Position numbers and translations under genes: made by a program
Part shown: positions 1 to 64,000 of the stretch, piece after piece
Layout of the letters: every line of letters begins with the position of its first letter
How positions within the stretch are numbered: position 1 is the first letter of the stretch
Notes under the pieces: generated by a model
What the model was told of the DNA's origin: nothing
Seen by the model: the letters and a program-made list of their open reading frames with translations, nothing else
Database searches by the model: none
Assembly: GCA_021845905.1 (NCBI GenBank)
Contig: JAJZVA010000005.1
Location: 36,861-100,860 of the forward strand
Direction of reading: 5' to 3'
Origin: Pseudomonadota bacterium
Lineage (GTDB): Bacteria > Pseudomonadota > Alphaproteobacteria > Micavibrionales > UBA2020
DNA: 64,000 bases

Positions 1-435
1 GAGGATGGTGGCGTCCGACGGCGCGACGCGGTCGGCCATGTTCAAAACGCTTTTCATCGCCGGGTCGTTCGCCAGCATGGTGTTGTTTTCTTCGGCGATG
101 GCTTCGAGCACGGCGGCGATGAGCTCGGCGTTGGGCGGCAGGGGGATGTATTCCTTCGCGCCTGCCTTGATCGCCTTCACGGCGGTCGGCGCGTCCGTGC
201 CGATGCCGCAGGCGACGACGGGGACGGCGAAGCGCTCGTTCTTCAACTGCTCGATCAGCAGGGCGATGTCGAGCTTGACGTCCATCATGATCAAATCCGC
301 GCCGCGTCCGCTCCGCAACGCGCCCAGGGCTTGTTCGATGTCCTCGGTGTGCGTCACTTTCGCGCCGCGGCCGATGGCGATTTTGCCGGCCGTGCTGATT
401 TGTCCGCTGAGGCTGCCGATGATCATCAGGCGCAT
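1..435 (-). CDS. flbD: Sigma-54-dependent flagellar activator FlbD, N-terminal receiver part (gene runs off the left edge)
   Basis: Own translation of minus strand from ATG 435-433: MRLMIIGSLSGQISTAGKIAIGRGAKV...FAVPVVACGIGTDAPTAVKAIKAGAKEYIPLPPNAELIAAVLEAI...DPAMKSVLNMADRVAPSDATIL. This closely resembles the Caulobacter FlbD N-terminus. GGAGGAG lies about 10 nt upstream. It is the last gene of a fliF-fliG-fliH-fliN-flbD order. Not in the ORF track because it is open at the edge. Confidence 0.8.
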   Translation of the reverse strand, partial: MRLMIIGSLSGQISTAGKIAIGRGAKVTHTEDIEQALGALRSGRGADLIMMDVKLDIALLIEQLKNERFAVPVVACGIGTDAPTAVKAIKAGAKEYIPLPPNAELIAAVLEAIAEENNTMLANDPAMKSVLNMADRVAPSDATIL

Positions 436-475
436 GGTGTTTCAATCTCCTCCGTCGTCATTCCGCCGGGTTTTT

Positions 476-802
476 TCAAGACCTGTCGGATTTCACGATT
501 TCCGTCATCGTCACGCCGAGGCGGTCTTCGACGACGATGACTTCGCCGCGCGCGACAAGGCGGTTGTTCACGTAGATGTCGATCGCTTCGCCGACCTTGC
601 GGTCCAGCTCGACGACCGCGCCGCGGCCGAGTTTCAGAAGCTGGCTGACCTGCATGGTCGATTTGCCGAGCACGGCGGAAATCTGCACCGGAATGTCGTA
701 GATCGCGTCGATGTCTTTCTTGCGCGTTTCCACGTTGGCGCTTGGCTTCACTTCCTCGAATGAGACGTTCTGCTGTGGCGTTTGTTCGTTGGGCGGCGTC
801 AT
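476..802 (-). CDS. fliN: Flagellar motor switch protein FliN
   Basis: ORF track 476..952. The last 108 aa (MTPPNEQ...DIPVQISAVLGKSTMQVSQLLKLGRGAVVELDRKVGEAIDIYVNNRLVARGEVIVVEDRLGVTMTEIV) form a typical FliN/SpoA domain. ATG at 802 overlaps the fliH stop as ATGA. The longer N-terminal extension is Arg-rich and overlaps fliH out of frame. Confidence 0.9.
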   Translation of the reverse strand: MTPPNEQTPQQNVSFEEVKPSANVETRKKDIDAIYDIPVQISAVLGKSTMQVSQLLKLGRGAVVELDRKVGEAIDIYVNNRLVARGEVIVVEDRLGVTMTEIVKSDRS

Positions 803-1488
803 TTTTGTTCTCCGTTCCTGTTGGTGTTGTCCGTTTCGGGGTCGAGCGTCGTGGCCACGCCGGTGACGGCCTTGGCGAATTCGTTGTCGATTTGGGAAAA
901 CAGCCGTTCGAAGAGGCGTTCCGCGCCGCCGTCCGCCCATTCCACGCGGCAATCCGTTTCGGCGAGGGTGTCATCGGCGATGAGGATGACTTTTCCGGCA
1001 TAGGCTTTCCCGGCGCTTAAAGACTCGACGCGGCTTTTCAGCGCCTCGAGGTGCGCCGTCGGCACGGTGATGGCGATGCGCGGCTCGTCGCGCCGCGCTT
1101 CGATCGATTGCAGGATGACGCGCTCGATTTCAGGCAGCGCGTATTGACGCGCGAAGCCGGGCAGGAGCTTGTGCACGACCTGCATGGCCAGTCTGACGGT
1201 GTCGCCGCATTTTTCGAGTTCGCGCCGTTCTTCGTTCCGGACGAGATTTTCCGTTTGTATGAGCGTTTTTTGCAAAAGATCTCCGATGCGCGCTTCCTGC
1301 TGCGCCTGCGTTTCGCGCATGCCCTCGGCCTTGCCCGCGGCGAGGCTCTGGCTTTTGGCGAGCATCATCTGTTCTTCGGTGTAAACGACTTCCTCAGGCT
1401 GGTTGCCGTCGAAGTTGTTTTGGTCGAACAGGAATTTCTTCGCGTCGGGCATGGGTTGAGGTCCGTCTTCTTCAGAAGATGAGTTCAT
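799..1488 (-). CDS. fliH: Flagellar assembly protein FliH/FlbE-like
   Basis: 229-aa ORF filling the fliG-fliN interval, with a charged N-terminal half and a conserved-looking C-terminal half ([18 protein letters not shown]...[22 protein letters not shown]). The call rests mainly on synteny with the Caulobacter fliF operon. An alternative start is at 1452. Confidence 0.65.
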
Positions 1489-2488
1489 CGTCGTCTTTCG
1501 AGGTTACGATGGTGATTTCGCCGCGGTCGGCGAGGTCCTTGGTCACGGCGACGATGCTTTGCTGGGCCTCCTCGACGTCCTTGAGGCGCACGGGGCCCAT
1601 GGCGGCGATGTCTTCCTTCATGATCTTGCCGGCGCGCTCGGACATGTTGGAGAAGAAGAGATCCTTCATCGCATCGCTTGCCCCCTTCAGCGCGAGCGGG
1701 ATCTTCTCCTTGTCGGCGGTACGGATGACGGTTTGCAGCGCGCCCGGGTCGAGTTTGGCGAGATCTTCGAAGGTGAACATCAGACTGCGGATCTTTTCGG
1801 CGGATTCGGGGTTGCGCTCTTCGAGAGAACCCATGAACTGCGTTTCGACCGAGCGCTCGAGATTGTTGAAGATTTCCGCCATGATTTCGTGGGAATCGCG
1901 GCGGTTGGTGCGCGCGAGGTTGGACATGAACTCGGTACGCAGCGTGCGCTCCACGTCGTCGAGGACTTCTTTTTGCACAGCTTCCATGCGGAGCATGCGC
2001 ATGATGACTTCCATCGCGAAGCCTTCCGGCAGCAGGGCGAGCACGCGGGCGGCGTGCTCCGGCGTGATCTTGGAGATGACGACGGCGACGGTTTGCGGAT
2101 ATTCCTTCTGCAGGTAGCTGGCGAGGATTTCCTCGGAGACGTTGGACAGCTTTTCCCACATGGTGCGGCCGGCGGGGCCGCGGATTTCTTCCATGATGTT
2201 GTCGACCTTGTCCTTGCCGAGGACGCGCACCAGGAGGCGCTCGGTCGAGTCGAGCGAGCCGACGAGCGAGCTGGTCGAGCTCATGCTCTCCGCGAATTCG
2301 ACGAACAGGCGCTCCGTCACGTTGGCGCTGACCTTGCCGAGGTTGGACATGGTTTGCGAGATCTGCATGATTTCGTCTTCATCGAGCTGCTCGAAGATCT
2401 TGGCGGTATGGTCTTCGCCGATCGACAAGAGCAGGATGGCCGATTTTTCGGCGCCGGTGAGTGTGCGGTAATCCTCGCGTACGCGCAT
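1472..2488 (-). CDS. fliG: Flagellar motor switch protein FliG
   Basis: 338 aa: [44 protein letters not shown] ... [44 protein letters not shown]. Full-length FliG signature. Confidence 0.95.
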
Positions 2489-2491
2489 CTT

Positions 2492-4186
2492 TTAATTCTC
2501 CTGTGACATCCATGAACGGATGACGGCGACCGCCTCCGTGGGGTGGTTTTGCACGAGCTCGCTGATCTTCTGCACCGAGGAGGCCTTCACCTTGCCTTCG
2601 ACCTGCGACATGTCGATCATCGCCTCGAGCTCTCCGTCGGGCGCGCCTCCCTGCGGCGCGGCGAGTTGCGGCGGCGCGGCGCCAGCCGTCAGCATGGGCG
2701 CGGCTTCGCCACCGGCCGGAAGGCGCGGCGTGCTCTCGATCATGTGTATCGCCAGCGGACGCAGGACCAGCAGGATGACCAGCGCGGCGACGATGCTGAG
2801 CGCGAGCGTTTCGGCGGCGTTCAGCAGGTCCGATTTCTGGAAGCCCATGATCTGCGAGGTGTCTTTCGGCGCGGGCGGCACAGGTTCCTGCGCGAACTGC
2901 ATGTTGACGACCTGCACGCTGTCACCGCGCGCGGCGTTGAAGCCGACGGCGGATTTGACCAGCGACGTGATCTGGCTGATTTCCGTCGCGCTGAGCGGCA
3001 CGTATTTTTGCGGCGGCTGCCAGTCCGCGGGCGCGTCCTTGGGTTTTTTCACCGAGGTGTCCGGAACGTATTTTCCGTCGACGAGGACGGCGACGGAAAG
3101 TTTCTTGATCGTGCCCGGCGCGCGGCGCATTGTCTCGACCGTCTTGCTGATTTCGTAGTTGGTGATTTCATTGTCGGTGGTGTGCTTGCTGGTCGGCGTC
3201 GTCGACGCGCCGCTGCCCGACGAAGAGCCGCCGCCCGGCAGGCCGGGCAGGTTGGTCGAAACGGACACCGCGCCGCTGGAGTTGGCGTTGCCGGAAGAGG
3301 AATTGTCGATGCTGCTGGTGGTGTCCGACTGGGTGGAGCGCACGACCTGGCCGTCCGGATTGTAGGATTCCGAATTGCTGCTGACCTGGTCGAAATCCAT
3401 CTCCGCCGTCACGTTGGCGCGGACGTTCCCGTAACCGACGATCCTGCCGACCATGTCTTCGATCGAGCGCGCCGTGCGCATGTCGAATTTCTCGGTGATC
3501 TGGGCGTCGCTGTCGGCGGAATAGTCGTTGCTGTTGCCGTCGCCCTGCGCGAGCAGGTTACCGTCCTGGTCGATGATCGCGACGTTGTTGGCGTTGAGGC
3601 GCGGCACGGCGGCGGCGATCAGGTGCTGGATCGCGTGGATCTGCCCGGGCGTGATGCTCGCCGTGTTGCGCAGATTGAGGAACACGCTGGCGGAGGCGGG
3701 CGTTTCGCTGTTGCTGAAAAGTTCGTGCTGCGGCAGGACGAGCTGGATGCGCGAGCTGCGCACGCCGTCGATGGAATCCACCGTGCGGGCGAGTTCGCCT
3801 TCAAGCGCGCGCTGGGCATCGATGTTCTCGACGAACTGCGTCGTGCCGAAAGCCTGCTTCTGATCGAAAATTTCGTAGCCGACGGAGCCTTCGGACGGCA
3901 GGCCGTCTTCCGCCAGCAGGATGCGCGCCTTGCCGACGTCTTTTTGCGGCACCATGATCTGCTTGCCGTCGGCGCTGAGCTTGTAGGGGATATGCGTGTT
4001 GTCGAGTTTGGCGGCGATCTCCGTCGCGTCGGAGGTGGAGAGCTGGCCGTACAGCAACGTCATCCCCGGCGTGTTCGACCGCGCCGCGACGAAGATAAAG
4101 AAAATCACCAGACCGAAAAACGTCACCAGCATGACCGCAAGGCGGCCCGCGCCCAGATTTTTCAGCGTCTCAAGAAATGAATCCAC
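2492..4186 (-). CDS. fliF: Flagellar MS-ring protein FliF
   Basis: 564 aa with an N-terminal TM, YscJ/FliF domain (LYGQLSTSDATEIAAKLDNTHIPYKL...GKQIMVPQKDVGKARILLAEDGLP), Ser/Gly-rich linker and C-terminal TM. The start codon is GTG (4186-4184). Confidence 0.95.
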   Translation of the reverse strand: MDSFLETLKNLGAGRLAVMLVTFFGLVIFFIFVAARSNTPGMTLLYGQLSTSDATEIAAKLDNTHIPYKLSADGKQIMVPQKDVGKARILLAEDGLPSEGSVGYEIFDQKQAFGTTQFVENIDAQRALEGELARTVDSIDGVRSSRIQLVLPQHELFSNSETPASASVFLNLRNTASITPGQIHAIQHLIAAAVPRLNANNVAIIDQDGNLLAQGDGNSNDYSADSDAQITEKFDMRTARSIEDMVGRIVGYGNVRANVTAEMDFDQVSSNSESYNPDGQVVRSTQSDTTSSIDNSSSGNANSSGAVSVSTNLPGLPGGGSSSGSGASTTPTSKHTTDNEITNYEISKTVETMRRAPGTIKKLSVAVLVDGKYVPDTSVKKPKDAPADWQPPQKYVPLSATEISQITSLVKSAVGFNAARGDSVQVVNMQFAQEPVPPAPKDTSQIMGFQKSDLLNAAETLALSIVAALVILLVLRPLAIHMIESTPRLPAGGEAAPMLTAGAAPPQLAAPQGGAPDGELEAMIDMSQVEGKVKASSVQKISELVQNHPTEAVAVIRSWMSQEN

Positions 4187-4423
4187 CTGACATCACCTTC
4201 ACTTTGCAACCCCGACAAAGAAGGGAATCCGAGCGTTCGACAAAAAAGCAAAACCCCAGACCCCACATTCTTTAGAGTAATCAATTTTTACCAACTAGGC
4301 AAATTTTGCCCGAGTCTTTCTTCATCTTTCTTAGGACATGCATTTTTTATGCTAACAGACTAGTTTTTACAAAGGCATAACAACGGTTTGAGTTTTATGG
4401 TTATTTTAATCTCTTTGGTGCTG

Positions 4424-4438
4424 TTAACTATTTGTTAA
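4424..4438. promoter_or_regulatory. CtrA-type box TTAA-N7-TTAA in the fliF / flaG-like divergent intergenic region
   Basis: TTAACTATTTGTTAA read directly. It is embedded in a tandem 11-bp direct repeat GTTAACTATTT x2 (4423-4444). It lies 128 nt upstream of ATG 4566 and 238 nt upstream of the fliF GTG. Confidence 0.45.
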
Positions 4439-4565
4439 CTATTTGTTTTAAAAGAACTATTTTCAGTTTTCGCTTGCTTTTTGACAGGGGGCGTACTATG
4501 ATGAAAGTAGTAGTAGCAGATTTCTCCGTGGAGGGGTGTATCTGCTCGGATGGGAGCCATAGAAA

Positions 4566-5048
4566 ATGGTGGGTGTTGTAAACGCAGTTTCTTATGCGCA
4601 AAACGCCGTTCTGAAATCAGGTATTCAGAACATGCCTGCTCCTGCGCCGGTTCCGGCGCCATCGCTTTCAAGCATAGATTTTGTCACCTCCGGTATTTAT
4701 GTCGATAATTTACAGAACGTTGCGATTCTTGAATACCGTTCCAGCCAGACCGGCGAAGTGATACGTCAATATCCCGATCAGGCCCAGATCAACGCCTTCA
4801 AGGCGGCCGAGCGTCTGGCGCAACTGGCCGAAAGCGCTCACAGGCAGGCGGCGGCGCAGACAACGGCTTCGTCCGATACCACGGGGCATGTTGCGGCGTC
4901 TTCGCAAGGCGCGGGAACAGATGTTTCCCACGTTGCCCTGCAATCAGCCACAAGCGCTCCGGCGGAGCAGGCGCCCGCTCCTTCAGGCGGAAGCATCGGT
5001 TCCGCGCCGTCGGGAGCGTCGGGCGCGAGCGTCTCGGTTATTGCCTGA
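4566..5048 (+). CDS. flaG: FlaG-family flagellar protein with Ala/Ser/Pro-rich C-terminal tail
   Basis: 160 aa. The core IDFVTSGIYVDNLQNVAILEYRSSQTGEVIRQYPDQAQINAFKAAERL matches the FlaG pattern (..vv.v.D..TGEvIRQ.P.e....). GGGAG lies 9 nt upstream of the ATG. It neighbours flaF/flbT. Confidence 0.6.
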   Translation: MVGVVNAVSYAQNAVLKSGIQNMPAPAPVPAPSLSSIDFVTSGIYVDNLQNVAILEYRSSQTGEVIRQYPDQAQINAFKAAERLAQLAESAHRQAAAQTTASSDTTGHVAASSQGAGTDVSHVALQSATSAPAEQAPAPSGGSIGSAPSGASGASVSVIA

Positions 5049-5135
5049 GGCTTTTCAATACATGTCGGAACGGCTTGTCTGAATGCAGGACTCTGCGGTC
5101 CGGTCGCAGGCTTTTACAGTTGCTGGCGCGCCTGT

Positions 5136-5597
5136 TCAGGCCACGCTGTCGGAGGCCATCGCCTTGTGCGCTTCCGGCGGCTGTTTATGCGCTTTGGCGG
5201 CGTTTTCCGGCTTTTTCATGAGGCCCGCGGCGATGCATCGGTTGATGTTGATCAGCACCTGAAACTTGTCGGGCGTCGTTTCAATAAGGATTTCCTGCGT
5301 GTGCTTGAACACGAAGAAGGCGAGTGACGCCACGTTGTTTCTGAGGTCCTGCGGCAGGTGATGGTCCGGGTTGTCCATGTCGCTGACGAAGAGTTGCCAG
5401 AGCTTCTGGTTGTGGTTGAGGACGTCGCCCAGTTCTTCCAGTTTGACTTTCTCTCCGGACTCCAGACGCTGCATGAGGTCTTCGAGCTTTTGCGCGGCTT
5501 GCAGGAGAACGGTCGCCTCCATCGTGCGCTGGTCGGTGGCTGTGGCGATTTTGACGTAGGCGCCGGCGGCCTGGGAATAGGGGTTTTTACTGGACAT
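5136..5597 (-). CDS. flaF: Flagellin synthesis regulator FlaF
   Basis: MSSKNPYSQAAGAYVKIATATDQRTMEATVLLQAAQKLE...NQKLWQLFVSDMDNPDHHLPQDLRNNVASLAFFVFKHT is a typical FlaF. ATG 5597 is preceded by AGGAGA, which lies inside the longer ORF-track version starting at 5618. It overlaps the flbT stop by 11 nt. Confidence 0.85.
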   Translation of the reverse strand: MSSKNPYSQAAGAYVKIATATDQRTMEATVLLQAAQKLEDLMQRLESGEKVKLEELGDVLNHNQKLWQLFVSDMDNPDHHLPQDLRNNVASLAFFVFKHTQEILIETTPDKFQVLININRCIAAGLMKKPENAAKAHKQPPEAHKAMASDSVA

Positions 5598-5973
5598 TGG
5601 CGAGCATCTCCTTTTCATGTTCCATGAGGTTGCGTGATTCTTTCAGCGCTTTGTAGTACTCCCCGTTGAGAATGTGGGTGCTGATTTTGGCGAAGAAAAG
5701 GGCGGTCGAGGGCGCGGCCTTCTGGATGCTGTTGACAAGGGAGAAATAGGAGTTATGCAGGTTTTCAGGCGTTGCGGAGATATACATGAGCTGCACGGTG
5801 AAATAGACTTTTTTGCAGGGGCTGTCGGCTTCCGCCTCGGTCATGATGTCTTTTTCCCGCAGGATGGGGGCAGACCCCTCGATATGCAGACGGGTGCGTG
5901 CGTCGTCGTTGGTGACGAGGGCGCTGCCTATAATCAGCCGTTCATTGGGTTTCAGGTCTATAATCAGAGCCAT
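5587..5973 (-). CDS. flbT: Flagellin translational regulator FlbT
   Basis: MALIIDLKPNERLIIGSALVTNDDARTRLHIEGSAPILREKDIM...KVYFTVQLMYI is a typical FlbT N-terminus. flbT-flaF gene order. Confidence 0.85.
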   Translation of the reverse strand: MALIIDLKPNERLIIGSALVTNDDARTRLHIEGSAPILREKDIMTEAEADSPCKKVYFTVQLMYISATPENLHNSYFSLVNSIQKAAPSTALFFAKISTHILNGEYYKALKESRNLMEHEKEMLANVQ

Positions 5974-6108
5974 GAGATTCTCTCCGGTCTTTAAATTTGA
6001 CGAGTTTCTTTCGCCATCTCAGCTTACTTCCAGTATCTCACGAGATGGTTAACAAAATAATAACAGATTTTTCTTGTTTTCGGCGTTGCGGAGTGAAACT
6101 GTCTGGAT

Positions 6109-6945
6109 ATGATGGAAGAGCAAAAATTTACATATAACGAAATAGACGAAGACTATGCCGACGGGAACATTCCGTTGCATGGTCCCGCCGATTTCGAGGG
6201 CATGCGCAAGGCGGGCAGGCTCGGCGCGGAAGTGCTGGATTACATCACGCCGTTCGTTCAGCCAGGCGTGACGACGGACGAGCTCGACAGGCTCTGCCAT
6301 GAATATACGCTCGCGCATGGCGCGATCTCGGCGCCGCTCAACTACCGCGGCTTTCCGAAGTCGATTTGCACGTCGGTCAATCACGTCGTCTGCCACGGCA
6401 TTCCGGGGCCGAAGGTGCTCGAAGACGGCGACATCCTCAACATCGACGTCACCGTGATCCTCGACGGCTGGCACGGCGACACCAACCGCATGTTTTACGT
6501 CGGCGATAAAGTGTCGACCAAGGCGAAGCTGCTGGTCGATGCGACGTATGAGGCGATGATGCGCGGCATCGAGGCGGTGAAGCCCGGCGCGACGCTCGGC
6601 GACATCGGTCACGCCATACAGACTTACGCCGAGGGCAAAAGATTTTCCGTCGTGCGCGATTTCTGCGGCCACGGCATCGGCCGGATTTTTCACACCGCGC
6701 CTTCGGTGCTGCACTACGGCGAACCGGGCACGGGGCTGAAGCTCCAGCCCGGCATGTTCTTCACCATCGAGCCGATGATCAACGCCGGCGGCTGGCAGAC
6801 GAAAATCCTCAGCGACGGCTGGACGGCGGTGACGAAAGACCGTTCGCTCTCCGCGCAGTTCGAGCATTCTCTGGCCGTGACCGAGACCGGTTACGAGATA
6901 TTCACTCTTTCTCCCAAGGGATATGCCAAGCCGCCTTACGCATGA
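6109..6945 (+). CDS. map: Type I methionine aminopeptidase
   Basis: 278 aa: NYRGFPKSICTSVNHVVCHGIP...GDILNIDVTVILDGWHGDTNRMFYVG...FCGHGIGRIFHTAP...FTIEPMIN. All metal-ligand motifs are present. Confidence 0.95.
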   Translation: MMEEQKFTYNEIDEDYADGNIPLHGPADFEGMRKAGRLGAEVLDYITPFVQPGVTTDELDRLCHEYTLAHGAISAPLNYRGFPKSICTSVNHVVCHGIPGPKVLEDGDILNIDVTVILDGWHGDTNRMFYVGDKVSTKAKLLVDATYEAMMRGIEAVKPGATLGDIGHAIQTYAEGKRFSVVRDFCGHGIGRIFHTAPSVLHYGEPGTGLKLQPGMFFTIEPMINAGGWQTKILSDGWTAVTKDRSLSAQFEHSLAVTETGYEIFTLSPKGYAKPPYA

Positions 6946-6981
6946 GCCTCTGCCGCATGATCGTCCTATGCATGGCTGTCT

Positions 6982-7701
6982 GTGAAAAACATGAAATCTG
7001 ACGACGCAAAAAAAAATCTGCCGCACCATGCCGGACACCGCGACCGCCTGCGCGAACGGTTTTTGAAATCAGGGCTCGGCGGATTGCAGGATTACGAGCT
7101 GCTGGAGCTCGTTTTGTTTTCCGCCATTCCGCGCCGCGACGTGAAACCGCTGGCGAAGCAGCTGCTTTCCGAATTCGGCGGGATCTCGGGCGTTCTCAAC
7201 GCGCACGTCGCGGAGCTGCGGAAAGTCAAGGGCATGAGCGAGAACGCCGCCGTTTTGTTCAAGGCGGTGCAGGGGCTGACGCAGAAAATGCTGCTCTCCG
7301 ACATCGGCAAGAAGCCGGTGTTGAGCACATGGCAAAAGCTGATCGATTATTGCTATGTCGCCATGGCGCATGAAAAGCGCGAGCATTTCCGCGTGCTGTT
7401 CCTCAACCGCAAGAACCAGCTGATCGCCGACGAGGTGCAGCAGGTGGGCACGGTCGACCATACGCCGGTTTATCCGCGCGAGATCGTCAAGCGCGCGCTC
7501 GACCTCGGCGCGACGGCGCTGATCCTCGTCCACAATCACCCGAGCGGCGACCCCAGCCCCAGCGATTCCGACATTTCCATGACGGAGGAGATCATCCGCG
7601 CCGCCGCCGCGCTCGACATTCTCGTGCACGACCATTTGATCATCTCGCAGAGCGGCCACGTCAGTTTCAAATCTCTCGGGATTTTAAATTTTACCGCCTG
7701 A
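6982..7701 (+). CDS. radC: RadC-family JAB/MPN domain protein
   Basis: GHRDRLRERFLKSGLGGLQDYELLELVLFSAIPRRDVKPLAKQLL ... ALILVHNHPSGDPSPSDSDISMT. The track start 6982 is GTG; an ATG alternative is at 6991. Confidence 0.9.
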   Translation: MKNMKSDDAKKNLPHHAGHRDRLRERFLKSGLGGLQDYELLELVLFSAIPRRDVKPLAKQLLSEFGGISGVLNAHVAELRKVKGMSENAAVLFKAVQGLTQKMLLSDIGKKPVLSTWQKLIDYCYVAMAHEKREHFRVLFLNRKNQLIADEVQQVGTVDHTPVYPREIVKRALDLGATALILVHNHPSGDPSPSDSDISMTEEIIRAAAALDILVHDHLIISQSGHVSFKSLGILNFTA

Positions 7702-8151
7702 ACGCGGCACGAAGACGACGGCTTCCATCGTCATGACGGTTTCGCCATTCTGGTTGACGACGGTGTTTTTGGTGCGCATCAGCCCGCGGTCGGGCGCGGA
7801 TTTCGAGAGGCGGAGCTCGGCGATTTCTATGGCCAGCGACAAAACATCGCCCGGACGCACGGGGCGCGGCCAGCTGATGTTCTCGACTGCGCGGCCGACC
7901 ATGCCGCCTTTCATTTTCGGCGTCGCCGCGACGATCATGCGCATGGCGAGGGCGGCGGTGTGCCAGCCGCTCGCCACCAGTTCGCCGAAGACGGTGTCCC
8001 TGGCTTTGACGGGGTCGGTGTGAAAATCCTGCGGATCGTACTCCCGCGCGAAGGCGATGATGTCGTCTTGCGTGACCGTCACCGGTCCGGCATTGAACGT
8101 CTGGCCGACGGCGCAATCTTCAAAGTAAATGTAGGGTTCCTGTTGGGACAT
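7684..8151 (-). CDS. MaoC-like (R)-hydratase/dehydratase domain protein
   Basis: 155 aa: FAREYDPQDFHTDPVKARDTVFGELVASGWHTAALAMRMIV...RPGDVL is a hot-dog fold MaoC signature. Its 3' end overlaps the radC 3' end by 18 nt (convergent). Confidence 0.85.
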   Translation of the reverse strand: MSQQEPYIYFEDCAVGQTFNAGPVTVTQDDIIAFAREYDPQDFHTDPVKARDTVFGELVASGWHTAALAMRMIVAATPKMKGGMVGRAVENISWPRPVRPGDVLSLAIEIAELRLSKSAPDRGLMRTKNTVVNQNGETVMTMEAVVFVPRSGGKI

Positions 8152-8212
8152 GCGGGTACATTATTACTTTCAAATCAGTAAGTTAAGTCTTTAATATTTT
8201 TTAACATAACTA

Positions 8213-8241
8213 TTGACGATGTATTTTTAATTATGTATATT
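8213..8241 (+). promoter_or_regulatory. Near-consensus sigma70-type promoter (TTGACG-17-TATATT) for the HExxH paralogue operon
   Basis: Read directly in an A+T-rich spacer: TTGACG 8213-8218, 17-nt spacer, TATATT 8236-8241. The ORF-track ATG at 8233 lies inside the spacer, which favours ATG 8269 as the real start. Confidence 0.5.
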
Positions 8242-8268
8242 AAAACACCATTCCAACAAGAGGCGGAC

Positions 8269-9261
8269 ATGAATCCATCAAACGAAACGCTGACCGCAGA
8301 ATTGAATAAAGTCGCCGCCGAAGCGCATCAGGCGTTTCCGGAGAAGCTGGAACGTCTGGTCGTGATTTTTCCGCCGCTGGAAACACCGGTTTTTGTCGCG
8401 CCAGCGGTTGCGGCGCATCTGGCGGAGAATGTGGCGGCGGTCAAAAAGGCCGTGCGCGAGTGGGCTGATTGCATGCGCAAACGGTATTGTGCGGGCGTCG
8501 CGTCACGGAATTATCCGCTGGCCGGAATACGCGTGGACATGATTGCACAGGCAGGGGATTGTATCGGCGATGGTAGCGTGGAGTCGAGGCTTTTCAATTT
8601 TCATCACGAGATCGGCCATCATATTCTCAGGAACGGTTACCCCGATGTCGTTTCCGCCCAAAAGGCGGAATGCGCCGCCGATGCCTATGCCATGCTGTGG
8701 CATATCCAGCGGTTCGGCATGGATACATGGATCGTGCGAAGCCGGGCGCAATTCAATGCCGCCCTGATGATCTTCAATGAAGATACCGATCATTACACGG
8801 TGAAAGCACTTCAAAGAGCGATCGAGGTCGCGAAAGAAAAAGATCTTTCCGCCTTGTCGCCGCGTGAAATCGCGGCCGAGGCGGAAAATATAGCCGACGC
8901 ATGCGCGCTTGACGAGGAAACTCTCGGAAGAGTGTGCAATGCTTTCGAACCGGCGCGCGCGCATCTCGACAAAGAGATGGGAGGTCGTCAGGTTGTGATG
9001 AACAAGCTCTATAAATCAGATAAAAACGCCATCCCTGCTTTCTGCCGCGTGGTATTGGACGTTATGTGCGTGCATGCGGATGATGCCGATATCTTCGAGG
9101 CAGGCAAGCAGTACCTGAGCCGTCCGTGTGTCGCGGCATTCATGCAAGAGCAGGCGAAAACCGATCCTTTCTACAAAGATGCGCTCGCGTTTCTCGATCG
9201 GGAGTCCGCGGAAGGCAGAATTATCCATTCTGCGCTGTATACGAAAAAACCTTATTTTTAA
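8269..9261 (+). CDS. Uncharacterised HExxH protein, paralogue 1 (putative Zn-metallopeptidase)
   Basis: Start MNPSNE preceded by AGAGGCGG. HEIGH at 8605-8619 is followed by ...AQKAECAADAYAMLWHIQRFG. No signal peptide. The C-terminus is ...FMQEQAKTDPFYKDALAFL...YTKKPYF. Confidence 0.75.
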   Translation: MNPSNETLTAELNKVAAEAHQAFPEKLERLVVIFPPLETPVFVAPAVAAHLAENVAAVKKAVREWADCMRKRYCAGVASRNYPLAGIRVDMIAQAGDCIGDGSVESRLFNFHHEIGHHILRNGYPDVVSAQKAECAADAYAMLWHIQRFGMDTWIVRSRAQFNAALMIFNEDTDHYTVKALQRAIEVAKEKDLSALSPREIAAEAENIADACALDEETLGRVCNAFEPARAHLDKEMGGRQVVMNKLYKSDKNAIPAFCRVVLDVMCVHADDADIFEAGKQYLSRPCVAAFMQEQAKTDPFYKDALAFLDRESAEGRIIHSALYTKKPYF

Positions 9262-9272
9262 AAGTAAAAAAC

Positions 9273-10268
9273 ATGCAAAGCGCACTGAAACACGAATTCA
9301 ACAAAACGGCGGCGGCGGCGTACGAAGCGTTTCCCGGGAAGCTGGAACGTCTGGTCGTGTTGGTTGTGCCGACGGAGGATACGCCGGTTTATGTTTCGCC
9401 CGCCGTCGCGGAGGAACTCTCGCGGAACGTCGGGGACGTCAAAAAATTTATCGCGGGTTTGTCCGCCGACATGCAACGGAGAGGCTGGGCCGGACTGGCG
9501 AACCGATACGAATCCATTGCGCAAACCTCCATCAATATGGTCGCGTTGAACGAAATATTTTTGCAAAATTTCTACCATGGGCGCGAACGCGAGATGTGGT
9601 CGTTTTTGGTGTTAGATCATGAACTGGGCCACCATGTGACGGAAAAAGGCATGAGCATGATGCTTCACAGGAGCGTCTGCGAATGCTCAGCCGAAGCCTA
9701 TGCCGCGTTGCGCCATATCCAGCGTTTCGGCAAGGGCACGCCGTTTCTGTCCGCTGAAATGAACCGCGTCGCATACAGCATCGTCCTGCGCGCCGACAGT
9801 ACCCATTACACGTCGGAGACGATCGCGCGCGCCATGCAAGTCGCAGAAGACATGGACATTTCGGGGCTTTCGTTGCCCGAGACTGCCGTTCTCGCGCAAA
9901 AAATCGCCGATGAAACGACCATGGGCGAGGGCGTGCTTGAAAAAATCCGCTGCGCTTACAAGCCTGTACAATATGCATACTTCTATCGTATAGGCGATTT
10001 TTCCACCGTTGTCGGCAAGCTTTACGCGCGCGACCCTGACGCCTACGCTCTTTTTTGCCGCGAGACGCTGGCAGTGATGCGGGGGTGGGCTTCCGATGCG
10101 GACGTCTTCAAGGCGGGAAAGCGCTTCCTGAGCTATCCGCCCATCGCTGCCTTTATGCAAGAGCAGGCGAAAACAGACGCTTTCTACAAAGATGCGCTGG
10201 ATTTCCTCAAAAAAGCGCAAAACCGCGGCACGGGCGTTCCCGCGCGTCCTTTTAAAAAGAGTTTTTGA
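9273..10268 (+). CDS. Uncharacterised HExxH protein, paralogue 2
   Basis: Start MQSALKHEFNKTAAAAYEAFPGKLERLVV aligns with paralogue 1 (LNKVAAEAHQAFPEKLERLVV). HELGH at 9618-9632 is followed by ...SVCECSAEAYAALRHIQRFG. The ORF-track start 9126 (GTG) would overlap paralogue 1 out of frame. It begins 11 nt after the paralogue 1 stop. Confidence 0.75.
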   Translation: MQSALKHEFNKTAAAAYEAFPGKLERLVVLVVPTEDTPVYVSPAVAEELSRNVGDVKKFIAGLSADMQRRGWAGLANRYESIAQTSINMVALNEIFLQNFYHGREREMWSFLVLDHELGHHVTEKGMSMMLHRSVCECSAEAYAALRHIQRFGKGTPFLSAEMNRVAYSIVLRADSTHYTSETIARAMQVAEDMDISGLSLPETAVLAQKIADETTMGEGVLEKIRCAYKPVQYAYFYRIGDFSTVVGKLYARDPDAYALFCRETLAVMRGWASDADVFKAGKRFLSYPPIAAFMQEQAKTDAFYKDALDFLKKAQNRGTGVPARPFKKSF

Positions 10269-11248
10269 TGAAGAGCATATTGGCCACCGCAAAAAAATTC
10301 ACGCGCGCCGCGCGAAAGCCGCAAGAAGAGACGTTCGATTTCGAGCGCGAGGTTTTGCAGGTCTGGCGCGATTTTCCGCAAGTGAAGGACAAGGTCTTCT
10401 TTCTCGACGCCAGCAATGACGCGCGCCTCGTCTATCCCGAAGAGAGCGCGGGCCGCGCCGCTGCCGAGGCCTTGTTGCATGAGCGCGACGCCGTGCAGCG
10501 CATGAAAAACACTTTTGCCTCCTGGGGGATGAAAAATTCCTATTGCCAGCCGATCGGCGAAGGACGGCGGCTTTTGTATGTGTTGCGGGAAAAACATCCC
10601 TTTGACAAGATTTCGCCGCGCGCGCCGCAGGCGCAGGAGACGGCGTTCGTCTTCGATCACGAGCTCGGCCATGCGATTATTCCCCATGGAATCGGCATTT
10701 CCGCCAATCTGTCTGAATGCGTCGCCGATGCTTATGCCACCATCCGGCATTTTCAGCGCTACGGGGCGGATTCGCCGCATATCGCCCATATCGTGAACAA
10801 CAGGGCATTCGACTTTATTTTCAGGGACCGGGATTACGGCTTCAGCCACTTCACCAGTTCCGTCACGGAGAAAATTCTTAGCCGCCGCCATGAGATCGAC
10901 TGGAAGGCCCTGACGCCGCAGGAAACGCTCGAACTGGCGGAGAAATTCGCGCTCGGGCATGCAATGAAGATCATTCCGTTGTCGGCGCTGCAAAGCGATT
11001 TCTACGCCGTGCGGATGAGCGGGCAACCCGTCGCGCAGGGCAACAAGCCGCCTTTGAAAAAACTGGCGGAGAAAGTGCTGTCGACGGATTCGGCCGATGT
11101 TTTCAAGTATGGCTCCGCCGCGCTGGCGCTTTATGTCGACAAAGAGACCGCTGACAAGGTTTTGAAAGGAAAATACTGGGATGACGTGCGCAGAAAACTG
11201 GCAATAAAAAGAAAATCATTCACGCAGCCTCCGTCTCCCAAGTTCTGA
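10268..11248 (+). CDS. Uncharacterised HExxH protein, paralogue 3 (divergent)
   Basis: ATG 10268 shares one nt with the paralogue 2 TGA (TGATG). HELGH at 10658-10672 is followed by ...NLSECVADAYATIRHFQRYG. The C-terminus is ...KRKSFTQPPSPKF. Confidence 0.75.
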   Translation: MKSILATAKKFTRAARKPQEETFDFEREVLQVWRDFPQVKDKVFFLDASNDARLVYPEESAGRAAAEALLHERDAVQRMKNTFASWGMKNSYCQPIGEGRRLLYVLREKHPFDKISPRAPQAQETAFVFDHELGHAIIPHGIGISANLSECVADAYATIRHFQRYGADSPHIAHIVNNRAFDFIFRDRDYGFSHFTSSVTEKILSRRHEIDWKALTPQETLELAEKFALGHAMKIIPLSALQSDFYAVRMSGQPVAQGNKPPLKKLAEKVLSTDSADVFKYGSAALALYVDKETADKVLKGKYWDDVRRKLAIKRKSFTQPPSPKF

Positions 11249-11336
11249 AAAACCGACTCTTCGTTTTTAGGGGCAGATTTAAGAGCCCCGTTGTTATAGA
11301 CTTCTGAATCGAAAAAACGGATTCAGGAGCGTCATA

Positions 11337-13187
11337 ATGCCAAGCTACAAAGCCCCCCTCGATGACATGCGTTTTGTGTTGAACGAAGTGCTGGATGTTG
11401 CGCAGCTCTCCCGCATTCCGGACTTCGCACAGGTCGACAAGCCAACCGTCAACCAGTTTCTCGAAGAAATCGCCAAAATGGCTTCGGATGTGCTGTTTCC
11501 GCTCAACGCCGTGGGCGACCGCGAGGGCTGCACGCACGACGTCGCGACCAAAGCGGTTAAAACGCCAAGCGGTTTCAAAGACGCCTACAAACAGTTTTGC
11601 GAAGCGGGGCTGACCGGCTTTGCCTGCGATCCGAAATTCGGCGGCCTCGGCATGCCGATCGTGCTCAACACCGCTTTAAGCGAGATGTTCTGCTCGGCGA
11701 ATTTGTCTTTTGGCATGTATCCGGGTTTGAGCCACGGCGCGTATAACGCGCTGCACGAATACGGCACGGATGAACAAAAGCAGACTTATCTTCCCAAACT
11801 CGTCTCCGGCGAATGGTCGGGGACGATGTGTTTGACGGAGCCGCAATGCGGCACCGACCTCGGTCTCATCAAAACCAAGGCGGTGAAAAACGCCGACGGA
11901 TCTTTCGCCCTCAGCGGCACCAAGATTTTTATTTCCGCGGGCGAGCACGACCTGACGGAAAACATCTGCCACCTCGTGCTGGCGCGGATCGAGGCGGAAG
12001 ATACGCCCAAAGGCATCAAGGGCATCAGCCTCTTCATCGTGCCGAAGTTTTTGCCGGACGGCATGACGCACAACAATGTCTCTTGCGGACGGCTGGAAGA
12101 AAAAATGGGCATCCACGGCAACAGCACGTGCGAAATGAATTTTGATAGCGCGAAAGGCTGGTTGGTGGGCGAAGCGCACAAGGGCATGAAGGCGATGTTC
12201 GTGATGATGAACGAGGCGCGCCTCGGTGTCGGGTTGCAGGGCTTGGGCTTAAGCGAAGTCGCCTATCAGAACGGCCTCAATTACGCATTGGAGCGCGTGC
12301 AAAGCCCGCCGATAGACCAGAAAGGCGCGCACTCATCCGTCGCGATCATCAATCACCCCGATGTGCGGCGCGAGCTTTTGAGCATCAAGGCCGCGGTCGA
12401 GGGCGAGCGCATGCTGGCTTACTGGCTCTCGATGCAGCTTGACATCTCGCAAAAAGATCCCGATGAAAACGCGCGCAAAAAAGCGAAAAAACTCGTCGAT
12501 CTGCTCACGCCCATCGTCAAGGCGCATTTCACCGACAACGCGGTGGAAAACACCAATTCCGCGATACAGGTCTTCGGCGGTCACGGCTATATCAAAGAGC
12601 ACGGCATGGAGCAGTTCAACCGCGACGCGCGCATCACCCGCCTTTACGAAGGCACCAACGGCATTCAGGGGCTGGACCTGATCGGCCGCAAGGTTTTGAA
12701 AGAGAATTTGCTGCCCGGTTATCTGCGTCTGCTGGGCGAAGATTTGAAAGCGGCGAAAAAGAACGACGTTTCCTCCGCGCTCGTCGCTCCGGTTGCACAC
12801 ACGGCGCGCAAATTGCAGTCGGTCACGCGCAAATTGCGCTTCCGCGCGCTGCTGGGCACGATATTCCGCAAGACGGCGTTCATGCGCGACGCCGCGGCGA
12901 TGTCGACCGATTATTACAAGCTGATGAGCCTTGTCGTCATCGGCCACATGTGGGTGAAGATGGCGGATGCGGCGACGCAAAAACTGGCCGCGCAAAAACC
13001 TGACGCCGGCCCGCAAGGCGACGTGCGCGATTTCTATGAAACGAAGCTGAAAACCGCGCGTTTCTACATGAAGAAAGTCATGCCGCAGGCGGCGGCGCAT
13101 CTCGGCGCGATGGAAGGCGGCGCCGATACGTTGATGGACATTCCGGCGGAGAAGTTCGCGCACGCGCAAACGACGATAGGGGCGTGA
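11337..13187 (+). CDS. Long-form acyl-CoA dehydrogenase (N-terminal extension plus C-terminal helical domain)
   Basis: 616 aa: GLTGFACDPKFGGLGMP...WSGTMCLTEPQCGTDLGLIKTKA...QVFGGHGYIKEHGMEQFNRDARITRLYEGTNGIQ. AGGAG lies 8 nt upstream. Confidence 0.9.
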   Translation: MPSYKAPLDDMRFVLNEVLDVAQLSRIPDFAQVDKPTVNQFLEEIAKMASDVLFPLNAVGDREGCTHDVATKAVKTPSGFKDAYKQFCEAGLTGFACDPKFGGLGMPIVLNTALSEMFCSANLSFGMYPGLSHGAYNALHEYGTDEQKQTYLPKLVSGEWSGTMCLTEPQCGTDLGLIKTKAVKNADGSFALSGTKIFISAGEHDLTENICHLVLARIEAEDTPKGIKGISLFIVPKFLPDGMTHNNVSCGRLEEKMGIHGNSTCEMNFDSAKGWLVGEAHKGMKAMFVMMNEARLGVGLQGLGLSEVAYQNGLNYALERVQSPPIDQKGAHSSVAIINHPDVRRELLSIKAAVEGERMLAYWLSMQLDISQKDPDENARKKAKKLVDLLTPIVKAHFTDNAVENTNSAIQVFGGHGYIKEHGMEQFNRDARITRLYEGTNGIQGLDLIGRKVLKENLLPGYLRLLGEDLKAAKKNDVSSALVAPVAHTARKLQSVTRKLRFRALLGTIFRKTAFMRDAAAMSTDYYKLMSLVVIGHMWVKMADAATQKLAAQKPDAGPQGDVRDFYETKLKTARFYMKKVMPQAAAHLGAMEGGADTLMDIPAEKFAHAQTTIGA

Positions 13188-15160
13188 CCGTGAAAAAGTT
13201 TTTCAAGGGGCTGCTGTGGTTTTTCGTCTGCTTTATCGCGGTGGATGCCGCCGTCGTCGCCGCCCTGCCGCATTTTTTGCCGATGGCGAAGGTCGAGGCG
13301 CTGGTCAGGCAGAAGGTGCGCGAAGCGACGGGGCGGGATATCGCTTTCAAAAGCGCGAAGTTCGTCTTCTGGCCGGATATCGGCGTGCGCCTGACGGATG
13401 TCGCTTTCGGCAATCCCGTATGGGCCGCGCATAAAAACATGCTTTCCCTCGGCGAGGCCGACGTGGCGCTGGCGGTGATGCCGCTGTTGCACAAGCAGGT
13501 CGTCGTCAAGCGCTTTATCCTCAGTGCGCCGGACATCGACCTTGAAATCGGCGCGAACGGACAAAAGAACTGGGATTTCTCCACGGCGCCCGCCGCCGTT
13601 GCCGTCAAATCCGCCGCGGACAGCCCGCGCAAGAGCGTGCCCGCGCCGTCGCAATTCGCCTTTCACTTCGGCGAGATGCGCATCAGCAACGGGAAGCTTG
13701 TCTTCACAGACATGCAGAAAAACCAGACCGTCTGGCTTCGCGATATCGACGTGAATGTCAAATGGCCGGACAGCGCCCAGCCGCTCCATATCGGCGGCAC
13801 GGTGACATACAAAGGCAAACGCATCGCCCTGACCCTCGCGCTCGACAAACCGGCCGATCTTCTGGCCGGGCGTCAGTCCGCCGGGGAGGCGCGCGTGAAG
13901 ACCGACGATCTTTCCGTCAAGGCCGGGGGCGATTTCGCCACGCAGGGCGTTTTCTTCAGCGGCGGCGTCGATGCAGGCGTGCCCGATCTCGCGTCTTTTC
14001 TGGCCTGGGTGCGGGATGACAAGACGCAAAGGAAACTGCCTTTCCATGCGCTCTCTTTCAGCGGCAACGCGCGTTTGGAGCGGACGGGGCTGACGTTGAA
14101 GGAATCGACGCTGGCGCTGGACGACGTGCGGGCGAAAGGCGGCGTGAGCGTGAGTTTCACCAAGAAGCCGGACATCGTCGGGAGGCTCTCCCTGAACAAG
14201 CTCGATCTCGACCGTTTCACCGGCGGCGGCACGGCGGCCGCATCGGGAGCGGCTGCGCCCGAGAATCAAAAAACGGCAAACGCGCGCGGCTGGGATGCGA
14301 CGCCGCTCGATTTTTCAGGGCTGAACGCGGTTGACGCCGACCTGCAGCTCGACACGCAAGGCTTCACCCTGCGCGGCGCGGCGGTCGGGCCGTCGATGCT
14401 GACCGTGCGGCTGCAAAACGGCGACTTGAGATTCCAGTCTTCCAAAGCGCCGCTGTTCGGCGGATATTTTTCGTCCGATCTCGGGCTGGATGCCGCAGGC
14501 GCTTTGCCGAAGCTGGCGCTCGTTTTCGACATGCAGGGCGTGCAGGCGGAACCCGTCCTTGCGACGTTCGCGCATTTCGACAAGCTGAGCGGCGCTGCCA
14601 CGGCGCATGTGTCGGTGACGGCCTCGGGCGACAGCCAGAAGGCGATCATCTCCAGCCTTGACGGCGGCGGCGGTTTCGATTTCAAGAACGGCGCGCTCAA
14701 AGGCATCGACATGGTCAAAATCGCCGAGTTGGTGCAGGCGCATTCCTCCAACACCAGCGTCGGCGCGGGCGAGACGCGGTTCGTCGACATGACCGGCACG
14801 TTCAAAATCGCGCGTGGCGTTGCTTCCAACAACGACCTCAAAGTGACCGGCGCCGTGTTGCGCGCGACAGGCGGCGGAACGGTCGACCTGCCGCAAAAAT
14901 ACATAAATTACCGCGTGAGGCCGGAGCTTCTCTCTTCAACGGGGACGCAGGGCGCCAGCGGCGTCAGCGTGCCCGTCGATATCCGCGGGCCGTTTGACAA
15001 TATAAAAGTCGTTCCTGATTTCGTTTCCGCCGTCAGGGGGATCGCTGCCAACCCCTCCGCCGCGCGGCAGACGATCCGGAACATCAGGGACAATTTCAAG
15101 CAGAACCCCGTCGGCGCGTTGCAAAACCTGCTGGGCGGCAGCGGACTTTTAGGACACTAA
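13184..15160 (+). CDS. AsmA-family outer-membrane biogenesis protein
   Basis: 658 aa with an N-terminal TM anchor (LLWFFVCFIAVDAAVVAAL), then ...RDIAFKSAKFVFWPDIGVRLTDVAF..., and a C-terminal AsmA_2-like region (GGGFDFKNGALKGIDM...LKVTGAVLRATGGGTVDL). GTG start overlaps the upstream TGA. Confidence 0.85.
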   Translation: MTVKKFFKGLLWFFVCFIAVDAAVVAALPHFLPMAKVEALVRQKVREATGRDIAFKSAKFVFWPDIGVRLTDVAFGNPVWAAHKNMLSLGEADVALAVMPLLHKQVVVKRFILSAPDIDLEIGANGQKNWDFSTAPAAVAVKSAADSPRKSVPAPSQFAFHFGEMRISNGKLVFTDMQKNQTVWLRDIDVNVKWPDSAQPLHIGGTVTYKGKRIALTLALDKPADLLAGRQSAGEARVKTDDLSVKAGGDFATQGVFFSGGVDAGVPDLASFLAWVRDDKTQRKLPFHALSFSGNARLERTGLTLKESTLALDDVRAKGGVSVSFTKKPDIVGRLSLNKLDLDRFTGGGTAAASGAAAPENQKTANARGWDATPLDFSGLNAVDADLQLDTQGFTLRGAAVGPSMLTVRLQNGDLRFQSSKAPLFGGYFSSDLGLDAAGALPKLALVFDMQGVQAEPVLATFAHFDKLSGAATAHVSVTASGDSQKAIISSLDGGGGFDFKNGALKGIDMVKIAELVQAHSSNTSVGAGETRFVDMTGTFKIARGVASNNDLKVTGAVLRATGGGTVDLPQKYINYRVRPELLSSTGTQGASGVSVPVDIRGPFDNIKVVPDFVSAVRGIAANPSAARQTIRNIRDNFKQNPVGALQNLLGGSGLLGH

Positions 15161-15179
15161 ACAAAGGAAGATGAAACCG

Positions 15180-16488
<1,309 letters not shown>

Positions 16489-16508
<20 letters not shown>

Positions 16509-17205
16509 AGGCATTATCCTTTCCGTGCGCGGACACGGCGAAACAGGCGGCGTGGTCTCGTTGCTGACCCGCGCGCATGGCCGCGCCATGGGTTATATCT
16601 ACGGCGCGACGTCGTCCAGAATGCGCGGCGTGCTGGAGCCGGGCAATCTCGTCTCCGTGCTCTGGCAGGCGAAATCGTCCGACCAGCTGGGGAATTTCAC
16701 GCCGGAGCTGGAGAAAAGCGCGGCGGCCGACGTGATGGACGATCCTCTCAAGCTCACCGCCATGCAGTCGGCTTGCGTTCTCGCGGACAAAACCCTGCCG
16801 GAGCGCGAAAATCACCCGGGCGTGTTCGAGGGCACGAAGGCGCTAATGGCGTCGTTCGCCACCGACATCTGGGCGGCGACTTATATATATTGGGAGATCG
16901 GTCTTTTGCGCGAGCTGGGCTTCGGGCTTGATCTTTCAAAATGCGCCGCGACCGGCGCTGTGGATAACCTGATCTACGTCAGCCCGAAATCCGGCTGCGC
17001 GGTTTCCGCGGCGGCGGGGGAAATTTATAAAGAGCGTCTGCTCGCCTTGCCGGCGTTTCTGCGCGGGGCGGGGGAATTTGGCGACGCGGACATCCTTGAG
17101 GGGCTGAAACTGACCGGGCATTTTCTCCGCCATCGCGTTTTCGCCTTGTCGAACAGCGACTTGCCGGAGTCGCGGCTCAGACTCGAAGAGAAATTCAGGG
17201 GTTGA
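16489..17205 (+). CDS. recO: DNA repair protein RecO
   Basis: MPEWQDEGIILSVRGHGETGGVVSLLTRAHGRAMGYIYGATSSRMRGVLEPGNLVSVLWQAK is a typical RecO N-terminus. It overlaps the purB end by 20 nt; the track start 16468 is TTG. Confidence 0.85.
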
Positions 17206-17251
17206 TTTTAAACGGCTGGTTTTCAGCAAAAAAATCGGCTAAAAGAGAAAT

Positions 17252-19501
17252 ATGGCGAAAAAAGGCAACAGCAACAACGCTTTGGCGATGAACGTGCAGG
17301 ACCGCGAGCTCGGGCCGATCCTGAGCGAGAAATATTTGTCCTATGCGCTCTCCACGATCATGTCGCGCTCGTTGCCCGACGTGCGCGACGGCATGAAGCC
17401 CGTTCACCGCCGCGTGATTTACGCCATGATGCAGCTTTCCCTGAAGCCGGAAACCGCGCCGAAAAAGTGCGCGCGCGTGGTTGGCGACGTCATCGGCAAG
17501 TTTCACCCGCACGGCGACCAGTCGGTTTACGACGCGCTGGTGCGCCTCGCGCAGGATTTCTCCGTGCGCTATCCGCTGGTCGACGGGCAGGGCAATTTCG
17601 GCAACATCGACGGCGACAACGCCGCCGCCATGCGATACACCGAAGCGCGCATGACTGAAGTGGCGCAGTTGTTGCTCGAAGGCATCGACGACGACGCCGT
17701 GGATTTCCGAGCGACCTACGACGGCGAGACGATGGAACCGGTCGTGTTTCCCGCCAACTTCCCGAATTTGCTCGCCAACGGCTCGTCCGGCATCGCGGTC
17801 GGCATGGCGACTTCGATCCCGCCGCACAACGTCGCGGAACTCTGCGACGCGCTGGAAGTGCTGATCGACAATCCCGACTGCACGGTCAAGGATCTGCTGA
17901 AGCATGTCAAAGGCCCGGATTTCCCGACCGGCGGCATTCTGGTCGAAGACCGCGCCAGCATCATCAGCGCCTATGAAACCGGGCGCGGCACCTTCCGCAT
18001 GCGCGCCAAGTGGCACAAAGAGGATTTGAAAAACGACAACTGGCAGATCGTCGTCACCGAAATTCCCTATCAGGTGGTGAAGTCGCGGCTGATCGAGAAG
18101 ATCGCCGATCTCATCGTCACCAAGAAAATTCCGTTCCTTGACGACATCACCGATGAATCAGCCGAGGACATCCGCATCGTCCTGACGCCGAAGAACAAGA
18201 GCATCGAGGCCGAGCTCTTGATGGAACAGATCTTTCGCCAGACGGATCTCGAAAGCCGCTTCGGTCTCAACATGAACGTGCTGGACGGCGGCACCGTGCC
18301 GCGCGTGATGAATTTGAAAGAGGTTTTGCAGGCTTTCGTCGATCACCGGCAAGAGGTTCTGGTGCGCCGCTCGAAGCACCGCCTTGCAAACATAGAGCAT
18401 CGCCTTGAAGTGCTCGCCGGTTTGCTGATCGCTTATCTGAACATCGATGAGGTCATCCACATCATCCGTACGGAAGACGACCCCAAGGCGAAGATGATCA
18501 AAAAGTGGAAGCTGACGGATGTGCAGTGCGACGCGATTCTCAACATGCGCCTGCGTTCTTTGCGCAAACTGGAAGAGATCGAGATCAAAAACGAGCATAA
18601 GGATTTGACCGCCGAGAAGTCGGAACTTGAGAAGCTGATCGCCAGCGCCGCGCGGCAGATGACGGCGATCAAGAAGCAGATCAAGGGCATTTACGAGGCT
18701 TTCGGGCCGAAAACCGCACTCGGCGCGCGCCGCACGAAAATCGGCAAAGCGGTCGAAACCGTGGATATTCCCGTCGATGCCTTTATCGAGAAAGAGCCGA
18801 TCACCGTCATTTGCTCGGACAAAGGCTGGATCCGCGCGATGAAAGGCCATTTGGAGCCGGACAAAATCTCATCCATCTCTTATAAAGAGGGCGACGGCGC
18901 GAAATTCGCGTTTCATGCGGAGACGACGGACAAGTTGATCGCTTTCTCCACCAACGGAAAGTTCTACACCATCGGCGCGGACAAGTTGCCCTCCGGCCGC
19001 GGGTTCGGCGAGCCGGTGCGGCTGATGATCGACCTTGGCAACGAGGCGGATCTTCTCACGCTCATGGTGCATGATCCTGATAGAAAGTTGCTTGTCGCCG
19101 CCGACGACGGGCGCGGTTTCATCGTGCCGGAGCAGGAGATTTTGTCGCAGACCAAAAACGGCAAGCAATGCCTGCTGGTCAAGGAAGACGCTGAGGCGCG
19201 CGTCTGCGTGCCGGTAACGGGCGATCACGTCGCGGTCATCGGAAAAAACCGCAAGCTGCTGATCTTCAAGCTGGACGAAATCCCCGAAATGACGCGCGGC
19301 GTCGGCGTGATCTTGCAGCGTTACAAGGACGGCGGGCTTGCCGACGCGAAGACATTCGCGATCAAAGACGGCCTGAGCTGGTACAGCGGCGGACGCGAAC
19401 GCATCGAGAAAAAACTTAAATCATGGATCGGACAGCGCGCGCAGGCGGGCATGTTGCCGCCCAACGGCTTTCCGCGCCAGCCGAAGTTCGGCAACGGCTG
19501 A
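17252..19501 (+). CDS. parC: DNA topoisomerase IV subunit A
   Basis: 749 aa: [17 protein letters not shown]...[63 protein letters not shown]. The length and absence of a GyrA box fit the alphaproteobacterial ParC type. Confidence 0.92.
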
Positions 19502-19548
19502 TTCTATATCCCGTTGAAAATAAATAATAATTTATAGTTTTTTATTTT

Positions 19549-19577
19549 TTGACATATTATGTATGAATATGTAATTT
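19549..19577 (+). promoter_or_regulatory. Sigma70-type promoter candidate (TTGACA-17-TAATTT)
   Basis: Read directly in the A+T-rich spacer after parC: TTGACA 19549-19554, TAATTT 19572-19577. It lies about 45 nt upstream of ATG 19622. Confidence 0.35.
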
Positions 19578-19621
19578 AGTATCATCAGCGGGAATAATAT
19601 TTTGAATTGAAAGGACATACC

Positions 19622-20419
19622 ATGCCGACATTGGATTTTGAACGTTTTATGAAAGAGATGAAAGATTTGCCGCTCGTCGAAACGGCTGAGTCCTGCGCCG
19701 CTTCTTACAAGCTTCGCAAAGAGCTGGAAAGCTATGCGGCGCGCCTTAAGCCGGAGGAACTGACGCAGGCGATTGATTTTCTGGAGGAAGTCGCCGCCAG
19801 CAGCCCTTATCGCGACATCGACGCGCCGGGTGCGGAGCTTCATCACCGGCAAACGTCGGGGCAGGACGTGAGCCTTACCGCCGTGAGAACGCTTGCGTTT
19901 ATAGCCTCCTTGTTTCCGGAGAAGGGCGCAGAGATCGTCGGCCGCCTCGATACCCTCGCTCAAAACAGTCAGGATTGGGACATCCGCAAGGAAGCGATCG
20001 GTGCTATAGGCGTGCTGGTGATCATGAAGAGCCAGCAATCGGCTACGGTCGCAGAAGGCGTTGCTGCGCTGGAGGCGCAGGGAGCTACAAACAGCAATGC
20101 TTACATCCGGATGCACGCACTGGCTTCTCTGTTCAGTGCCGGACGCGAAAATGAACAACTCTTGCCGCGCGCGATAGAGACGCATATCAGGGCCTCGGAA
20201 GATCCGGACAAGAGCGTGCGCATGCAGGTCCTTGCGGCACTGGGAAAACGCGCCGTGTCGCGCTCGTCGACGGACGAGGAAGCGAAAAGCCTTCTCTCCG
20301 TCTTTGAAAAAGCGGCCGCCAAAAAACCTGAGAGAGATGAAGCTAAGTTCATAGAAGAAAGAATCGTTGCGGTACAAAAACGTCTCAAGGACGGTCCGGT
20401 ACCTAGAAGGTTTCCCTGA
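19622..20419 (+). CDS. Hypothetical HEAT/PBS-lyase-like repeat protein
   Basis: ATG 19622 (MPTLDF) with AAAGGA 6 nt upstream; the track start 19607 is TTG. Recurrent helical-repeat signatures: DWDIRKEAIGAIG, NAYIRMHALASL, DKSVRMQVLAALG. No other recognisable domain. Confidence 0.6.
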   Translation: MPTLDFERFMKEMKDLPLVETAESCAASYKLRKELESYAARLKPEELTQAIDFLEEVAASSPYRDIDAPGAELHHRQTSGQDVSLTAVRTLAFIASLFPEKGAEIVGRLDTLAQNSQDWDIRKEAIGAIGVLVIMKSQQSATVAEGVAALEAQGATNSNAYIRMHALASLFSAGRENEQLLPRAIETHIRASEDPDKSVRMQVLAALGKRAVSRSSTDEEAKSLLSVFEKAAAKKPERDEAKFIEERIVAVQKRLKDGPVPRRFP

Positions 20420-20428
20420 TTCTTTCCG

Positions 20429-21406
20429 TCACGGGAAATAAATGACGCCTTTTTCGCGCTTTCTGACCGGCGGCGGAGGCACGTCCACTGGCATGTCGGC
20501 GGCGAGCTTGCCGTTGTCTTTTTCGTTGGCGGCGCGCTCGGCATCGGTGATCGAGCGTTTCAACAGCAACAGCGTGATGCGCCGGTTGCGCGGGCTTGCC
20601 GGGTTTGAGGCGATCAGCGGGTCGTGGTCGGCCTTGCCCTCCACGTCGTGCACCTGCGACATGTCGAGCCCGGAGGAGAGCATGACGCGGCGGCTGGCGT
20701 TGGCGCGGTCGGCGGAAAGCTCCCAGTTGGTGTAGGACGCGCCCTTGCCGTAGGGAACGGAGTCCGTATGCCCGCGGATGGAGATCTTGTTCGGCAGGTC
20801 CTTGACGATGCCGGTGATCATGCTGAGAAGCTGGACGGTTTGCGGCAGGGGTTTCGGGCTGCCGAGCGCGAACATCGGCTTGCCGTTGGTGTCGATGATC
20901 TGGATGCGCAGGCCCTCCGGCGTCATGTCCATCAGCAGGTTTTTCTCGTATTGCTTGAGGGCGGCGACGGCCTCGATCGATTTTTTGATGTCGCTTTCCG
21001 CTTTTTTGAAGGCGACTTCGTCCTTGTGGTCGAGCGTGGCGGCTTTTTGCGGGCTGTTGGGCGCGTTTTCGGTGTTGCCGTGCGGGCTGTTCTGGCTGAT
21101 GACGTTGTCGGCGGTTTTCGCGCCGCGCGGCGAGAGCGTCGTGCCGCCGAGCAGGCCGCCCGATCCGCTTTCGTTTTGCGCGATCAGCGGGCTGGTGGGC
21201 GAGAAATAATCGGCGATCTTTTCTTTTTCGGTGTTGGTGGTGACGCTGAGCAGCCACAGGAGCAGGAAGAAGGCCATCATCGCCGTCACGAAGTCCGCAT
21301 AAGCGACTTTCCACGCGCCGCCGTGATGGCCGCCGGCCACCTTTTTGACGCGCTTGATGATGATGTTCTGTTTCTCGTCGCCGCCTTTTTTTTCAGCTTC
21401 GGCCAT
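20429..21406 (-). CDS. motB: Flagellar stator protein MotB
   Basis: HHGGAWKVAYADFVTAMMAFFLLLWLL (plug/TM with conserved Asp) plus a C-terminal OmpA-like domain (ISIRGHTDSVPYG...NWELSADRANASRRVM). Confidence 0.9.
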   Translation of the reverse strand: MAEAEKKGGDEKQNIIIKRVKKVAGGHHGGAWKVAYADFVTAMMAFFLLLWLLSVTTNTEKEKIADYFSPTSPLIAQNESGSGGLLGGTTLSPRGAKTADNVISQNSPHGNTENAPNSPQKAATLDHKDEVAFKKAESDIKKSIEAVAALKQYEKNLLMDMTPEGLRIQIIDTNGKPMFALGSPKPLPQTVQLLSMITGIVKDLPNKISIRGHTDSVPYGKGASYTNWELSADRANASRRVMLSSGLDMSQVHDVEGKADHDPLIASNPASPRNRRITLLLLKRSITDAERAANEKDNGKLAADMPVDVPPPPVRKREKGVIYFP

Positions 21407-21416
21407 GAATAGGCTC

Positions 21417-22280
21417 CTAGGCTGCCGCTGTCAGGTTTTGCGTGGCTTCTTCGACTTCGAGGAAGGTCGGCTGGACGTCGTGCATCAGGATCTTGCGCCC
21501 GAACTCGATGGCGACCTGCGGCGCGGCGCCTTGCAAAAAGGCGAGCACGCAGGTCTTGATGCAAAGGATGTATTTGATTTCGGTGTCGGCGCGGTCCTGA
21601 ATGGCGCTGGCCGTGGGCGCGACGAAGCCGTAGGACAAGAACACGCCCATGAACGTGCCGCAGAGCGCGCCGCCGATCAGGTGACCGAGGACGGCCGGCG
21701 GTTCGGTGATCGAGCCCATGGTGTGAATGACGCCGAGAACGGCGGCGACGATGCCGAGCGCGGGCATGCCGTCCGCCATGGTTTGCACCGCGTGGGCGGT
21801 GTGGCTGCGCGCGGCGATCTCCGTGTCGATTTCCTGATCCATCAGCGCTTCGACCTCGTGCGGCTTTTCCGCGCCGAGCGAGATCAGCCTCAAGTAGTCG
21901 CAGAGAAAGGTGAGCGCATGATGGTTTTCGTAGAAGCTGGGGAATTTTTTGAAAAGGTCGCTTTCCTCCGGTTCCTCGATGTGGCGTTCGAGCGCGAGCC
22001 AGCCTTTTTGCCGCGCCGTCTTGAAGATGGTGAACAGCATGCCGAGCAGTTCTATATACTGCTCCTTGCCGTATTTGTCTTTCTTGTAGATCATCTTGAG
22101 ATCGTGGAAAGTCTGCTTCACCGTATGCCGCGAGTTGGCGACGAGATAGGCCATGCAGGCCGAGCCGCCGATCATCAGCCATTCAAACGGCTGGTAGAGA
22201 ACTTTCATGTTTCCGTCGTCGAGGACGTAGCCGCCGAAAACGCATAAGAGAACACCGATATTGCCGATAAGTTTAAACAT
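21417..22280 (-). CDS. motA: Flagellar stator protein MotA
   Basis: 287 aa, 4-TM MotA/TolQ/ExbB topology: ...MADGMPALGIVAAVLGVIHTMGSI...LGHLIGGALCGTFMGVFLSYGFVAP. Immediately upstream of motB. Confidence 0.9.
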   Translation of the reverse strand: MFKLIGNIGVLLCVFGGYVLDDGNMKVLYQPFEWLMIGGSACMAYLVANSRHTVKQTFHDLKMIYKKDKYGKEQYIELLGMLFTIFKTARQKGWLALERHIEEPEESDLFKKFPSFYENHHALTFLCDYLRLISLGAEKPHEVEALMDQEIDTEIAARSHTAHAVQTMADGMPALGIVAAVLGVIHTMGSITEPPAVLGHLIGGALCGTFMGVFLSYGFVAPTASAIQDRADTEIKYILCIKTCVLAFLQGAAPQVAIEFGRKILMHDVQPTFLEVEEATQNLTAAA

Positions 22281-22363
22281 TCATCTCCGCCTGTGTGATG
22301 GCTTGCGTCATAACCCTTATAGAACCCATACCGTGTCTAGTATGACCCAGCTTTTCCCGATCA

Positions 22364-23320
22364 TCAATCGTCAGTTGCGGATTCGGAGAAAACGCTTCCG
22401 ATAATGTCTTCTATAAGGGCGCGCGTTTTGCCGTTTTTGTCGTTATGGGGATTGAACTCGGCGATTTCGAGGGCTTTGAACAGCGGATGACGCGCCGCCG
22501 CTTTTATAATAGGTAAAACTTCGGCGGGATCGAGGCCTTCGTTCTCTGCTGTGCCGACGCCCGGCGCGTCTGCGGGATCGAAGCAATCAAGATCAATCGA
22601 GAGGCCGAATCCCGAGGTTCCCGCCGTCGCGCGGCGCAAGGCTTCGGCGTAGACGGTCTTGAAACCGCGCTGGCGCACTTCATCTAGGCCGTAGACGCGG
22701 ATATTATGTTTTTTTACGAAAGCGTCTTCCTGCGGCTCGAAGCTGTGGATGCCGATCATGCTGATGTGCTCTGGCGAGAGCTTTTGCTTCATGCCGCCAA
22801 GGCCGGTCAGTTGCGGCAATCCGTGGCCGAGCAGGGCGCTGACGGGCTGGCCGTGCCACCAGCCGCCCCACTTGCCGTATTTTGATGTTTCGTAGGTGTG
22901 CGCGTCGAGGTGGGCATCGAGCCAGATGAGACCGAAATTTCCTTCCGCGCGGAGTGCGGAGGCAACGCCCGACCATGTCCCCGCGGCGGATGTGTGATCC
23001 CCGCCGATAACGATAGGGATATGTTTTTTATCAATGGATTCTTTTATGCAGTTAAACAGTCTTGTTAAAGTTTCAGAGACGATGGGAAGCGTCATTTCCT
23101 TTGTTTTAAGCTGGTCGTGCCGACCGAGGAATTTAAGCCCCAGCGGGCCGCGCCATTTCGCGGTTACCCCGAGCGCGCGCAGCCTGTGCATGATCTGATC
23201 CGCGCGCAATGCGTAAGGGCCGTCTTCGCAAAGGTAATTGCCGCATCCCCAGCCGCTGTCATATCCGATGATCTCGGCGACGCGGGGAGGGGTTTGTTTA
23301 TTTTCGTTTATGGCATTCAT
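22364..23320 (-). CDS. Arginase/agmatinase/formiminoglutamase-family ureohydrolase
   Basis: Mn-ligand motifs IVIGGDHTSA, IWLDAHLDAHT, GLSIDLDCFDP, EIAEFNP. Substrate cannot be assigned from sequence alone. Confidence 0.85.
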   Translation of the reverse strand: MNAINENKQTPPRVAEIIGYDSGWGCGNYLCEDGPYALRADQIMHRLRALGVTAKWRGPLGLKFLGRHDQLKTKEMTLPIVSETLTRLFNCIKESIDKKHIPIVIGGDHTSAAGTWSGVASALRAEGNFGLIWLDAHLDAHTYETSKYGKWGGWWHGQPVSALLGHGLPQLTGLGGMKQKLSPEHISMIGIHSFEPQEDAFVKKHNIRVYGLDEVRQRGFKTVYAEALRRATAGTSGFGLSIDLDCFDPADAPGVGTAENEGLDPAEVLPIIKAAARHPLFKALEIAEFNPHNDKNGKTRALIEDIIGSVFSESATDD

Positions 23321-23475
23321 GGCGCATGCACCCTTTCTCCACAGTGAAGGATGGCGTGTGAAAAGTAAAGACGGCCCCGGCGGAGCATTGGCATATTTAT
23401 AGAAATTAGGTATTCCGGTTCTCTTTTTTGCCTTTTGCTGGGATACTCGTCTTTAGAGAAGCGCCGGGGGCCGTC

Positions 23476-24288
23476 ATGCTGATGTTGTGCTGGTTTTATT
23501 GTATTCCGCTTGCGAAGGGGTTTTTCTTCGCGTCGGGGCCGATGTTGCTGGTGCTCGCGCTGTTCGTGCTCAAGCGGGGCGTGCGCCAGTCGCGCGGCGG
23601 CCTGCGGCAGACGGCTTTCCTTTTCATGTTCGCGGCGCTGCTGAAGATGACGACGGTCGACGTTTATTTTTTGCGCATTTATCTGCTGTGCCGTTTCAAC
23701 CAGTGTCATGACAGCGGCTTCTTCAAGATGGTTCAGTCGGCGGGGCTGGCGGCGCTGGTTGTAGGCAGTTTTCTTTTGCTGTACATCTATCGCGGTTTCG
23801 CGCACGATCGGCGGCAAAAGCCGATCACGCCGGAGCAGGCGCATTTGTCGTTTTGGGCGAATTTCGCGCTGATTTTGGTTTTGATGCTGGTCTTCTGGCT
23901 GGCCGCGCCGTGGGTCGGCTACCTGACGGTCGGGCACGTTCCGGCGTTTTTCATGCGCGTGCCGTGGCAGCGGCTGGCAGAGCTCGATGTCGTCGTGTTG
24001 CTCTACGGTTTCTGGAAGCTGGAGGACTGCACCTGGCTTTACGACCCGGAGGAGCATAAAAAGCGCGGCTACCGGATGAACGTCTGGACGGCGAAGGACA
24101 CGCTCTGGGTGTCGGTTGTTTTGTTCATGATCGCGCTCGGACTGTCTTATGTTTCGAACGATGTCCTCTCCATGTCCATGCCGCGCAAAAGCGAGAGCAT
24201 GCATATCAATCTCCACGGCGTCGATATCGAGCATCTCGGGCCGGGTTTCCAGCAGCCTGACCAGCAAAGCGCGCCCTTGTCGCCATAA
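23476..24288 (+). CDS. Hypothetical multi-pass membrane protein
   Basis: At least 5 hydrophobic helices (MLMLCWFYCIPLAKGFFFASGPMLLVLALFVL; TAFLFMFAALLKMTTVDVYFL; AGLAALVVGSFLLLYIY; FWANFALILVLMLVFWLAAPWVGYL; LWVSVVLFMIALGLSYV). The third codon position is strongly G/C-rich in this frame. The track start 23428 is TTG. Confidence 0.55.
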   Translation: MLMLCWFYCIPLAKGFFFASGPMLLVLALFVLKRGVRQSRGGLRQTAFLFMFAALLKMTTVDVYFLRIYLLCRFNQCHDSGFFKMVQSAGLAALVVGSFLLLYIYRGFAHDRRQKPITPEQAHLSFWANFALILVLMLVFWLAAPWVGYLTVGHVPAFFMRVPWQRLAELDVVVLLYGFWKLEDCTWLYDPEEHKKRGYRMNVWTAKDTLWVSVVLFMIALGLSYVSNDVLSMSMPRKSESMHINLHGVDIEHLGPGFQQPDQQSAPLSP

Positions 24289-24293
24289 AGAAA

Positions 24294-25286
24294 TCAGGCG
24301 CGGTAGAGCCACCAGTTCTTGCTGTTGATCGAGAAGATCGGCTGATAGCGGTCGACGTCGGCGACCGGCTCGACCCTTTTATCCTGATTGTCGAGGACGA
24401 AGTTGCCGTCGCCGAAATGGACGATGAGAATGGCGTGCGCGAGGTCTTCTATCTTGTCCTCGACAACCGCGATTTTGAGCTGGCTGGTCGAAAATCCGAG
24501 CGCACGCAAGGAGACGTATTTGGCGATGGCGTAGTCCTTGCAGTCTCCGCCGCTGTTGAAAAACCGCGTCGCCGTGGCGTGCCAGTAGCCGTATTTGCCG
24601 TAGACGTGCAGGTCGTCGACATAGGGGATGCTGTTCAGGAACTTGTTGATGCCGTCGATTTGCGCCGCGCGGGAAAGGCCTTTCAGTTTCCTGATCTCGT
24701 TCTGCCACATCACGATGCCGGGCGAGGTTGCGTTGGAATCTTCGAGTTGCGACTGAAAACTGTCGATCAGCGCCGACCATCTTCTGAAAGGGGCGATGTC
24801 GTTGGAGCGTGTCGCGTGCATGCCGAACAGTTCGGGGGATTGCGCCGCGGTTGTATTGCTGAATTGCGCCGCGGCGCCCGGAGGTTGAAACGTTGCTTCC
24901 TGCGCCCGGGCGGGCGTGGCGACGGCCGTTTGCGACAATATGACGATCCCCGCGGCGGCGGCGCGCATGCACCATTGTTCCGCCAGCGTTCTGTAGAGCT
25001 GGTGGGCGGTGACGGCTTTCTGGCGGATAAGGATGCGTCCGAGCTGTCCGCCCGATTCTTTCTGCGTTTCCAGCGCGTCATCAAGCTGCGCCCTGGAAAT
25101 AAGCCCGCTGCCGACCAGCAGGTCGCCGAGTTTGAAAGTTTTGATATTTCTCGTAAAAGCTCTGAAAAAGCTGTTCTTCAGGCCTGCATCGGCGTCCGTT
25201 TTGGACTTGCGGGAAGAAAATTTTTGCAACATAGTCTCCCTGTCATGGCTTTGGGGCGGTTCTGCCGGCGTGGTTTTCTGTGTCAT
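24294..25286 (-). CDS. BTLCP (LapG-like transglutaminase-like cysteine protease) with N-terminal tandem MshEN-like motifs and one hydrophobic segment
   Basis: Residues 52-104: KLGDLLVGSGLISRAQLDDALETQ-KESGG-QLGRILIRQKAVTAHQLYRTLAEQ. Residues 107-128: MRAAAAGIVILSQTAVATPARA. C-terminal domain: YWHATATRFFNSGGDCKDYAIAKYVSLRALGF...LAHAILIVHFGDGNFVLDN...YQPIFSINSKNWW (Cys249/His284/Asp299). An alternative start is Met19 (25232). Confidence 0.8.
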   Translation of the reverse strand: MTQKTTPAEPPQSHDRETMLQKFSSRKSKTDADAGLKNSFFRAFTRNIKTFKLGDLLVGSGLISRAQLDDALETQKESGGQLGRILIRQKAVTAHQLYRTLAEQWCMRAAAAGIVILSQTAVATPARAQEATFQPPGAAAQFSNTTAAQSPELFGMHATRSNDIAPFRRWSALIDSFQSQLEDSNATSPGIVMWQNEIRKLKGLSRAAQIDGINKFLNSIPYVDDLHVYGKYGYWHATATRFFNSGGDCKDYAIAKYVSLRALGFSTSQLKIAVVEDKIEDLAHAILIVHFGDGNFVLDNQDKRVEPVADVDRYQPIFSINSKNWWLYRA

Positions 25287-25330
25287 AACGTTTATTATTA
25301 TGCTTAATTATTAATAAAATATGAAAACCA

Positions 25331-25359
25331 TTGACAGAAATGCATATTCTTTATATATT
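25331..25359 (+). promoter_or_regulatory. Near-consensus sigma70-type promoter (TTGACA-17-TATATT) upstream of hldE
   Basis: TTGACA 25331-25336, 17-nt spacer, TATATT 25354-25359. It lies about 65 nt upstream of the hldE ATG 25424. Confidence 0.5.
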
Positions 25360-25380
25360 ACAATCTTATGTAATATATAA
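25351..25380. promoter_or_regulatory. Perfect 12-bp inverted repeat (candidate operator) overlapping the -10 element
   Basis: TTATATATTACA (25351-25362), 6 nt ATCTTA, then TGTAATATATAA (25369-25380). The arms are exact reverse complements. Confidence 0.5.
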
Positions 25381-25423
25381 GGTGGGGAAAAAGCTCATAG
25401 GGCTTATCAAAAAAGGCGTTTAA

Positions 25424-26902
25424 ATGTCTGAAAAAAATAAAAGTTTTGAAAATATAGAGAGTTTCTCCACGGCGCGCATCCTTTGTATTGGGGATGTGAT
25501 GCTGGATCAGTTTATTTACGGCGCGATCGAGCGTATTTCACCCGAAGCGCCGATTCCCGTATTGCTGGTCGAACGCGAGAAGCACATGCTCGGCGGCGCA
25601 GGAAACGTGGTGGCGAATGTGGCGGCGCTGGGCGCGAAGGCTGTCCTGGCGACGGTTGTCGGGGCGGACGCAACCGGCGTGGAAATCAAAAACCAGTTGA
25701 TGGCGCAGGGTATAGATTACATTTTGGAAACGGAAGCGGGCCGCGCGACGACCCGTAAAAGCCGTTTCGTCTGTGGGCCGCAGCAGGTTTTGCGCGTCGA
25801 CCGCGAGAAAACGGTGCCGGTTGCCGCCTCGACGGAAGGCAGAATGATCAGCCGCATATCAGACATCATGCCGCAGGCGGGAGTGGTTATTTTATCCGAT
25901 TATAAAAAGGGTCTGCTGACCGACAGGATCGTGGCGGAGGTCATCTCTTGCGCCCGTCAGCATGGCAAGCCGGTGATCGTCGACCCCAAGGGGCGCGATT
26001 TCGGCCGTTACCGCGGCGCAACGGTCATCACCCCAAATCGCAAGGAGCTTGAAGAAGCCACTGGAATGAAAGCGGAAACGGACGACGAAGTCCGCGCCGC
26101 CGCGATGAAGCTGATTGCCGATTGCGGCATCGATACAGTGCTTGCCACGCGCAGCAAGGACGGCATGACGGTTGTTTCCCGCGAGGCCGAGCCTCTGCAC
26201 ATTCTGGCGCAGGTGCGCGAAGTTTACGATGTTTCCGGCGCGGGCGATACCGTCGTTGCGACCTTTGCGGCGGGGCTTGCCGCGGGCATGCCGGTCAAGG
26301 ACGCCGCATGGCTGGCGAATGTCGCGGCGGGCATCGTCGTCGGCAAGCCGGGCACGGCGACGGCGCGGCTCGATGAAATACGCGCCGTTCTTGAGATGCG
26401 CGCGGTCACGGAGAAAACCTCCGCCGTCCGTCGCGCGCCGAAGCTGAGAACGGTTCAGGATGCGGCGACGCAGGCCGAGCGTCTGCATACGCGGGGCTTG
26501 AAAGTCGGTTTCACCAACGGCTGTTTCGATCTCTTGCATCCGGGTCATTTGTCGGTTTTGCGGCAGGCGCGGGCGGCTTGCGATTTCCTGATCGTCGCGA
26601 TCAACAGCGATGCATCGGTAAAAAGGCTCAAGGGTCCGTCGCGTCCGGTGCAGGGCGACGTCGCCCGCGCGGATATTCTCTCGGCGCTCGATATGGTGGA
26701 TATGGTCGTTGTTTTTGAAGAAGATACGCCTATAGAACTCATCCGTCAGATTAAGCCGGACGTCCTGATCAAAGGCGGGCAGTATAAGCTTGAAGAGGTT
26801 GTCGGTTATGATGTCGTCATGTCTTATGGTGGCACGATCGTGCGCGCGGATATGGAAGAAGGTTTCAGTACGACGGACACTATTTCCAGAATTAAAATAT
26901 AA
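25424..26902 (+). CDS. hldE: Bifunctional D-beta-D-heptose 7-phosphate kinase / D-beta-D-heptose 1-phosphate adenylyltransferase
   Basis: 492 aa. N-terminal ribokinase-like domain (ILCIGDVMLDQFIYG...DVSGAGDTVVATFAAGLAAG) plus C-terminal cytidylyltransferase domain (VGFTNGCFDLLHPGHLSVLRQAR). Confidence 0.95.
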   Translation: MSEKNKSFENIESFSTARILCIGDVMLDQFIYGAIERISPEAPIPVLLVEREKHMLGGAGNVVANVAALGAKAVLATVVGADATGVEIKNQLMAQGIDYILETEAGRATTRKSRFVCGPQQVLRVDREKTVPVAASTEGRMISRISDIMPQAGVVILSDYKKGLLTDRIVAEVISCARQHGKPVIVDPKGRDFGRYRGATVITPNRKELEEATGMKAETDDEVRAAAMKLIADCGIDTVLATRSKDGMTVVSREAEPLHILAQVREVYDVSGAGDTVVATFAAGLAAGMPVKDAAWLANVAAGIVVGKPGTATARLDEIRAVLEMRAVTEKTSAVRRAPKLRTVQDAATQAERLHTRGLKVGFTNGCFDLLHPGHLSVLRQARAACDFLIVAINSDASVKRLKGPSRPVQGDVARADILSALDMVDMVVVFEEDTPIELIRQIKPDVLIKGGQYKLEEVVGYDVVMSYGGTIVRADMEEGFSTTDTISRIKI

Positions 26903-27027
26903 CTTGCCCTTAATCCTGAATATCCCCATCTTATACCCATAATCAAAGATATCTGAAGGACTTGTTAATCCTTTTATGCCACGCTTAAGAGGGTAGGAGA
27001 GTCTTTAAGTGGGGTGCATCTTTGAAT

Positions 27028-28839
27028 ATGACTGATCATTCTGTGTCCAAAGAGAGAAATGTTCCGGTCAGCGGGCAGACGGCGGTTGTCAAAACCGGCA
27101 CGTCGGTCGAAGCGGCCGAGGAGATGATGCTCGACGACGGCAAGAAGTCGAAACGCATCGGCGACCGGCTTGTCGAACAGGGCGTGATCTCCATCGACCA
27201 GCTGAACGTCGCCCTGCATGAAAAACAGAAATCGGGAAAAATGATCGGCCAGATTCTGGTCGATCTCGGCTTCGTTTCCGAAGCGTCGCTCACCGCCTTT
27301 CTTTCGGAAAGCACGGGCTACCTGCAATTCGACGCCAAAAAGACCATGCTCGACCCCGAAGCGCTGGCGCTGATGACCAAAAAGGATGTGCTCAAATATC
27401 AATCCATCCCCATCACCGTCCTGCAGGATAAAAACCAGTTCAGGGTCGCCATGGTCGACCCCTATGACGTGCTGGCGCTCGACAAGCTCAAACAGCTCGT
27501 GCCGCGCGGCTACGAGATCATTCCCTTCGTCTGCCAGTCGTCTGTTTTTTCTGACATCGTGCACAGGGCCTACGGCGTCACGACCTCCATCGACGGCATC
27601 CTGAAAGAGCTGGCGGGCGACAAAACCGCCGCCAAGAAGAACATGGACAGCCTTTCGGAGGAAGAGGCCTACAGCCACCCGATCGTCCGCCTTGTCAACG
27701 CGATCATTTTCGAGGCGGTCAAGATCGGCGCGTCGGACATCCACTTCGAGCCGGAGGAAAATTCCCTGCGTGTCCGCAACCGCATCGACGGCGACCTCGT
27801 GGTGGCGCATGTCATTCACCGCGAATACTGGAACGGCATCTGCCAGCGCCTCAAGATCATGGCGGAGCTGAACATCGCCGACAAGCTCTCGCCGCAGGAC
27901 GGGCGCTTCGGCATGAACATGGGCGGGCGCGAGGCGGACTTCCGCGTCTCCTGCCTGCCGACGGTGCACGGCGAAAACATCGTGCTCCGCATTCTCGACC
28001 AGAACGCGAGCATCGTGCCGGTCGAGAAGCTCGATTTCAGCGAGAGCAACATGAAGCTGATCGAAAAAGTCCTCGCGCGCCCGGAAGGGATCGTCGTCGT
28101 GACCGGCCCGACCGGCTCGGGCAAGACAACGACGCTCTATTCGATGCTCAACGCCATCAATACGCCGGACGTCAACATCCAGACTCTGGAAGATCCGGTG
28201 GAATATTCGTTGCAGGGCATCCGTCAGTCGCATGTGCGCGACGGCGGCGGTTTTTCCTTCGGCGAAGGCATCAAGGCGCTGTTGCGCCAGGACCCGGACA
28301 TCATCTTCGTCGGCGAAATCCGCGACGAAGTGACGGCCGAGCAGGCGCTCAAAGCCGCGATGACCGGCCACCAGGTGTTCAGCTCGCTGCATACCAACGA
28401 CAGCTTCGGCGCCATTCCGCGTCTGGTCGATCTCGGGCTGCAACCGGCGATGCTGGCGGGGGCGATCATCGCCAGCTTCGCGCAGCGTCTCGTGCGGCGC
28501 GTCTGCCCGAAATGCAAGACGTCTTATCAGGCATCCGCGGAAGAATGCCGTCTGCTCGCGGCGGATCCTTCGGCGCCGCCGACGCTCTACAAGGGCGCGG
28601 GATGCGCCGAGTGCGGCGGCACGGGGTATAAAGGCCGTCTGGGCATTCATGAAATTCTCTATGTCGATGAAGAGCTTGAAGAGCTGATCGCCGCCAACCG
28701 CCCTATCGCCGAGATCAAGGCCGCCGCCCACAAAAAAGGCTTCAAGAACATGGCGGACGACGGCGTCGCCAAGGTCTATGCCGGGCTGACAACGCTGGAT
28801 TCCCTGATGAAATCGGTCAACTTCGCCAACAGAATGTAA
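27028..28839 (+). CDS. MshE/GspE/PilB-family secretion ATPase with N-terminal MshEN-like motif pair (orphan in this window)
   Basis: RIGDRLVEQGVISIDQLNVALHEK-QKSGK-MIGQILVDLGFVSEASLTAFLSES (27154-27312). Walker A VTGPTGSGKTTT, Walker B PDIIFVGEIRD, His box GHQVFSSLHTN, and tetra-Cys CPKC...CAEC. The track start 27022 is TTG and ATG is at 27028; alternative ATGs at 27124/27127 would place the motif near the N-terminus. Confidence 0.9.
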   Translation: MTDHSVSKERNVPVSGQTAVVKTGTSVEAAEEMMLDDGKKSKRIGDRLVEQGVISIDQLNVALHEKQKSGKMIGQILVDLGFVSEASLTAFLSESTGYLQFDAKKTMLDPEALALMTKKDVLKYQSIPITVLQDKNQFRVAMVDPYDVLALDKLKQLVPRGYEIIPFVCQSSVFSDIVHRAYGVTTSIDGILKELAGDKTAAKKNMDSLSEEEAYSHPIVRLVNAIIFEAVKIGASDIHFEPEENSLRVRNRIDGDLVVAHVIHREYWNGICQRLKIMAELNIADKLSPQDGRFGMNMGGREADFRVSCLPTVHGENIVLRILDQNASIVPVEKLDFSESNMKLIEKVLARPEGIVVVTGPTGSGKTTTLYSMLNAINTPDVNIQTLEDPVEYSLQGIRQSHVRDGGGFSFGEGIKALLRQDPDIIFVGEIRDEVTAEQALKAAMTGHQVFSSLHTNDSFGAIPRLVDLGLQPAMLAGAIIASFAQRLVRRVCPKCKTSYQASAEECRLLAADPSAPPTLYKGAGCAECGGTGYKGRLGIHEILYVDEELEELIAANRPIAEIKAAAHKKGFKNMADDGVAKVYAGLTTLDSLMKSVNFANRM

Positions 28840-28933
28840 CAGGCGTTGCAATAAACGCGCGCACCGGGGCCGGCGCATAAACGGATTTTGAAGACACGTC
28901 CTGACCGGAAAATTCAAGGCGGGATGACTGAGG

Positions 28934-29578
28934 TCAGCCGCGGTTCTCTTCGTGGCGCTTGCGCAAGGATGAGATCAGCCCTTCGAGACCGCCTTCATTC
29001 TGGATGACGGACATGAAGTCCGAGCGCTGGGTAAAGCTCATGCTGACGCCCGCGACGATCACGTCGACGATGCGCAGGCCGCCGTCTTCCTTGCGCACGC
29101 GCCATTGCAATTCGATAGGCCCGGCGGTTTTTTGCAGAACCTTGCTGTCGACGATATAGTCGGTGTCGCCGGAGGGGCGCGCGCCGTAGACCTTGAGCGT
29201 TTGCCCGGAGTAAGCCTCGAACCGGCTGGTGTAGGTTTCAACGATCAGGTCTTCGAAATATTTCATGTATTCCTTGCGCTGGGCGCCGGTCGCCTGCCGC
29301 CAGTAAGGGCCGATAGCGAACCGGCCTATGGCCTTGACGTCGAAATTGTCCTCAAGGATTTTGCGCACGCGCTCTTCGCGGGTCTTGCGCGGGAGGTGCT
29401 TGTCGGTCAGCGACATCAGCGCCGTGTCGCCGAGGCGCTGGACGAATTCCGCCGCCGGAGGCAGCGTTTTCGCCGCCACGGGCGCGGTGAACGAGAGAAA
29501 AGCCGTGCAAAAAGAAACGGCGAAAAACGCAAGGGAGCGGGAACCGTCGGGGCGGAGACCGGAAAGCATTTTCATCAC
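28934..29578 (-). CDS. mlaC: MlaC/Ttg2D-family periplasmic phospholipid-binding protein
   Basis: Signal peptide (SLAFFAVSFCTAFLSFTAPVAA), then ...FDVKAIGRFAIGPYWRQATGAQRKEYMKYFEDLIVETY...LRIVDVIVAGVSMSFTQRSDF. Confidence 0.8.
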   Translation of the reverse strand: MMKMLSGLRPDGSRSLAFFAVSFCTAFLSFTAPVAAKTLPPAAEFVQRLGDTALMSLTDKHLPRKTREERVRKILEDNFDVKAIGRFAIGPYWRQATGAQRKEYMKYFEDLIVETYTSRFEAYSGQTLKVYGARPSGDTDYIVDSKVLQKTAGPIELQWRVRKEDGGLRIVDVIVAGVSMSFTQRSDFMSVIQNEGGLEGLISSLRKRHEENRG

Positions 29579-29616
29579 GTTTTTCTTCCTTCGCGTTTGC
29601 CGTGGAGGTTATTTCA

Positions 29617-30393
29617 TCAGGGGTGATCACTGCCGAGCCCTTGCGGCGCGGCGCCCGCGGCCTGGGGGTCGTTGGCGCGGATAAGGGCGTTGCGGTGCTG
29701 GATGTAGGCGCTGCGCGCGGCGGCGTAGTAATCCAGGCTGTTCTTGCGCATGTCGTCGATCGGCTTGATCAGGCGCGAACGCGTATCCAGTCCTTGCAGG
29801 GCTTCGCGCGCGTAATAGAGCCCTTCACGCCCGGTATTGGTGGTCCAGAGGCGGAACGGATCGGCATAGCCGTCGACGAACGTGCCTGTCGCGTCGCGCA
29901 GGGTCGAGGGGCCGAGAACGGGCAGGACGAGGTAGCAACCGTTGCCGACGCCCCAGGACGCCAGCGTCTGGCCGAAATCCTCGTCGCGGTAGTGCATGCC
30001 TTTTTTGGTGGCGACGTCGATGAGGCCGGCGATGCCGACGGTGCTGTTGATGACGAAGCGGGCGGTCGCCACGCCGGCGTTTTTGATCCGTCCTTGCAGG
30101 AGGTCGTTGGCGACGTCGACCGGAGATTGCAGGTTGCGCATGAAGTTACGAATGGCGTCGCGCACGAAGCGCGGCAGGAGGGCGTTATAGCCCTTGGCGA
30201 CGGGTTCGATCAGTGCCTCGTCGAGGACGTTGTTGAAGCCGAAAACCGCCCTGTTGACCGGTTCCAGAGGGTCGGCAATCTGTTGCGACTGATAGGTCGC
30301 CGTGACGGGCGGTGTTTTGGCGCAACCGCTCACGCCGATGACGAGCGAGAACATCAGGGCAACGGAAAAGGTTTTGGCTATGTTTTGACGCAT
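29617..30393 (-). CDS. mlaA: MlaA/VacJ-family outer-membrane lipoprotein
   Basis: MRQNIAKTFSVALMFSLVIGVSGC (lipobox VSGC), then DPLEPVNRAVFGFNNVLDEALIEPVAKGY...NSTVGIAGLIDVA...DFGQTLASWGV. The track start 30456 adds 21 non-conserved residues. Confidence 0.85.
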   Translation of the reverse strand: MRQNIAKTFSVALMFSLVIGVSGCAKTPPVTATYQSQQIADPLEPVNRAVFGFNNVLDEALIEPVAKGYNALLPRFVRDAIRNFMRNLQSPVDVANDLLQGRIKNAGVATARFVINSTVGIAGLIDVATKKGMHYRDEDFGQTLASWGVGNGCYLVLPVLGPSTLRDATGTFVDGYADPFRLWTTNTGREGLYYAREALQGLDTRSRLIKPIDDMRKNSLDYYAAARSAYIQHRNALIRANDPQAAGAAPQGLGSDHP

Positions 30394-30513
30394 GATCTGC
30401 TGACATCCGTATCTTGGTAACACACTGTTATACTGTAACTCTTTAAAATTACGCAATCGTTAATTATTTGGGTTCAACGCGGCTCTATTTTGCTTTTCGG
30501 AGTCAGGCGCTCT

Positions 30514-31671
30514 CTAGCCGTCTTCAAGATGGAGCAGTGCGGTGGTGCCGATCAGCAGGCCGACCAGCGCGGGCGTCCAGGCGGCGAGACCGGGAGGGAT
30601 CTTTTGCGAGATGCCAAAGGCTTGCAGCATGGACTGGAAGAAAAAGACGAGAAATCCGGTGGCAATGCCGAAAAAGACCATGCGGGCCACGCCGCCCGAG
30701 CGGTGCGGACGGAGCGAGAACGCGGCGGAAAGCAGGATCATGGCGGCGAACAGAAACGGCTGAGCGAGGAGCATTTGGAAATGTATGTAAAGATGGGTGG
30801 CGGGAAAGCCTGTATCTTCCATAACATTCAGGTACTCTGGAATATTCCAGAAGGATATGGTTTCAGGATCGGCGAATGATTCTTCGATCTTCCGCGCGGT
30901 GAGGTTGGTGGGGATTTGCCAGCTTGCCGCGCGCCGCGCGCCGCTCTGGTCGTTGATGACCGGGTTGCGGATCTCCCAATAGCCGTGGCGCAGGTAGGCG
31001 ACCGGGCTGTCCATCCGGCTCAGAAAATTGTCCGCGCCGTCGAAAAAGAGGATCAGGACGTTGTTCAACTGCCAGTTTTTCTTGTTGAACGTGACGGAGT
31101 GGATCAGCGCGTAGCCGTCTTCGTCGCCTGATTTCACGCCTTGCGCCGATGCGACGGATGGATTTATTCCCGCAGCGCCGGGTTTGGTGGGCTGGCGGAG
31201 CCAGATGCCGGTTTTCGAGACGGTGACGAGGTCGCGGTTGGGCTGGAAGTAAGAGGTGTTGAGTTCGTTCGATTTGGCGAGGAACACCGCGGAGAGCGGA
31301 TTGAGCACGGTGGTGGCGAGAACGCCGATCGCCACGGCGCACAGCAGCATCGGGCTGAGGAACTGCCACGCCGAAAGCCCGAAAGAGCGGATGACGACGA
31401 GCTCGCTGGTCTTGTTGAGCCGCCAGCAGGTATAGATCGAGGAAAAGAGGATGCCGATCGAAAGGATGCTTTGCGCGAGATACGGCAGTTTCATCAGCGA
31501 GATGGAAAGGATGGTGCCGAGCGGAATATGCACCTGGCTCCCTGCGCGGCGCAGGGTTTCCACGACGTCGAACATGAACATGATGCCGAGCAGGATCGCC
31601 ATGATGGCGATGAAATTGAGCAGGAACTGCCGGCTGATGTAGCGGAACAGGGTCGAGGTGCTTCCCATCAT
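30514..31671 (-). CDS. lptG: LPS export ABC transporter permease LptG
   Basis: 385 aa: TLFRYISRQFLLNFIAIMAILLGIMFMFDVVETLRRA. YjgP/YjgQ topology. Its ATG overlaps the lptF stop (ATGA). Confidence 0.9.
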   Translation of the reverse strand: MMGSTSTLFRYISRQFLLNFIAIMAILLGIMFMFDVVETLRRAGSQVHIPLGTILSISLMKLPYLAQSILSIGILFSSIYTCWRLNKTSELVVIRSFGLSAWQFLSPMLLCAVAIGVLATTVLNPLSAVFLAKSNELNTSYFQPNRDLVTVSKTGIWLRQPTKPGAAGINPSVASAQGVKSGDEDGYALIHSVTFNKKNWQLNNVLILFFDGADNFLSRMDSPVAYLRHGYWEIRNPVINDQSGARRAASWQIPTNLTARKIEESFADPETISFWNIPEYLNVMEDTGFPATHLYIHFQMLLAQPFLFAAMILLSAAFSLRPHRSGGVARMVFFGIATGFLVFFFQSMLQAFGISQKIPPGLAAWTPALVGLLIGTTALLHLEDG

Positions 31672-32834
31672 GCGGGCGATCCTTTCGCGGCGTCGTCGCG
31701 CTGGGCGTTGCGCCGCACGCGCCAGCGGTGCAGGGCGGACATCAGCGCGTGTTCGCCTCTGGCGTGGAGAAGATAAAAGCCGGTGGCGGCGGGCAAAAGC
31801 GTCGCGCCGAGAAACAGCGGGATGACGCCAAGATGCCTTTTGGAGACGTCGGCGAGACTGAGGCTGAGCGCCTGCATCAGGATGATCAGCGCGCCGGCGG
31901 CGACGATCCGGACATGCTGGCCGCGGCGGTTGAAGGGCCCGAGCAGGAGGACGGCGAGGGCGATCATGGTGAAGTCAAGCGCGTTCCACGGCGTCATGAT
32001 CCGGCTGAAGGCCGACGCGAGAAAAGACTGCGCGTGCGCGCGGTCTTTGGGGTTGCTCATGTCGGGGTGGAGCAATTCGGGCAGGGTGCGCTCTTCCGAG
32101 TCTTTCCAGTGCGCCTGCGCCGCGCCGCCGAGCCCTTTGATCTCGATGGTGTAGCGCGAGAAATAAAGTTTGGACAGCGCACCGCTGGACGGGTCGATCT
32201 GCTGGCGCATGCCGTCGAACACGGTGATGTCGGGAATGTTGCCGTCCATCGTGATGCGGCCTTTTTTGGCGGTGATGACGGTGGGCGGCTTGTTCTTGTC
32301 GCGCGCGTCGTAGATCATCAGGCCGGTCATGTCGCCGTTGCTCAGGCGCGCGTGCAGGTAAATGGTGAGGTCGCTGCCGAACGTGTTGAAGACGCCCTCG
32401 CGCAGCAGAAAGGCTGAATATTTCGTCTGGATCATCTGGCGCATGCCGTCGACCAGCGCGAAGCTGCGCGGCGAGATCCACGTGGTGATCAGGGTCAGAA
32501 AAAGGCTGACGCCGACGGCGAGCAGAATGGCCGGACGCGCGAGGCCGTATTGGTCGACGCCGCAACTGCGCATGACGACGATTTCATTGTCCATAATGAG
32601 TCGGTTGTATGTGAAGATCACGGCAATCGCCAAAGACAAGGGCAGTATAATTTCCAGAAATTTAGGCAGGGTCAGCGCGACAAGACGGATGAACATGCCC
32701 ATGGGCGCGTCCGAGTTGGCGACAAGTTCGAGCAGCTTCAGCGATTGCGTCAGCCAGATGACGAGCGTCAGCGTGACGGCGATGAAGACCGTCGCGGCAA
32801 AGAGGTTTTTGAACAGATAGCGCGTCACTAGCAT
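31668..32834 (-). CDS. lptF: LPS export ABC transporter permease LptF
   Basis: MLVTRYLFKNLFAATVFIAVTLTLVIWLTQSLKLLELV is a typical LptF N-terminus. The track start 32873 is GTG, 13 codons upstream. Confidence 0.9.
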   Translation of the reverse strand: MLVTRYLFKNLFAATVFIAVTLTLVIWLTQSLKLLELVANSDAPMGMFIRLVALTLPKFLEIILPLSLAIAVIFTYNRLIMDNEIVVMRSCGVDQYGLARPAILLAVGVSLFLTLITTWISPRSFALVDGMRQMIQTKYSAFLLREGVFNTFGSDLTIYLHARLSNGDMTGLMIYDARDKNKPPTVITAKKGRITMDGNIPDITVFDGMRQQIDPSSGALSKLYFSRYTIEIKGLGGAAQAHWKDSEERTLPELLHPDMSNPKDRAHAQSFLASAFSRIMTPWNALDFTMIALAVLLLGPFNRRGQHVRIVAAGALIILMQALSLSLADVSKRHLGVIPLFLGATLLPAATGFYLLHARGEHALMSALHRWRVRRNAQRDDAAKGSPA

Positions 32835-32980
32835 GGTGCCCAGTTTATTAGCATCATTTGAAAAAAGAAACACCCACTAGAGCATATCCTGACGAGATGA
32901 TATGATCACGCCGGGTGAGGATGCACGCAAATCATTAATATGGAGCGATGCGTCGGGATGCAATCAAAAGGGGAAGTTCT

Positions 32981-34477
32981 ATGAAAATCTCGTTCGAGAA
33001 AAAGGCCGTCGGCAAGGCCGATGCCGTTGTGGTTTTCGCAGCCGAAGGCGGCAGGCTGACGGGTGCGGCGCAAAAGCTGGATCAAAAGTCCAAAGGCGCG
33101 CTCAAGCGGGCGATGAAGGCAGACGCTTTTACCGGAGGAAAAGGAAAATTGCTGATGGTTTCCGGTCCGGCAGGCGTGGCGTGGACGCATATCGTCGTGG
33201 CGGGACTGGGCAAGCCGGCGGATCTCGAGGCGCGCGATTTCGAGGCGATCGGCAGCAGCCTGACGCCCTTGCTCAACAGGCACAAGGTTGCCTCCGTGCA
33301 GGTCCTGCTGGATGACGAAACCTGCGACGCGCCGAAAGACGTCGCCGCGGCGCATCTCGCGCAAGGTCTGCTGCTCAACAGCTACAGGTTCGACAAATAC
33401 CTGACACGCGAGCCGAAGGAGAAAAAGCCGACGCTGAAATCCGCGACGGTCGTCTTGTCGGGCGCCGCCGCGGCGAAGAAAGATTTCGAGACCAGGCGCA
33501 AGGTGGCGGAAGCGGTGTTCTGGGCGCGCGATCTCGTTTCGGAAGCGCCGAACGTCTTGTATCCCGAAAGCTACGCGGAGATGATCAGGTGCGAACTCGG
33601 TCCTCTCGGCGTCGAGGTCAAAATCCTCGGCCGCAAGGAAACGCAAAAGCTCGGCATGGGCGCGCTGATCGCCGTCGGGCAGGGCAGCGCGCGCGAGGAA
33701 AAGCTCGTCACCATGCACTGGAAGGGCGGCGACAAGAACCGGGAGAACGTCGCCTTCGTCGGCAAGGGCGTGACGTTCGACACCGGCGGCATTTCGCTCA
33801 AGCCCGGCCCCGGCATGTGGGACATGAAATACGACATGGGCGGTTCCGCCGCCGTGGTCGGCGCCATGAAGGCGCTGGCGTCAAGAAAAGCGAAAGCCAA
33901 CGTCGTCGGCGTCGTCGCGCTGGCGGAGAACATGCCGTCCGGCACGGCCTGCCGTCCGGGCGACATCGTCACGTCGATGTCCGGGCAGACGGTGGAAATT
34001 CTCAACACCGACGCCGAAGGCCGCCTGATCCTCTGCGATGCCCTGTGGTATTGTCAGGAGACGTTCAGGCCGACGCACATCATCGATCTCGCCACGCTGA
34101 CCGGCGCGGTGGTGATCGCCCTCGGGCATGAATATGCCGCCGTCTATTCCAACGACGACAAGCTGCCGCAACACCTGATCGGCGCGGGCAAAGAGGTCGG
34201 CGAGCCTCTCTGGCACATGCCGCTCAACGACGCGTGGGACAAGGCGATGGACAGCGCCGCCGCCGACATCAAGAACATCAGCAGCGGACGCGACGCGGGC
34301 AGCGCCACGGCGGCGCACTTTTTGAAGCGCTTCATCCGGAAAGGCGTGACGTGGGCGCATCTCGACATCGCCGGCATGGCCTGGACGGAGAAAGACCGTC
34401 CTTGCGTGCCCAAAGGCGCGGTCGGCTTCGGCGTGCGTCTGCTCGACCGCTACGTCGCGGAATACTGCGAGGAATAA
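32981..34477 (+). CDS. pepA: Leucyl aminopeptidase (M17)
   Basis: MKISFEKK... with VGKGVTFDTGGISLKP, NTDAEGRLILCDAL, DLATLTGA. AGGGGA lies 7 nt upstream of ATG 32981. Divergent from lptFG, as in many proteobacteria. Confidence 0.95.
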   Translation: MKISFEKKAVGKADAVVVFAAEGGRLTGAAQKLDQKSKGALKRAMKADAFTGGKGKLLMVSGPAGVAWTHIVVAGLGKPADLEARDFEAIGSSLTPLLNRHKVASVQVLLDDETCDAPKDVAAAHLAQGLLLNSYRFDKYLTREPKEKKPTLKSATVVLSGAAAAKKDFETRRKVAEAVFWARDLVSEAPNVLYPESYAEMIRCELGPLGVEVKILGRKETQKLGMGALIAVGQGSAREEKLVTMHWKGGDKNRENVAFVGKGVTFDTGGISLKPGPGMWDMKYDMGGSAAVVGAMKALASRKAKANVVGVVALAENMPSGTACRPGDIVTSMSGQTVEILNTDAEGRLILCDALWYCQETFRPTHIIDLATLTGAVVIALGHEYAAVYSNDDKLPQHLIGAGKEVGEPLWHMPLNDAWDKAMDSAAADIKNISSGRDAGSATAAHFLKRFIRKGVTWAHLDIAGMAWTEKDRPCVPKGAVGFGVRLLDRYVAEYCEE

Positions 34478-34503
34478 AAAGCCGCCGGATATGGCGGGTA
34501 AAC

Positions 34504-34550
34504 AAAAACGGCGCGGGGAAAGATCCTCGCGCCGTTTTTGGTTTTTCGCC
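34504..34550. terminator. Bidirectional rho-independent terminator between convergent pepA and the ankyrin gene
   Basis: AAAAACGGCGCG (34504-34515) pairs perfectly with CGCGCCGTTTTT (34528-34539). The stem extends into the loop (GGGA/TCCT). It is flanked by an A-run and TTTTTGGTTTTT. Confidence 0.65.
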
Positions 34551-34559
34551 TGAAGAAGA

Positions 34560-35135
34560 TCAGGCCGCCTTCGGCGGAAAGGGCTTCAGCTTCGGTTTCT
34601 TTTTCGCGGCTTCGCGCAATTCCTGTTGCTTGTCGGCGATGACGTCGCGCCTTTTCTTTTCTGCGGCCCTGGCGTATTCTTCCGCCAGTTTCGTGCGCCT
34701 GATCTTTTCGTCCTTGATCAGCACGATGATCTGTTCCCGCGATTTGTTGGTGGCGATGCTGAGAGCCGTTTCGCCGCTCTTGTTTTTTGCGTCGAGGTCG
34801 GCGCCGTGATTGATGAGCAGCCGCGCGATGGTGTTGTAATTGTCATTGTTGTAGGTATAGGGCGAATAGGCTGAAAGCGCCTTCATGAGCGGCGTGTCGC
34901 CGTCGGCGTTTTTCATGTTGAGGTCGGCGCCCTTGTCCACCAGCAAGCGGACGATCTCGATATAGCCGAGATCCGCCGCGTGATTGAGGGCGGTGTTGCC
35001 GTCCTTGTCTTTTTCGTTGATGTCCGCTTTCTGGTCCAGCAACTGGCGCACCAGCTGCATGTTGTTCCTGATGACGGCGCTGATCAGTTCTCCCGCTGCG
35101 GGGCGGGACGTGGATGAAGTCGGAAATTGCGGCAT
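34560..35135 (-). CDS. Ankyrin-repeat protein with Lys/Arg-rich C-terminal tail
   Basis: ATG 35135 (MPQFPTS) with GGGGGAG upstream. It has 3-4 ANK repeats (DKDGNTALNHAADLGYIEIVRLLVDKGADLN; NADGDTPLMKAL; NKSGETALSIATNKSREQIIVLI), then ...KIRRTKLAEEYARAAEKKRRDVIADKQQELREAAKKKPKLKPFPPKAA. Confidence 0.8.
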   Translation of the reverse strand: MPQFPTSSTSRPAAGELISAVIRNNMQLVRQLLDQKADINEKDKDGNTALNHAADLGYIEIVRLLVDKGADLNMKNADGDTPLMKALSAYSPYTYNNDNYNTIARLLINHGADLDAKNKSGETALSIATNKSREQIIVLIKDEKIRRTKLAEEYARAAEKKRRDVIADKQQELREAAKKKPKLKPFPPKAA

Positions 35136-35424
35136 GGTTATTCTCCCCCTGAATACAACAAGCTCAATCAACACTGATTCTATATGCAAGTGGCCCGCCG
35201 CGGCAACCTTATTGCTTGGCGCGGATTGTGGCTTTGCGCCGCCGCGCGCCGTTTAATTACCGTAACTATAAAAAACAGGCCAGTTTCTATTTCATAAAAT
35301 CATCAAAGATTCCATATTTTGCGGCGGGGGCTGGACGCAGGGGCGCATTTGTGTAGGATGCATGACGCTCACCTTGCGCGTCCGTCGCGGCATTTGACCA
35401 TTATTGAACGTGGAAAGAAACATC

Positions 35425-36258
35425 ATGACGTCACCAACCTCCCTCATGCAGGGTAAACGCGGCCTCATCATGGGGGTTGCAAACGACCGGTCTATCGCCT
35501 GGGGCATCGCCGACATGGCGCACAAGCACGGGGCGGAACTCGCCTTCACCTTTCAGGGCGAGGCTTTGGAAAAACGCGTGCGCCCGCTGGCGGAGAGCAT
35601 CGGCTCCAAGATCGTCATGCCCTGCGACGTCACCGACATGCAAAGCATCGATGCGACCTTCGCCGCGGTCGAAAAAGAATGGGGCGGCCTCGATTTCGTC
35701 GTCCACGCCATCGCCTATTCGGACAAGAAAGAGCTCGACGGCATGTATCTCGACACCACGCGCGAGAATTTTCTGAAGACGATGGACATTTCCGTCTATT
35801 CCTTCACCGCCGTGGCTCAGCGCGCCGTGCCGCTAATGAAGAACGGCGGCAGCCTGATCACCATGAGCTATCACGGCGCGGAGCGCGTCATGCCGCACTA
35901 CAACGTCATGGGCGTGGCGAAGGCGGCGCTGGAAGCCAGCGTGCGCTATCTCGCCAGCGACGTCGGCAACAAGAACATCCGCGTGAATGCGATCAGCGCT
36001 GGGCCGATCAAGACGCTCGCCGCGAGCGGCATCGGCGATTTCCGCTATATCCTGAAATGGAACGAGCTTAATTCCCCCCTGCGCCGCAACGTCACCACGG
36101 CGGAAGTCGGCGGCGCGGGTTTGTTCCTGCTCAGCGATCTCGGTTCCGGCGTCACGGGAGAAGTGATGTATGTCGACAGCGGCTACAACACGATCGGCAT
36201 GGTCAACGTCGATTCCGCCAAACAGACGGCGGAGTTATTGCAGGGTATTTCGGGCTGA
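35425..36258 (+). CDS. fabI: Enoyl-ACP reductase (NADH) FabI
   Basis: [23 protein letters not shown]...[30 protein letters not shown]...[18 protein letters not shown]. The track start 35404 is TTG. Confidence 0.95.
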
Positions 36259-37262
36259 TGTCCTCCAACACCTTCGGCACGCTGTTCCGGTACACCACAT
36301 GGGGCGAAAGCCACGGTCCGGCGATCGGCTGCGTCGTCGACGGCGTGCCGCCGTTGCTGGAGCTCGATGAAGCCCATATTCAAAAATATCTCGACCTGCG
36401 CAAGCCCGGGCAACAGCGTAACGTCTCGCAGCGGCAGGAGGAAGACAAGGTCAAAATTCTCTCCGGCGTGTTCGAGGGCAAAACCACCGGCACGCCGGTC
36501 AGCCTGCTGATCGAGAATACCGACGCGCGTTCCAAAGACTATTCCGAGATCAAGGACAAATACCGCCCCGGCCATGCCGATTTCACCTACGACGCCAAAT
36601 ATGGCATACGCGACTACCGCGGCGGCGGCAGGTCTTCCGCGCGGGAGACGGCCAGCCGCGTCGCGGCTGGCGCCGTGGCAAGGCTGGTTATTCCCGATGT
36701 GAAAATCGAAGGCCGCGTGGTGCAAATCGGCGCTGAAACGGATCCCGCCAAATGGGAAAGCTTGCTCGATGAAACGCGCAAAAGAGGCTCCAGCGCGGGC
36801 GCGATCGTCGAGGTGGCGGCCAAAGGCGTTCCGGCGGGCCTTGGCGCGCCGGTCGCCAACAAGCTCGATGCGGACATCGCCGGCGCCATGATGGGCATCA
36901 ATGCCGTCAAGGGCGTTGAAATCGGGGCGGGTTTCGGCGCGGCGCTGCTGGCAGGCGAGGACAATGCCGACCAAATCCGTATCAAAGACGGAAAGCCCTG
37001 TTTTTCAAGCAATAACGCGGGCGGCATCCTCGGCGGCATCTCCACGGGGCAGGAAATAATCGTGCGCATGGCCTTCAAACCGACAAGCTCCATCTTGCGG
37101 GCGGTGCCGACAGTTGATAAATATGGACATGAAACTGAAATTGTAACCAAAGGACGGCACGACCCTTGCGTCGGCATCCGCGGCGTTCCCGTCGCCGAGG
37201 CGATGCTGGCGATCGTGCTGGCAGATCATTTTTTAATGCATAGAGCTCAATGCGGAGGTTAA
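36258..37262 (+). CDS. aroC: Chorismate synthase
   Basis: [27 protein letters not shown]...[30 protein letters not shown]...[21 protein letters not shown] shares one nt with the fabI TGA. Confidence 0.95.
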
Positions 37263-37265
37263 GTC

Positions 37266-39187
<1,922 letters not shown>

Positions 39188-39191
<4 letters not shown>

Positions 39192-39817
39192 TGCCCTTTT
39201 TCCTCAAAGGCGGCATGATCGGCTTTGCCATCGCGGCGCCTGTGGGGCCTATCGGCGTTTTGTGCATCCGCAGGGCTTTGATGAACGGCAGGATCTCCGG
39301 TTTCGCGACGGGCGCCGGCGCCGCCGTCGCGGACGGTTTTTACGGCGCGGTCGCGGCGTTCGGCCTCACGGCGGTGTCCGCTTTTCTTGGAAACTATTCT
39401 GCCGTTTTGCGCCTTGCCGGAGGGCTGTTCTTGCTGGGGCTCGCGGCGCAGACCTTGCGGCGCAAACCGGACATGGCGGAAGCGAAGGATGGAGAGCGAA
39501 GGATCCACGGGCTTTGGGATATCGCCGCCGATTTTTCCTCGACGGTTTTTCTCACGCTCACCAATCCCGCGACGATCCTTTCGTTCATCGCGGTGTTCGC
39601 GGGGCTCGGGCTCGGCCTGGCGAAAACGCCGCGCTTCGATGCCGTTGAAATGGTGGCAGGGGTTTTTAGCGGCTCGCTGACATGGTGGCTGATCCTGTCA
39701 TTCGGCATCGGCGCGGTGCGGCATAAGCTTGACGGGAGTACGCTGGCGCTGGTCAACAGGATATCGGCGGCGATCATCGGGGGCTTCGGCGTCGCGGCGC
39801 TGGCGAGCCTTCTTTAG
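39188..39817 (+). CDS. LysE/RhtB-family amino-acid exporter
   Basis: MMPFFLKGGMIGFAIAAPVGPIGVLCIRRAL...; six hydrophobic helices. ATG overlaps the upstream TGA. Confidence 0.85.
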
Positions 39818-39844
39818 GATCAAACGGAACGGGAGAGAAAAACG

Positions 39845-40390
39845 ATGCGCGGTTATTTCGGCATAGGGGTCGAGGGCATTTCCAAGCCGATGAACGTCGG
39901 CAATTTGTTGCGTTCGGCGCATTCTTTCGGCGCGAGCTTCTTTTTCACCGTCAACCCGACGGTTGACGTGCGCGGCATGAAGGCATCCGACACGTCCAAT
40001 GCTTTCGGCCATCTGCCGTTTTACAGCTTCGAGAAGCCCGCCGATCTTATCTTGCCGATGAAAACATCATTGGTCGCCGTGGAGTTTCTGCCCGATGCCG
40101 TGGAGCTGCCGAGCTTCCGCCATCCGCAGCAGGCGGTCTATGTGCTCGGCCCCGAGAAGGGCAACGTGTCCGACGAGATGCTCGCGCGCTGCGACTACAC
40201 GCTGAAGATCCCGATGAGGTTCTGCGTCAACGTCGGCGTTGCGGGCGCGCTGGTGATGTACGACCGGCTGATCAGTTTCGGTCGCTTCGCGGAACGCCCG
40301 GTGCATGACGGCGGGCCGGATGAGAAAGACCGGCAAAAAAATATTTTTGCGCCGCAGCATTTGAATCCCGGCCAGATCGTCAGCGCCTGA
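39845..40390 (+). CDS. SpoU/TrmH-family RNA 2'-O-methyltransferase
   Basis: MRGYFGIGVEGISKPMNVGNLLRSAHSFGASFFFTV...AVYVLGPEKGNVSDEMLARCDYTLKIPMRFCVNVGVAGALVMYD (SPOUT knot motifs). Confidence 0.8.
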   Translation: MRGYFGIGVEGISKPMNVGNLLRSAHSFGASFFFTVNPTVDVRGMKASDTSNAFGHLPFYSFEKPADLILPMKTSLVAVEFLPDAVELPSFRHPQQAVYVLGPEKGNVSDEMLARCDYTLKIPMRFCVNVGVAGALVMYDRLISFGRFAERPVHDGGPDEKDRQKNIFAPQHLNPGQIVSA

Positions 40391-40611
40391 GAGTCGCTCG
40401 GCGTTGTGCGCCGCAAAATGCCATATCCTTATTTTTCTTCGTATGAAAATTCCCGCACGGATGTAATTTTCCGTTAAATTTGCTTCGTTGCCCCCGTAAA
40501 TCCGCGCAATCGGATTGCCACGCCTGATGAAATCTGCGAGACCAAAGCGGATCCGTTATATAATATAAGGAGGACCGAGTCGTGTTAAACGTAGCCAGGA
40601 GAACAATAGGT

Positions 40612-41688
40612 ATGTCTGTATTTAGCCATCCGGAATTTCGTCAGCATGAGCAGGTGTCTTTTTTCAATGATGAAAAGACCGGCCTGAAAGCCATCATCGC
40701 GGTGCACAACACGCACCTCGGCCCCGCGCTGGGCGGTTGCCGCATGTGGAATTACGAAAGCGACGAGCAGGCCTTGCGCGACGTTCTGCGTCTTTCGCGC
40801 GGCATGACCTACAAGGCGGCGATCACCGGCCTGCCCCTCGGTGGCGGCAAGTCCGTCATCATCGGCGACGCGAAGAAGATCAAGACGCCCGAGATGATGA
40901 AGGCGATGGGCCGCGCGGTCGAAACCTTCAACGGGCGCTACATCGTCGCCGAAGACGTCAACACCAGCGTCGAGGACATGAACAACATCAACAGCCAGAC
41001 GCAGCATGTCGTCGGCGTTTTGCATGACGGCGAAGGCAGCGGCGATCCGTCTCCGACCACGGCGCTCGGCGTTTACACCGGCCTCAAGGCTGCCGTGCGC
41101 ACCCGTCTGCACCGCAGCGACATGCGCGGCCTGAAGGTCGCCGTGCAGGGCCTCGGCAACGTCGGCTACAACCTTTGCAAGATGTTGCACAAGGACGGCG
41201 CGGCGCTTTTCGTCACCGACGTGCAGAAAGAGAAAGTCGAGCAGGCGGCGAAGGAATTCGGCGCGACCCCCGTGGCGCTCGACGACATCTACAAGCAGGA
41301 CGTCGACGTTTTCGCGCCCTGCGCCCTCGGCGCCGTCATCAACGACGGCACGATCAAGATGCTGAAGGCCAAAGTCGTCGCCGGCGCGGCGAACAACCAG
41401 CTTGCGGAAGCACGGCACGGAGACATGTTGCGCGACCTCAAGATTCTCTACGCGCCCGACTATCTCATCAACGCCGGCGGCCTGATCAGCGTTTATTATG
41501 AGCATGTCGCCCGTAAAAACGGCAAAAAATACGATCGTGCGCAGGTTGAGGCCCATGTGAAGAAGATCGACGAGACGGCGGAGTCCATTTTCCGCCGGGC
41601 GGAAGCGGACGGCATCTCGACAAGCGCCGCCGCGGACCGCATCGCCGAGCAGCGCTTTCAGTCTTCCGCCGCGAGCAAGGCCGCTTAA
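40612..41688 (+). CDS. Leu/Val/Phe dehydrogenase-family amino-acid dehydrogenase (LeuDH-like)
   Basis: MSVFSHPEFRQHEQVSFFNDEKTGLKAIIAVHNTHLGPALGGCRMWNY...LPLGGGKSVI aligns position-for-position with Bacillus LeuDH N-termini. AGGAGA lies 9 nt upstream. An alternative GTG at 40582 has AAGGAGG 8 nt upstream. Confidence 0.88.
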   Translation: MSVFSHPEFRQHEQVSFFNDEKTGLKAIIAVHNTHLGPALGGCRMWNYESDEQALRDVLRLSRGMTYKAAITGLPLGGGKSVIIGDAKKIKTPEMMKAMGRAVETFNGRYIVAEDVNTSVEDMNNINSQTQHVVGVLHDGEGSGDPSPTTALGVYTGLKAAVRTRLHRSDMRGLKVAVQGLGNVGYNLCKMLHKDGAALFVTDVQKEKVEQAAKEFGATPVALDDIYKQDVDVFAPCALGAVINDGTIKMLKAKVVAGAANNQLAEARHGDMLRDLKILYAPDYLINAGGLISVYYEHVARKNGKKYDRAQVEAHVKKIDETAESIFRRAEADGISTSAAADRIAEQRFQSSAASKAA

Positions 41689-41735
41689 AAAGCGTCCGCG
41701 CAAAGCCACATAAAGGCGTATGCACGAACCATCAT

Positions 41736-41783
41736 AAAGATCCCGCCTTTGGTTCCGCAGGCGGGATCTTTTCATTCTTTTTT
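41736..41783 (+). terminator. Rho-independent terminator after the amino-acid dehydrogenase gene
   Basis: AAAGATCCCGCC (41736-41747) pairs perfectly with GGCGGGATCTTT (41760-41771), with a 12-nt loop. It is followed by TCATTCTTTTTT. Confidence 0.65.
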
Positions 41784-41862
41784 CCCGCGTTTTAACGCTT
41801 CCTAAACAGTTTCAGGTTGAAGATATATAAAGAAACAACCTTGAATTGTGCATGAGGGGCGC

Positions 41863-43068
41863 ATGAAAGACGATCTGAAAGATACGCGCAATTTACAAAG
41901 ACAAAAGATGGAAGCGCTCGGGCAGTTCGCGGGCGGCATCGCCCACGACTTCAACAATCTGCTTTCGATCATCGAGGGGCATACGCATATCGCCTTGCGC
42001 CAGTTGAAAGAGGGCAGGCTGGATCCGGAGCAGTTGCTTAAAATTCTCGCCTCGACGCAACGCGGCGCAGGGCTGACGCGGCAGTTGCTGAGCTTCGGAC
42101 GGCAGAAGGTCGGCTTCGATGAAAAAACGAATTTGGTGGAGGCGATGCGGCAGCAGCACGTCTTGTTGCTGCCGTTGCTCGGCGCGACGATCCAGCTTTT
42201 CATGACCGTGCCGGAAGACCCGGTCTGGATCAACGCCGCGCCCGACCAGCTGACGCAGATCATCCTCAATCTCGCGCTCAACGCGCGCGACGCCATGCCG
42301 TGCGGCGGCGAACTGGCGATCATGTGCATGGCCTGCCAGAAACGGCACATTCCGGCCGTCCTGCGCGAGAAAAATCCGGAAACGTCCTACATCCGCCTCA
42401 GTGTCGTCGACAGCGGCACCGGCATTCCGGACGATGTTTTGCCGCGCATCTTCGAGCCGTTCTTCACCACCAAGGATCAGGGCAAGGGGACGGGGCTCGG
42501 CCTTTCCGTCGTTTACGGCGTCGTCGATCAGCTGAAAGGCACGATCGAGGTTTCGTCGGCGCAGGGAGACGGCACGAGTTTCGATATCTTCCTGCCGATC
42601 GCGGAGGCGCCGGCGCCGTCCTTGACGGCGGAAAACAACGTTTCGGACAAAGGCCTCGCCGGAAAAACGATTCTCATCGCGGAGGACGAGCCGGAATTGC
42701 GCGAGATGCTCGCCGACATGTTCAACGGTCTCAAAATGAACGTGCTTTCGGCAGGCAACGGCAATCAGGCCTTGTCGGTGCAGGACGAATACGACGGCGA
42801 CATCGATTTCCTGCTCACCGACGTCGTGATGCCGGAAATGGACGGCGTGAAGCTGGGAGAGATGTTCAGTTCCGTGCGGCCGGATTCAAACGTGGTTTAC
42901 ATGAGCGGATATCCTTTCATGGAGGGGCGGCGCGATCTTCAGGTGCCGGAACAGGCGCCTTTCATATCCAAGCCGATCAGGGAAGACACGGTGAGAAAAA
43001 TTCTCGAACGCGCGCTGGAGCGGCGGCAGGCGCGACTGGGGGGTGAGCATGACGGGGCAGAAAAGTGA
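41863..43068 (+). CDS. Sensor-less cytoplasmic hybrid histidine kinase (HisKA-HATPase_c-REC)
   Basis: H-box starts about 20 residues from the N-terminus (MEALGQFAGGIAHDFNNLL). N/G boxes LNLALNARDAM, DSGTGIP, GKGTGLGLSVV. C-terminal receiver KTILIAEDEPELREML...FLLTDVVMPEMDG...KP. No TM or PAS/GAF region. The track start 41848 is GTG. Confidence 0.85.
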   Translation: MKDDLKDTRNLQRQKMEALGQFAGGIAHDFNNLLSIIEGHTHIALRQLKEGRLDPEQLLKILASTQRGAGLTRQLLSFGRQKVGFDEKTNLVEAMRQQHVLLLPLLGATIQLFMTVPEDPVWINAAPDQLTQIILNLALNARDAMPCGGELAIMCMACQKRHIPAVLREKNPETSYIRLSVVDSGTGIPDDVLPRIFEPFFTTKDQGKGTGLGLSVVYGVVDQLKGTIEVSSAQGDGTSFDIFLPIAEAPAPSLTAENNVSDKGLAGKTILIAEDEPELREMLADMFNGLKMNVLSAGNGNQALSVQDEYDGDIDFLLTDVVMPEMDGVKLGEMFSSVRPDSNVVYMSGYPFMEGRRDLQVPEQAPFISKPIREDTVRKILERALERRQARLGGEHDGAEK

Positions 43069-43462
43069 TTTGAGCGAACTCAAGGTGCTGATCATCGACG
43101 ACATGACCGAGGCGCGGGCCATGCTGAAGAACATGCTCGTCAACATGGGCATCACGCAGGTCTTCGAGGCGGGTGACGGGCGCGAGGGCATGCGCTTCAT
43201 GGATTCGGCCTTCGACTTCGTCGATATCGTCCTTTGCGACTGGAACATGCCGGGCATGGACGGCATCAACCTCCTGCGTCAGCTGCGCAGCGTCGACGAG
43301 GCTTTTCCCTTTCTGATGATTACCGGGCGCGGGGATATCACCTCCGTCTCCGAGGCCAAGAGCGTCGGCGTTTCAGGCTATATTCTCAAACCCTATTCCA
43401 TGGTGCAGCTTGAGGCGAAAATCCGCATTCTCGCCACGCGGGCGAATAAGCTACAGGCTTGA
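43049..43462 (+). CDS. Single-domain CheY-like response regulator
   Basis: LKVLIIDDMTEARAMLKNML...IVLCDWNMPGMDGINLLRQLR...FLMITGRGD...GYILKPY. Overlaps the 3' end of the hybrid kinase gene by 20 nt (26 nt if GTG 43043 is used). Confidence 0.85.
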   Translation: MTGQKSDLSELKVLIIDDMTEARAMLKNMLVNMGITQVFEAGDGREGMRFMDSAFDFVDIVLCDWNMPGMDGINLLRQLRSVDEAFPFLMITGRGDITSVSEAKSVGVSGYILKPYSMVQLEAKIRILATRANKLQA

Positions 43463-43580
43463 ATAATTTTTATATTTCAATTAGTTATGTACGCATCAAC
43501 GCTTTATCGCTTGCCTTTTTGACGGATTTGTCGCACATATAACGCCGTGCATAAAAATTAGGCATGAGTAAAAATCAGGC

Positions 43581-44657
43581 ATGTTGCGGGCAAATCAAAA
43601 AATCGCAGGCAAACAGGTTTCAGAGGCGCGTGACCTGATGGACGCCTTGCCGGATGCGGTGATCGGGTTCGACGCCGCACTGGCGGTGACGTTTTCCAAC
43701 GATGCGGCGCGGCAGTTTTTTTGCCGTGGCGAAAAGCAGCTGCTGGGCGCGCGCCTGCCGGAGCTGCTGGGCGAAAAGCAGGCGGTTTGCGCAGCGGTGG
43801 AGTTCGCCATGCGCAAAAATCAGGACATGACCGTTTATGACGTCACGGTGAACGGCAAGCCTGCGGGCAGCGTCTCGCTTGTCACGCGCATGAGGGATGC
43901 CGGACACATGCTGGTGATCCGTCCGCAGATGGCGCATCTCTCCGGCGCATGGAGCGAAAAGACCAAGTACTCCTTGCAATCGACGCAACTCCTGGCGCGG
44001 ATGCTGGCGCATGAAGTGAAAAATCCGCTGGCAGGCATTCGCGGCGCGGCGCAGTTGCTGGAAAAGTCCCCCCTGACGCAGGAAGACAGGGAGCTTGTCG
44101 GGCTGATCGGCCGCGAGACGCGCCGCATTCAGGAGCTGGTGGAAAAATTCAATATTTTCGACGACGTGCCGCAGGAGCATTACAAACCCGTCAATCTGCA
44201 CGCGGTTCTCAATCACGTGATGCAGGCCGCGGGCGCGGCCTATGCGGACGCCGAGATCGTCACGGATTTCGATCCGTCGCTGCCCGAGGTGCGCGGGCAT
44301 TTCGAGCATCTGGTGCAGGCGATTCTGAACCTTGTCCGCAACGCCGCCGAAAGCTTCGCGGACGGGAAGGGCCGGATCATCCTGCGCACCTATTACGATA
44401 ACGCCGCCGCCTATCATCCCGAGCGTCCGGAAAAACTGCCGCTATGCGTGGAAATCGAAGACAATGGCGCGGGCATTCCGCCAGAGGCGGCGGGCAGCAT
44501 CTTTCAGCCTTATTACACCACCAAGGCCAGCGGGCAGGGGCTTGGCCTTTCCATCGTTTCGAAGATTGTCGACAGCCACGGCGGCACGGTCGGCGTCGAG
44601 AGCCGTCCTTCGCGCACCGTGTTCAAAATCAGCCTGCCATTGGGAGCAAAGCAATGA
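43581..44657 (+). CDS. ntrB: Nitrogen regulation sensor kinase NtrB
   Basis: PAS-like N-terminus (LMDALPDAVIGFDAALAVTFSNDAARQFF), H-box ARMLAHEVKNPLAGIRGAAQLL, and N/G boxes. Directly upstream of ntrC. Confidence 0.9.
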   Translation: MLRANQKIAGKQVSEARDLMDALPDAVIGFDAALAVTFSNDAARQFFCRGEKQLLGARLPELLGEKQAVCAAVEFAMRKNQDMTVYDVTVNGKPAGSVSLVTRMRDAGHMLVIRPQMAHLSGAWSEKTKYSLQSTQLLARMLAHEVKNPLAGIRGAAQLLEKSPLTQEDRELVGLIGRETRRIQELVEKFNIFDDVPQEHYKPVNLHAVLNHVMQAAGAAYADAEIVTDFDPSLPEVRGHFEHLVQAILNLVRNAAESFADGKGRIILRTYYDNAAAYHPERPEKLPLCVEIEDNGAGIPPEAAGSIFQPYYTTKASGQGLGLSIVSKIVDSHGGTVGVESRPSRTVFKISLPLGAKQ

Positions 44658-46120
44658 CGGCGGTCAAAACCATTCTCGTCGCCGACGACGACCAGTCCGT
44701 CCGCACCGTCCTGACGCAGGCGCTGAAGCGCGCGGGCTACGGCGTCAACGCGACAGACAACGGCGCGACGCTTTATAAATGGGTGGCGAACGGCGAGGGC
44801 GATCTCGTCATCACCGACGTGCTGATGCCGGGCGAAAACGGCATCGACCTGATCCCGAAGATCCACGGCCGCCGTCCGGAGATGAAGGTCATCGTCATGA
44901 GCGCGCAAAACGCGCTGACCACTGCGGTCTCGGCGGTGGAAAAAGGCGCGATGGACTTTCTCCCCAAGCCGTTCGATATCGACCAGCTGCTCGACATGGT
45001 GAAAAACGCGCTGCGCCAGACTCGCGTGTCCGTGCGCGAGAAGGTCGTGCCTGACGGCATGATGCAAGGCCGCGTGCCTGACGGCACGACACGCGCGCTG
45101 AACAAAACATTCATCGTCGGCCAGTCGCCCGCGATGCAAAAAATTTACAATACCATCGCGCGGCTGACGAACGCGGATCTGTCGGTGCTGATCTCCGGCG
45201 AATCCGGTTCAGGCAAAGAGATCATCGCCCGCGCCCTGCACGAGTTCAGTCGCCGCAAGAGCGGGCCATTCGTCGCCGTCAACATGGCGGCTATTCCGAA
45301 AGAACTGATCGAAAGCGAGCTGTTCGGCCACGAAAAAGGCGCCTTCACCGGCGCGGTGCAGAAGTTCGACGGGCGTTTCGCGCAGGCTTCCGGCGGCACG
45401 TTGTTCCTCGATGAAATCGGCGACATGCCGATGGAAGCGCAGACGCGGCTCTTGCGCGTGCTGCAGGAAGGCGAATTCATGCCCGTCGGCGGGCGAAAAT
45501 CCGTCAAAACCAACGCGCGGATCGTCGCCGCGACCAACCGCGAGATCCACAGGCTCGTCGCGGACGGGAAATTCCGCCATGACCTCTATCACCGCCTCAA
45601 CGTCGTGCCGATCCATATTCCGCCGCTGCGCGAACGCAGGGAGGATATTCCGGCGCTGGTGCAGCATTTCGTGCTGTCGTCGGGATCGCTGAAGGTTTTC
45701 GAGCCCAAGGCCGTCGCCGCGTTGCAGGATTTCCCTTGGCCGGGCAATATCCGCGAGCTCGAAAGCTTCGTGCGGCGTCTCGCGGCCTTGCACGCTTACG
45801 ACGTCATCGAACTGGCGGACGTGCAAAGGGAGCTTGCGCGGCTTACGCCGCCGTCGCGCGGTTTCACGGCGGACGAAAGCCTGCCTCTTGCCATGCGCGG
45901 TCTGGTCACGGAACATTTTGACGCACATTACGCGCACATTCCGGCGGAAAGCCTCTCCGGTCTGCATGATCTTGTTGTCGCCGCGGCGGAAAAACCGCTG
46001 ATCGAATGGGTGTTGCGCCATACGGAAGGCAACCAGATCAGGGCGGCGGCGGCGCTCGGCATCAACCGCAACACGCTGCGCGTCAAAATCCGCCAGCTCG
46101 GCATCGAGGTCAGAAAATGA
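44654..46120 (+). CDS. ntrC: Nitrogen regulation response regulator NtrC (sigma-54 activator)
   Basis: MTAVKTILVADDDQSVRTVL...VITDVLMPGENG; AAA+ domain VLISGESGSGKE...GAFTGA...ESELFGHEKGAFTGA; C-terminal HTH IRAAAALGINRNTLRVKIRQLGI. ATG overlaps the ntrB TGA (ATGA); the track ORF 44444 is a 5' extension in the same frame. Confidence 0.95.
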   Translation: MTAVKTILVADDDQSVRTVLTQALKRAGYGVNATDNGATLYKWVANGEGDLVITDVLMPGENGIDLIPKIHGRRPEMKVIVMSAQNALTTAVSAVEKGAMDFLPKPFDIDQLLDMVKNALRQTRVSVREKVVPDGMMQGRVPDGTTRALNKTFIVGQSPAMQKIYNTIARLTNADLSVLISGESGSGKEIIARALHEFSRRKSGPFVAVNMAAIPKELIESELFGHEKGAFTGAVQKFDGRFAQASGGTLFLDEIGDMPMEAQTRLLRVLQEGEFMPVGGRKSVKTNARIVAATNREIHRLVADGKFRHDLYHRLNVVPIHIPPLRERREDIPALVQHFVLSSGSLKVFEPKAVAALQDFPWPGNIRELESFVRRLAALHAYDVIELADVQRELARLTPPSRGFTADESLPLAMRGLVTEHFDAHYAHIPAESLSGLHDLVVAAAEKPLIEWVLRHTEGNQIRAAAALGINRNTLRVKIRQLGIEVRK

Positions 46121-48306
46121 CGGAACGGGTTTCGCTGAAAAAAAGGCTTTGGAACCATATAAAGCGCCTTGCGCTGTCGCGCCGTGCGGCGGTGTTGCTG
46201 ACCGTCGCGGCGGTGGCGTCGTGCCTTGCGACCTATTCCGTGCTGACGCGCCGCTCGACCGACATCGACACGATTTACGGGCTTTTGAACCTCGATCTCG
46301 TGCTGCTTCTGCTCATGGGGGCGGTGGTCGCGCGGCAGGTGGTGCGCCTGTGGAGCGAAAAGAAACGCGGCATCGCAGGCGCACGGCTGCACGTGCGGCT
46401 GGTGTTCATCTTCGGCGTGCTGGCGGCGGCGCCGGCGATTTTGATGGCGCTGTTTTCGTCGATCTTCCTCTATTTCGGCATTCACGCGTGGTTCAACGCC
46501 CGCGTCAGCACGGCGGTGCATGAATCGCTGGAGGTCGCGCAGGCCTATTTGAAAGAGCACAAGGAAGTGATGCGCGCCGACGTCCTTGCGATGGTCAATG
46601 ACCTCAACCGCGAGGCGCCGGAACTGGCCAACGATCCGCCGGCGCTCAACGACTATCTTGAAACGGAATCGCAGCTGCGCAATTTGCCCGAGGCGATCAT
46701 CGTGACGTCAGACGGCAGGATCCGCGCCCATTCGAAGCTGGCCTTCACGCTGGAGCTGTCGCACATTCCGCAGAAAATGTTCTACAAGGCGGAGAACGGC
46801 GACGTCGTCCTGATCACCGACAACGACCGCGCGCATATCCGCGCGCTCGTCAAGCTTGACGGCTATTTCGACAGCTATCTTTACGTCGGGCGGCTGGTGG
46901 ACGCGACCGTCCTGGCGCATGTTCAGACGACAGAGGAGGCGGTGAAGGAATACACGACGCTGCAAGGGCGCAAAACGCAGTTGCAAGTGTCGGTGACGGC
47001 GGTGTTCATCGCCGTGGCGCTGTTGCTGCTGCTGGCGGCGGTGTGGTCGGGGCTTGTGTTCGCTGAACAGCTCGTCGCGCCGGTGAGTGCGCTGATCATG
47101 GCGGCGGAACGCGTGCGGCGCGGCGATTTGACGGTGCGCGTGCCGGAATCAGACAATGACGACGAGATCGGCCTTTTGGGCCGCGCCTTCAACCGCATGA
47201 CGCGGCAGATCGGCGAGCAGCAGGGCGAACTGATCGCGGCCAACCGCATGCTCGACGAGCGGCGGCGTTTCACCGAGGCCGTATTGTCGGGCGCGTCGTC
47301 GGGCATCCTCGGTTTGGATGCCGAAGGTTTCATCACGCTCGCCAATTCCCGCGCGGCGGAAGTTCTGGTCGGCGACGGGGATCATGATTTCACTGGAGCG
47401 CGGCTGGTGGATTTCGTTCCCGAGGCAGCGGAGCTTTTACGAAAGGTGCGCCAGTCTCCTGACAAGCCCGCCGCGCTGCAACTTGAATTCGCGGCCGGCA
47501 GCGGGCCGCATAAAACGGTCTTCCTGCGCATCACCGCTGAAAAGGGCGGTGCGGGCGCCGTCGCGACCATCGATGATATTTCGGCGCTCGTTTCCGCGCA
47601 GAAGAAATCGGCGTGGGCCGACGTGGCGCGGCGCATCGCCCACGAGATCAAGAACCCGCTGACGCCCATCCAGCTTTCCGCCGAGCGCCTGAAACGCAAA
47701 TATCTGCCGCAGATCAGCGAGGATCCGGAGACGTTCGAGAAATGCACGGACACCATCGTCCGTCAGGTCGGCGACATCGGGCGCATGGTCGGCGAATTTT
47801 CCGCCTATGCGCGCATGCCAAACGCCAACAAGCAGGTTGAGGACGTCGTCGCCATGTGTCAGGACGCTCTGTTGCTGCAGCAACAGGCGCATCCTGATTT
47901 GCATTTCGGGTTCATCGCCTCCGCGCCCGCCATCACCGCCAACTGCGACCGCTCGCAACTGTCGCGCGTCGCCACCAATCTTTTGCAAAACGCGATCGAC
48001 TCGGTGCATGAGCGCCAGCAGGTGAAAGAAGGCGAAGGCGCGGTCAAAATGGTCGTGGAGCTGCGCGGAGAGAATATCGCGATTTCCGTCGAGGACAACG
48101 GCCTTGGCTTGCCGGAAAAGGTGAAAGATCAGCTTCTTGAGCCTTATGTGACGACAAAAAAGAAAGGATCCGGCCTTGGGTTGGCGATCGTAAAAAAAAT
48201 TATGGAAGACCATGAGGGGAGTGTGCTATTAGAAGACAGTGTCCGCCACGATACGGAGACCGGCGCAAAAGCCACCATCGTCTTTCCCCGGGATATAAGG
48301 TCTTAA
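46117..48306 (+). CDS. ntrY: Sensor histidine kinase NtrY
   Basis: Multi-TM N-terminus, HAMP (LVAPVSALIMAAERVRRGDLTVRVPE), PAS, H-box ARRIAHEIKNPLTPIQLSAERLKRKY, and HATPase. ATGA overlap with ntrC. Confidence 0.9.
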   Translation: MTERVSLKKRLWNHIKRLALSRRAAVLLTVAAVASCLATYSVLTRRSTDIDTIYGLLNLDLVLLLLMGAVVARQVVRLWSEKKRGIAGARLHVRLVFIFGVLAAAPAILMALFSSIFLYFGIHAWFNARVSTAVHESLEVAQAYLKEHKEVMRADVLAMVNDLNREAPELANDPPALNDYLETESQLRNLPEAIIVTSDGRIRAHSKLAFTLELSHIPQKMFYKAENGDVVLITDNDRAHIRALVKLDGYFDSYLYVGRLVDATVLAHVQTTEEAVKEYTTLQGRKTQLQVSVTAVFIAVALLLLLAAVWSGLVFAEQLVAPVSALIMAAERVRRGDLTVRVPESDNDDEIGLLGRAFNRMTRQIGEQQGELIAANRMLDERRRFTEAVLSGASSGILGLDAEGFITLANSRAAEVLVGDGDHDFTGARLVDFVPEAAELLRKVRQSPDKPAALQLEFAAGSGPHKTVFLRITAEKGGAGAVATIDDISALVSAQKKSAWADVARRIAHEIKNPLTPIQLSAERLKRKYLPQISEDPETFEKCTDTIVRQVGDIGRMVGEFSAYARMPNANKQVEDVVAMCQDALLLQQQAHPDLHFGFIASAPAITANCDRSQLSRVATNLLQNAIDSVHERQQVKEGEGAVKMVVELRGENIAISVEDNGLGLPEKVKDQLLEPYVTTKKKGSGLGLAIVKKIMEDHEGSVLLEDSVRHDTETGAKATIVFPRDIRS

Positions 48307-48307
48307 C

Positions 48308-49750
48308 ATGTCTGCCAATATTCTTATCGTCGACGATCAGGAAGACATCCGGATGCTCATTGAAGGCATCCTGAGCGACGAGGGCTATGCCACAAAAACC
48401 GCCAGGGACGCGCAGACCGCCGTGCAGATCATCGCCGAAAAAGAGCCCGACATGGTGGTGCTCGATATCTGGCTTGAAGGCAGCGACATGGACGGCATGG
48501 CGCTCCTGAAAAAGCTGACCAAAAGCCACCCCGACATGCCGGTGATCATGATCAGCGGACACGGCAACATCGAGACGGCGGTTTCCGCGATTCAGATGGG
48601 CGCGTATGATTTCATCGAGAAGCCTTTCAAGTCCGACCGTTTGCTGGTGCTGACGCAGCGTGCGCTCGAGGCGGGGCGCCTGCGCCGCGAAAATCAGGAG
48701 TTGCGGCTACGCGCACTCGGCAGCGAGACGATGCTCTATGGCGATTCACTGCTGATGCAGCAGGTGCGGCAGAACATCCTGCGCGTCGCGCCGACCGGCA
48801 GCCGCGTGCTGATCACCGGGCAGCCGGGCACGGGCAAGAACATCGCCGCGCGCATGCTGCACGCGCATTCGAAACGCGCGGATAAAAATTATGTCGTGAT
48901 CAACTGCGCGATCCTCTCGCCGGAGCGGCTGGAAGCGGAATTGTTCGGCACGGACGCGCCGGCGGGGAAACAGCCGGGCGTGCTGGAGCGCGCCAACGGC
49001 GGCACGCTGTTCCTCGACGAAGTGGCCGACATGCCGCCGGAGACGCAGGCGAAGATCGTCCGCGTGCTGCAAGACCAGCATTTCACCCGCCTCGGCGGCA
49101 CGGAGCGGATCGACGTCGACGTGCGCGTCATCGCAGCGACCAATCAGGATTTGCCCGAACTGATGAGGCAGGGAAAATTCCGCGAAGACCTTTATTACCG
49201 CCTCAACGTCGTGCCGATCGGCATACCGTCCTTAAGCGCAAGGCTCGACGACATTCCGCTGCTGGCGGAATATTTCATGAGTCAGGCGTCTGTTTCCGCC
49301 AACGCGCAGGCGCGGAGTTTCGCGCCTGACGCCATCGCGCTGATGCAATCCTACGACTGGCCGGGCAACGTGCGGCAGCTTCGCAACGTCATTGAATGGC
49401 TGCTGATCATGGCGGCGGGCGAAGCGGATACGCCGATTACCGCCGACATGATGCCGCCGGACCTCAAGCAAAAAGCGGAGACGATGGTGCGCGGGCAGGG
49501 CGTCGTCGAACTGATGAGCAAGCCGTTGCGCGAGGCGCGGGAGATTTTCGAGCGTGAATACCTGCTCTCGCAGGTGAACCGTTTCGGGGGCAATATCTCC
49601 AAGACCGCCGGTTTCATCGGCATGGAGCGTTCCGCGCTGCACCGCAAGCTCAAATCCCTCGGTCTGCAAACCAGTGAAAAAGACATGGCGAATGAAAAAG
49701 ACGCCGCAGGCGAAAGGGATGATGTTGAAAAAGAGCGGGGCGCGGGATAA
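48308..49750 (+). CDS. ntrX: Response regulator NtrX (sigma-54 activator family)
   Basis: MSANILIVDDQEDIRMLIEGIL...VVLDIWLEGSDMDG; VLITGQPGTGKN...; C-terminal HTH. Starts 1 nt after the ntrY stop. Confidence 0.9.
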   Translation: MSANILIVDDQEDIRMLIEGILSDEGYATKTARDAQTAVQIIAEKEPDMVVLDIWLEGSDMDGMALLKKLTKSHPDMPVIMISGHGNIETAVSAIQMGAYDFIEKPFKSDRLLVLTQRALEAGRLRRENQELRLRALGSETMLYGDSLLMQQVRQNILRVAPTGSRVLITGQPGTGKNIAARMLHAHSKRADKNYVVINCAILSPERLEAELFGTDAPAGKQPGVLERANGGTLFLDEVADMPPETQAKIVRVLQDQHFTRLGGTERIDVDVRVIAATNQDLPELMRQGKFREDLYYRLNVVPIGIPSLSARLDDIPLLAEYFMSQASVSANAQARSFAPDAIALMQSYDWPGNVRQLRNVIEWLLIMAAGEADTPITADMMPPDLKQKAETMVRGQGVVELMSKPLREAREIFEREYLLSQVNRFGGNISKTAGFIGMERSALHRKLKSLGLQTSEKDMANEKDAAGERDDVEKERGAG

Positions 49751-49753
49751 GCC

Positions 49754-50644
49754 ATGCCGCGCTTTTCTTACGTGAATGGAAGATATGTTCCCCATGCCGA
49801 AGCCGCCGTGCATATCGAGGACCGCGGCTTTCAGTTCGCCGACGGCGTTTATGAAGTGATTTCGTGGATCGGCGGGCATTTCGCCGACGAGGTCGGCCAT
49901 CTCGACCGGCTGGAACGGAGCTTGCGCGAAATGCGCATCGCGCAGCCCATGCCGCGCCGCGCGTTGCAGCTTGTTTTGCGGGAATTCATCCGCCGCAACC
50001 GCCTTAAAGACGCTTACGTCTATATTCAAGTGACGCGCGGGGTCGCGCCGCGCGATTTCAAATTTCCGCAAGAGGATGTCAGGCCCTCGCTGATCGTCAG
50101 CGCCATAGGCCGCCCGAGCTTTGATATCGCGGCGCGTAAAAAACTGCTCAAAAAAGCCGTCACCGTGCCGGATATCCGCTGGAAGCGCCGCGACATCAAG
50201 ACGACGAGCCTGACGGCGCAGGTGCTCGCCAAGCAGACGGCGGTCGATCGCGGCGCCTATGAGGCGTGGATGGTGGACGACGAGGGCTTCATCACCGAAG
50301 GCTCCTCGACCAACGCCTGGATCGTCGATAAAAAAGGCACGCTGATCACCCGCCCGACCGATCATAACGACATTCTCAAGGGCGTGACGCGCAATGCGAT
50401 ACAAGCCCTCTGCAAAAAGGAAGGCGTGAAGCTCGTCGAGCGCGCTTTCACGCCTGCCGAGGCCTACAAGGCCAAAGAAGCTTTCATCACCGCCGCGACG
50501 ACGCTGGTCATGCCGATCGTCGAGATCGACGGGCATAAGATCGGCGACGGCAGGCTCGGCAACCTCACCGAAAAAATTCTCGATTTCTATTTCGCTTACG
50601 CCGCGGATGAAAAGCGCAGGCAGGAACGCTGGACGCCGAAATGA
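49754..50644 (+). CDS. dat: Class IV aminotransferase, D-amino-acid transaminase-like
   Basis: VHIEDRGFQFADGVYEVISW...YIQVTRGVAPRDF...RWKRRDIKTTSL...ITEGSSTNAWIV...ILKGVTR. D-alanine versus branched-chain specificity is not resolvable by eye. Confidence 0.75.
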   Translation: MPRFSYVNGRYVPHAEAAVHIEDRGFQFADGVYEVISWIGGHFADEVGHLDRLERSLREMRIAQPMPRRALQLVLREFIRRNRLKDAYVYIQVTRGVAPRDFKFPQEDVRPSLIVSAIGRPSFDIAARKKLLKKAVTVPDIRWKRRDIKTTSLTAQVLAKQTAVDRGAYEAWMVDDEGFITEGSSTNAWIVDKKGTLITRPTDHNDILKGVTRNAIQALCKKEGVKLVERAFTPAEAYKAKEAFITAATTLVMPIVEIDGHKIGDGRLGNLTEKILDFYFAYAADEKRRQERWTPK

Positions 50645-51300
50645 CGCTCCCCAAGCCCCGCGCGGTGATTTTCGACTGGGACGATACCATCATCGACAGC
50701 TGGGGCCCGTCGTTGCAATCGCTCAACGTCACGCTCGCGGCCATGGGCGAAAAGCCATGGGATGACGCGGAAGCGCGCCGCCGCGCGGGACCTTCGGCGC
50801 GGGATTTGTTTCGCGAAATGTTCGGCGACCGCTGGCAGGAGGCGGATAAAATATTCTTCGACGCGCTGCGGTCTTTGTTCCGCGAACATCTTCCCGTATA
50901 TCCGGATGTCGAGCCGGTGCTGAAGACGCTCGCGGAAAACAATGTTTACATGGCCGTGGTGAGCAACAAGCGCGGGCCTCTGTTGCGCGAAGAAGCGAAG
51001 GATGCGGGGTTCAACCATTACTTCGGAAAAATCGTCGGCGCGGGAGACGCGGCGGCGGACAAGCCGGATCCCGCGCCCGTCCGCATGGCGCTCGAAGGGA
51101 GCGGCATTGCCCCGGGATCCGACGTCTGGTTCATCGGCGATAGCCACACCGACATGCTCTGCGCCGCCAATGCGGGGTGCTTAGGGCTGCTGATCGAGAC
51201 CAAGCCGCCGCCGGAGGAAACCTTGCGCGGACATGCCCCTCTACGGCGTTTCAGAAAACATTCTGATCTTATGGAATTTATTAACCATGTTTTTTCCTGA
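50641..51300 (+). CDS. HAD-superfamily hydrolase (phosphoglycolate phosphatase-like)
   Basis: AVIFDWDDTIIDS (motif I DxD), VVSNKRG (motif II), KPDPAP...FIGDSHTDM (motifs III/IV). ATGA overlap with the upstream gene. Confidence 0.8.
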   Translation: MTLPKPRAVIFDWDDTIIDSWGPSLQSLNVTLAAMGEKPWDDAEARRRAGPSARDLFREMFGDRWQEADKIFFDALRSLFREHLPVYPDVEPVLKTLAENNVYMAVVSNKRGPLLREEAKDAGFNHYFGKIVGAGDAAADKPDPAPVRMALEGSGIAPGSDVWFIGDSHTDMLCAANAGCLGLLIETKPPPEETLRGHAPLRRFRKHSDLMEFINHVFS

Positions 51301-51398
51301 ATAAACAAGAATTTTCCTTGTGCTTTGGGTGCTTTCTCCATTAAATACAGCCATATTTGTTGATTAAATCATTTTTTTGAAACGAGGATGCTGCGGGC

Positions 51399-51665
51399 AT
51401 GACTGAGAAAAGCCAGAACCTACAGGACAAATTTTTAAATAAAATCCGCAAGGAAAAAGTGTCGGTCACGGTATTTCTCGTGAACGGCGTGAAACTGCAG
51501 GGGATGATCACGTGGTTCGACAATTTCTCGATGTTGCTCCGCCGCGACTCCCACTCCCAGCTGATCTACAAGCACGCGATCTCCACGATCATGCCGGCTT
51601 CGGCCGTGCGGCTGTTCGACGATGAAGAAGACGACACCCCCGCGGATGCCGACAAGCAAGAATGA
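51399..51665 (+). CDS. hfq: RNA chaperone Hfq
   Basis: [60 protein letters not shown]: canonical Sm1/Sm2 motifs. Confidence 0.97.
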
Positions 51666-53026
51666 ATGAAAAAGTCATCGTCCTGCATCCGTCACTGACG
51701 ACGGCCCAAAACGGCGATGGCGCGACTGCCCGCAATTTTGAACGCGACGCCGACGCCGCGCTGGAAGAGGCGCAAGGCCTCGCGCGCGCGATCGACCTCG
51801 ACATCGTCCACGCCGAAATCGTGAAGCTGAAAACCGCGACGCCCGCGACGCTGCTCGGCTCCGGCGTCGTTCAGCGCGTCACCGACATGATCCACGCATA
51901 CCATGATAACGGCGAGACCGTCGGGCTGGTCTATGTCGATTGCGCGCTTTCTCCCGTGCAGCAGCGCAACCTCGAAAAAGAATGGCACGCGAAGGTCATC
52001 GACCGCACGGGGCTGATTTTGGAGATCTTCGGCGCGCGCGCCCGCACCAGAGAAGGGAAATTGCAGGTCGATCTGGCGGCGCTCAACTATCAGCGCTCGC
52101 GCCTCGTCAAGGCCTGGTCGCACCTCGAGCGCCAGCGCGGCGGCGGCGGCTTCACCGGCGGCCCCGGCGAAACGCAGAAAGAGCTCGACCGCCGCATGCT
52201 CGACGACCGCATCAAGAAGCTGAAGACCGAACTTGAAAAAGTGCGCCAGAACCGCGCCATCCAGCGCTCGGCGCGCAAGCGAGAGCCTTATCCGGTGGTC
52301 GCGATCGTCGGCTATACCAACGCGGGCAAATCGACGCTGTTCAACCGCATCACCGGCGCGGAAGTCTTCGCCAAGGATTTCCTCTTCGCCACGCTGGACA
52401 CCACCTTGCGCGCGCTCAAATTGCCGTCGGGCAAAAAGGCCGTGCTGTCGGATACGGTCGGGTTCATTTCCGATCTGCCGACGCACCTCGTCGCCGCTTT
52501 CCGCGCCACGCTGGAAGAAGTGCTGGAGGCCGACGTCATCCTTCACGTGCGCGACGTCTCCGCGCAAAACACCGAAGCCGAAAAAGAGGACGTGCTGGTC
52601 ATCCTGCGCGATCTCGGCATCGACGGGGAAAGCGACCCGCGCATGGTCGAGGTTTTGAACAAGATCGACAAGCTTCCGGCGCGCGAGCGCAAGGCGGCCG
52701 TCGCCCGCAGCGGACGGAGCGCGAATGCCGTCGCCATTTCCGCCGTGACCGGCGAGGGCATCGACGGTTTGCTGGAGACGATCGACGGCCTGCTCGGCAA
52801 AGACCGGCTGGCCATGCAGGCCGATATCAGCCTTGCGGACGGCAAGGCGCTCGCCTGGCTTTATGCGCGCGGGCAGGTGACGGAGAGAAAAGACGATGAC
52901 GAATGGGCGCGCGTCCGCGTGCTGCTGGATCCCGCGGACGTCGAGCGGTTCGGCGCGCAGTTCCCCTACAAGCTGACGAAAGCGAAGACGGCAACAAAAA
53001 AGAAAAAAGCGAAAAAAGCTTCATGA
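51662..53026 (+). CDS. hflX: GTPase HflX
   Basis: N-terminal HflX domain ([35 protein letters not shown]...[13 protein letters not shown]) and G-domain ([25 protein letters not shown]). ATGA overlap with hfq. Confidence 0.95.
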
Positions 53027-53814
53027 TCGATATAGACGCGCAAAAAGTCGAAGAGATCATCCGCCATGTCGCGGCGGAAATCGTCATGCCGCGCTTCAAC
53101 AATCTTCTGCAATCCGAGATCCGCGAGAAAGGCCCGAATGATTTCGTCACCATCGCCGACGAGGAATCGGAAAGGGAATTCGGCCTGCGCCTGCCGGAGC
53201 TTCTGCCCGGCGCGCTGGTCGTGGGCGAGGAAGCGGTGGCGAAAGACAGATCCGTCGTCGAACGGATGAAAGGCGACAGGCCCGTCTGGGTCATCGATCC
53301 GGTGGACGGCACGTACAATTTCTCGCACGGCAGCGTGAAGTTCGGCATTCTCGTGTCGCTGGTGCAAGGCGGAAAAACGCTTTACGGCTGGGCCTTCGAC
53401 GCGCCGGGCAACCGCATGGCGGCGGCGGCGCTGGGCGCGGGCGCGTTTCTGGACGGACGCCGCGTGCAGATCTCCTGCGGCAAGACGGAAGCGGGCGCGC
53501 TTGACGGACGTTGCAGTCAAACGCGCGACGCGACGCCTTTTCGCGCCCTGATCAATCAGCGATGCTCGCTGCACGACTACATGGATTTCATCAGCGGCGC
53601 GGCGGACTTCATCGCCAACATGCAGATCGTGACGCCATGGGATCACGGCGCGGGAAATTTGATCGCATCCGAGGCGGGCGGTCATGTCGCCATGAATGAC
53701 GTTGATACGCCTTACGATCCGACGCTGCTCGGAAAGGCCTCGTTGCTGATCGCGCCCGACCGCGCGTGGTGGAAAAAGCTCTATCCGTTTCTATATTCCT
53801 CCGTTTTGAAATAA
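53023..53814 (+). CDS. Inositol monophosphatase-family protein
   Basis: [20 protein letters not shown]...FVTIADEESE...WVIDPVDGTYNF...WDHGAGNLI. ATGA overlap with hflX; the track start 52903 lies inside hflX. Confidence 0.85.
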   Translation: MIDIDAQKVEEIIRHVAAEIVMPRFNNLLQSEIREKGPNDFVTIADEESEREFGLRLPELLPGALVVGEEAVAKDRSVVERMKGDRPVWVIDPVDGTYNFSHGSVKFGILVSLVQGGKTLYGWAFDAPGNRMAAAALGAGAFLDGRRVQISCGKTEAGALDGRCSQTRDATPFRALINQRCSLHDYMDFISGAADFIANMQIVTPWDHGAGNLIASEAGGHVAMNDVDTPYDPTLLGKASLLIAPDRAWWKKLYPFLYSSVLK

Positions 53815-53976
53815 TACATTGCGGTAACGCCAGATTATTTTTCAGAGGCAAATTCCGGAACGGAATAATCGAAAATATATCGTCAAACTCCGTAAAATGC
53901 GGCTTGTTTTTTGCGGACGGGGCGTCTAAAAAACCGCTTCAACATTATTCATCAACAATATTCAGAGAGATCGAAA

Positions 53977-54273
53977 ATGGACATCGCAAAAATTTTCAAC
54001 AAGTATACGGGCAGGGAAATTCAGGTCGAGCAAAATTACGTCTTCCTGAAGTTCGGAAAAGAAAGCCACGCTTATGGCGATATCAAGGCCGTCAAGGACG
54101 ACCCGGTTTTAAAAAACATGGAACGCGAGGCGCGCTCGCTTGGCCTTGTTCTGCGCGTCTGGTTTTCCGAGAGCACACGCTCCTGCCATTACAGGAAGAA
54201 CCGCGTCAACGTGCACGTCACCATGAGCGAGGATGGAAAATACCGCATCAGCGACAAATTCATGATCGGCTGA
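53977..54273 (+). CDS. Small I78-like (peptidase-inhibitor I78 / potato-inhibitor-I-like) protein, paralogue A, no signal peptide
   Basis: MDIAKIFNKYTGREIQV...LVLRVWFSESTRSCHYRKNRVNVHVTMSEDGKYRISDKFMIG. The C-terminal pattern R(V/I)..P....T.(D/E)YR.(D/N)R(L/V)NV.V...G.(I/V) recalls Inhibitor_I78. The track start 53911 is a 22-codon extension lacking conservation with paralogue B. Confidence 0.55.
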   Translation: MDIAKIFNKYTGREIQVEQNYVFLKFGKESHAYGDIKAVKDDPVLKNMEREARSLGLVLRVWFSESTRSCHYRKNRVNVHVTMSEDGKYRISDKFMIG

Positions 54274-54322
54274 TCCGGTTGTTTGTATATCATCCAGGGG
54301 CAGGCCTCATTAATCTATGGAA

Positions 54323-54351
54323 TTGACTCGCCAGACCGACGCATGTATAAA
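54323..54351 (+). promoter_or_regulatory. Sigma70-type promoter candidate (TTGACT-17-TATAAA) for I78-like paralogue B
   Basis: TTGACT 54323-54328, 17-nt spacer, TATAAA 54346-54351. AAGGAG is 7 nt upstream of ATG 54391. Confidence 0.4.
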
Positions 54352-54390
54352 CTCTTCTGAAAATATTTATTTTTTACAAGGAGAATTAAG

Positions 54391-54693
54391 ATGAAAGAAG
54401 TCGATATCCTTAAAATATTTAATAAATATGCAGGAAAAGAAATCCATGTCGACGTGCGCGAGGAAAAATCCACGTATGAGGGAGAAGTTTATACGCGCGA
54501 GATCGTCGATCCGATCAGGAATGAACCGACCCTGACGGCGATGGAAAAGCTGGCGGACAGACACGGCCTGAAGCTGCGCGTCTGGTTTCCCGACACCATC
54601 AATACGATGGAATACAGGGCGGACCGCGTGAATGTCCGTGTCAGCAAGTCGCGGGATGGAAAATGGCGCGTCGGCGGCATTTCCATCGGTTGA
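54391..54693 (+). CDS. Small I78-like protein, paralogue B, no signal peptide
   Basis: MKEVDILKIFNKYAGKEIHV...LKLRVWFPDTINTMEYRADRVNVRVSKSRDGKWRVGGISIG. Colinear with paralogue A. Strong SD. Confidence 0.65.
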   Translation: MKEVDILKIFNKYAGKEIHVDVREEKSTYEGEVYTREIVDPIRNEPTLTAMEKLADRHGLKLRVWFPDTINTMEYRADRVNVRVSKSRDGKWRVGGISIG

Positions 54694-54719
54694 TTTTTAA
54701 AACGCGGGCATAGGCGTCT

Positions 54720-55949
54720 TCAGAACGCGGCGATGCCGGTCATCGCGCGGCCGAGGATGAGCGCATGGATGTCGTGCGTGCCCTCATAGGTATTGACGGC
54801 CTCGAGATTCATCACATGGCGGATGACGTGATATTCGTCGGAAACGCCGTTGCCGCCGAGCATGTCGCGCGCCTGCCGCGCGATCTCCAAAGATTTTCCG
54901 CAGTTGTTGCGCTTGAGAAGCGAGATGGCTTCCGGCGCGGCGCGGTCTTCGTCTTTGAGGCGGCCCAATCTCAAAACGCTTTGCAGGCCGATCGTGATCT
55001 CGGTTTGCATGTCGGCGAGTTTCTTTTGAATGAGCTGGTTGGCGGCCAGCGGCTTGCCGAACAGGATGCGCTCCATCGTATAGTTGCGCGCCTGATGCCA
55101 GCAGAATTCCGCCGCGCCCAGTGATCCCCACGCGATGCCGTATCTTGCGCTGTTGAGGCAGGAAAACGGGCCGGTGAGGCCTTTGACCGTGGGAAACTTG
55201 TTTTCTTCCGGCACGAACACGTCGTCCATGACGATCTCGCCGGTGATGGAGGCGCGGAGCGAAAACTTGCCCTCGATCTTCGGCGCGCTCAACCCTTTCA
55301 TTCCTTTTTCAAGCACGAAGCCGCGGATGTCGCCAACGTTGCCTTTTTCATCGACTTCCTTCGCCCACACCACGAACACATCCGCGATCGGCGAATTGGT
55401 GATCCACATCTTCGCGCCCTTGAGCATGTAGCCGCCGTCTGTTTTCACGGCGCGGGTTTTCATCCCGCCGGGGTCGGAGCCGCCGTCGGGTTCCGTGAGA
55501 CCGAAGCAACCGACCCATTCGCCGGTGGCGAGTTTGGGCAGATATTTTTGCTTTTGCTCTTCGGTGCCGAAGGCGGAAATCGGATACATGACCAGCGACG
55601 ATTGCACCGAGAGCGCCGAGCGGTAGCCGCTATCCACGCGCTCCACTTCGCGGGCGATCAGCCCGTAGGAAACATAGTTGACGCCCGCGCAGCCGTAGCC
55701 CTCGATCGTCGAGCCGAGCAAACCCAATGCGCCCATCTCGTTCATAATCTCGCGGTGGAATTTTTCATGACGGTTGGCCTCCGTCACGCGCGGGAGGAGC
55801 TTGTCCTCGGCATAAGACCGCGCGCTGCCCTGAATCATGCGCTCTTCATCGGTCAGCTGGTCGTCGAAGAGCAGCGGATCTTCCCATTTGAACGAAGGCT
55901 TGAGCTTTGATTTTTCCATGGTGACTTTCGCGGCGGCCTGTGCTGTCAT
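54720..55949 (-). CDS. gcdH: Glutaryl-CoA dehydrogenase
   Basis: [36 protein letters not shown]...[21 protein letters not shown]...[47 protein letters not shown] is 5 nt upstream of ATG 55949. Confidence 0.9.
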
Positions 55950-55964
55950 TGTTTTCTCCTATCG

Positions 55965-56189
55965 GTGAAAAGCATGGCAGAAAAAACAGGCATAAACAAG
56001 CTTGCGGGGCGCGAGATTATCTTTGAATTCAGGCCTGTCGGCAACATCATGCGCGTTTCGGCGATGGATGTGGCGACGATGACGGAGATTGCCGTTCAGG
56101 CGCCGCTCCGCGCGGGCGAGGCGGTTTTCAGGCAGATGGCGCTGGCGCGGCTGGAATTTGTCCTGCGCAAGGACGGTAAGATTACATAA
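55965..56189 (+). CDS. Small conserved hypothetical protein (about 70 aa)
   Basis: GREIIFEFRPVGNIMRVSAMDVATMTEIAVQAPLRAGEAVFRQMALARLEFVLRK resembles a small protein pattern I recall from other alphaproteobacteria (..E(F/Y)..(V/I)GN..(K/R)VSA(I/M)D..T..E(V/I)...P......L...A..KL.(Y/F)(V/L)L). Start is GTG 55965 or ATG 55974. Confidence 0.5.
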   Translation: MKSMAEKTGINKLAGREIIFEFRPVGNIMRVSAMDVATMTEIAVQAPLRAGEAVFRQMALARLEFVLRKDGKIT

Positions 56190-56191
56190 AG

Positions 56192-56884
56192 TTAAAATTT
56201 CGGAGAGCCGCCAGTGCCGCAGTTGTTTTTTGTTTTGCGGCGGGTTTGCGCTTTGGGCTGTTGCGCAGCGGGAAGGCCCAGCTCTTTTGCCACGGCGTAA
56301 TTCGGATTGATGCCGCGCGCATGGTTTTCCCAGACAAGCTGGCCGCTTTTCACGAGATCTTTTAACGGCGCTTGTGTGCCGTCTTCTCTTTCCAGCAGCT
56401 TCGACGCGCCGTGAAAATCTTCCTTGAAAGAGAAGATTTGCAACCCCGCGCGCATCATGTCCTCCGCGCTTTTGATCTGGAGAATTTCTTTTGCGGCGGC
56501 AAAGGGCACGGGCTTGGTTGAGACGCATTGGTTCTGAGCGTTCGGCAATTGTGTAAAGCCGGTGCCTGCGAAAGTATAAACCCTTGCGTCGCGTACGCGT
56601 TGCATGAAGGCATCACGGTTGCAGACCACAAGAATTTCGGCCTGTTCCGCGCCAATGGATTGATTGAACAGGGCTTCACCTTTTTCGTGGGTAAAGGCCA
56701 GCGCCTTGCCGAGCGTTGTCGCGGCGAAGACCAGAGGGGTATGCTCCTCCGGCGGCATGCCGAGCTTCTCGCGCACGGCGCCGGGGATGTGCGCGCCGTA
56801 ATTGATGCTGGTTCTGATGCTGTCGCCTTCCGGCGCCCACGGTATGGCGTGAAACAGCATTTTTTGCTTTAGAAAACGGCTCAT
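56192..56884 (-). CDS. Orphan hypothetical protein, 230 aa, basic Phe-terminal tail
   Basis: MSRFLKQKMLFHAIPWAPEGD...LVFAATTLGKALAFTHEKGEALF...; no motif recognised. The tail is ...PKAQTRRKTKNNCGTGGSPKF. It is the only long ORF here with sensible composition, and an A+T-rich upstream region follows. Confidence 0.55.
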   Translation of the reverse strand: MSRFLKQKMLFHAIPWAPEGDSIRTSINYGAHIPGAVREKLGMPPEEHTPLVFAATTLGKALAFTHEKGEALFNQSIGAEQAEILVVCNRDAFMQRVRDARVYTFAGTGFTQLPNAQNQCVSTKPVPFAAAKEILQIKSAEDMMRAGLQIFSFKEDFHGASKLLEREDGTQAPLKDLVKSGQLVWENHARGINPNYAVAKELGLPAAQQPKAQTRRKTKNNCGTGGSPKF

Positions 56885-56925
56885 CTCAGACCTTTCGAAA
56901 CTGCTTATATTTTAAGCGCCGGATA

Positions 56926-56940
56926 TTAAGTTTCCGTTAA
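56926..56940. promoter_or_regulatory. Second TTAA-N7-TTAA (CtrA-type) box, upstream of the orphan gene / rpiB divergent region
   Basis: TTAAGTTTCCGTTAA read directly. It lies 42 nt upstream of ATG 56884 (minus strand) and is adjacent to a minus-strand TTGACA (56949-56944). Confidence 0.3.
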
Positions 56941-57016
56941 TTATGTCAATAATAGGTATGATATCATTAGCCTACACCCACTATATCTGGTATAGAGAAG
57001 GCGGACTCATCACAAT

Positions 57017-57478
57017 ATGGGGTTTAAGCCCGTGTCTAACGTACAGAAAATCATCGCCATCGCCGCCGACCATGCCGGTTTCGAGCTGAAAAGCCGTCTG
57101 GTCGAATATCTGAAATCCGAAGGATACGAGGTTCTGGATCTTGGCACCCATTCGACGGAGCGCGTCGATTATCCGGACTATGGCCATGCAATTGCCGAAG
57201 CTATTGCGGCGGGCAAGGCGGGTTGCGGCATCGCCATTTGCGGCAGCGGCATCGGCATCAGCATCGCCGCCAACAGAAACCCGATGATCCGCGCGGCCCT
57301 GTGCCACGACGTCACCTCGGCGCGGCTCGCAAGGGCGCACAACGATGCCAACGTCCTGGCGATGGGTGCGCGGCTGACCGGCCCCGCCGTCGCGCTGGAG
57401 TGCATCGATGTTTTTTTAAAAACCCCGTTTGAAGGAGGACGCCATGCAGACCGCGTTAAAAAACTTGGCAACTGCTGA
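57017..57478 (+). CDS. rpiB: Ribose-5-phosphate isomerase B
   Basis: [33 protein letters not shown]...[18 protein letters not shown]...[12 protein letters not shown]...[10 protein letters not shown]. Confidence 0.9.
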
Positions 57479-58751
57479 CACATTTTTCACCGCCGATCTG
57501 GAGCAGGCCGATCCTGAAATCTTTTCAGCGATCAAAAAAGAGCTAGCCCGCCAGCAGGACCAGATCGAACTTATCGCCTCGGAGAACATCGTCTCCCGCG
57601 CGGTGCTTCAGGCGCAAGGCTCGGTGCTGACCAACAAATACGCAGAAGGCTATCCCGGCAAGCGCTATTACGGCGGTTGCGAATGCGTCGACATTTCCGA
57701 GCAGATCGCCATCGACCGCATTTGCAAGCTCTACGATGCGAAGTTCGCCAACGTCCAGCCGCATTCCGGCGCGCAGGCCAATCAGGCGGTGGTGCTGGCG
57801 CTGCTACAGCCGGGCGACACTATCCTGGGGCAGGCGCTGGCCGCGGGCGGACATCTGACGCACGGCGCGAAGCCCAACCTCTCCGGCAAATGGTTCAACG
57901 CCGTGCAATACGGCGTGCGCGAGGCGGACGGCCTGATAGACATGGACGAGGTTGAGAAACTGGCGCGGGAGCATAAACCGAAACTCATCATCGCCGGCGC
58001 GTCCGCCTATCCGCGCGCTATCGATTTCGCGCGCTTCCGCAAGATCGCGGACGAGGTGGGCGCATATTTCATGGTCGACATGGCGCATTATGCCGGTCTG
58101 GTCGCGGCGGGATTGTATCCCAGCCCTGTTGTCCACGCGCATGTCACGACTTCCACGACGCACAAGACATTGCGCGGCCCGCGCGGCGGCTTCATCCTCA
58201 CGAATGATGAAGATCTGGCCAAGAAAATCAATTCCGCCGTCTTTCCCGGACTGCAAGGCGGCCCGCTGGAGCATGTGATCGCGGCGAAAGCGGTCGCGTT
58301 CGGCGAGGCGTTGCAGCCGTCGTTCAAGGCCTATCAGCAGCGCGTGCTCGACAATGCCCGAGTGCTGGTCGCGACCTTGAAAAAAGGCGGCACGGACATC
58401 GTGTCCGGCGGCACGGACTGCCACCTTGTGCTGGTGGATTTGCGCCCGAAAAAGCTGACCGGCCGCGTGGTCGAAGTCAGTCTCGAGCATGCGCGGATGA
58501 CCTGCAACAAGAACGCCATTCCTTTCGATCCTGAAAAGCCGACGGTCACCTCCGGCGTGCGGCTTGGAAGCCCTGCGGCGACGACGCGCGGCTTCGGCGT
58601 TGCGGAGTTTGAAAGCGTCGGCGGCTATATTCTCGAAGTGCTCGACGGCCTCGCCAGAAACGGCGCGGAGAACAACGCGGCGGTCGAGCGGGATGTCGCC
58701 AAGCGCGTGCTGGACCTCTGCCGCAAATTCCCGATCTACGGACTGGAGTAG
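57444..58751 (+). CDS. glyA: Serine hydroxymethyltransferase
   Basis: [39 protein letters not shown]...[22 protein letters not shown] is 5 nt upstream of ATG 57444. Overlaps the rpiB 3' end by 35 nt. Confidence 0.95.
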
Positions 58752-58757
58752 AAAAAC

Positions 58758-59213
58758 ATGAGATGCCCTTTTTGCGGACATGAAGACACGCAGGTGAAGG
58801 ACTCCCGCCCGAGCGAGGACAGCTCCGCGATCCGCCGCCGCCGCGAATGCACGCACTGCGATGCGCGTTTCACCACCTTCGAGCGCGTGCAACTGCGCGA
58901 CCTGACGGTGATCAAGGTCGACGGACGGCGCGAGAACTTCGACCGCGAAAAACTGGTGCGCTCGCTGAAACTGGCGACCCGCCGCCGTCCCGTCGTGCCG
59001 GAAGTGATCGAGCGTACAGCGAGCGAGATCGTCCGCAGTCTTGAAGCTGTCGGCGACTCCGACGTCACGACAAAGGTCATCGGCGAATACGCGATGAAGG
59101 CGCTGGCCAAGATCGATCCGGTTTCCTACGTGCGTTACGCCTCGGTTTACAAAGACTTCCGCGAAGTCGATGATTACACCGACTTCCTCAAAAAGAATTA
59201 CAAGAAAGCTTGA
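58758..59213 (+). CDS. nrdR: Transcriptional repressor NrdR
   Basis: [44 protein letters not shown] (Zn ribbon) plus an ATP-cone. Confidence 0.95.
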
Positions 59214-59214
59214 T

Positions 59215-59724
59215 ATGGCTCCCATAAAGAAAAATACCGGATTAGGCGCGCCGCCCGAAAAACGCGTCGTCAAAAGCAATGCCGGTTCCGCCAAGGCGCG
59301 GCGGACGGCGGCGCGGCTCGGCGCGGTGCAGGTGCTCTATCAGATGCGCCTCAACAATCAGGATGCGAAATCGGCCTTGCGCGAGTTTCTCGACACGCGC
59401 GTCGGCTTCGAGCTTGACGGCGACAAGTTCGTGCCCGCCGACGCGGAGCTGCTGGAAGAGATCGTCGGCGGCATCGCTGCGCGCTGGGCGGATGTCGACG
59501 TCATTCTTTCCAAGGCGCTGGCCGACGGCAAAAAAAACGACCCGGAAGCCCTGCTGGATTGCATCCTGCGCGCGGGCATCTATGAGCTGATGGCCAGCGG
59601 CGCGGTCGATACCGGCATCATCATCAACGATTATCTCAACGTGACGACGGGCTTTTACGACGGCAGCGAGCCGAAGATCGTCAACGCCATTCTCGACAAG
59701 GTCGCGAGAGCGGTCAGGGATTAA
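59215..59724 (+). CDS. nusB: Transcription antitermination factor NusB
   Basis: ARRTAARLGAVQVLYQMRLNNQD...LDCILRAGIYELM...VIINDYLNVTTGFYDGSEPKIVNAILDKVAR. ATG starts 1 nt after the nrdR stop; the track start 59170 lies inside nrdR. Confidence 0.9.
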   Translation: MAPIKKNTGLGAPPEKRVVKSNAGSAKARRTAARLGAVQVLYQMRLNNQDAKSALREFLDTRVGFELDGDKFVPADAELLEEIVGGIAARWADVDVILSKALADGKKNDPEALLDCILRAGIYELMASGAVDTGIIINDYLNVTTGFYDGSEPKIVNAILDKVARAVRD

Positions 59725-60252
59725 ATGGAAAAGCCCCTGCTGATCGCCATCGGCGGCTTTTCCGGCAGTGGAAAAACGTCGGCGGCGGAGGCGTTGCAAA
59801 AACGTCTTCCCAATGCGGAGCATCTCGACAGCGACCGCGTGCGTAAAGCGCTTTTCGGAGTGGCGGAAACCACGCGCCTGCCGCCGGAGGCTTACACGAC
59901 GGAGGCGACGCGGCGCGTGATCTCGGAAATGGAGCGGCGGATGGCGCTCAACATCGCGGAAGGAAAAAACGTCATCGTCAGCGCGCTTTTCTCGCCCGCT
60001 GTATCGCGCCATGAGGTGGAAAAACTGGCGAATAAAACAGGCGCGCGTTTTGTCGGCATCTGGCTCGGCGCGGATTTAAACGTCCTGCTCAGCCGCGTGA
60101 AAAAGCGCACCGGCGGCCTTTCCGACGCGAACGCGGAGATATTGAAAGCGCAGGCGGAAGCTGAAAACGGAACGATCGCGTGGCCGCTGGTCGATGCGGC
60201 GCTTGCGCCGGAAGACGTTATCGCGGCGGCGTTGCGGATCGTCGGAGAATAA
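59725..60252 (+). CDS. P-loop kinase-like protein (AAA_33/zeta-toxin-like fold)
   Basis: LLIAIGGFSGSGKTSAAEAL (Walker A) ...LDSDRVRK...VIVSALFS...; 175 aa. ATG immediately follows the nusB TAA. Confidence 0.7.
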   Translation: MEKPLLIAIGGFSGSGKTSAAEALQKRLPNAEHLDSDRVRKALFGVAETTRLPPEAYTTEATRRVISEMERRMALNIAEGKNVIVSALFSPAVSRHEVEKLANKTGARFVGIWLGADLNVLLSRVKKRTGGLSDANAEILKAQAEAENGTIAWPLVDAALAPEDVIAAALRIVGE

Positions 60253-61413
60253 TCAGCCCGCGAGCCTTTTAAACCCTTCGGAAAGGTCGCTCTTCAGGTC
60301 TTCGATGTCCTCGAAGCCGACGTGCATGCGGAGCAGCAGGCCTTTTTCCGTCCACTGCGTGGCGGTGCGGCTGGCGGAGGGCTGGTCGGGCAGGCAAAGG
60401 GATTCGTAGCCGCCCCAGCTTGCGCCCATGCGGAACAATTTCAATCCGTTGAGCATGCGGGCGTATTTGCCCTTGTCGCTTTCATGCAGGACGATGCTGA
60501 AGGTCGAGCAGGCGCCTTTGAAATATTTTTTCCAGTTTTCATGTCCGGGGCAGCCGGGCAGCGGCGGATAGAGCACCCGCTTGACGGCGGGCTGTTTTTC
60601 GAGCCAGCGCGCCATTTCAAGGCCGCGGCTTTCGTGCTCTTTAAGGCGGACGTGCAAGGTGCGCAGGCCGCGCAGGCCGATGTAAAGCTCTTCCGATCCG
60701 GCGCAGATGCCGAGCGCCATCGCCGTGGCTTTGACCTTGTGATAGGTCTCCTCCGTGCCCGAGACGACGCCGAGCATCGCATCCGAGTGGCCGGAGATGT
60801 ATTTGGTGCAGGACATGACGGAAACGTCGATACCGTGTTCGAGCGGCTTGAACAACAGCGGCGAGCCCCAGCTGTTGTCCATGACGGTGGTGACGTTGGC
60901 GGCTTTCGCGGCCTTGACGAAAGCGCCGATGTCGCAGACCTCGAAGGTGAGCGAGCCGGGCGCTTCGATGAACAAAACCTTGGTGTTCTTGCGGAACTGT
61001 TTGCCGATGTCACTGGTGAGCGGATCGTAAAACTCCACTTCGACGCCGCAATGGCTGAGCATTTTCTGGCAGAAATTCCGGTTCGGGCCGTAGACGTTGT
61101 CGGGGATCAGCGCGTGGTCGCCAGATCCCGCGAAGGCGGTGATCGCCGTGACGATGGCTGAAAGCCCTGAGCAGGTGGTGACGCTGCCCGCCGCGCCTTC
61201 CAGCGCCGAGATGGCCTGCTCGAAGGCGGCGCTGCTCGGCGTGCCGCAACGTCCGTAGACGAAGGGCGGCAAAGGCTTCGCCGTGTAGTCTTCATAGGTT
61301 TTGAAGACGATCGTCGAGGCGCGGTGCACGGGAACGTTGACGACGCCGTCGTATTTCTCCGGATTGGCGCTGACGTGCGTGAGCAGTGTTGCCGTTTTTT
61401 GATGTTCCGTCAT
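60253..61413 (-). CDS. metC: Cystathionine beta-lyase-type PLP enzyme
   Basis: VNVPVHRASTIVF...YGRCGTPSSAAFEQAISALEGAAGSVTTCSGLSAI...SCTKYISGHSDAMLGVV (PLP lysine). ATGA overlap with the sseA stop; the track start 61470 lies inside sseA. Its stop abuts the stop of the convergent P-loop gene with no spacer. Confidence 0.85.
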   Translation of the reverse strand: MTEHQKTATLLTHVSANPEKYDGVVNVPVHRASTIVFKTYEDYTAKPLPPFVYGRCGTPSSAAFEQAISALEGAAGSVTTCSGLSAIVTAITAFAGSGDHALIPDNVYGPNRNFCQKMLSHCGVEVEFYDPLTSDIGKQFRKNTKVLFIEAPGSLTFEVCDIGAFVKAAKAANVTTVMDNSWGSPLLFKPLEHGIDVSVMSCTKYISGHSDAMLGVVSGTEETYHKVKATAMALGICAGSEELYIGLRGLRTLHVRLKEHESRGLEMARWLEKQPAVKRVLYPPLPGCPGHENWKKYFKGACSTFSIVLHESDKGKYARMLNGLKLFRMGASWGGYESLCLPDQPSASRTATQWTEKGLLLRMHVGFEDIEDLKSDLSEGFKRLAG

Positions 61414-62201
61414 GATGCGCGCACTCCCGTCATTTTCGGCAGGACGGGCATGGAGCTCCATTCCGTCCACGAGCCGTCATATACTGCTATGTCCTTGCGT
61501 CCGAGCTCGAAAAGCGCCAGCGCGAGCACGCAGGCGGTCACGCCGCTCCCGCAACTACAGGTGATTTTCTTCTCCGTGTCGAGATGCGCCGCGGCGAAGG
61601 CTTTTTCAAGTTCGTCAACGGGCTTGAGGGTGCCGTCCGCGCCGACGAGCGCCGCGTAAGGGACGTTGAAAGAATCCGGGATATGCCCGTTTTCGAAGCG
61701 CGCGCTGTCGCGGGCGTCGACGAGGGAGAATTCCTTGCGCAGAAGGTTGCTGGCCACTTGCTCGACCTGCTTGAAAAGCGCGTTGTTCATTTTCGCCGTG
61801 AAGACAGCGGGCTTGGGCGCGGCGTTTTTGCGTGCGGTTTTGAAGCTGCCGGCCGTCCAGGCCGGCAGTCCGCCGTTGAGGACTTTCACGTTCTCGTGGC
61901 CGAAGAGGCGGAACAGCCACCAGGCGCGCGCCGCCGCCATGGAAAACCCGCTGCGGTCGTAGACCACCACGAGGTCGTCGTTGCCGATGCCGAGCGCGCC
62001 CGCTTTTTCAGCGAAGGTTTCCGCCGTCGGCACGGTATGGGCGAAAGGCGCGTCGGGGCTGGCGACGTCGTCGATGTCGAAGTCGACGGCGCCGGGAATG
62101 CCTTCCGCGGAAGGCGGCTGGTTGTAGCTCGCGTCGAGAATTTTGACGTGCGGCGCGCCGAGCATGCCGTTGAGTTCCGCCGCCGTCAGAAGTGCCGTCA
62201 T
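61410..62201 (-). CDS. sseA: 3-mercaptopyruvate sulfurtransferase (tandem rhodanese)
   Basis: HVKILDASY...GHIPGAVDFDID...ARAWWLFRLFGHENVKVLNGGLPAW...GHIPDSFNVPY...ITCSCGSGVTACVLALALFELG (active-site CGSGVTA). ATG 62201 is preceded by GGGGA and forms TAATG with the NUDIX stop. Confidence 0.85.
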   Translation of the reverse strand: MTALLTAAELNGMLGAPHVKILDASYNQPPSAEGIPGAVDFDIDDVASPDAPFAHTVPTAETFAEKAGALGIGNDDLVVVYDRSGFSMAAARAWWLFRLFGHENVKVLNGGLPAWTAGSFKTARKNAAPKPAVFTAKMNNALFKQVEQVASNLLRKEFSLVDARDSARFENGHIPDSFNVPYAALVGADGTLKPVDELEKAFAAAHLDTEKKITCSCGSGVTACVLALALFELGRKDIAVYDGSWTEWSSMPVLPKMTGVRAS

Positions 62202-62812
62202 TATTTTATCCCCCATTTTTTGCGCAGACGTTCATGGTGCCGTGCGAACCAGTTCATGCAGATCAGCGTCGCGCCGTTGACGATTACGCCTTCGTCGAGC
62301 ATGCGGATGGCCTCCGCTGCGGGCACGAGATGCGTTTTGATTTCCTCGCCTTCTTCCACCAGACCGAAATGTCCCGCCGCGGCCTTGCCGATGCGCCCGC
62401 AATAGAGCATGTGCACCTCGTCGGTCGCGCCGGGGCTGGGATAGGACTTGCCGATGAATTCAAGATCGAGGATTTCCGAGCCGGTTTCCTCGACCGCTTC
62501 GCGGCGGACGGTTTCTTCCGGCGTTTCGCCCGGGTCGACGAGACCCGCGCAGCATTCGATGAGAAAGGGTTTTTCGTCTCCGGCGAGAAAAGGGCCGACG
62601 CGGAATTGCTCGTTGAGAAGGAGTTCGTCCGTTTCCGGCTGATAGAGCAGGGCGATGGCGGCCGTGCCGCAGATGTACATTTCGCGCGACATCGGTTCCG
62701 TCGCGCCGTCATGACGCAGGCTGGCGGGCTGGACGACGACCGTTTCAAGCTTGTGCCAGCCTTTGAATTCGAGTTTGCGGGAAAGGATTTTTACCTTGGA
62801 ACGGGTTGTCAT
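62201..62812 (-). CDS. NUDIX hydrolase, ADP-ribose pyrophosphatase-like
   Basis: Nudix box GLVDPGETPEETVRREAVEETG; 203 aa. Confidence 0.85.
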   Translation of the reverse strand: MTTRSKVKILSRKLEFKGWHKLETVVVQPASLRHDGATEPMSREMYICGTAAIALLYQPETDELLLNEQFRVGPFLAGDEKPFLIECCAGLVDPGETPEETVRREAVEETGSEILDLEFIGKSYPSPGATDEVHMLYCGRIGKAAAGHFGLVEEGEEIKTHLVPAAEAIRMLDEGVIVNGATLICMNWFARHHERLRKKWGIK

Positions 62813-62916
62813 TTTCGCCTGTGAAGGAAAGCGTTAGCGGTGCTAAGAGACTAATCCAAAGCGCGTGATCCTTCAAGGCTTGTTGCGTCGCAGCAATCGG
62901 ACAAAAAGGCCCTCTT

Positions 62917-63663
62917 TCAACCGCGCGCGGACAGGGCGGCGGCAACCAGCCGGTCGCTGGCGTCCTCGATGGCCCTTTCGAGCTGTTCCATCATCTGGAG
63001 CGGCGGCAGATCGGGCGCCAGCGGCGGCAGGAATTCGAACGTGATCGTGCCGGATTTCTTGAAAAAGGCGTTCTTGCCCCAGAAGACCCCTGAATTGAGC
63101 GCCACCGGAACGACCGGAACATGCACGTCGCGGTAGACCTTGGCGAGGCCGGCTTTGTAGGGTTTCTTCACGCCGACGGCCGTGCGCGTGCCTTGCGGAA
63201 AAATGATGACCGAGCGCCCCGCGTCGAGTTTCATTTTGCAGCCGGAGACGATGGAGTCGAGCGCCTCCTTGGCCGAGCCGCGGTCGATGGCGATTTGCCC
63301 CATGCGCGCGGGATACCAGCCCCAGAGTGGAATGCGCGTGAGCTCCTTTTTGAGGATGATCGCGGGATAGCCGAGGGCGCGCATGTAGGGCAGTTTCAGC
63401 GTTTCGTAGGCCGACTGGTGTTTGGCGGCGATGATGCAGGCGCCGGCGGGGACGTTTTCAAGCCCCCTGATTTCAAGCTTCAGCCCCATGATGTATTTTT
63501 CGATCAGCTTCATGTAGCCGCCGTAAAAATCGCTGACGACTTGCGCGCATTTGCTCTCGGGCAGGAACAGCGCGGGGATGAGAACGATGCTGCAGGCGAG
63601 CGACCCGCCGAAAAAGAAAATATTGAAGATGATGGAGCGGAGGATGTCCGTAACTTTTTTCAT
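62917..63663 (-). CDS. plsC: 1-acyl-sn-glycerol-3-phosphate acyltransferase
   Basis: MKKVTDILRSIIFNIFFFGG... with AAKHQSAYETL (HX4D-type block variant), and FPQGTR. The track ORF extends 97 Arg-rich codons upstream into the neighbouring gene. ATGA overlap with the upstream stop. Confidence 0.88.
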   Translation of the reverse strand: MKKVTDILRSIIFNIFFFGGSLACSIVLIPALFLPESKCAQVVSDFYGGYMKLIEKYIMGLKLEIRGLENVPAGACIIAAKHQSAYETLKLPYMRALGYPAIILKKELTRIPLWGWYPARMGQIAIDRGSAKEALDSIVSGCKMKLDAGRSVIIFPQGTRTAVGVKKPYKAGLAKVYRDVHVPVVPVALNSGVFWGKNAFFKKSGTITFEFLPPLAPDLPPLQMMEQLERAIEDASDRLVAAALSARG

Positions 63664-64000
63664 GACGGATACCGGAGGGAGGTTGCGACGTATTTCAGGT
63701 ATTCGCGCGCGAGAAGCAGCCCGACGCTTGAGGATTTCCACCAGTCGCGGACGTTGAAATTGTCGGGCACCACCGGATAAGGCGTGATGAGGACGCCGGG
63801 CGCATAGTGATGGAATTCGAGCAGCGCGCGCTTCATGTGGTAGTCGGCGGTGACGAGATAGATGGAGCGAAACCCTTCTTTCTTCAGCCACGCCTCGGTT
63901 TCCACCGCGTTGCCGTAGGTGCTGTCGGCCTTGAAGCCGAGGGTGATGCAGCAATCGAGCCGTTTTTGCGGCGCGGCTTTCCAGCGTTTCGTCAGCTGGG
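63660..64000 (-). CDS. DUF218/YdcF-ElyC-like protein, C-terminal part (gene runs off the right edge)
   Basis: Own translation in frame beyond the track GTG: ...ITLGFKADSTYGNAVETEAWLKKEGFRSIYLVTADYHMKRALLEFHHYAPGVLITPYPV. This matches the DUF218 pattern (NT.gNA.et..w....g....lVTs.yHm.RA). Confidence 0.7.
   Translation of the reverse strand, partial: QLTKRWKAAPQKRLDCCITLGFKADSTYGNAVETEAWLKKEGFRSIYLVTADYHMKRALLEFHHYAPGVLITPYPVVPDNFNVRDWWKSSSVGLLLAREYLKYVATSLRYPS

Follow-up and report, generated by a model that had tools for sequence, protein, structure and literature searches.

The 64-kb stretch of DNA analysed here (the window) carries on its minus strand an open reading frame (24294..25286, stop codon included) for a 330-residue protein that joins an MshEN_N module, a signal-peptide-like segment and a BTLCP domain. 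An identical copy of this protein is present on 24 public contigs. Translation probably starts at M19 (ATG at 25232; 25230..25232, minus strand) rather than at the first codon of the reading frame: the sequence AGGGAG lies 3 nt 5′ of this ATG, most homologues start with the same MLQK, and M19 is at least 90% conserved in an alignment of 116 sequences. The 53-residue motif described below lies inside the protein whichever of the two starts is used. A sigma-70-like promoter candidate (25297..25325, minus strand; a consensus match only, 9 of 12 positions) would set the transcription start at ~25290. The AT-rich intergenic region (25287..25423) is common to the fusion gene and the divergent hldE, and a conserved block within it is also found in related loci. 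A CtrA-type site (TTAA-N7-TTAA or half-site), looked for by analogy with hvyA, occurs in 11 of 71 intergenic regions compared with 2.4 expected, a weak signal. The leader was also considered as the site of a riboswitch or some other RNA element, an idea rejected because a scan of the whole window at Rfam gathering thresholds returned no match.

The divergent neighbour hldE (25424..26902, plus strand; ADP-heptose synthesis, PfkB and CTP_transf_like) serves as context only and is adjacent and divergent in 77 of the 89 loci examined. Pyruvate kinase is likewise syntenic at related loci and all loci belong to one lineage, so that function and inheritance are inseparable in the hldE pairing. An MshE-type ATPase (27022..28839), another near neighbour, was considered as a functional partner and discarded, its adjacency being confined to the near clade of the window (8 of 89 loci). 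LapD, LapA, T1SS components, giant adhesins and GGDEF/EAL proteins were all missing from the 20 large ORFs and the annotated ±10 kb of the 64-kb window, in agreement with a preliminary description of this DNA that had reported no LapD-, LapA- or T1SS-like gene; likewise, no diguanylate cyclase was found among the window ORFs scanned. The lineage turns over c-di-GMP, as indicated by the MshE-type ATPase and by an EAL homologue of Bd1971 in Micavibrio aeruginosavorus (PMC6717892).

A survey of genomes for the same fusion and its neighbours yielded about 200 homologues, down to 31% identity, with hldE as the conserved neighbour. Members come from Micavibrio-like predatory bacteria and include the cultured M. 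aeruginosavorus, whose orthologue is located at about 1.932 Mb on NZ_CP195303.1. Both domain profiles match the window protein, and the fusion is conserved in all 116 aligned homologues, bearing out the earlier proposal that sensor and protease reside in a single polypeptide. Judged by this conservation, the arrangement of a c-di-GMP-receptor module and a BTLCP protease in one chain, with one hydrophobic segment between them, is real, conserved and under selection. In a separate comparison of the N-terminal 95 residues with 1.84 billion representatives, multi-repeat MshEN_N proteins dominated the matches, and further architectures that combine MshEN_N with a signal peptide came to light among them.

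Residues 52–104 read KLGDLLVGSGLISRAQLDDALETQ-KESGG-QLGRILIRQKAVTAHQLYRTLAEQ, exactly the two 24-residue segments and spacer given in the preliminary description, with the same deviations from consensus. All positions of half-motif I (KLGDLLVGSGLISRAQLDDALETQ, residues 52–75; 25062..25133, minus strand) fit the published relaxed motif, and the KESGG spacer (residues 76–80; 25047..25061, minus strand) has the same five-residue length as in MshE (PMC5013675). Half-motif II (QLGRILIRQKAVTAHQLYRTLAEQ, residues 81–104; 24975..25046, minus strand), identified by profile and solved-structure sequence matches, has two residues outside the relaxed motif, Q at position 1 and K at position 10. What had been called a tandem motif is real as two segments, which are however the halves of one MshEN_N domain and not two receptors. 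The NCBIfam profile NF053729 (“cyclic di-GMP-binding domain, MshE-related”) matches residues 52–104 over 53 of its 53 positions, scoring 68.5 bits where the curated cutoff is 38 (E = 3.2e-19), and it matches every one of the 116 aligned homologues. The suggested check against MshEN/T2SSE_N profiles thus succeeded for NF053729, whereas Pfam MshEN PF05157 (full T2SSE_N) gave no match in the window protein at E up to 10 and none in the 116 homologues at E up to 0.01, because the MshEN_C (T2SSE_N1) half is missing and only the MshEN_N half is present. In a sequence search of solved structures, residues 49–108 were matched by Thermus PilF (E 3.6e-13), the c-di-GMP-binding PilF GSPII-B domain alone (8pdk, E 3.3e-8) and Vibrio cholerae MshE (1.9e-6).

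In an AF2 model, residues 50–105 adopt a four-helix fold (pLDDT 87–96) that superimposes on c-di-GMP-bound MshE (5htl_B; 0.8 Å, 55 columns, 45% identity) and on c-di-GMP-bound PilF GSPII-B (8pdk; ~1 Å, 52% identity). Preceding the motif is a basic helix (residues 36–51, LKNSFFRAFTRNIKTF; 25134..25181, minus strand; helix 38–49 in the model), in which F40 is nearly invariant among the 116 aligned sequences and which, according to the model, supplies a positive patch comparable to K5/R7/K8 of MshE (PMC5013675). Within the motif, G54, L68, A71, L72, G83, L101 and Q104 are invariant in the same alignment. An isolated MshEN_N (MshE residues 1–62) has a KD of 0.35 µM for c-di-GMP (PMC5013675). By sequence and model, the module of the fusion protein looks functional as a c-di-GMP receptor.

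The C-terminal part of the protein is a BTLCP/Peptidase_C93 domain (residues about 150–330; 24297..24839, minus strand), assigned by profile, structure and alignment. Peptidase_C93 (PF06035) matches residues 205–312 with 69.3 bits against a cutoff of 27, as well as all 116 homologues, and the previously noted stretches GDCKDYAIAKY, LAHAIL and FVLDN were all found in the translation. The Cys-His-Asp triad (C249, 24540–24542; H284, 24435–24437; D299, 24390–24392; minus strand) is invariant in 116 sequences and aligns with the triad region of LapG. The closest solved structure is LapG 4fgq by Foldseek (E 1e-9, target TM-score 0.70) and 4u65_E by phmmer (2.5e-18). From its sequence and predicted fold, the domain looks enzymatically functional.

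Between the two modules lies a single hydrophobic segment (residues 105–128, WCMR-AAAAGIVILSQTAVA-TPARA; 24903..24974, minus strand), delimited by alignment and hydrophobicity, in which a basic residue is followed by a short, weak hydrophobic core, a proline and a near-invariant A-x-A. The core has a basic first residue (K or R) in 193 of 194 sequences, and the predicted signal peptidase I site A128|Q129 (between bases 24903 and 24902, minus strand) corresponds to a position with Ala at −1 in 190 and at −3 in 168 of the 194 sequences; the rule used to pick the site favours Ala, and unbiased alignment columns agree with it. A126 and A128 are each at least 90% conserved in the 116-sequence alignment, and the column of residue 123 holds Pro in at least 90%, the window protein having Ala there and Pro at 125. 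Family-wide, a near-invariant (A/G/S/V/T)-x-A site and then an acidic residue are found ~23 residues past the motif. On a hydrophobicity scale, the segment sums to +5.4 (family median +6.8). Proteins of the same window give −0.2 to −4.3 where the segment is an anchor and +1.9 and +3.5 where it is a signal peptide; in the Micavibrio clade the segment of the fusion protein is longer and more hydrophobic, at about +0.3 to +3.

This anatomy looks like that of a cleavable Sec signal peptide and not of a stable anchor, and the protease is therefore probably released rather than permanently tethered; a switch could act on export or processing instead of by allostery across the membrane. Of the “membrane segment” described earlier, the single hydrophobic stretch between the modules is thus retained, whereas its reading as a stable anchor is not supported. 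The core is very weak and may not ensure efficient Sec/SRP targeting. Signal peptides can be converted into signal anchors by large N-terminal domains, and the protein's own N-terminal domain (85–105 residues) could block processing, as in signal-anchor proteins. A poorly conserved, disordered linker (residues 129–149; 24840..24902, minus strand) leads to the catalytic domain, with pLDDT below 50 over residues 122–148 and a gapped, variable alignment. On the other side, the last c-di-GMP-contacting helix (L97, L101, Q104) continues unbroken in the model into the hydrophobic core from W105, residues 94–121 forming one continuous helix by which module and signal peptide are, in this prediction, physically coupled.

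We propose, with a probability of roughly 55%, that the fusion protein is an exported cysteine protease of the BTLCP family, or a transglutaminase-like enzyme, whose export or release is gated by c-di-GMP via an N-terminally extended Sec signal peptide. The four-helix MshEN_N module would form the cytoplasmic N-terminal extension of this signal peptide, and its occupancy by c-di-GMP would alter where the adjoining signal peptide lies or how available it is. Depending on this, the protease domain would be translocated and then freed through signal peptidase I cleavage at A128|Q129, or retained. As the receptor module sits on the protease's own export signal, c-di-GMP could act directly on the protease. 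High c-di-GMP may hold the protease back, a direction guessed by analogy with LapD/LapG. Such a scheme would amount to cis-acting, one-polypeptide inside-out control of periplasmic proteolysis by c-di-GMP, probably irreversible for each molecule, and its candidate substrate is either an adhesin anchored in the outer membrane, as for LapG, or a component of a surface polysaccharide, as for HvyA. LapG and HvyA have classical cleaved signal peptides (PMC13090378, PMC4241560), and signal-peptidase cleavage of the N-in anchored RsiV and RsiP can be ligand-regulated (PMC4183432, PMC8844934).

In an alternative in line with the cytoplasmic module, membrane segment and periplasmic protease of the preliminary description, the segment would be a permanent N-in/C-out anchor, with c-di-GMP changing the activity or reach of the protease through the helix or by oligomerization and without cleavage. 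The modelled helix that passes unbroken from motif II to the hydrophobic segment would suit such a device, the segment of the Micavibrio clade approaches an anchor more closely in length and hydrophobicity, the conversion of signal peptides into anchors by large N-terminal domains is a general phenomenon, and DvhG of Desulfovibrio vulgaris is a membrane-anchored BTLCP protein (PMC13090378). The hydrophobicity of the window segment, on the other hand, falls far short of that of the anchors encoded around it, and the P-x-x-A-x-A-(D/E) signature at the periplasmic end, kept in 190–194 of 194 sequences, is without obvious use in a plain anchor. Moreover, a conformational signal to the catalytic domain is hard to envisage across a disordered linker of ~20 residues. 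We consider a permanent anchor possible but, on balance, unlikely.

Improbable, in our view, is that the module has lost c-di-GMP sensing and now serves in docking, dimerization or export delay, or as a partner of a pilus or secretion ATPase machinery. Half-motif II does vary in the family at position 1 (Q/P/R/K/H) and position 10 (G/N/A/K/R/Q; G in 64 of 95 homologues of the first search set), some MshEN domains such as that of XpsE no longer bind (PMC5013675), and an MshE-like ATPase lies nearby in the window's own clade. Against this, about 200 sequences show little or no change at the residues responsible for the hydrophobic and main-chain contacts (LG, the Leu triads and the terminal Q), and the disabling changes of the XpsE type (G11V, G40L, L54H, L58C, Q61V) are all absent. 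The module is 52% identical to a domain crystallized with c-di-GMP bound (8pdk); this PilF GSPII-B domain likewise has K at position 1 of motif I and lacks a basic residue at that position in motif II. The ATPase, finally, is not kept as a neighbour beyond the near clade.

The label “LapG-type” used in the preliminary description proved overstated. Against the LapG equivalog NF045674, the window protein reaches only 83 of the 320 bits needed for a LapG call, the best E-value within the family (1.4e-36) coming from a partial match. It has D248-C249-K250, with K250 (24537–24539, minus strand) in place of the calcium-site Glu, where LapG-type enzymes have the calcium-binding D-C-E known from DvhG mutagenesis (PMC13090378); of 202 family members, 180 keep D-C-E, and the D-C-K variant defines a subclade of 22 to which the window protein belongs. 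On these sequence grounds, the fusion protease is not a LapG orthologue. An ordinary LapG with an incidental N-terminal region, whose LapD, LapA and T1SS genes are located elsewhere in the genome, is accordingly very hard to defend: LapG structures are indeed the best structural and sequence matches of the catalytic domain, and Lap adhesins may be encoded apart from lapG (PMC13090378), but the N-terminal module is conserved to the same degree as the catalytic core, no Lap gene was found among the large ORFs of the window, and the flanking genes identified at related loci are hldE and pyruvate kinase. Translation from the internal ATG at 24968 (M107), raised earlier as an alternative that would leave the motif in an untranslated leader and yield a plain BTLCP protein with a textbook signal peptide (MRAAAAGIVILSQTAVATPARA|QE), can be practically dismissed from homologue alignments, since M107 is not conserved (most homologues have L, I or V in its column) and the 53 residues upstream of it show protein-level conservation down to 31% identity, are matched in frame by a curated profile and form part of the best-conserved non-catalytic stretch of the protein.

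The proposed c-di-GMP gating of export invites comparison with the known c-di-GMP-controlled BTLCP systems. With LapD/LapG of Pseudomonas fluorescens and Legionella pneumophila, the fusion protein shares a BTLCP domain of the same fold and triad (4fgq, 4u65) and, by prediction, a periplasmic location and a signal peptide on the N-terminal side, and the availability of LapG is set by cytoplasmic c-di-GMP, as proposed by analogy here. The Lap system, however, relies on a receptor distinct from the protease, LapD (HAMP-GGDEF-EAL), which captures LapG in the periplasm, whereas the fusion protease carries MshEN_N on its own N-terminus; no lapD, lapA or T1SS gene lies nearby, the LapG cutoff is not reached and the calcium site reads D-C-K. 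Similar to the fusion protein, DvhG of the DvhD/DvhG system of D. vulgaris has a hydrophobic stretch near its N-terminus, followed by a disordered linker ahead of its BTLCP core, and is under c-di-GMP control (PMC13090378), a regulation that we propose for the fusion protease as well. Unlike it, DvhG lacks a cytoplasmic sensor domain, c-di-GMP being read by the separate HD-GYP/dCache protein DvhD, behaves as a true membrane anchor in fractionation and is encoded together with its adhesin and T1SS (PMC13090378).

HvyA of Caulobacter crescentus, a characterized alphaproteobacterial BTLCP protein that controls the capsule and not adhesin cleavage (PMC4241560), bears a Sec signal, as predicted for the fusion protein, and likewise stands outside Lap systems, a likeness drawn from its description. 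It acts in the periplasm, and a surface-polysaccharide context is possible for the fusion gene too, which adjoins hldE. HvyA nevertheless has a plain signal sequence without a c-di-GMP module, is controlled by cell-cycle transcription and proteolysis, and is encoded in a capsule locus (PMC4241560), while the neighbour of the fusion gene is hldE and not a Wzy-type capsule cluster. The MshEN_N domains of MshE, PilF, PilB and NfrB have the same two 24-residue half-motifs, 5-residue spacer and four-helix module, yet the output of known MshEN_N proteins is cytoplasmic (ATPase, glycosyltransferase, REC and others; PMC5013675) and that of the fusion protein is predicted to be extracytoplasmic, with MshEN_N directly abutting the signal-peptide-like segment in the absence of MshEN_C (T2SSE_N1).

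No description of an MshEN_N–BTLCP fusion was found in the literature, consistent with the preliminary description, whose author knew of no characterized example. The sole published architecture of the same general type found in our literature search is the Acaryochloris marina NlpD AM1_1153, an N-terminal MshEN_N joined to an envelope peptidase (MshEN_N-Peptidase_M23; PMC5013675, Supplementary Table 4). This protein belongs to the M23 family, is cyanobacterial and appears as a table entry only, without analysis of topology or mechanism (PMC5013675). For the gating step itself, a precedent with no homology to the fusion protein is provided by the anti-sigma factors RsiV and RsiP, N-in single-pass proteins with a cytoplasmic N-terminal domain and ligand-regulated signal-peptidase cleavage (PMC4183432, PMC6066255, PMC8844934); there, the ligand is external (lysozyme, beta-lactams) and the released part is degraded, which frees the sigma factor. 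In other protein families, MshEN_N repeats were also observed directly before A-x-A or lipobox signal peptides.

In LapD/LapG and DvhD/DvhG, a dedicated transmembrane receptor relays cytoplasmic c-di-GMP to a periplasmic BTLCP protease, whereas in the fusion family the predicted receptor module sits on the protease precursor itself, beside the export signal. If true, this would be the simplest known inside-out c-di-GMP pathway, and also an instance of a second messenger that controls how a single protein is exported or processed by signal peptidase. We further raise, as a tentative and rather doubtful generalization, that MshEN_N domains placed directly before signal peptides constitute a general, undescribed class of “c-di-GMP-sensing signal peptides”. 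The N-terminal module is invisible to Pfam-based architecture surveys, so that this fusion and similar architectures are probably undercounted. Were such a class to exist, c-di-GMP would decide on the export or release of particular Sec substrates, among them the BTLCP protease, lipoproteins, surface proteins with Ig/fn3 domains and a multihaem-type protein, without a separate receptor or transcriptional step, and the protease of Micavibrio-like predators would tie c-di-GMP to the remodelling of their own surface at prey attachment. These predators are studied as living antibiotics, and M. aeruginosavorus is one cultured carrier of the fusion. As a single-locus marker found almost universally in Micavibrio-like epibiotic predators, the family offers a testable entry into surface regulation during prey attachment.

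The minus-strand open reading frame at 24294..25286 encodes 330 residues and carries the motifs quoted in the preliminary description, and profile searches place both of its domains above their cutoffs. NCBIfam model NF053729 (cyclic di-GMP-binding domain-containing protein, MshE-related) aligns with residues 52-104 over 53 of 53 profile positions (E = 3.2e-19, 68.5 bits, curated cutoff 38), and Pfam Peptidase_C93, the BTLCP protease family, with residues 205-312 (69.3 bits, cutoff 27). The MshEN part of NfrB (NCBIfam) also matched the 52-104 region; Pfam MshEN (PF05157) gave no match in this protein even at E = 10. In sequence searches of solved structures, residues 49-108 matched Thermus PilF (6f8l, 3.6e-13), the isolated c-di-GMP-binding GSPII-B domain of PilF (8pdk, 3.3e-8) and V. 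cholerae MshE (5htl, 1.9e-6), and residues 190-327 matched LapG (4u65_E, 2.5e-18; 4fgo, 4.6e-14). The c-di-GMP motif initially read as a tandem is present, but its two 24-residue segments (motif I, residues 52-75; motif II, 81-104) each form half of a single MshEN_N domain in the sense of Wang et al. 2016 (PMC5013675), not a receptor apiece.

A search of 5.8 billion proteins returned 309 matches, the best 120 of which are all 293-358 aa long with at least 87% query coverage; their precomputed Pfam annotation holds transglutaminase-type families only (PF06035 in all, PF04473 or PF01841 in some), MshEN being absent. In an alignment of 116 homologues (44% mean column identity), G54, L68, A71, L72, G83, L101 and Q104 are invariant, conservation reaches at least 90% at L53, L56, L57, Q75, L82, L86, L97, Y98 and E103, and the N-terminal module equals the catalytic core in conservation. 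NF053729 matched 116/116 of these homologues but PF05157 0/116, and Pfam-based architecture surveys are therefore blind to the fusion. Scanning one genome per GTDB species identified at least 80 loci with the fusion (31-52% identity), and in all 80 listed the match begins at about query residue 13-52 and ends at 326-330. Record titles among the loci listed are Micavibrio sp., Micavibrio aeruginosavorus, Pseudobdellovibrionaceae, Bdellovibrionales bacterium and Alphaproteobacteria bacterium, more rarely Rhodospirillales, Rhodospirillaceae, Pseudomonadota (few) and Alcanivorax sp. (one record); because NCBI places Micavibrio under Pseudobdellovibrionaceae, the Bdellovibrionales-type labels fit one Micavibrio-like lineage. 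The fusion occurs in the complete genome of cultured M. aeruginosavorus HCB189 (NZ_CP195303.1), and the window's own sequence is also present in MAG GCA_027326505.1. The fusion is a conserved family and no accident of one reading frame.

An AlphaFold2 model built on the 116-sequence alignment (mean pLDDT 81.6) reaches pLDDT 87-96 over residues 50-105 and exceeds 90 over 150-330, with residues 122-148 disordered and a single helix over residues 94-121. As this helix is unbroken, the last helix of motif II, bearing the guanine-contacting L97, L101 and Q104, is predicted to continue into the hydrophobic segment. Family members share an order after the motif's final Q: W-C-(L/I/M)-(K/R), a short Ala/Gly/Ser-rich hydrophobic stretch, Pro, (A/G/S/V/T)-x-A and usually D/E. 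The residue-123 column holds Pro in at least 90% of the 116 sequences (in the window protein, Ala stands at 123 and Pro at 125). Conservation likewise reaches at least 90% at A126 and A128, above most of the hydrophobic core. The segment begins with a basic residue in 193 of 194 sequences, and a cleavage-type site lies 23 ± 2 residues past the motif in most; Ala occupies -1 in 190 and -3 in 168, and D or E occupies +1 in 113, the site-picking rule being biased to Ala and the alignment columns unbiased. Hydrophobicity, summed over the best 19-residue stretch per protein on a Hessa-type scale, is +5.4 for the window protein, +6.8 for the family median (n = 202) and ~+3 for the Micavibrio clade; the signal peptides of MlaC and the lipoprotein MlaA in the same window score +1.9 and +3.5, and its membrane anchors (MotB, FliF, LptF, LptG, AsmA) -0.2 to -4.3. 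With its conserved A-x-A and its score of +5.4 vs those of the anchors, the segment earlier read as a membrane segment looks like a cleavable signal peptide. LapG (PMC13090378) and HvyA (PMC4241560) are exported via classical cleaved signal peptides, and the simplest history would be addition of the MshEN_N module in front of a pre-existing one.

The same layout recurs outside the BTLCP family. Residues 36-130, searched against 1.84 billion representative proteins, yielded 2,691 matches at E <= 1e-3 (265 at <= 1e-10). In ~34-38 of the best 149, one or more MshEN_N repeats lead straight into a basic residue, then a short hydrophobic stretch and then a signal-peptidase motif. A-x-A type sites precede a ~140-aa beta-rich domain in four proteins with three MshEN_N repeats (P0144, P0150, P0166, P0260), Paired_CXXCH (P0141), fn3 and Big_7 (P0197) or TSP3 repeats (P0160); others carry lipobox sites, LSAC|GGGG (P0159, P0164), LASC (P0230) or LNAC (P0139). 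Since a lipobox makes sense only on a processed signal peptide, these proteins support the signal-peptide reading of the connector, and the pattern suggests a wider class of MshEN_N-extended signal peptides with extracytoplasmic cargo. The sole comparable architecture in Wang et al. is an MshEN_N-Peptidase_M23 protein of Acaryochloris, undiscussed there (PMC5013675), and a literature search found no publication that links MshEN to signal peptides, to BTLCP, to LapG or to transglutaminase.

In the model, one helix links ligand-contacting residues to the signal-peptide-like connector, whose A-x-A is near-invariant. Binding of c-di-GMP by the cytoplasmic module would alter either insertion or exposure of the A-x-A to signal peptidase I, and so control whether the protease is set free in the periplasm, a reading to which we assign a probability of roughly 0.55. 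Gated release would do in cis what LapD does by sequestering LapG, and ligand-regulated signal-peptidase cleavage has mechanistic precedent in RsiV and RsiP (PMC4183432, PMC6066255, PMC8844934). The arrangement first proposed, a protease permanently tethered and regulated across the membrane, would use the same hydrophobic segment as an anchor and, given its signal-peptide-like character, is a possible but clearly less probable alternative.

Loss of c-di-GMP sensing by the MshEN_N module appears unlikely. In Foldseek comparisons with the PDB, the module superimposes on c-di-GMP-bound MshE (5htl_B) at 0.8 Å over 55 columns (45% identity) and on c-di-GMP-bound PilF GSPII-B (8pdk and mutants) at ~1 Å (50-52% identity). 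PilF GSPII-B and the window protein alike have K at motif I position 1 and a non-basic residue at motif II position 1, so the deviations of the window protein are compatible with binding. Isolated MshEN_N (MshE residues 1-62) has a KD of 0.35 µM for c-di-GMP (PMC5013675), and a 53-residue module without MshEN_C should therefore be enough. Judged by sequence and model, the module is conserved and well formed. A cNMP-EAL homologue of Bd1971 is present in M. aeruginosavorus (PMC6717892) and, together with the window's MshE-type ATPase, makes c-di-GMP use by the lineage plausible. This MshE/PilB-type secretion ATPase (27022-28839, plus strand, 605 aa; N-terminal motif RIGDRLVEQGVISIDQLNVALHEK-QKSGK-MIGQILVDLGFVSEASLTAFLSES) is likely a second c-di-GMP receptor; it lies 1.7 kb from the fusion gene, an adjacency confined to the window's near clade.

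The BTLCP domain is conserved and, by the residues present, catalytically complete, its best Foldseek match in the PDB being L. pneumophila LapG (4fgq, E 1e-9, target TM-score 0.70). The label LapG-type nevertheless goes too far: with 83 bits in the LapG equivalog model vs a cutoff of 320, the protein does not qualify as a LapG orthologue on NCBI's criterion. The calcium-binding D-C-E motif needed in DvhG and LapG (PMC13090378) is retained in 180/202 family members and is D-C-K in a 22-member subclade including the window protein, where K250 (24537-24539) replaces Glu and may stand in for the calcium cation. The earlier interpretation is thus partly supported, the fusion standing, the LapG-type label being an overstatement and a permanent membrane anchor the less probable reading. 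That the protein is a canonical LapG whose partner genes lie far away is very improbable given this score and the window itself, where, as originally noted, no LapD-, LapA- or T1SS-like gene is found among the large ORFs scanned (biggest 766 aa).

Around the fusion gene lie hldE, the MshE-type ATPase, MlaA/C, LptF/G, a 286-aa membrane protein, arginase and MotA/B, with FliF/FliG, NtrY/X-type regulators and housekeeping genes farther away. Conserved neighbours do emerge, though no Lap partner: hldE (ADP-heptose synthesis; 25424-26902, plus strand) is the divergent upstream neighbour in 77/89 loci examined and pyruvate kinase is convergent downstream in 46/89, the ATPase adjoining in just 8/89. 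The hldE adjacency may mark a functional tie to LPS or surface glycan or, as all loci come from one lineage, may simply be inherited synteny; an adhesin role fits it no better than an HvyA-like envelope or surface-polysaccharide role. The 286-aa multi-pass protein (23428-24288, plus strand, without Pfam match) is convergent to the fusion gene, their stop codons 5 bp apart; a DUF4153 membrane protein takes the equivalent position in more distant relatives (loci L007, L008). Two adjacent plus-strand ORFs, 9126-10268 (380 aa) and 10265-11248 (327 aa), lack Pfam matches at E <= 1e-5. Several genomes (L001 152-727, L007, L008) encode ankyrin-repeat proteins close to the locus, in L001 just past the LptF/LptG (window 30514-32873) and Peptidase_M17 genes; such proteins are unusual in free-living bacteria and may be linked to a predatory or host-associated lifestyle.

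The hldE-fusion intergenic region (25287-25423) is AT-rich, as are its equivalents in L019-L089 (median GC 0.39 vs 0.50 for loci). A block conserved in 39/71 loci (...TTTTATGCCnGTTTGTTAGGAATTCGTCAATCTTTCTCGTGTTTAATAG...) looks like back-to-back promoters, probably that of hldE (TTGACG, 17 nt, CATAAA) and that of the fusion gene; the window has TTGACA-17-TATATT at 25331-25359 (plus strand). The real start of the fusion gene is probably M19, given AGGGAG just upstream, MLQK as the usual homologue N-terminus and a promoter-like site at 25325..25297. Translation only from the internal ATG (24968), which would leave the motif in an untranslated leader, is practically ruled out, since most homologues have L, I or V at M107.

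Both the receptor module and the protease family are known; their arrangement in one protein is previously undescribed and implies that regulation follows a different logic. The fusion is kept throughout a lineage of predatory bacteria, one cultured species of which is open to experiment.
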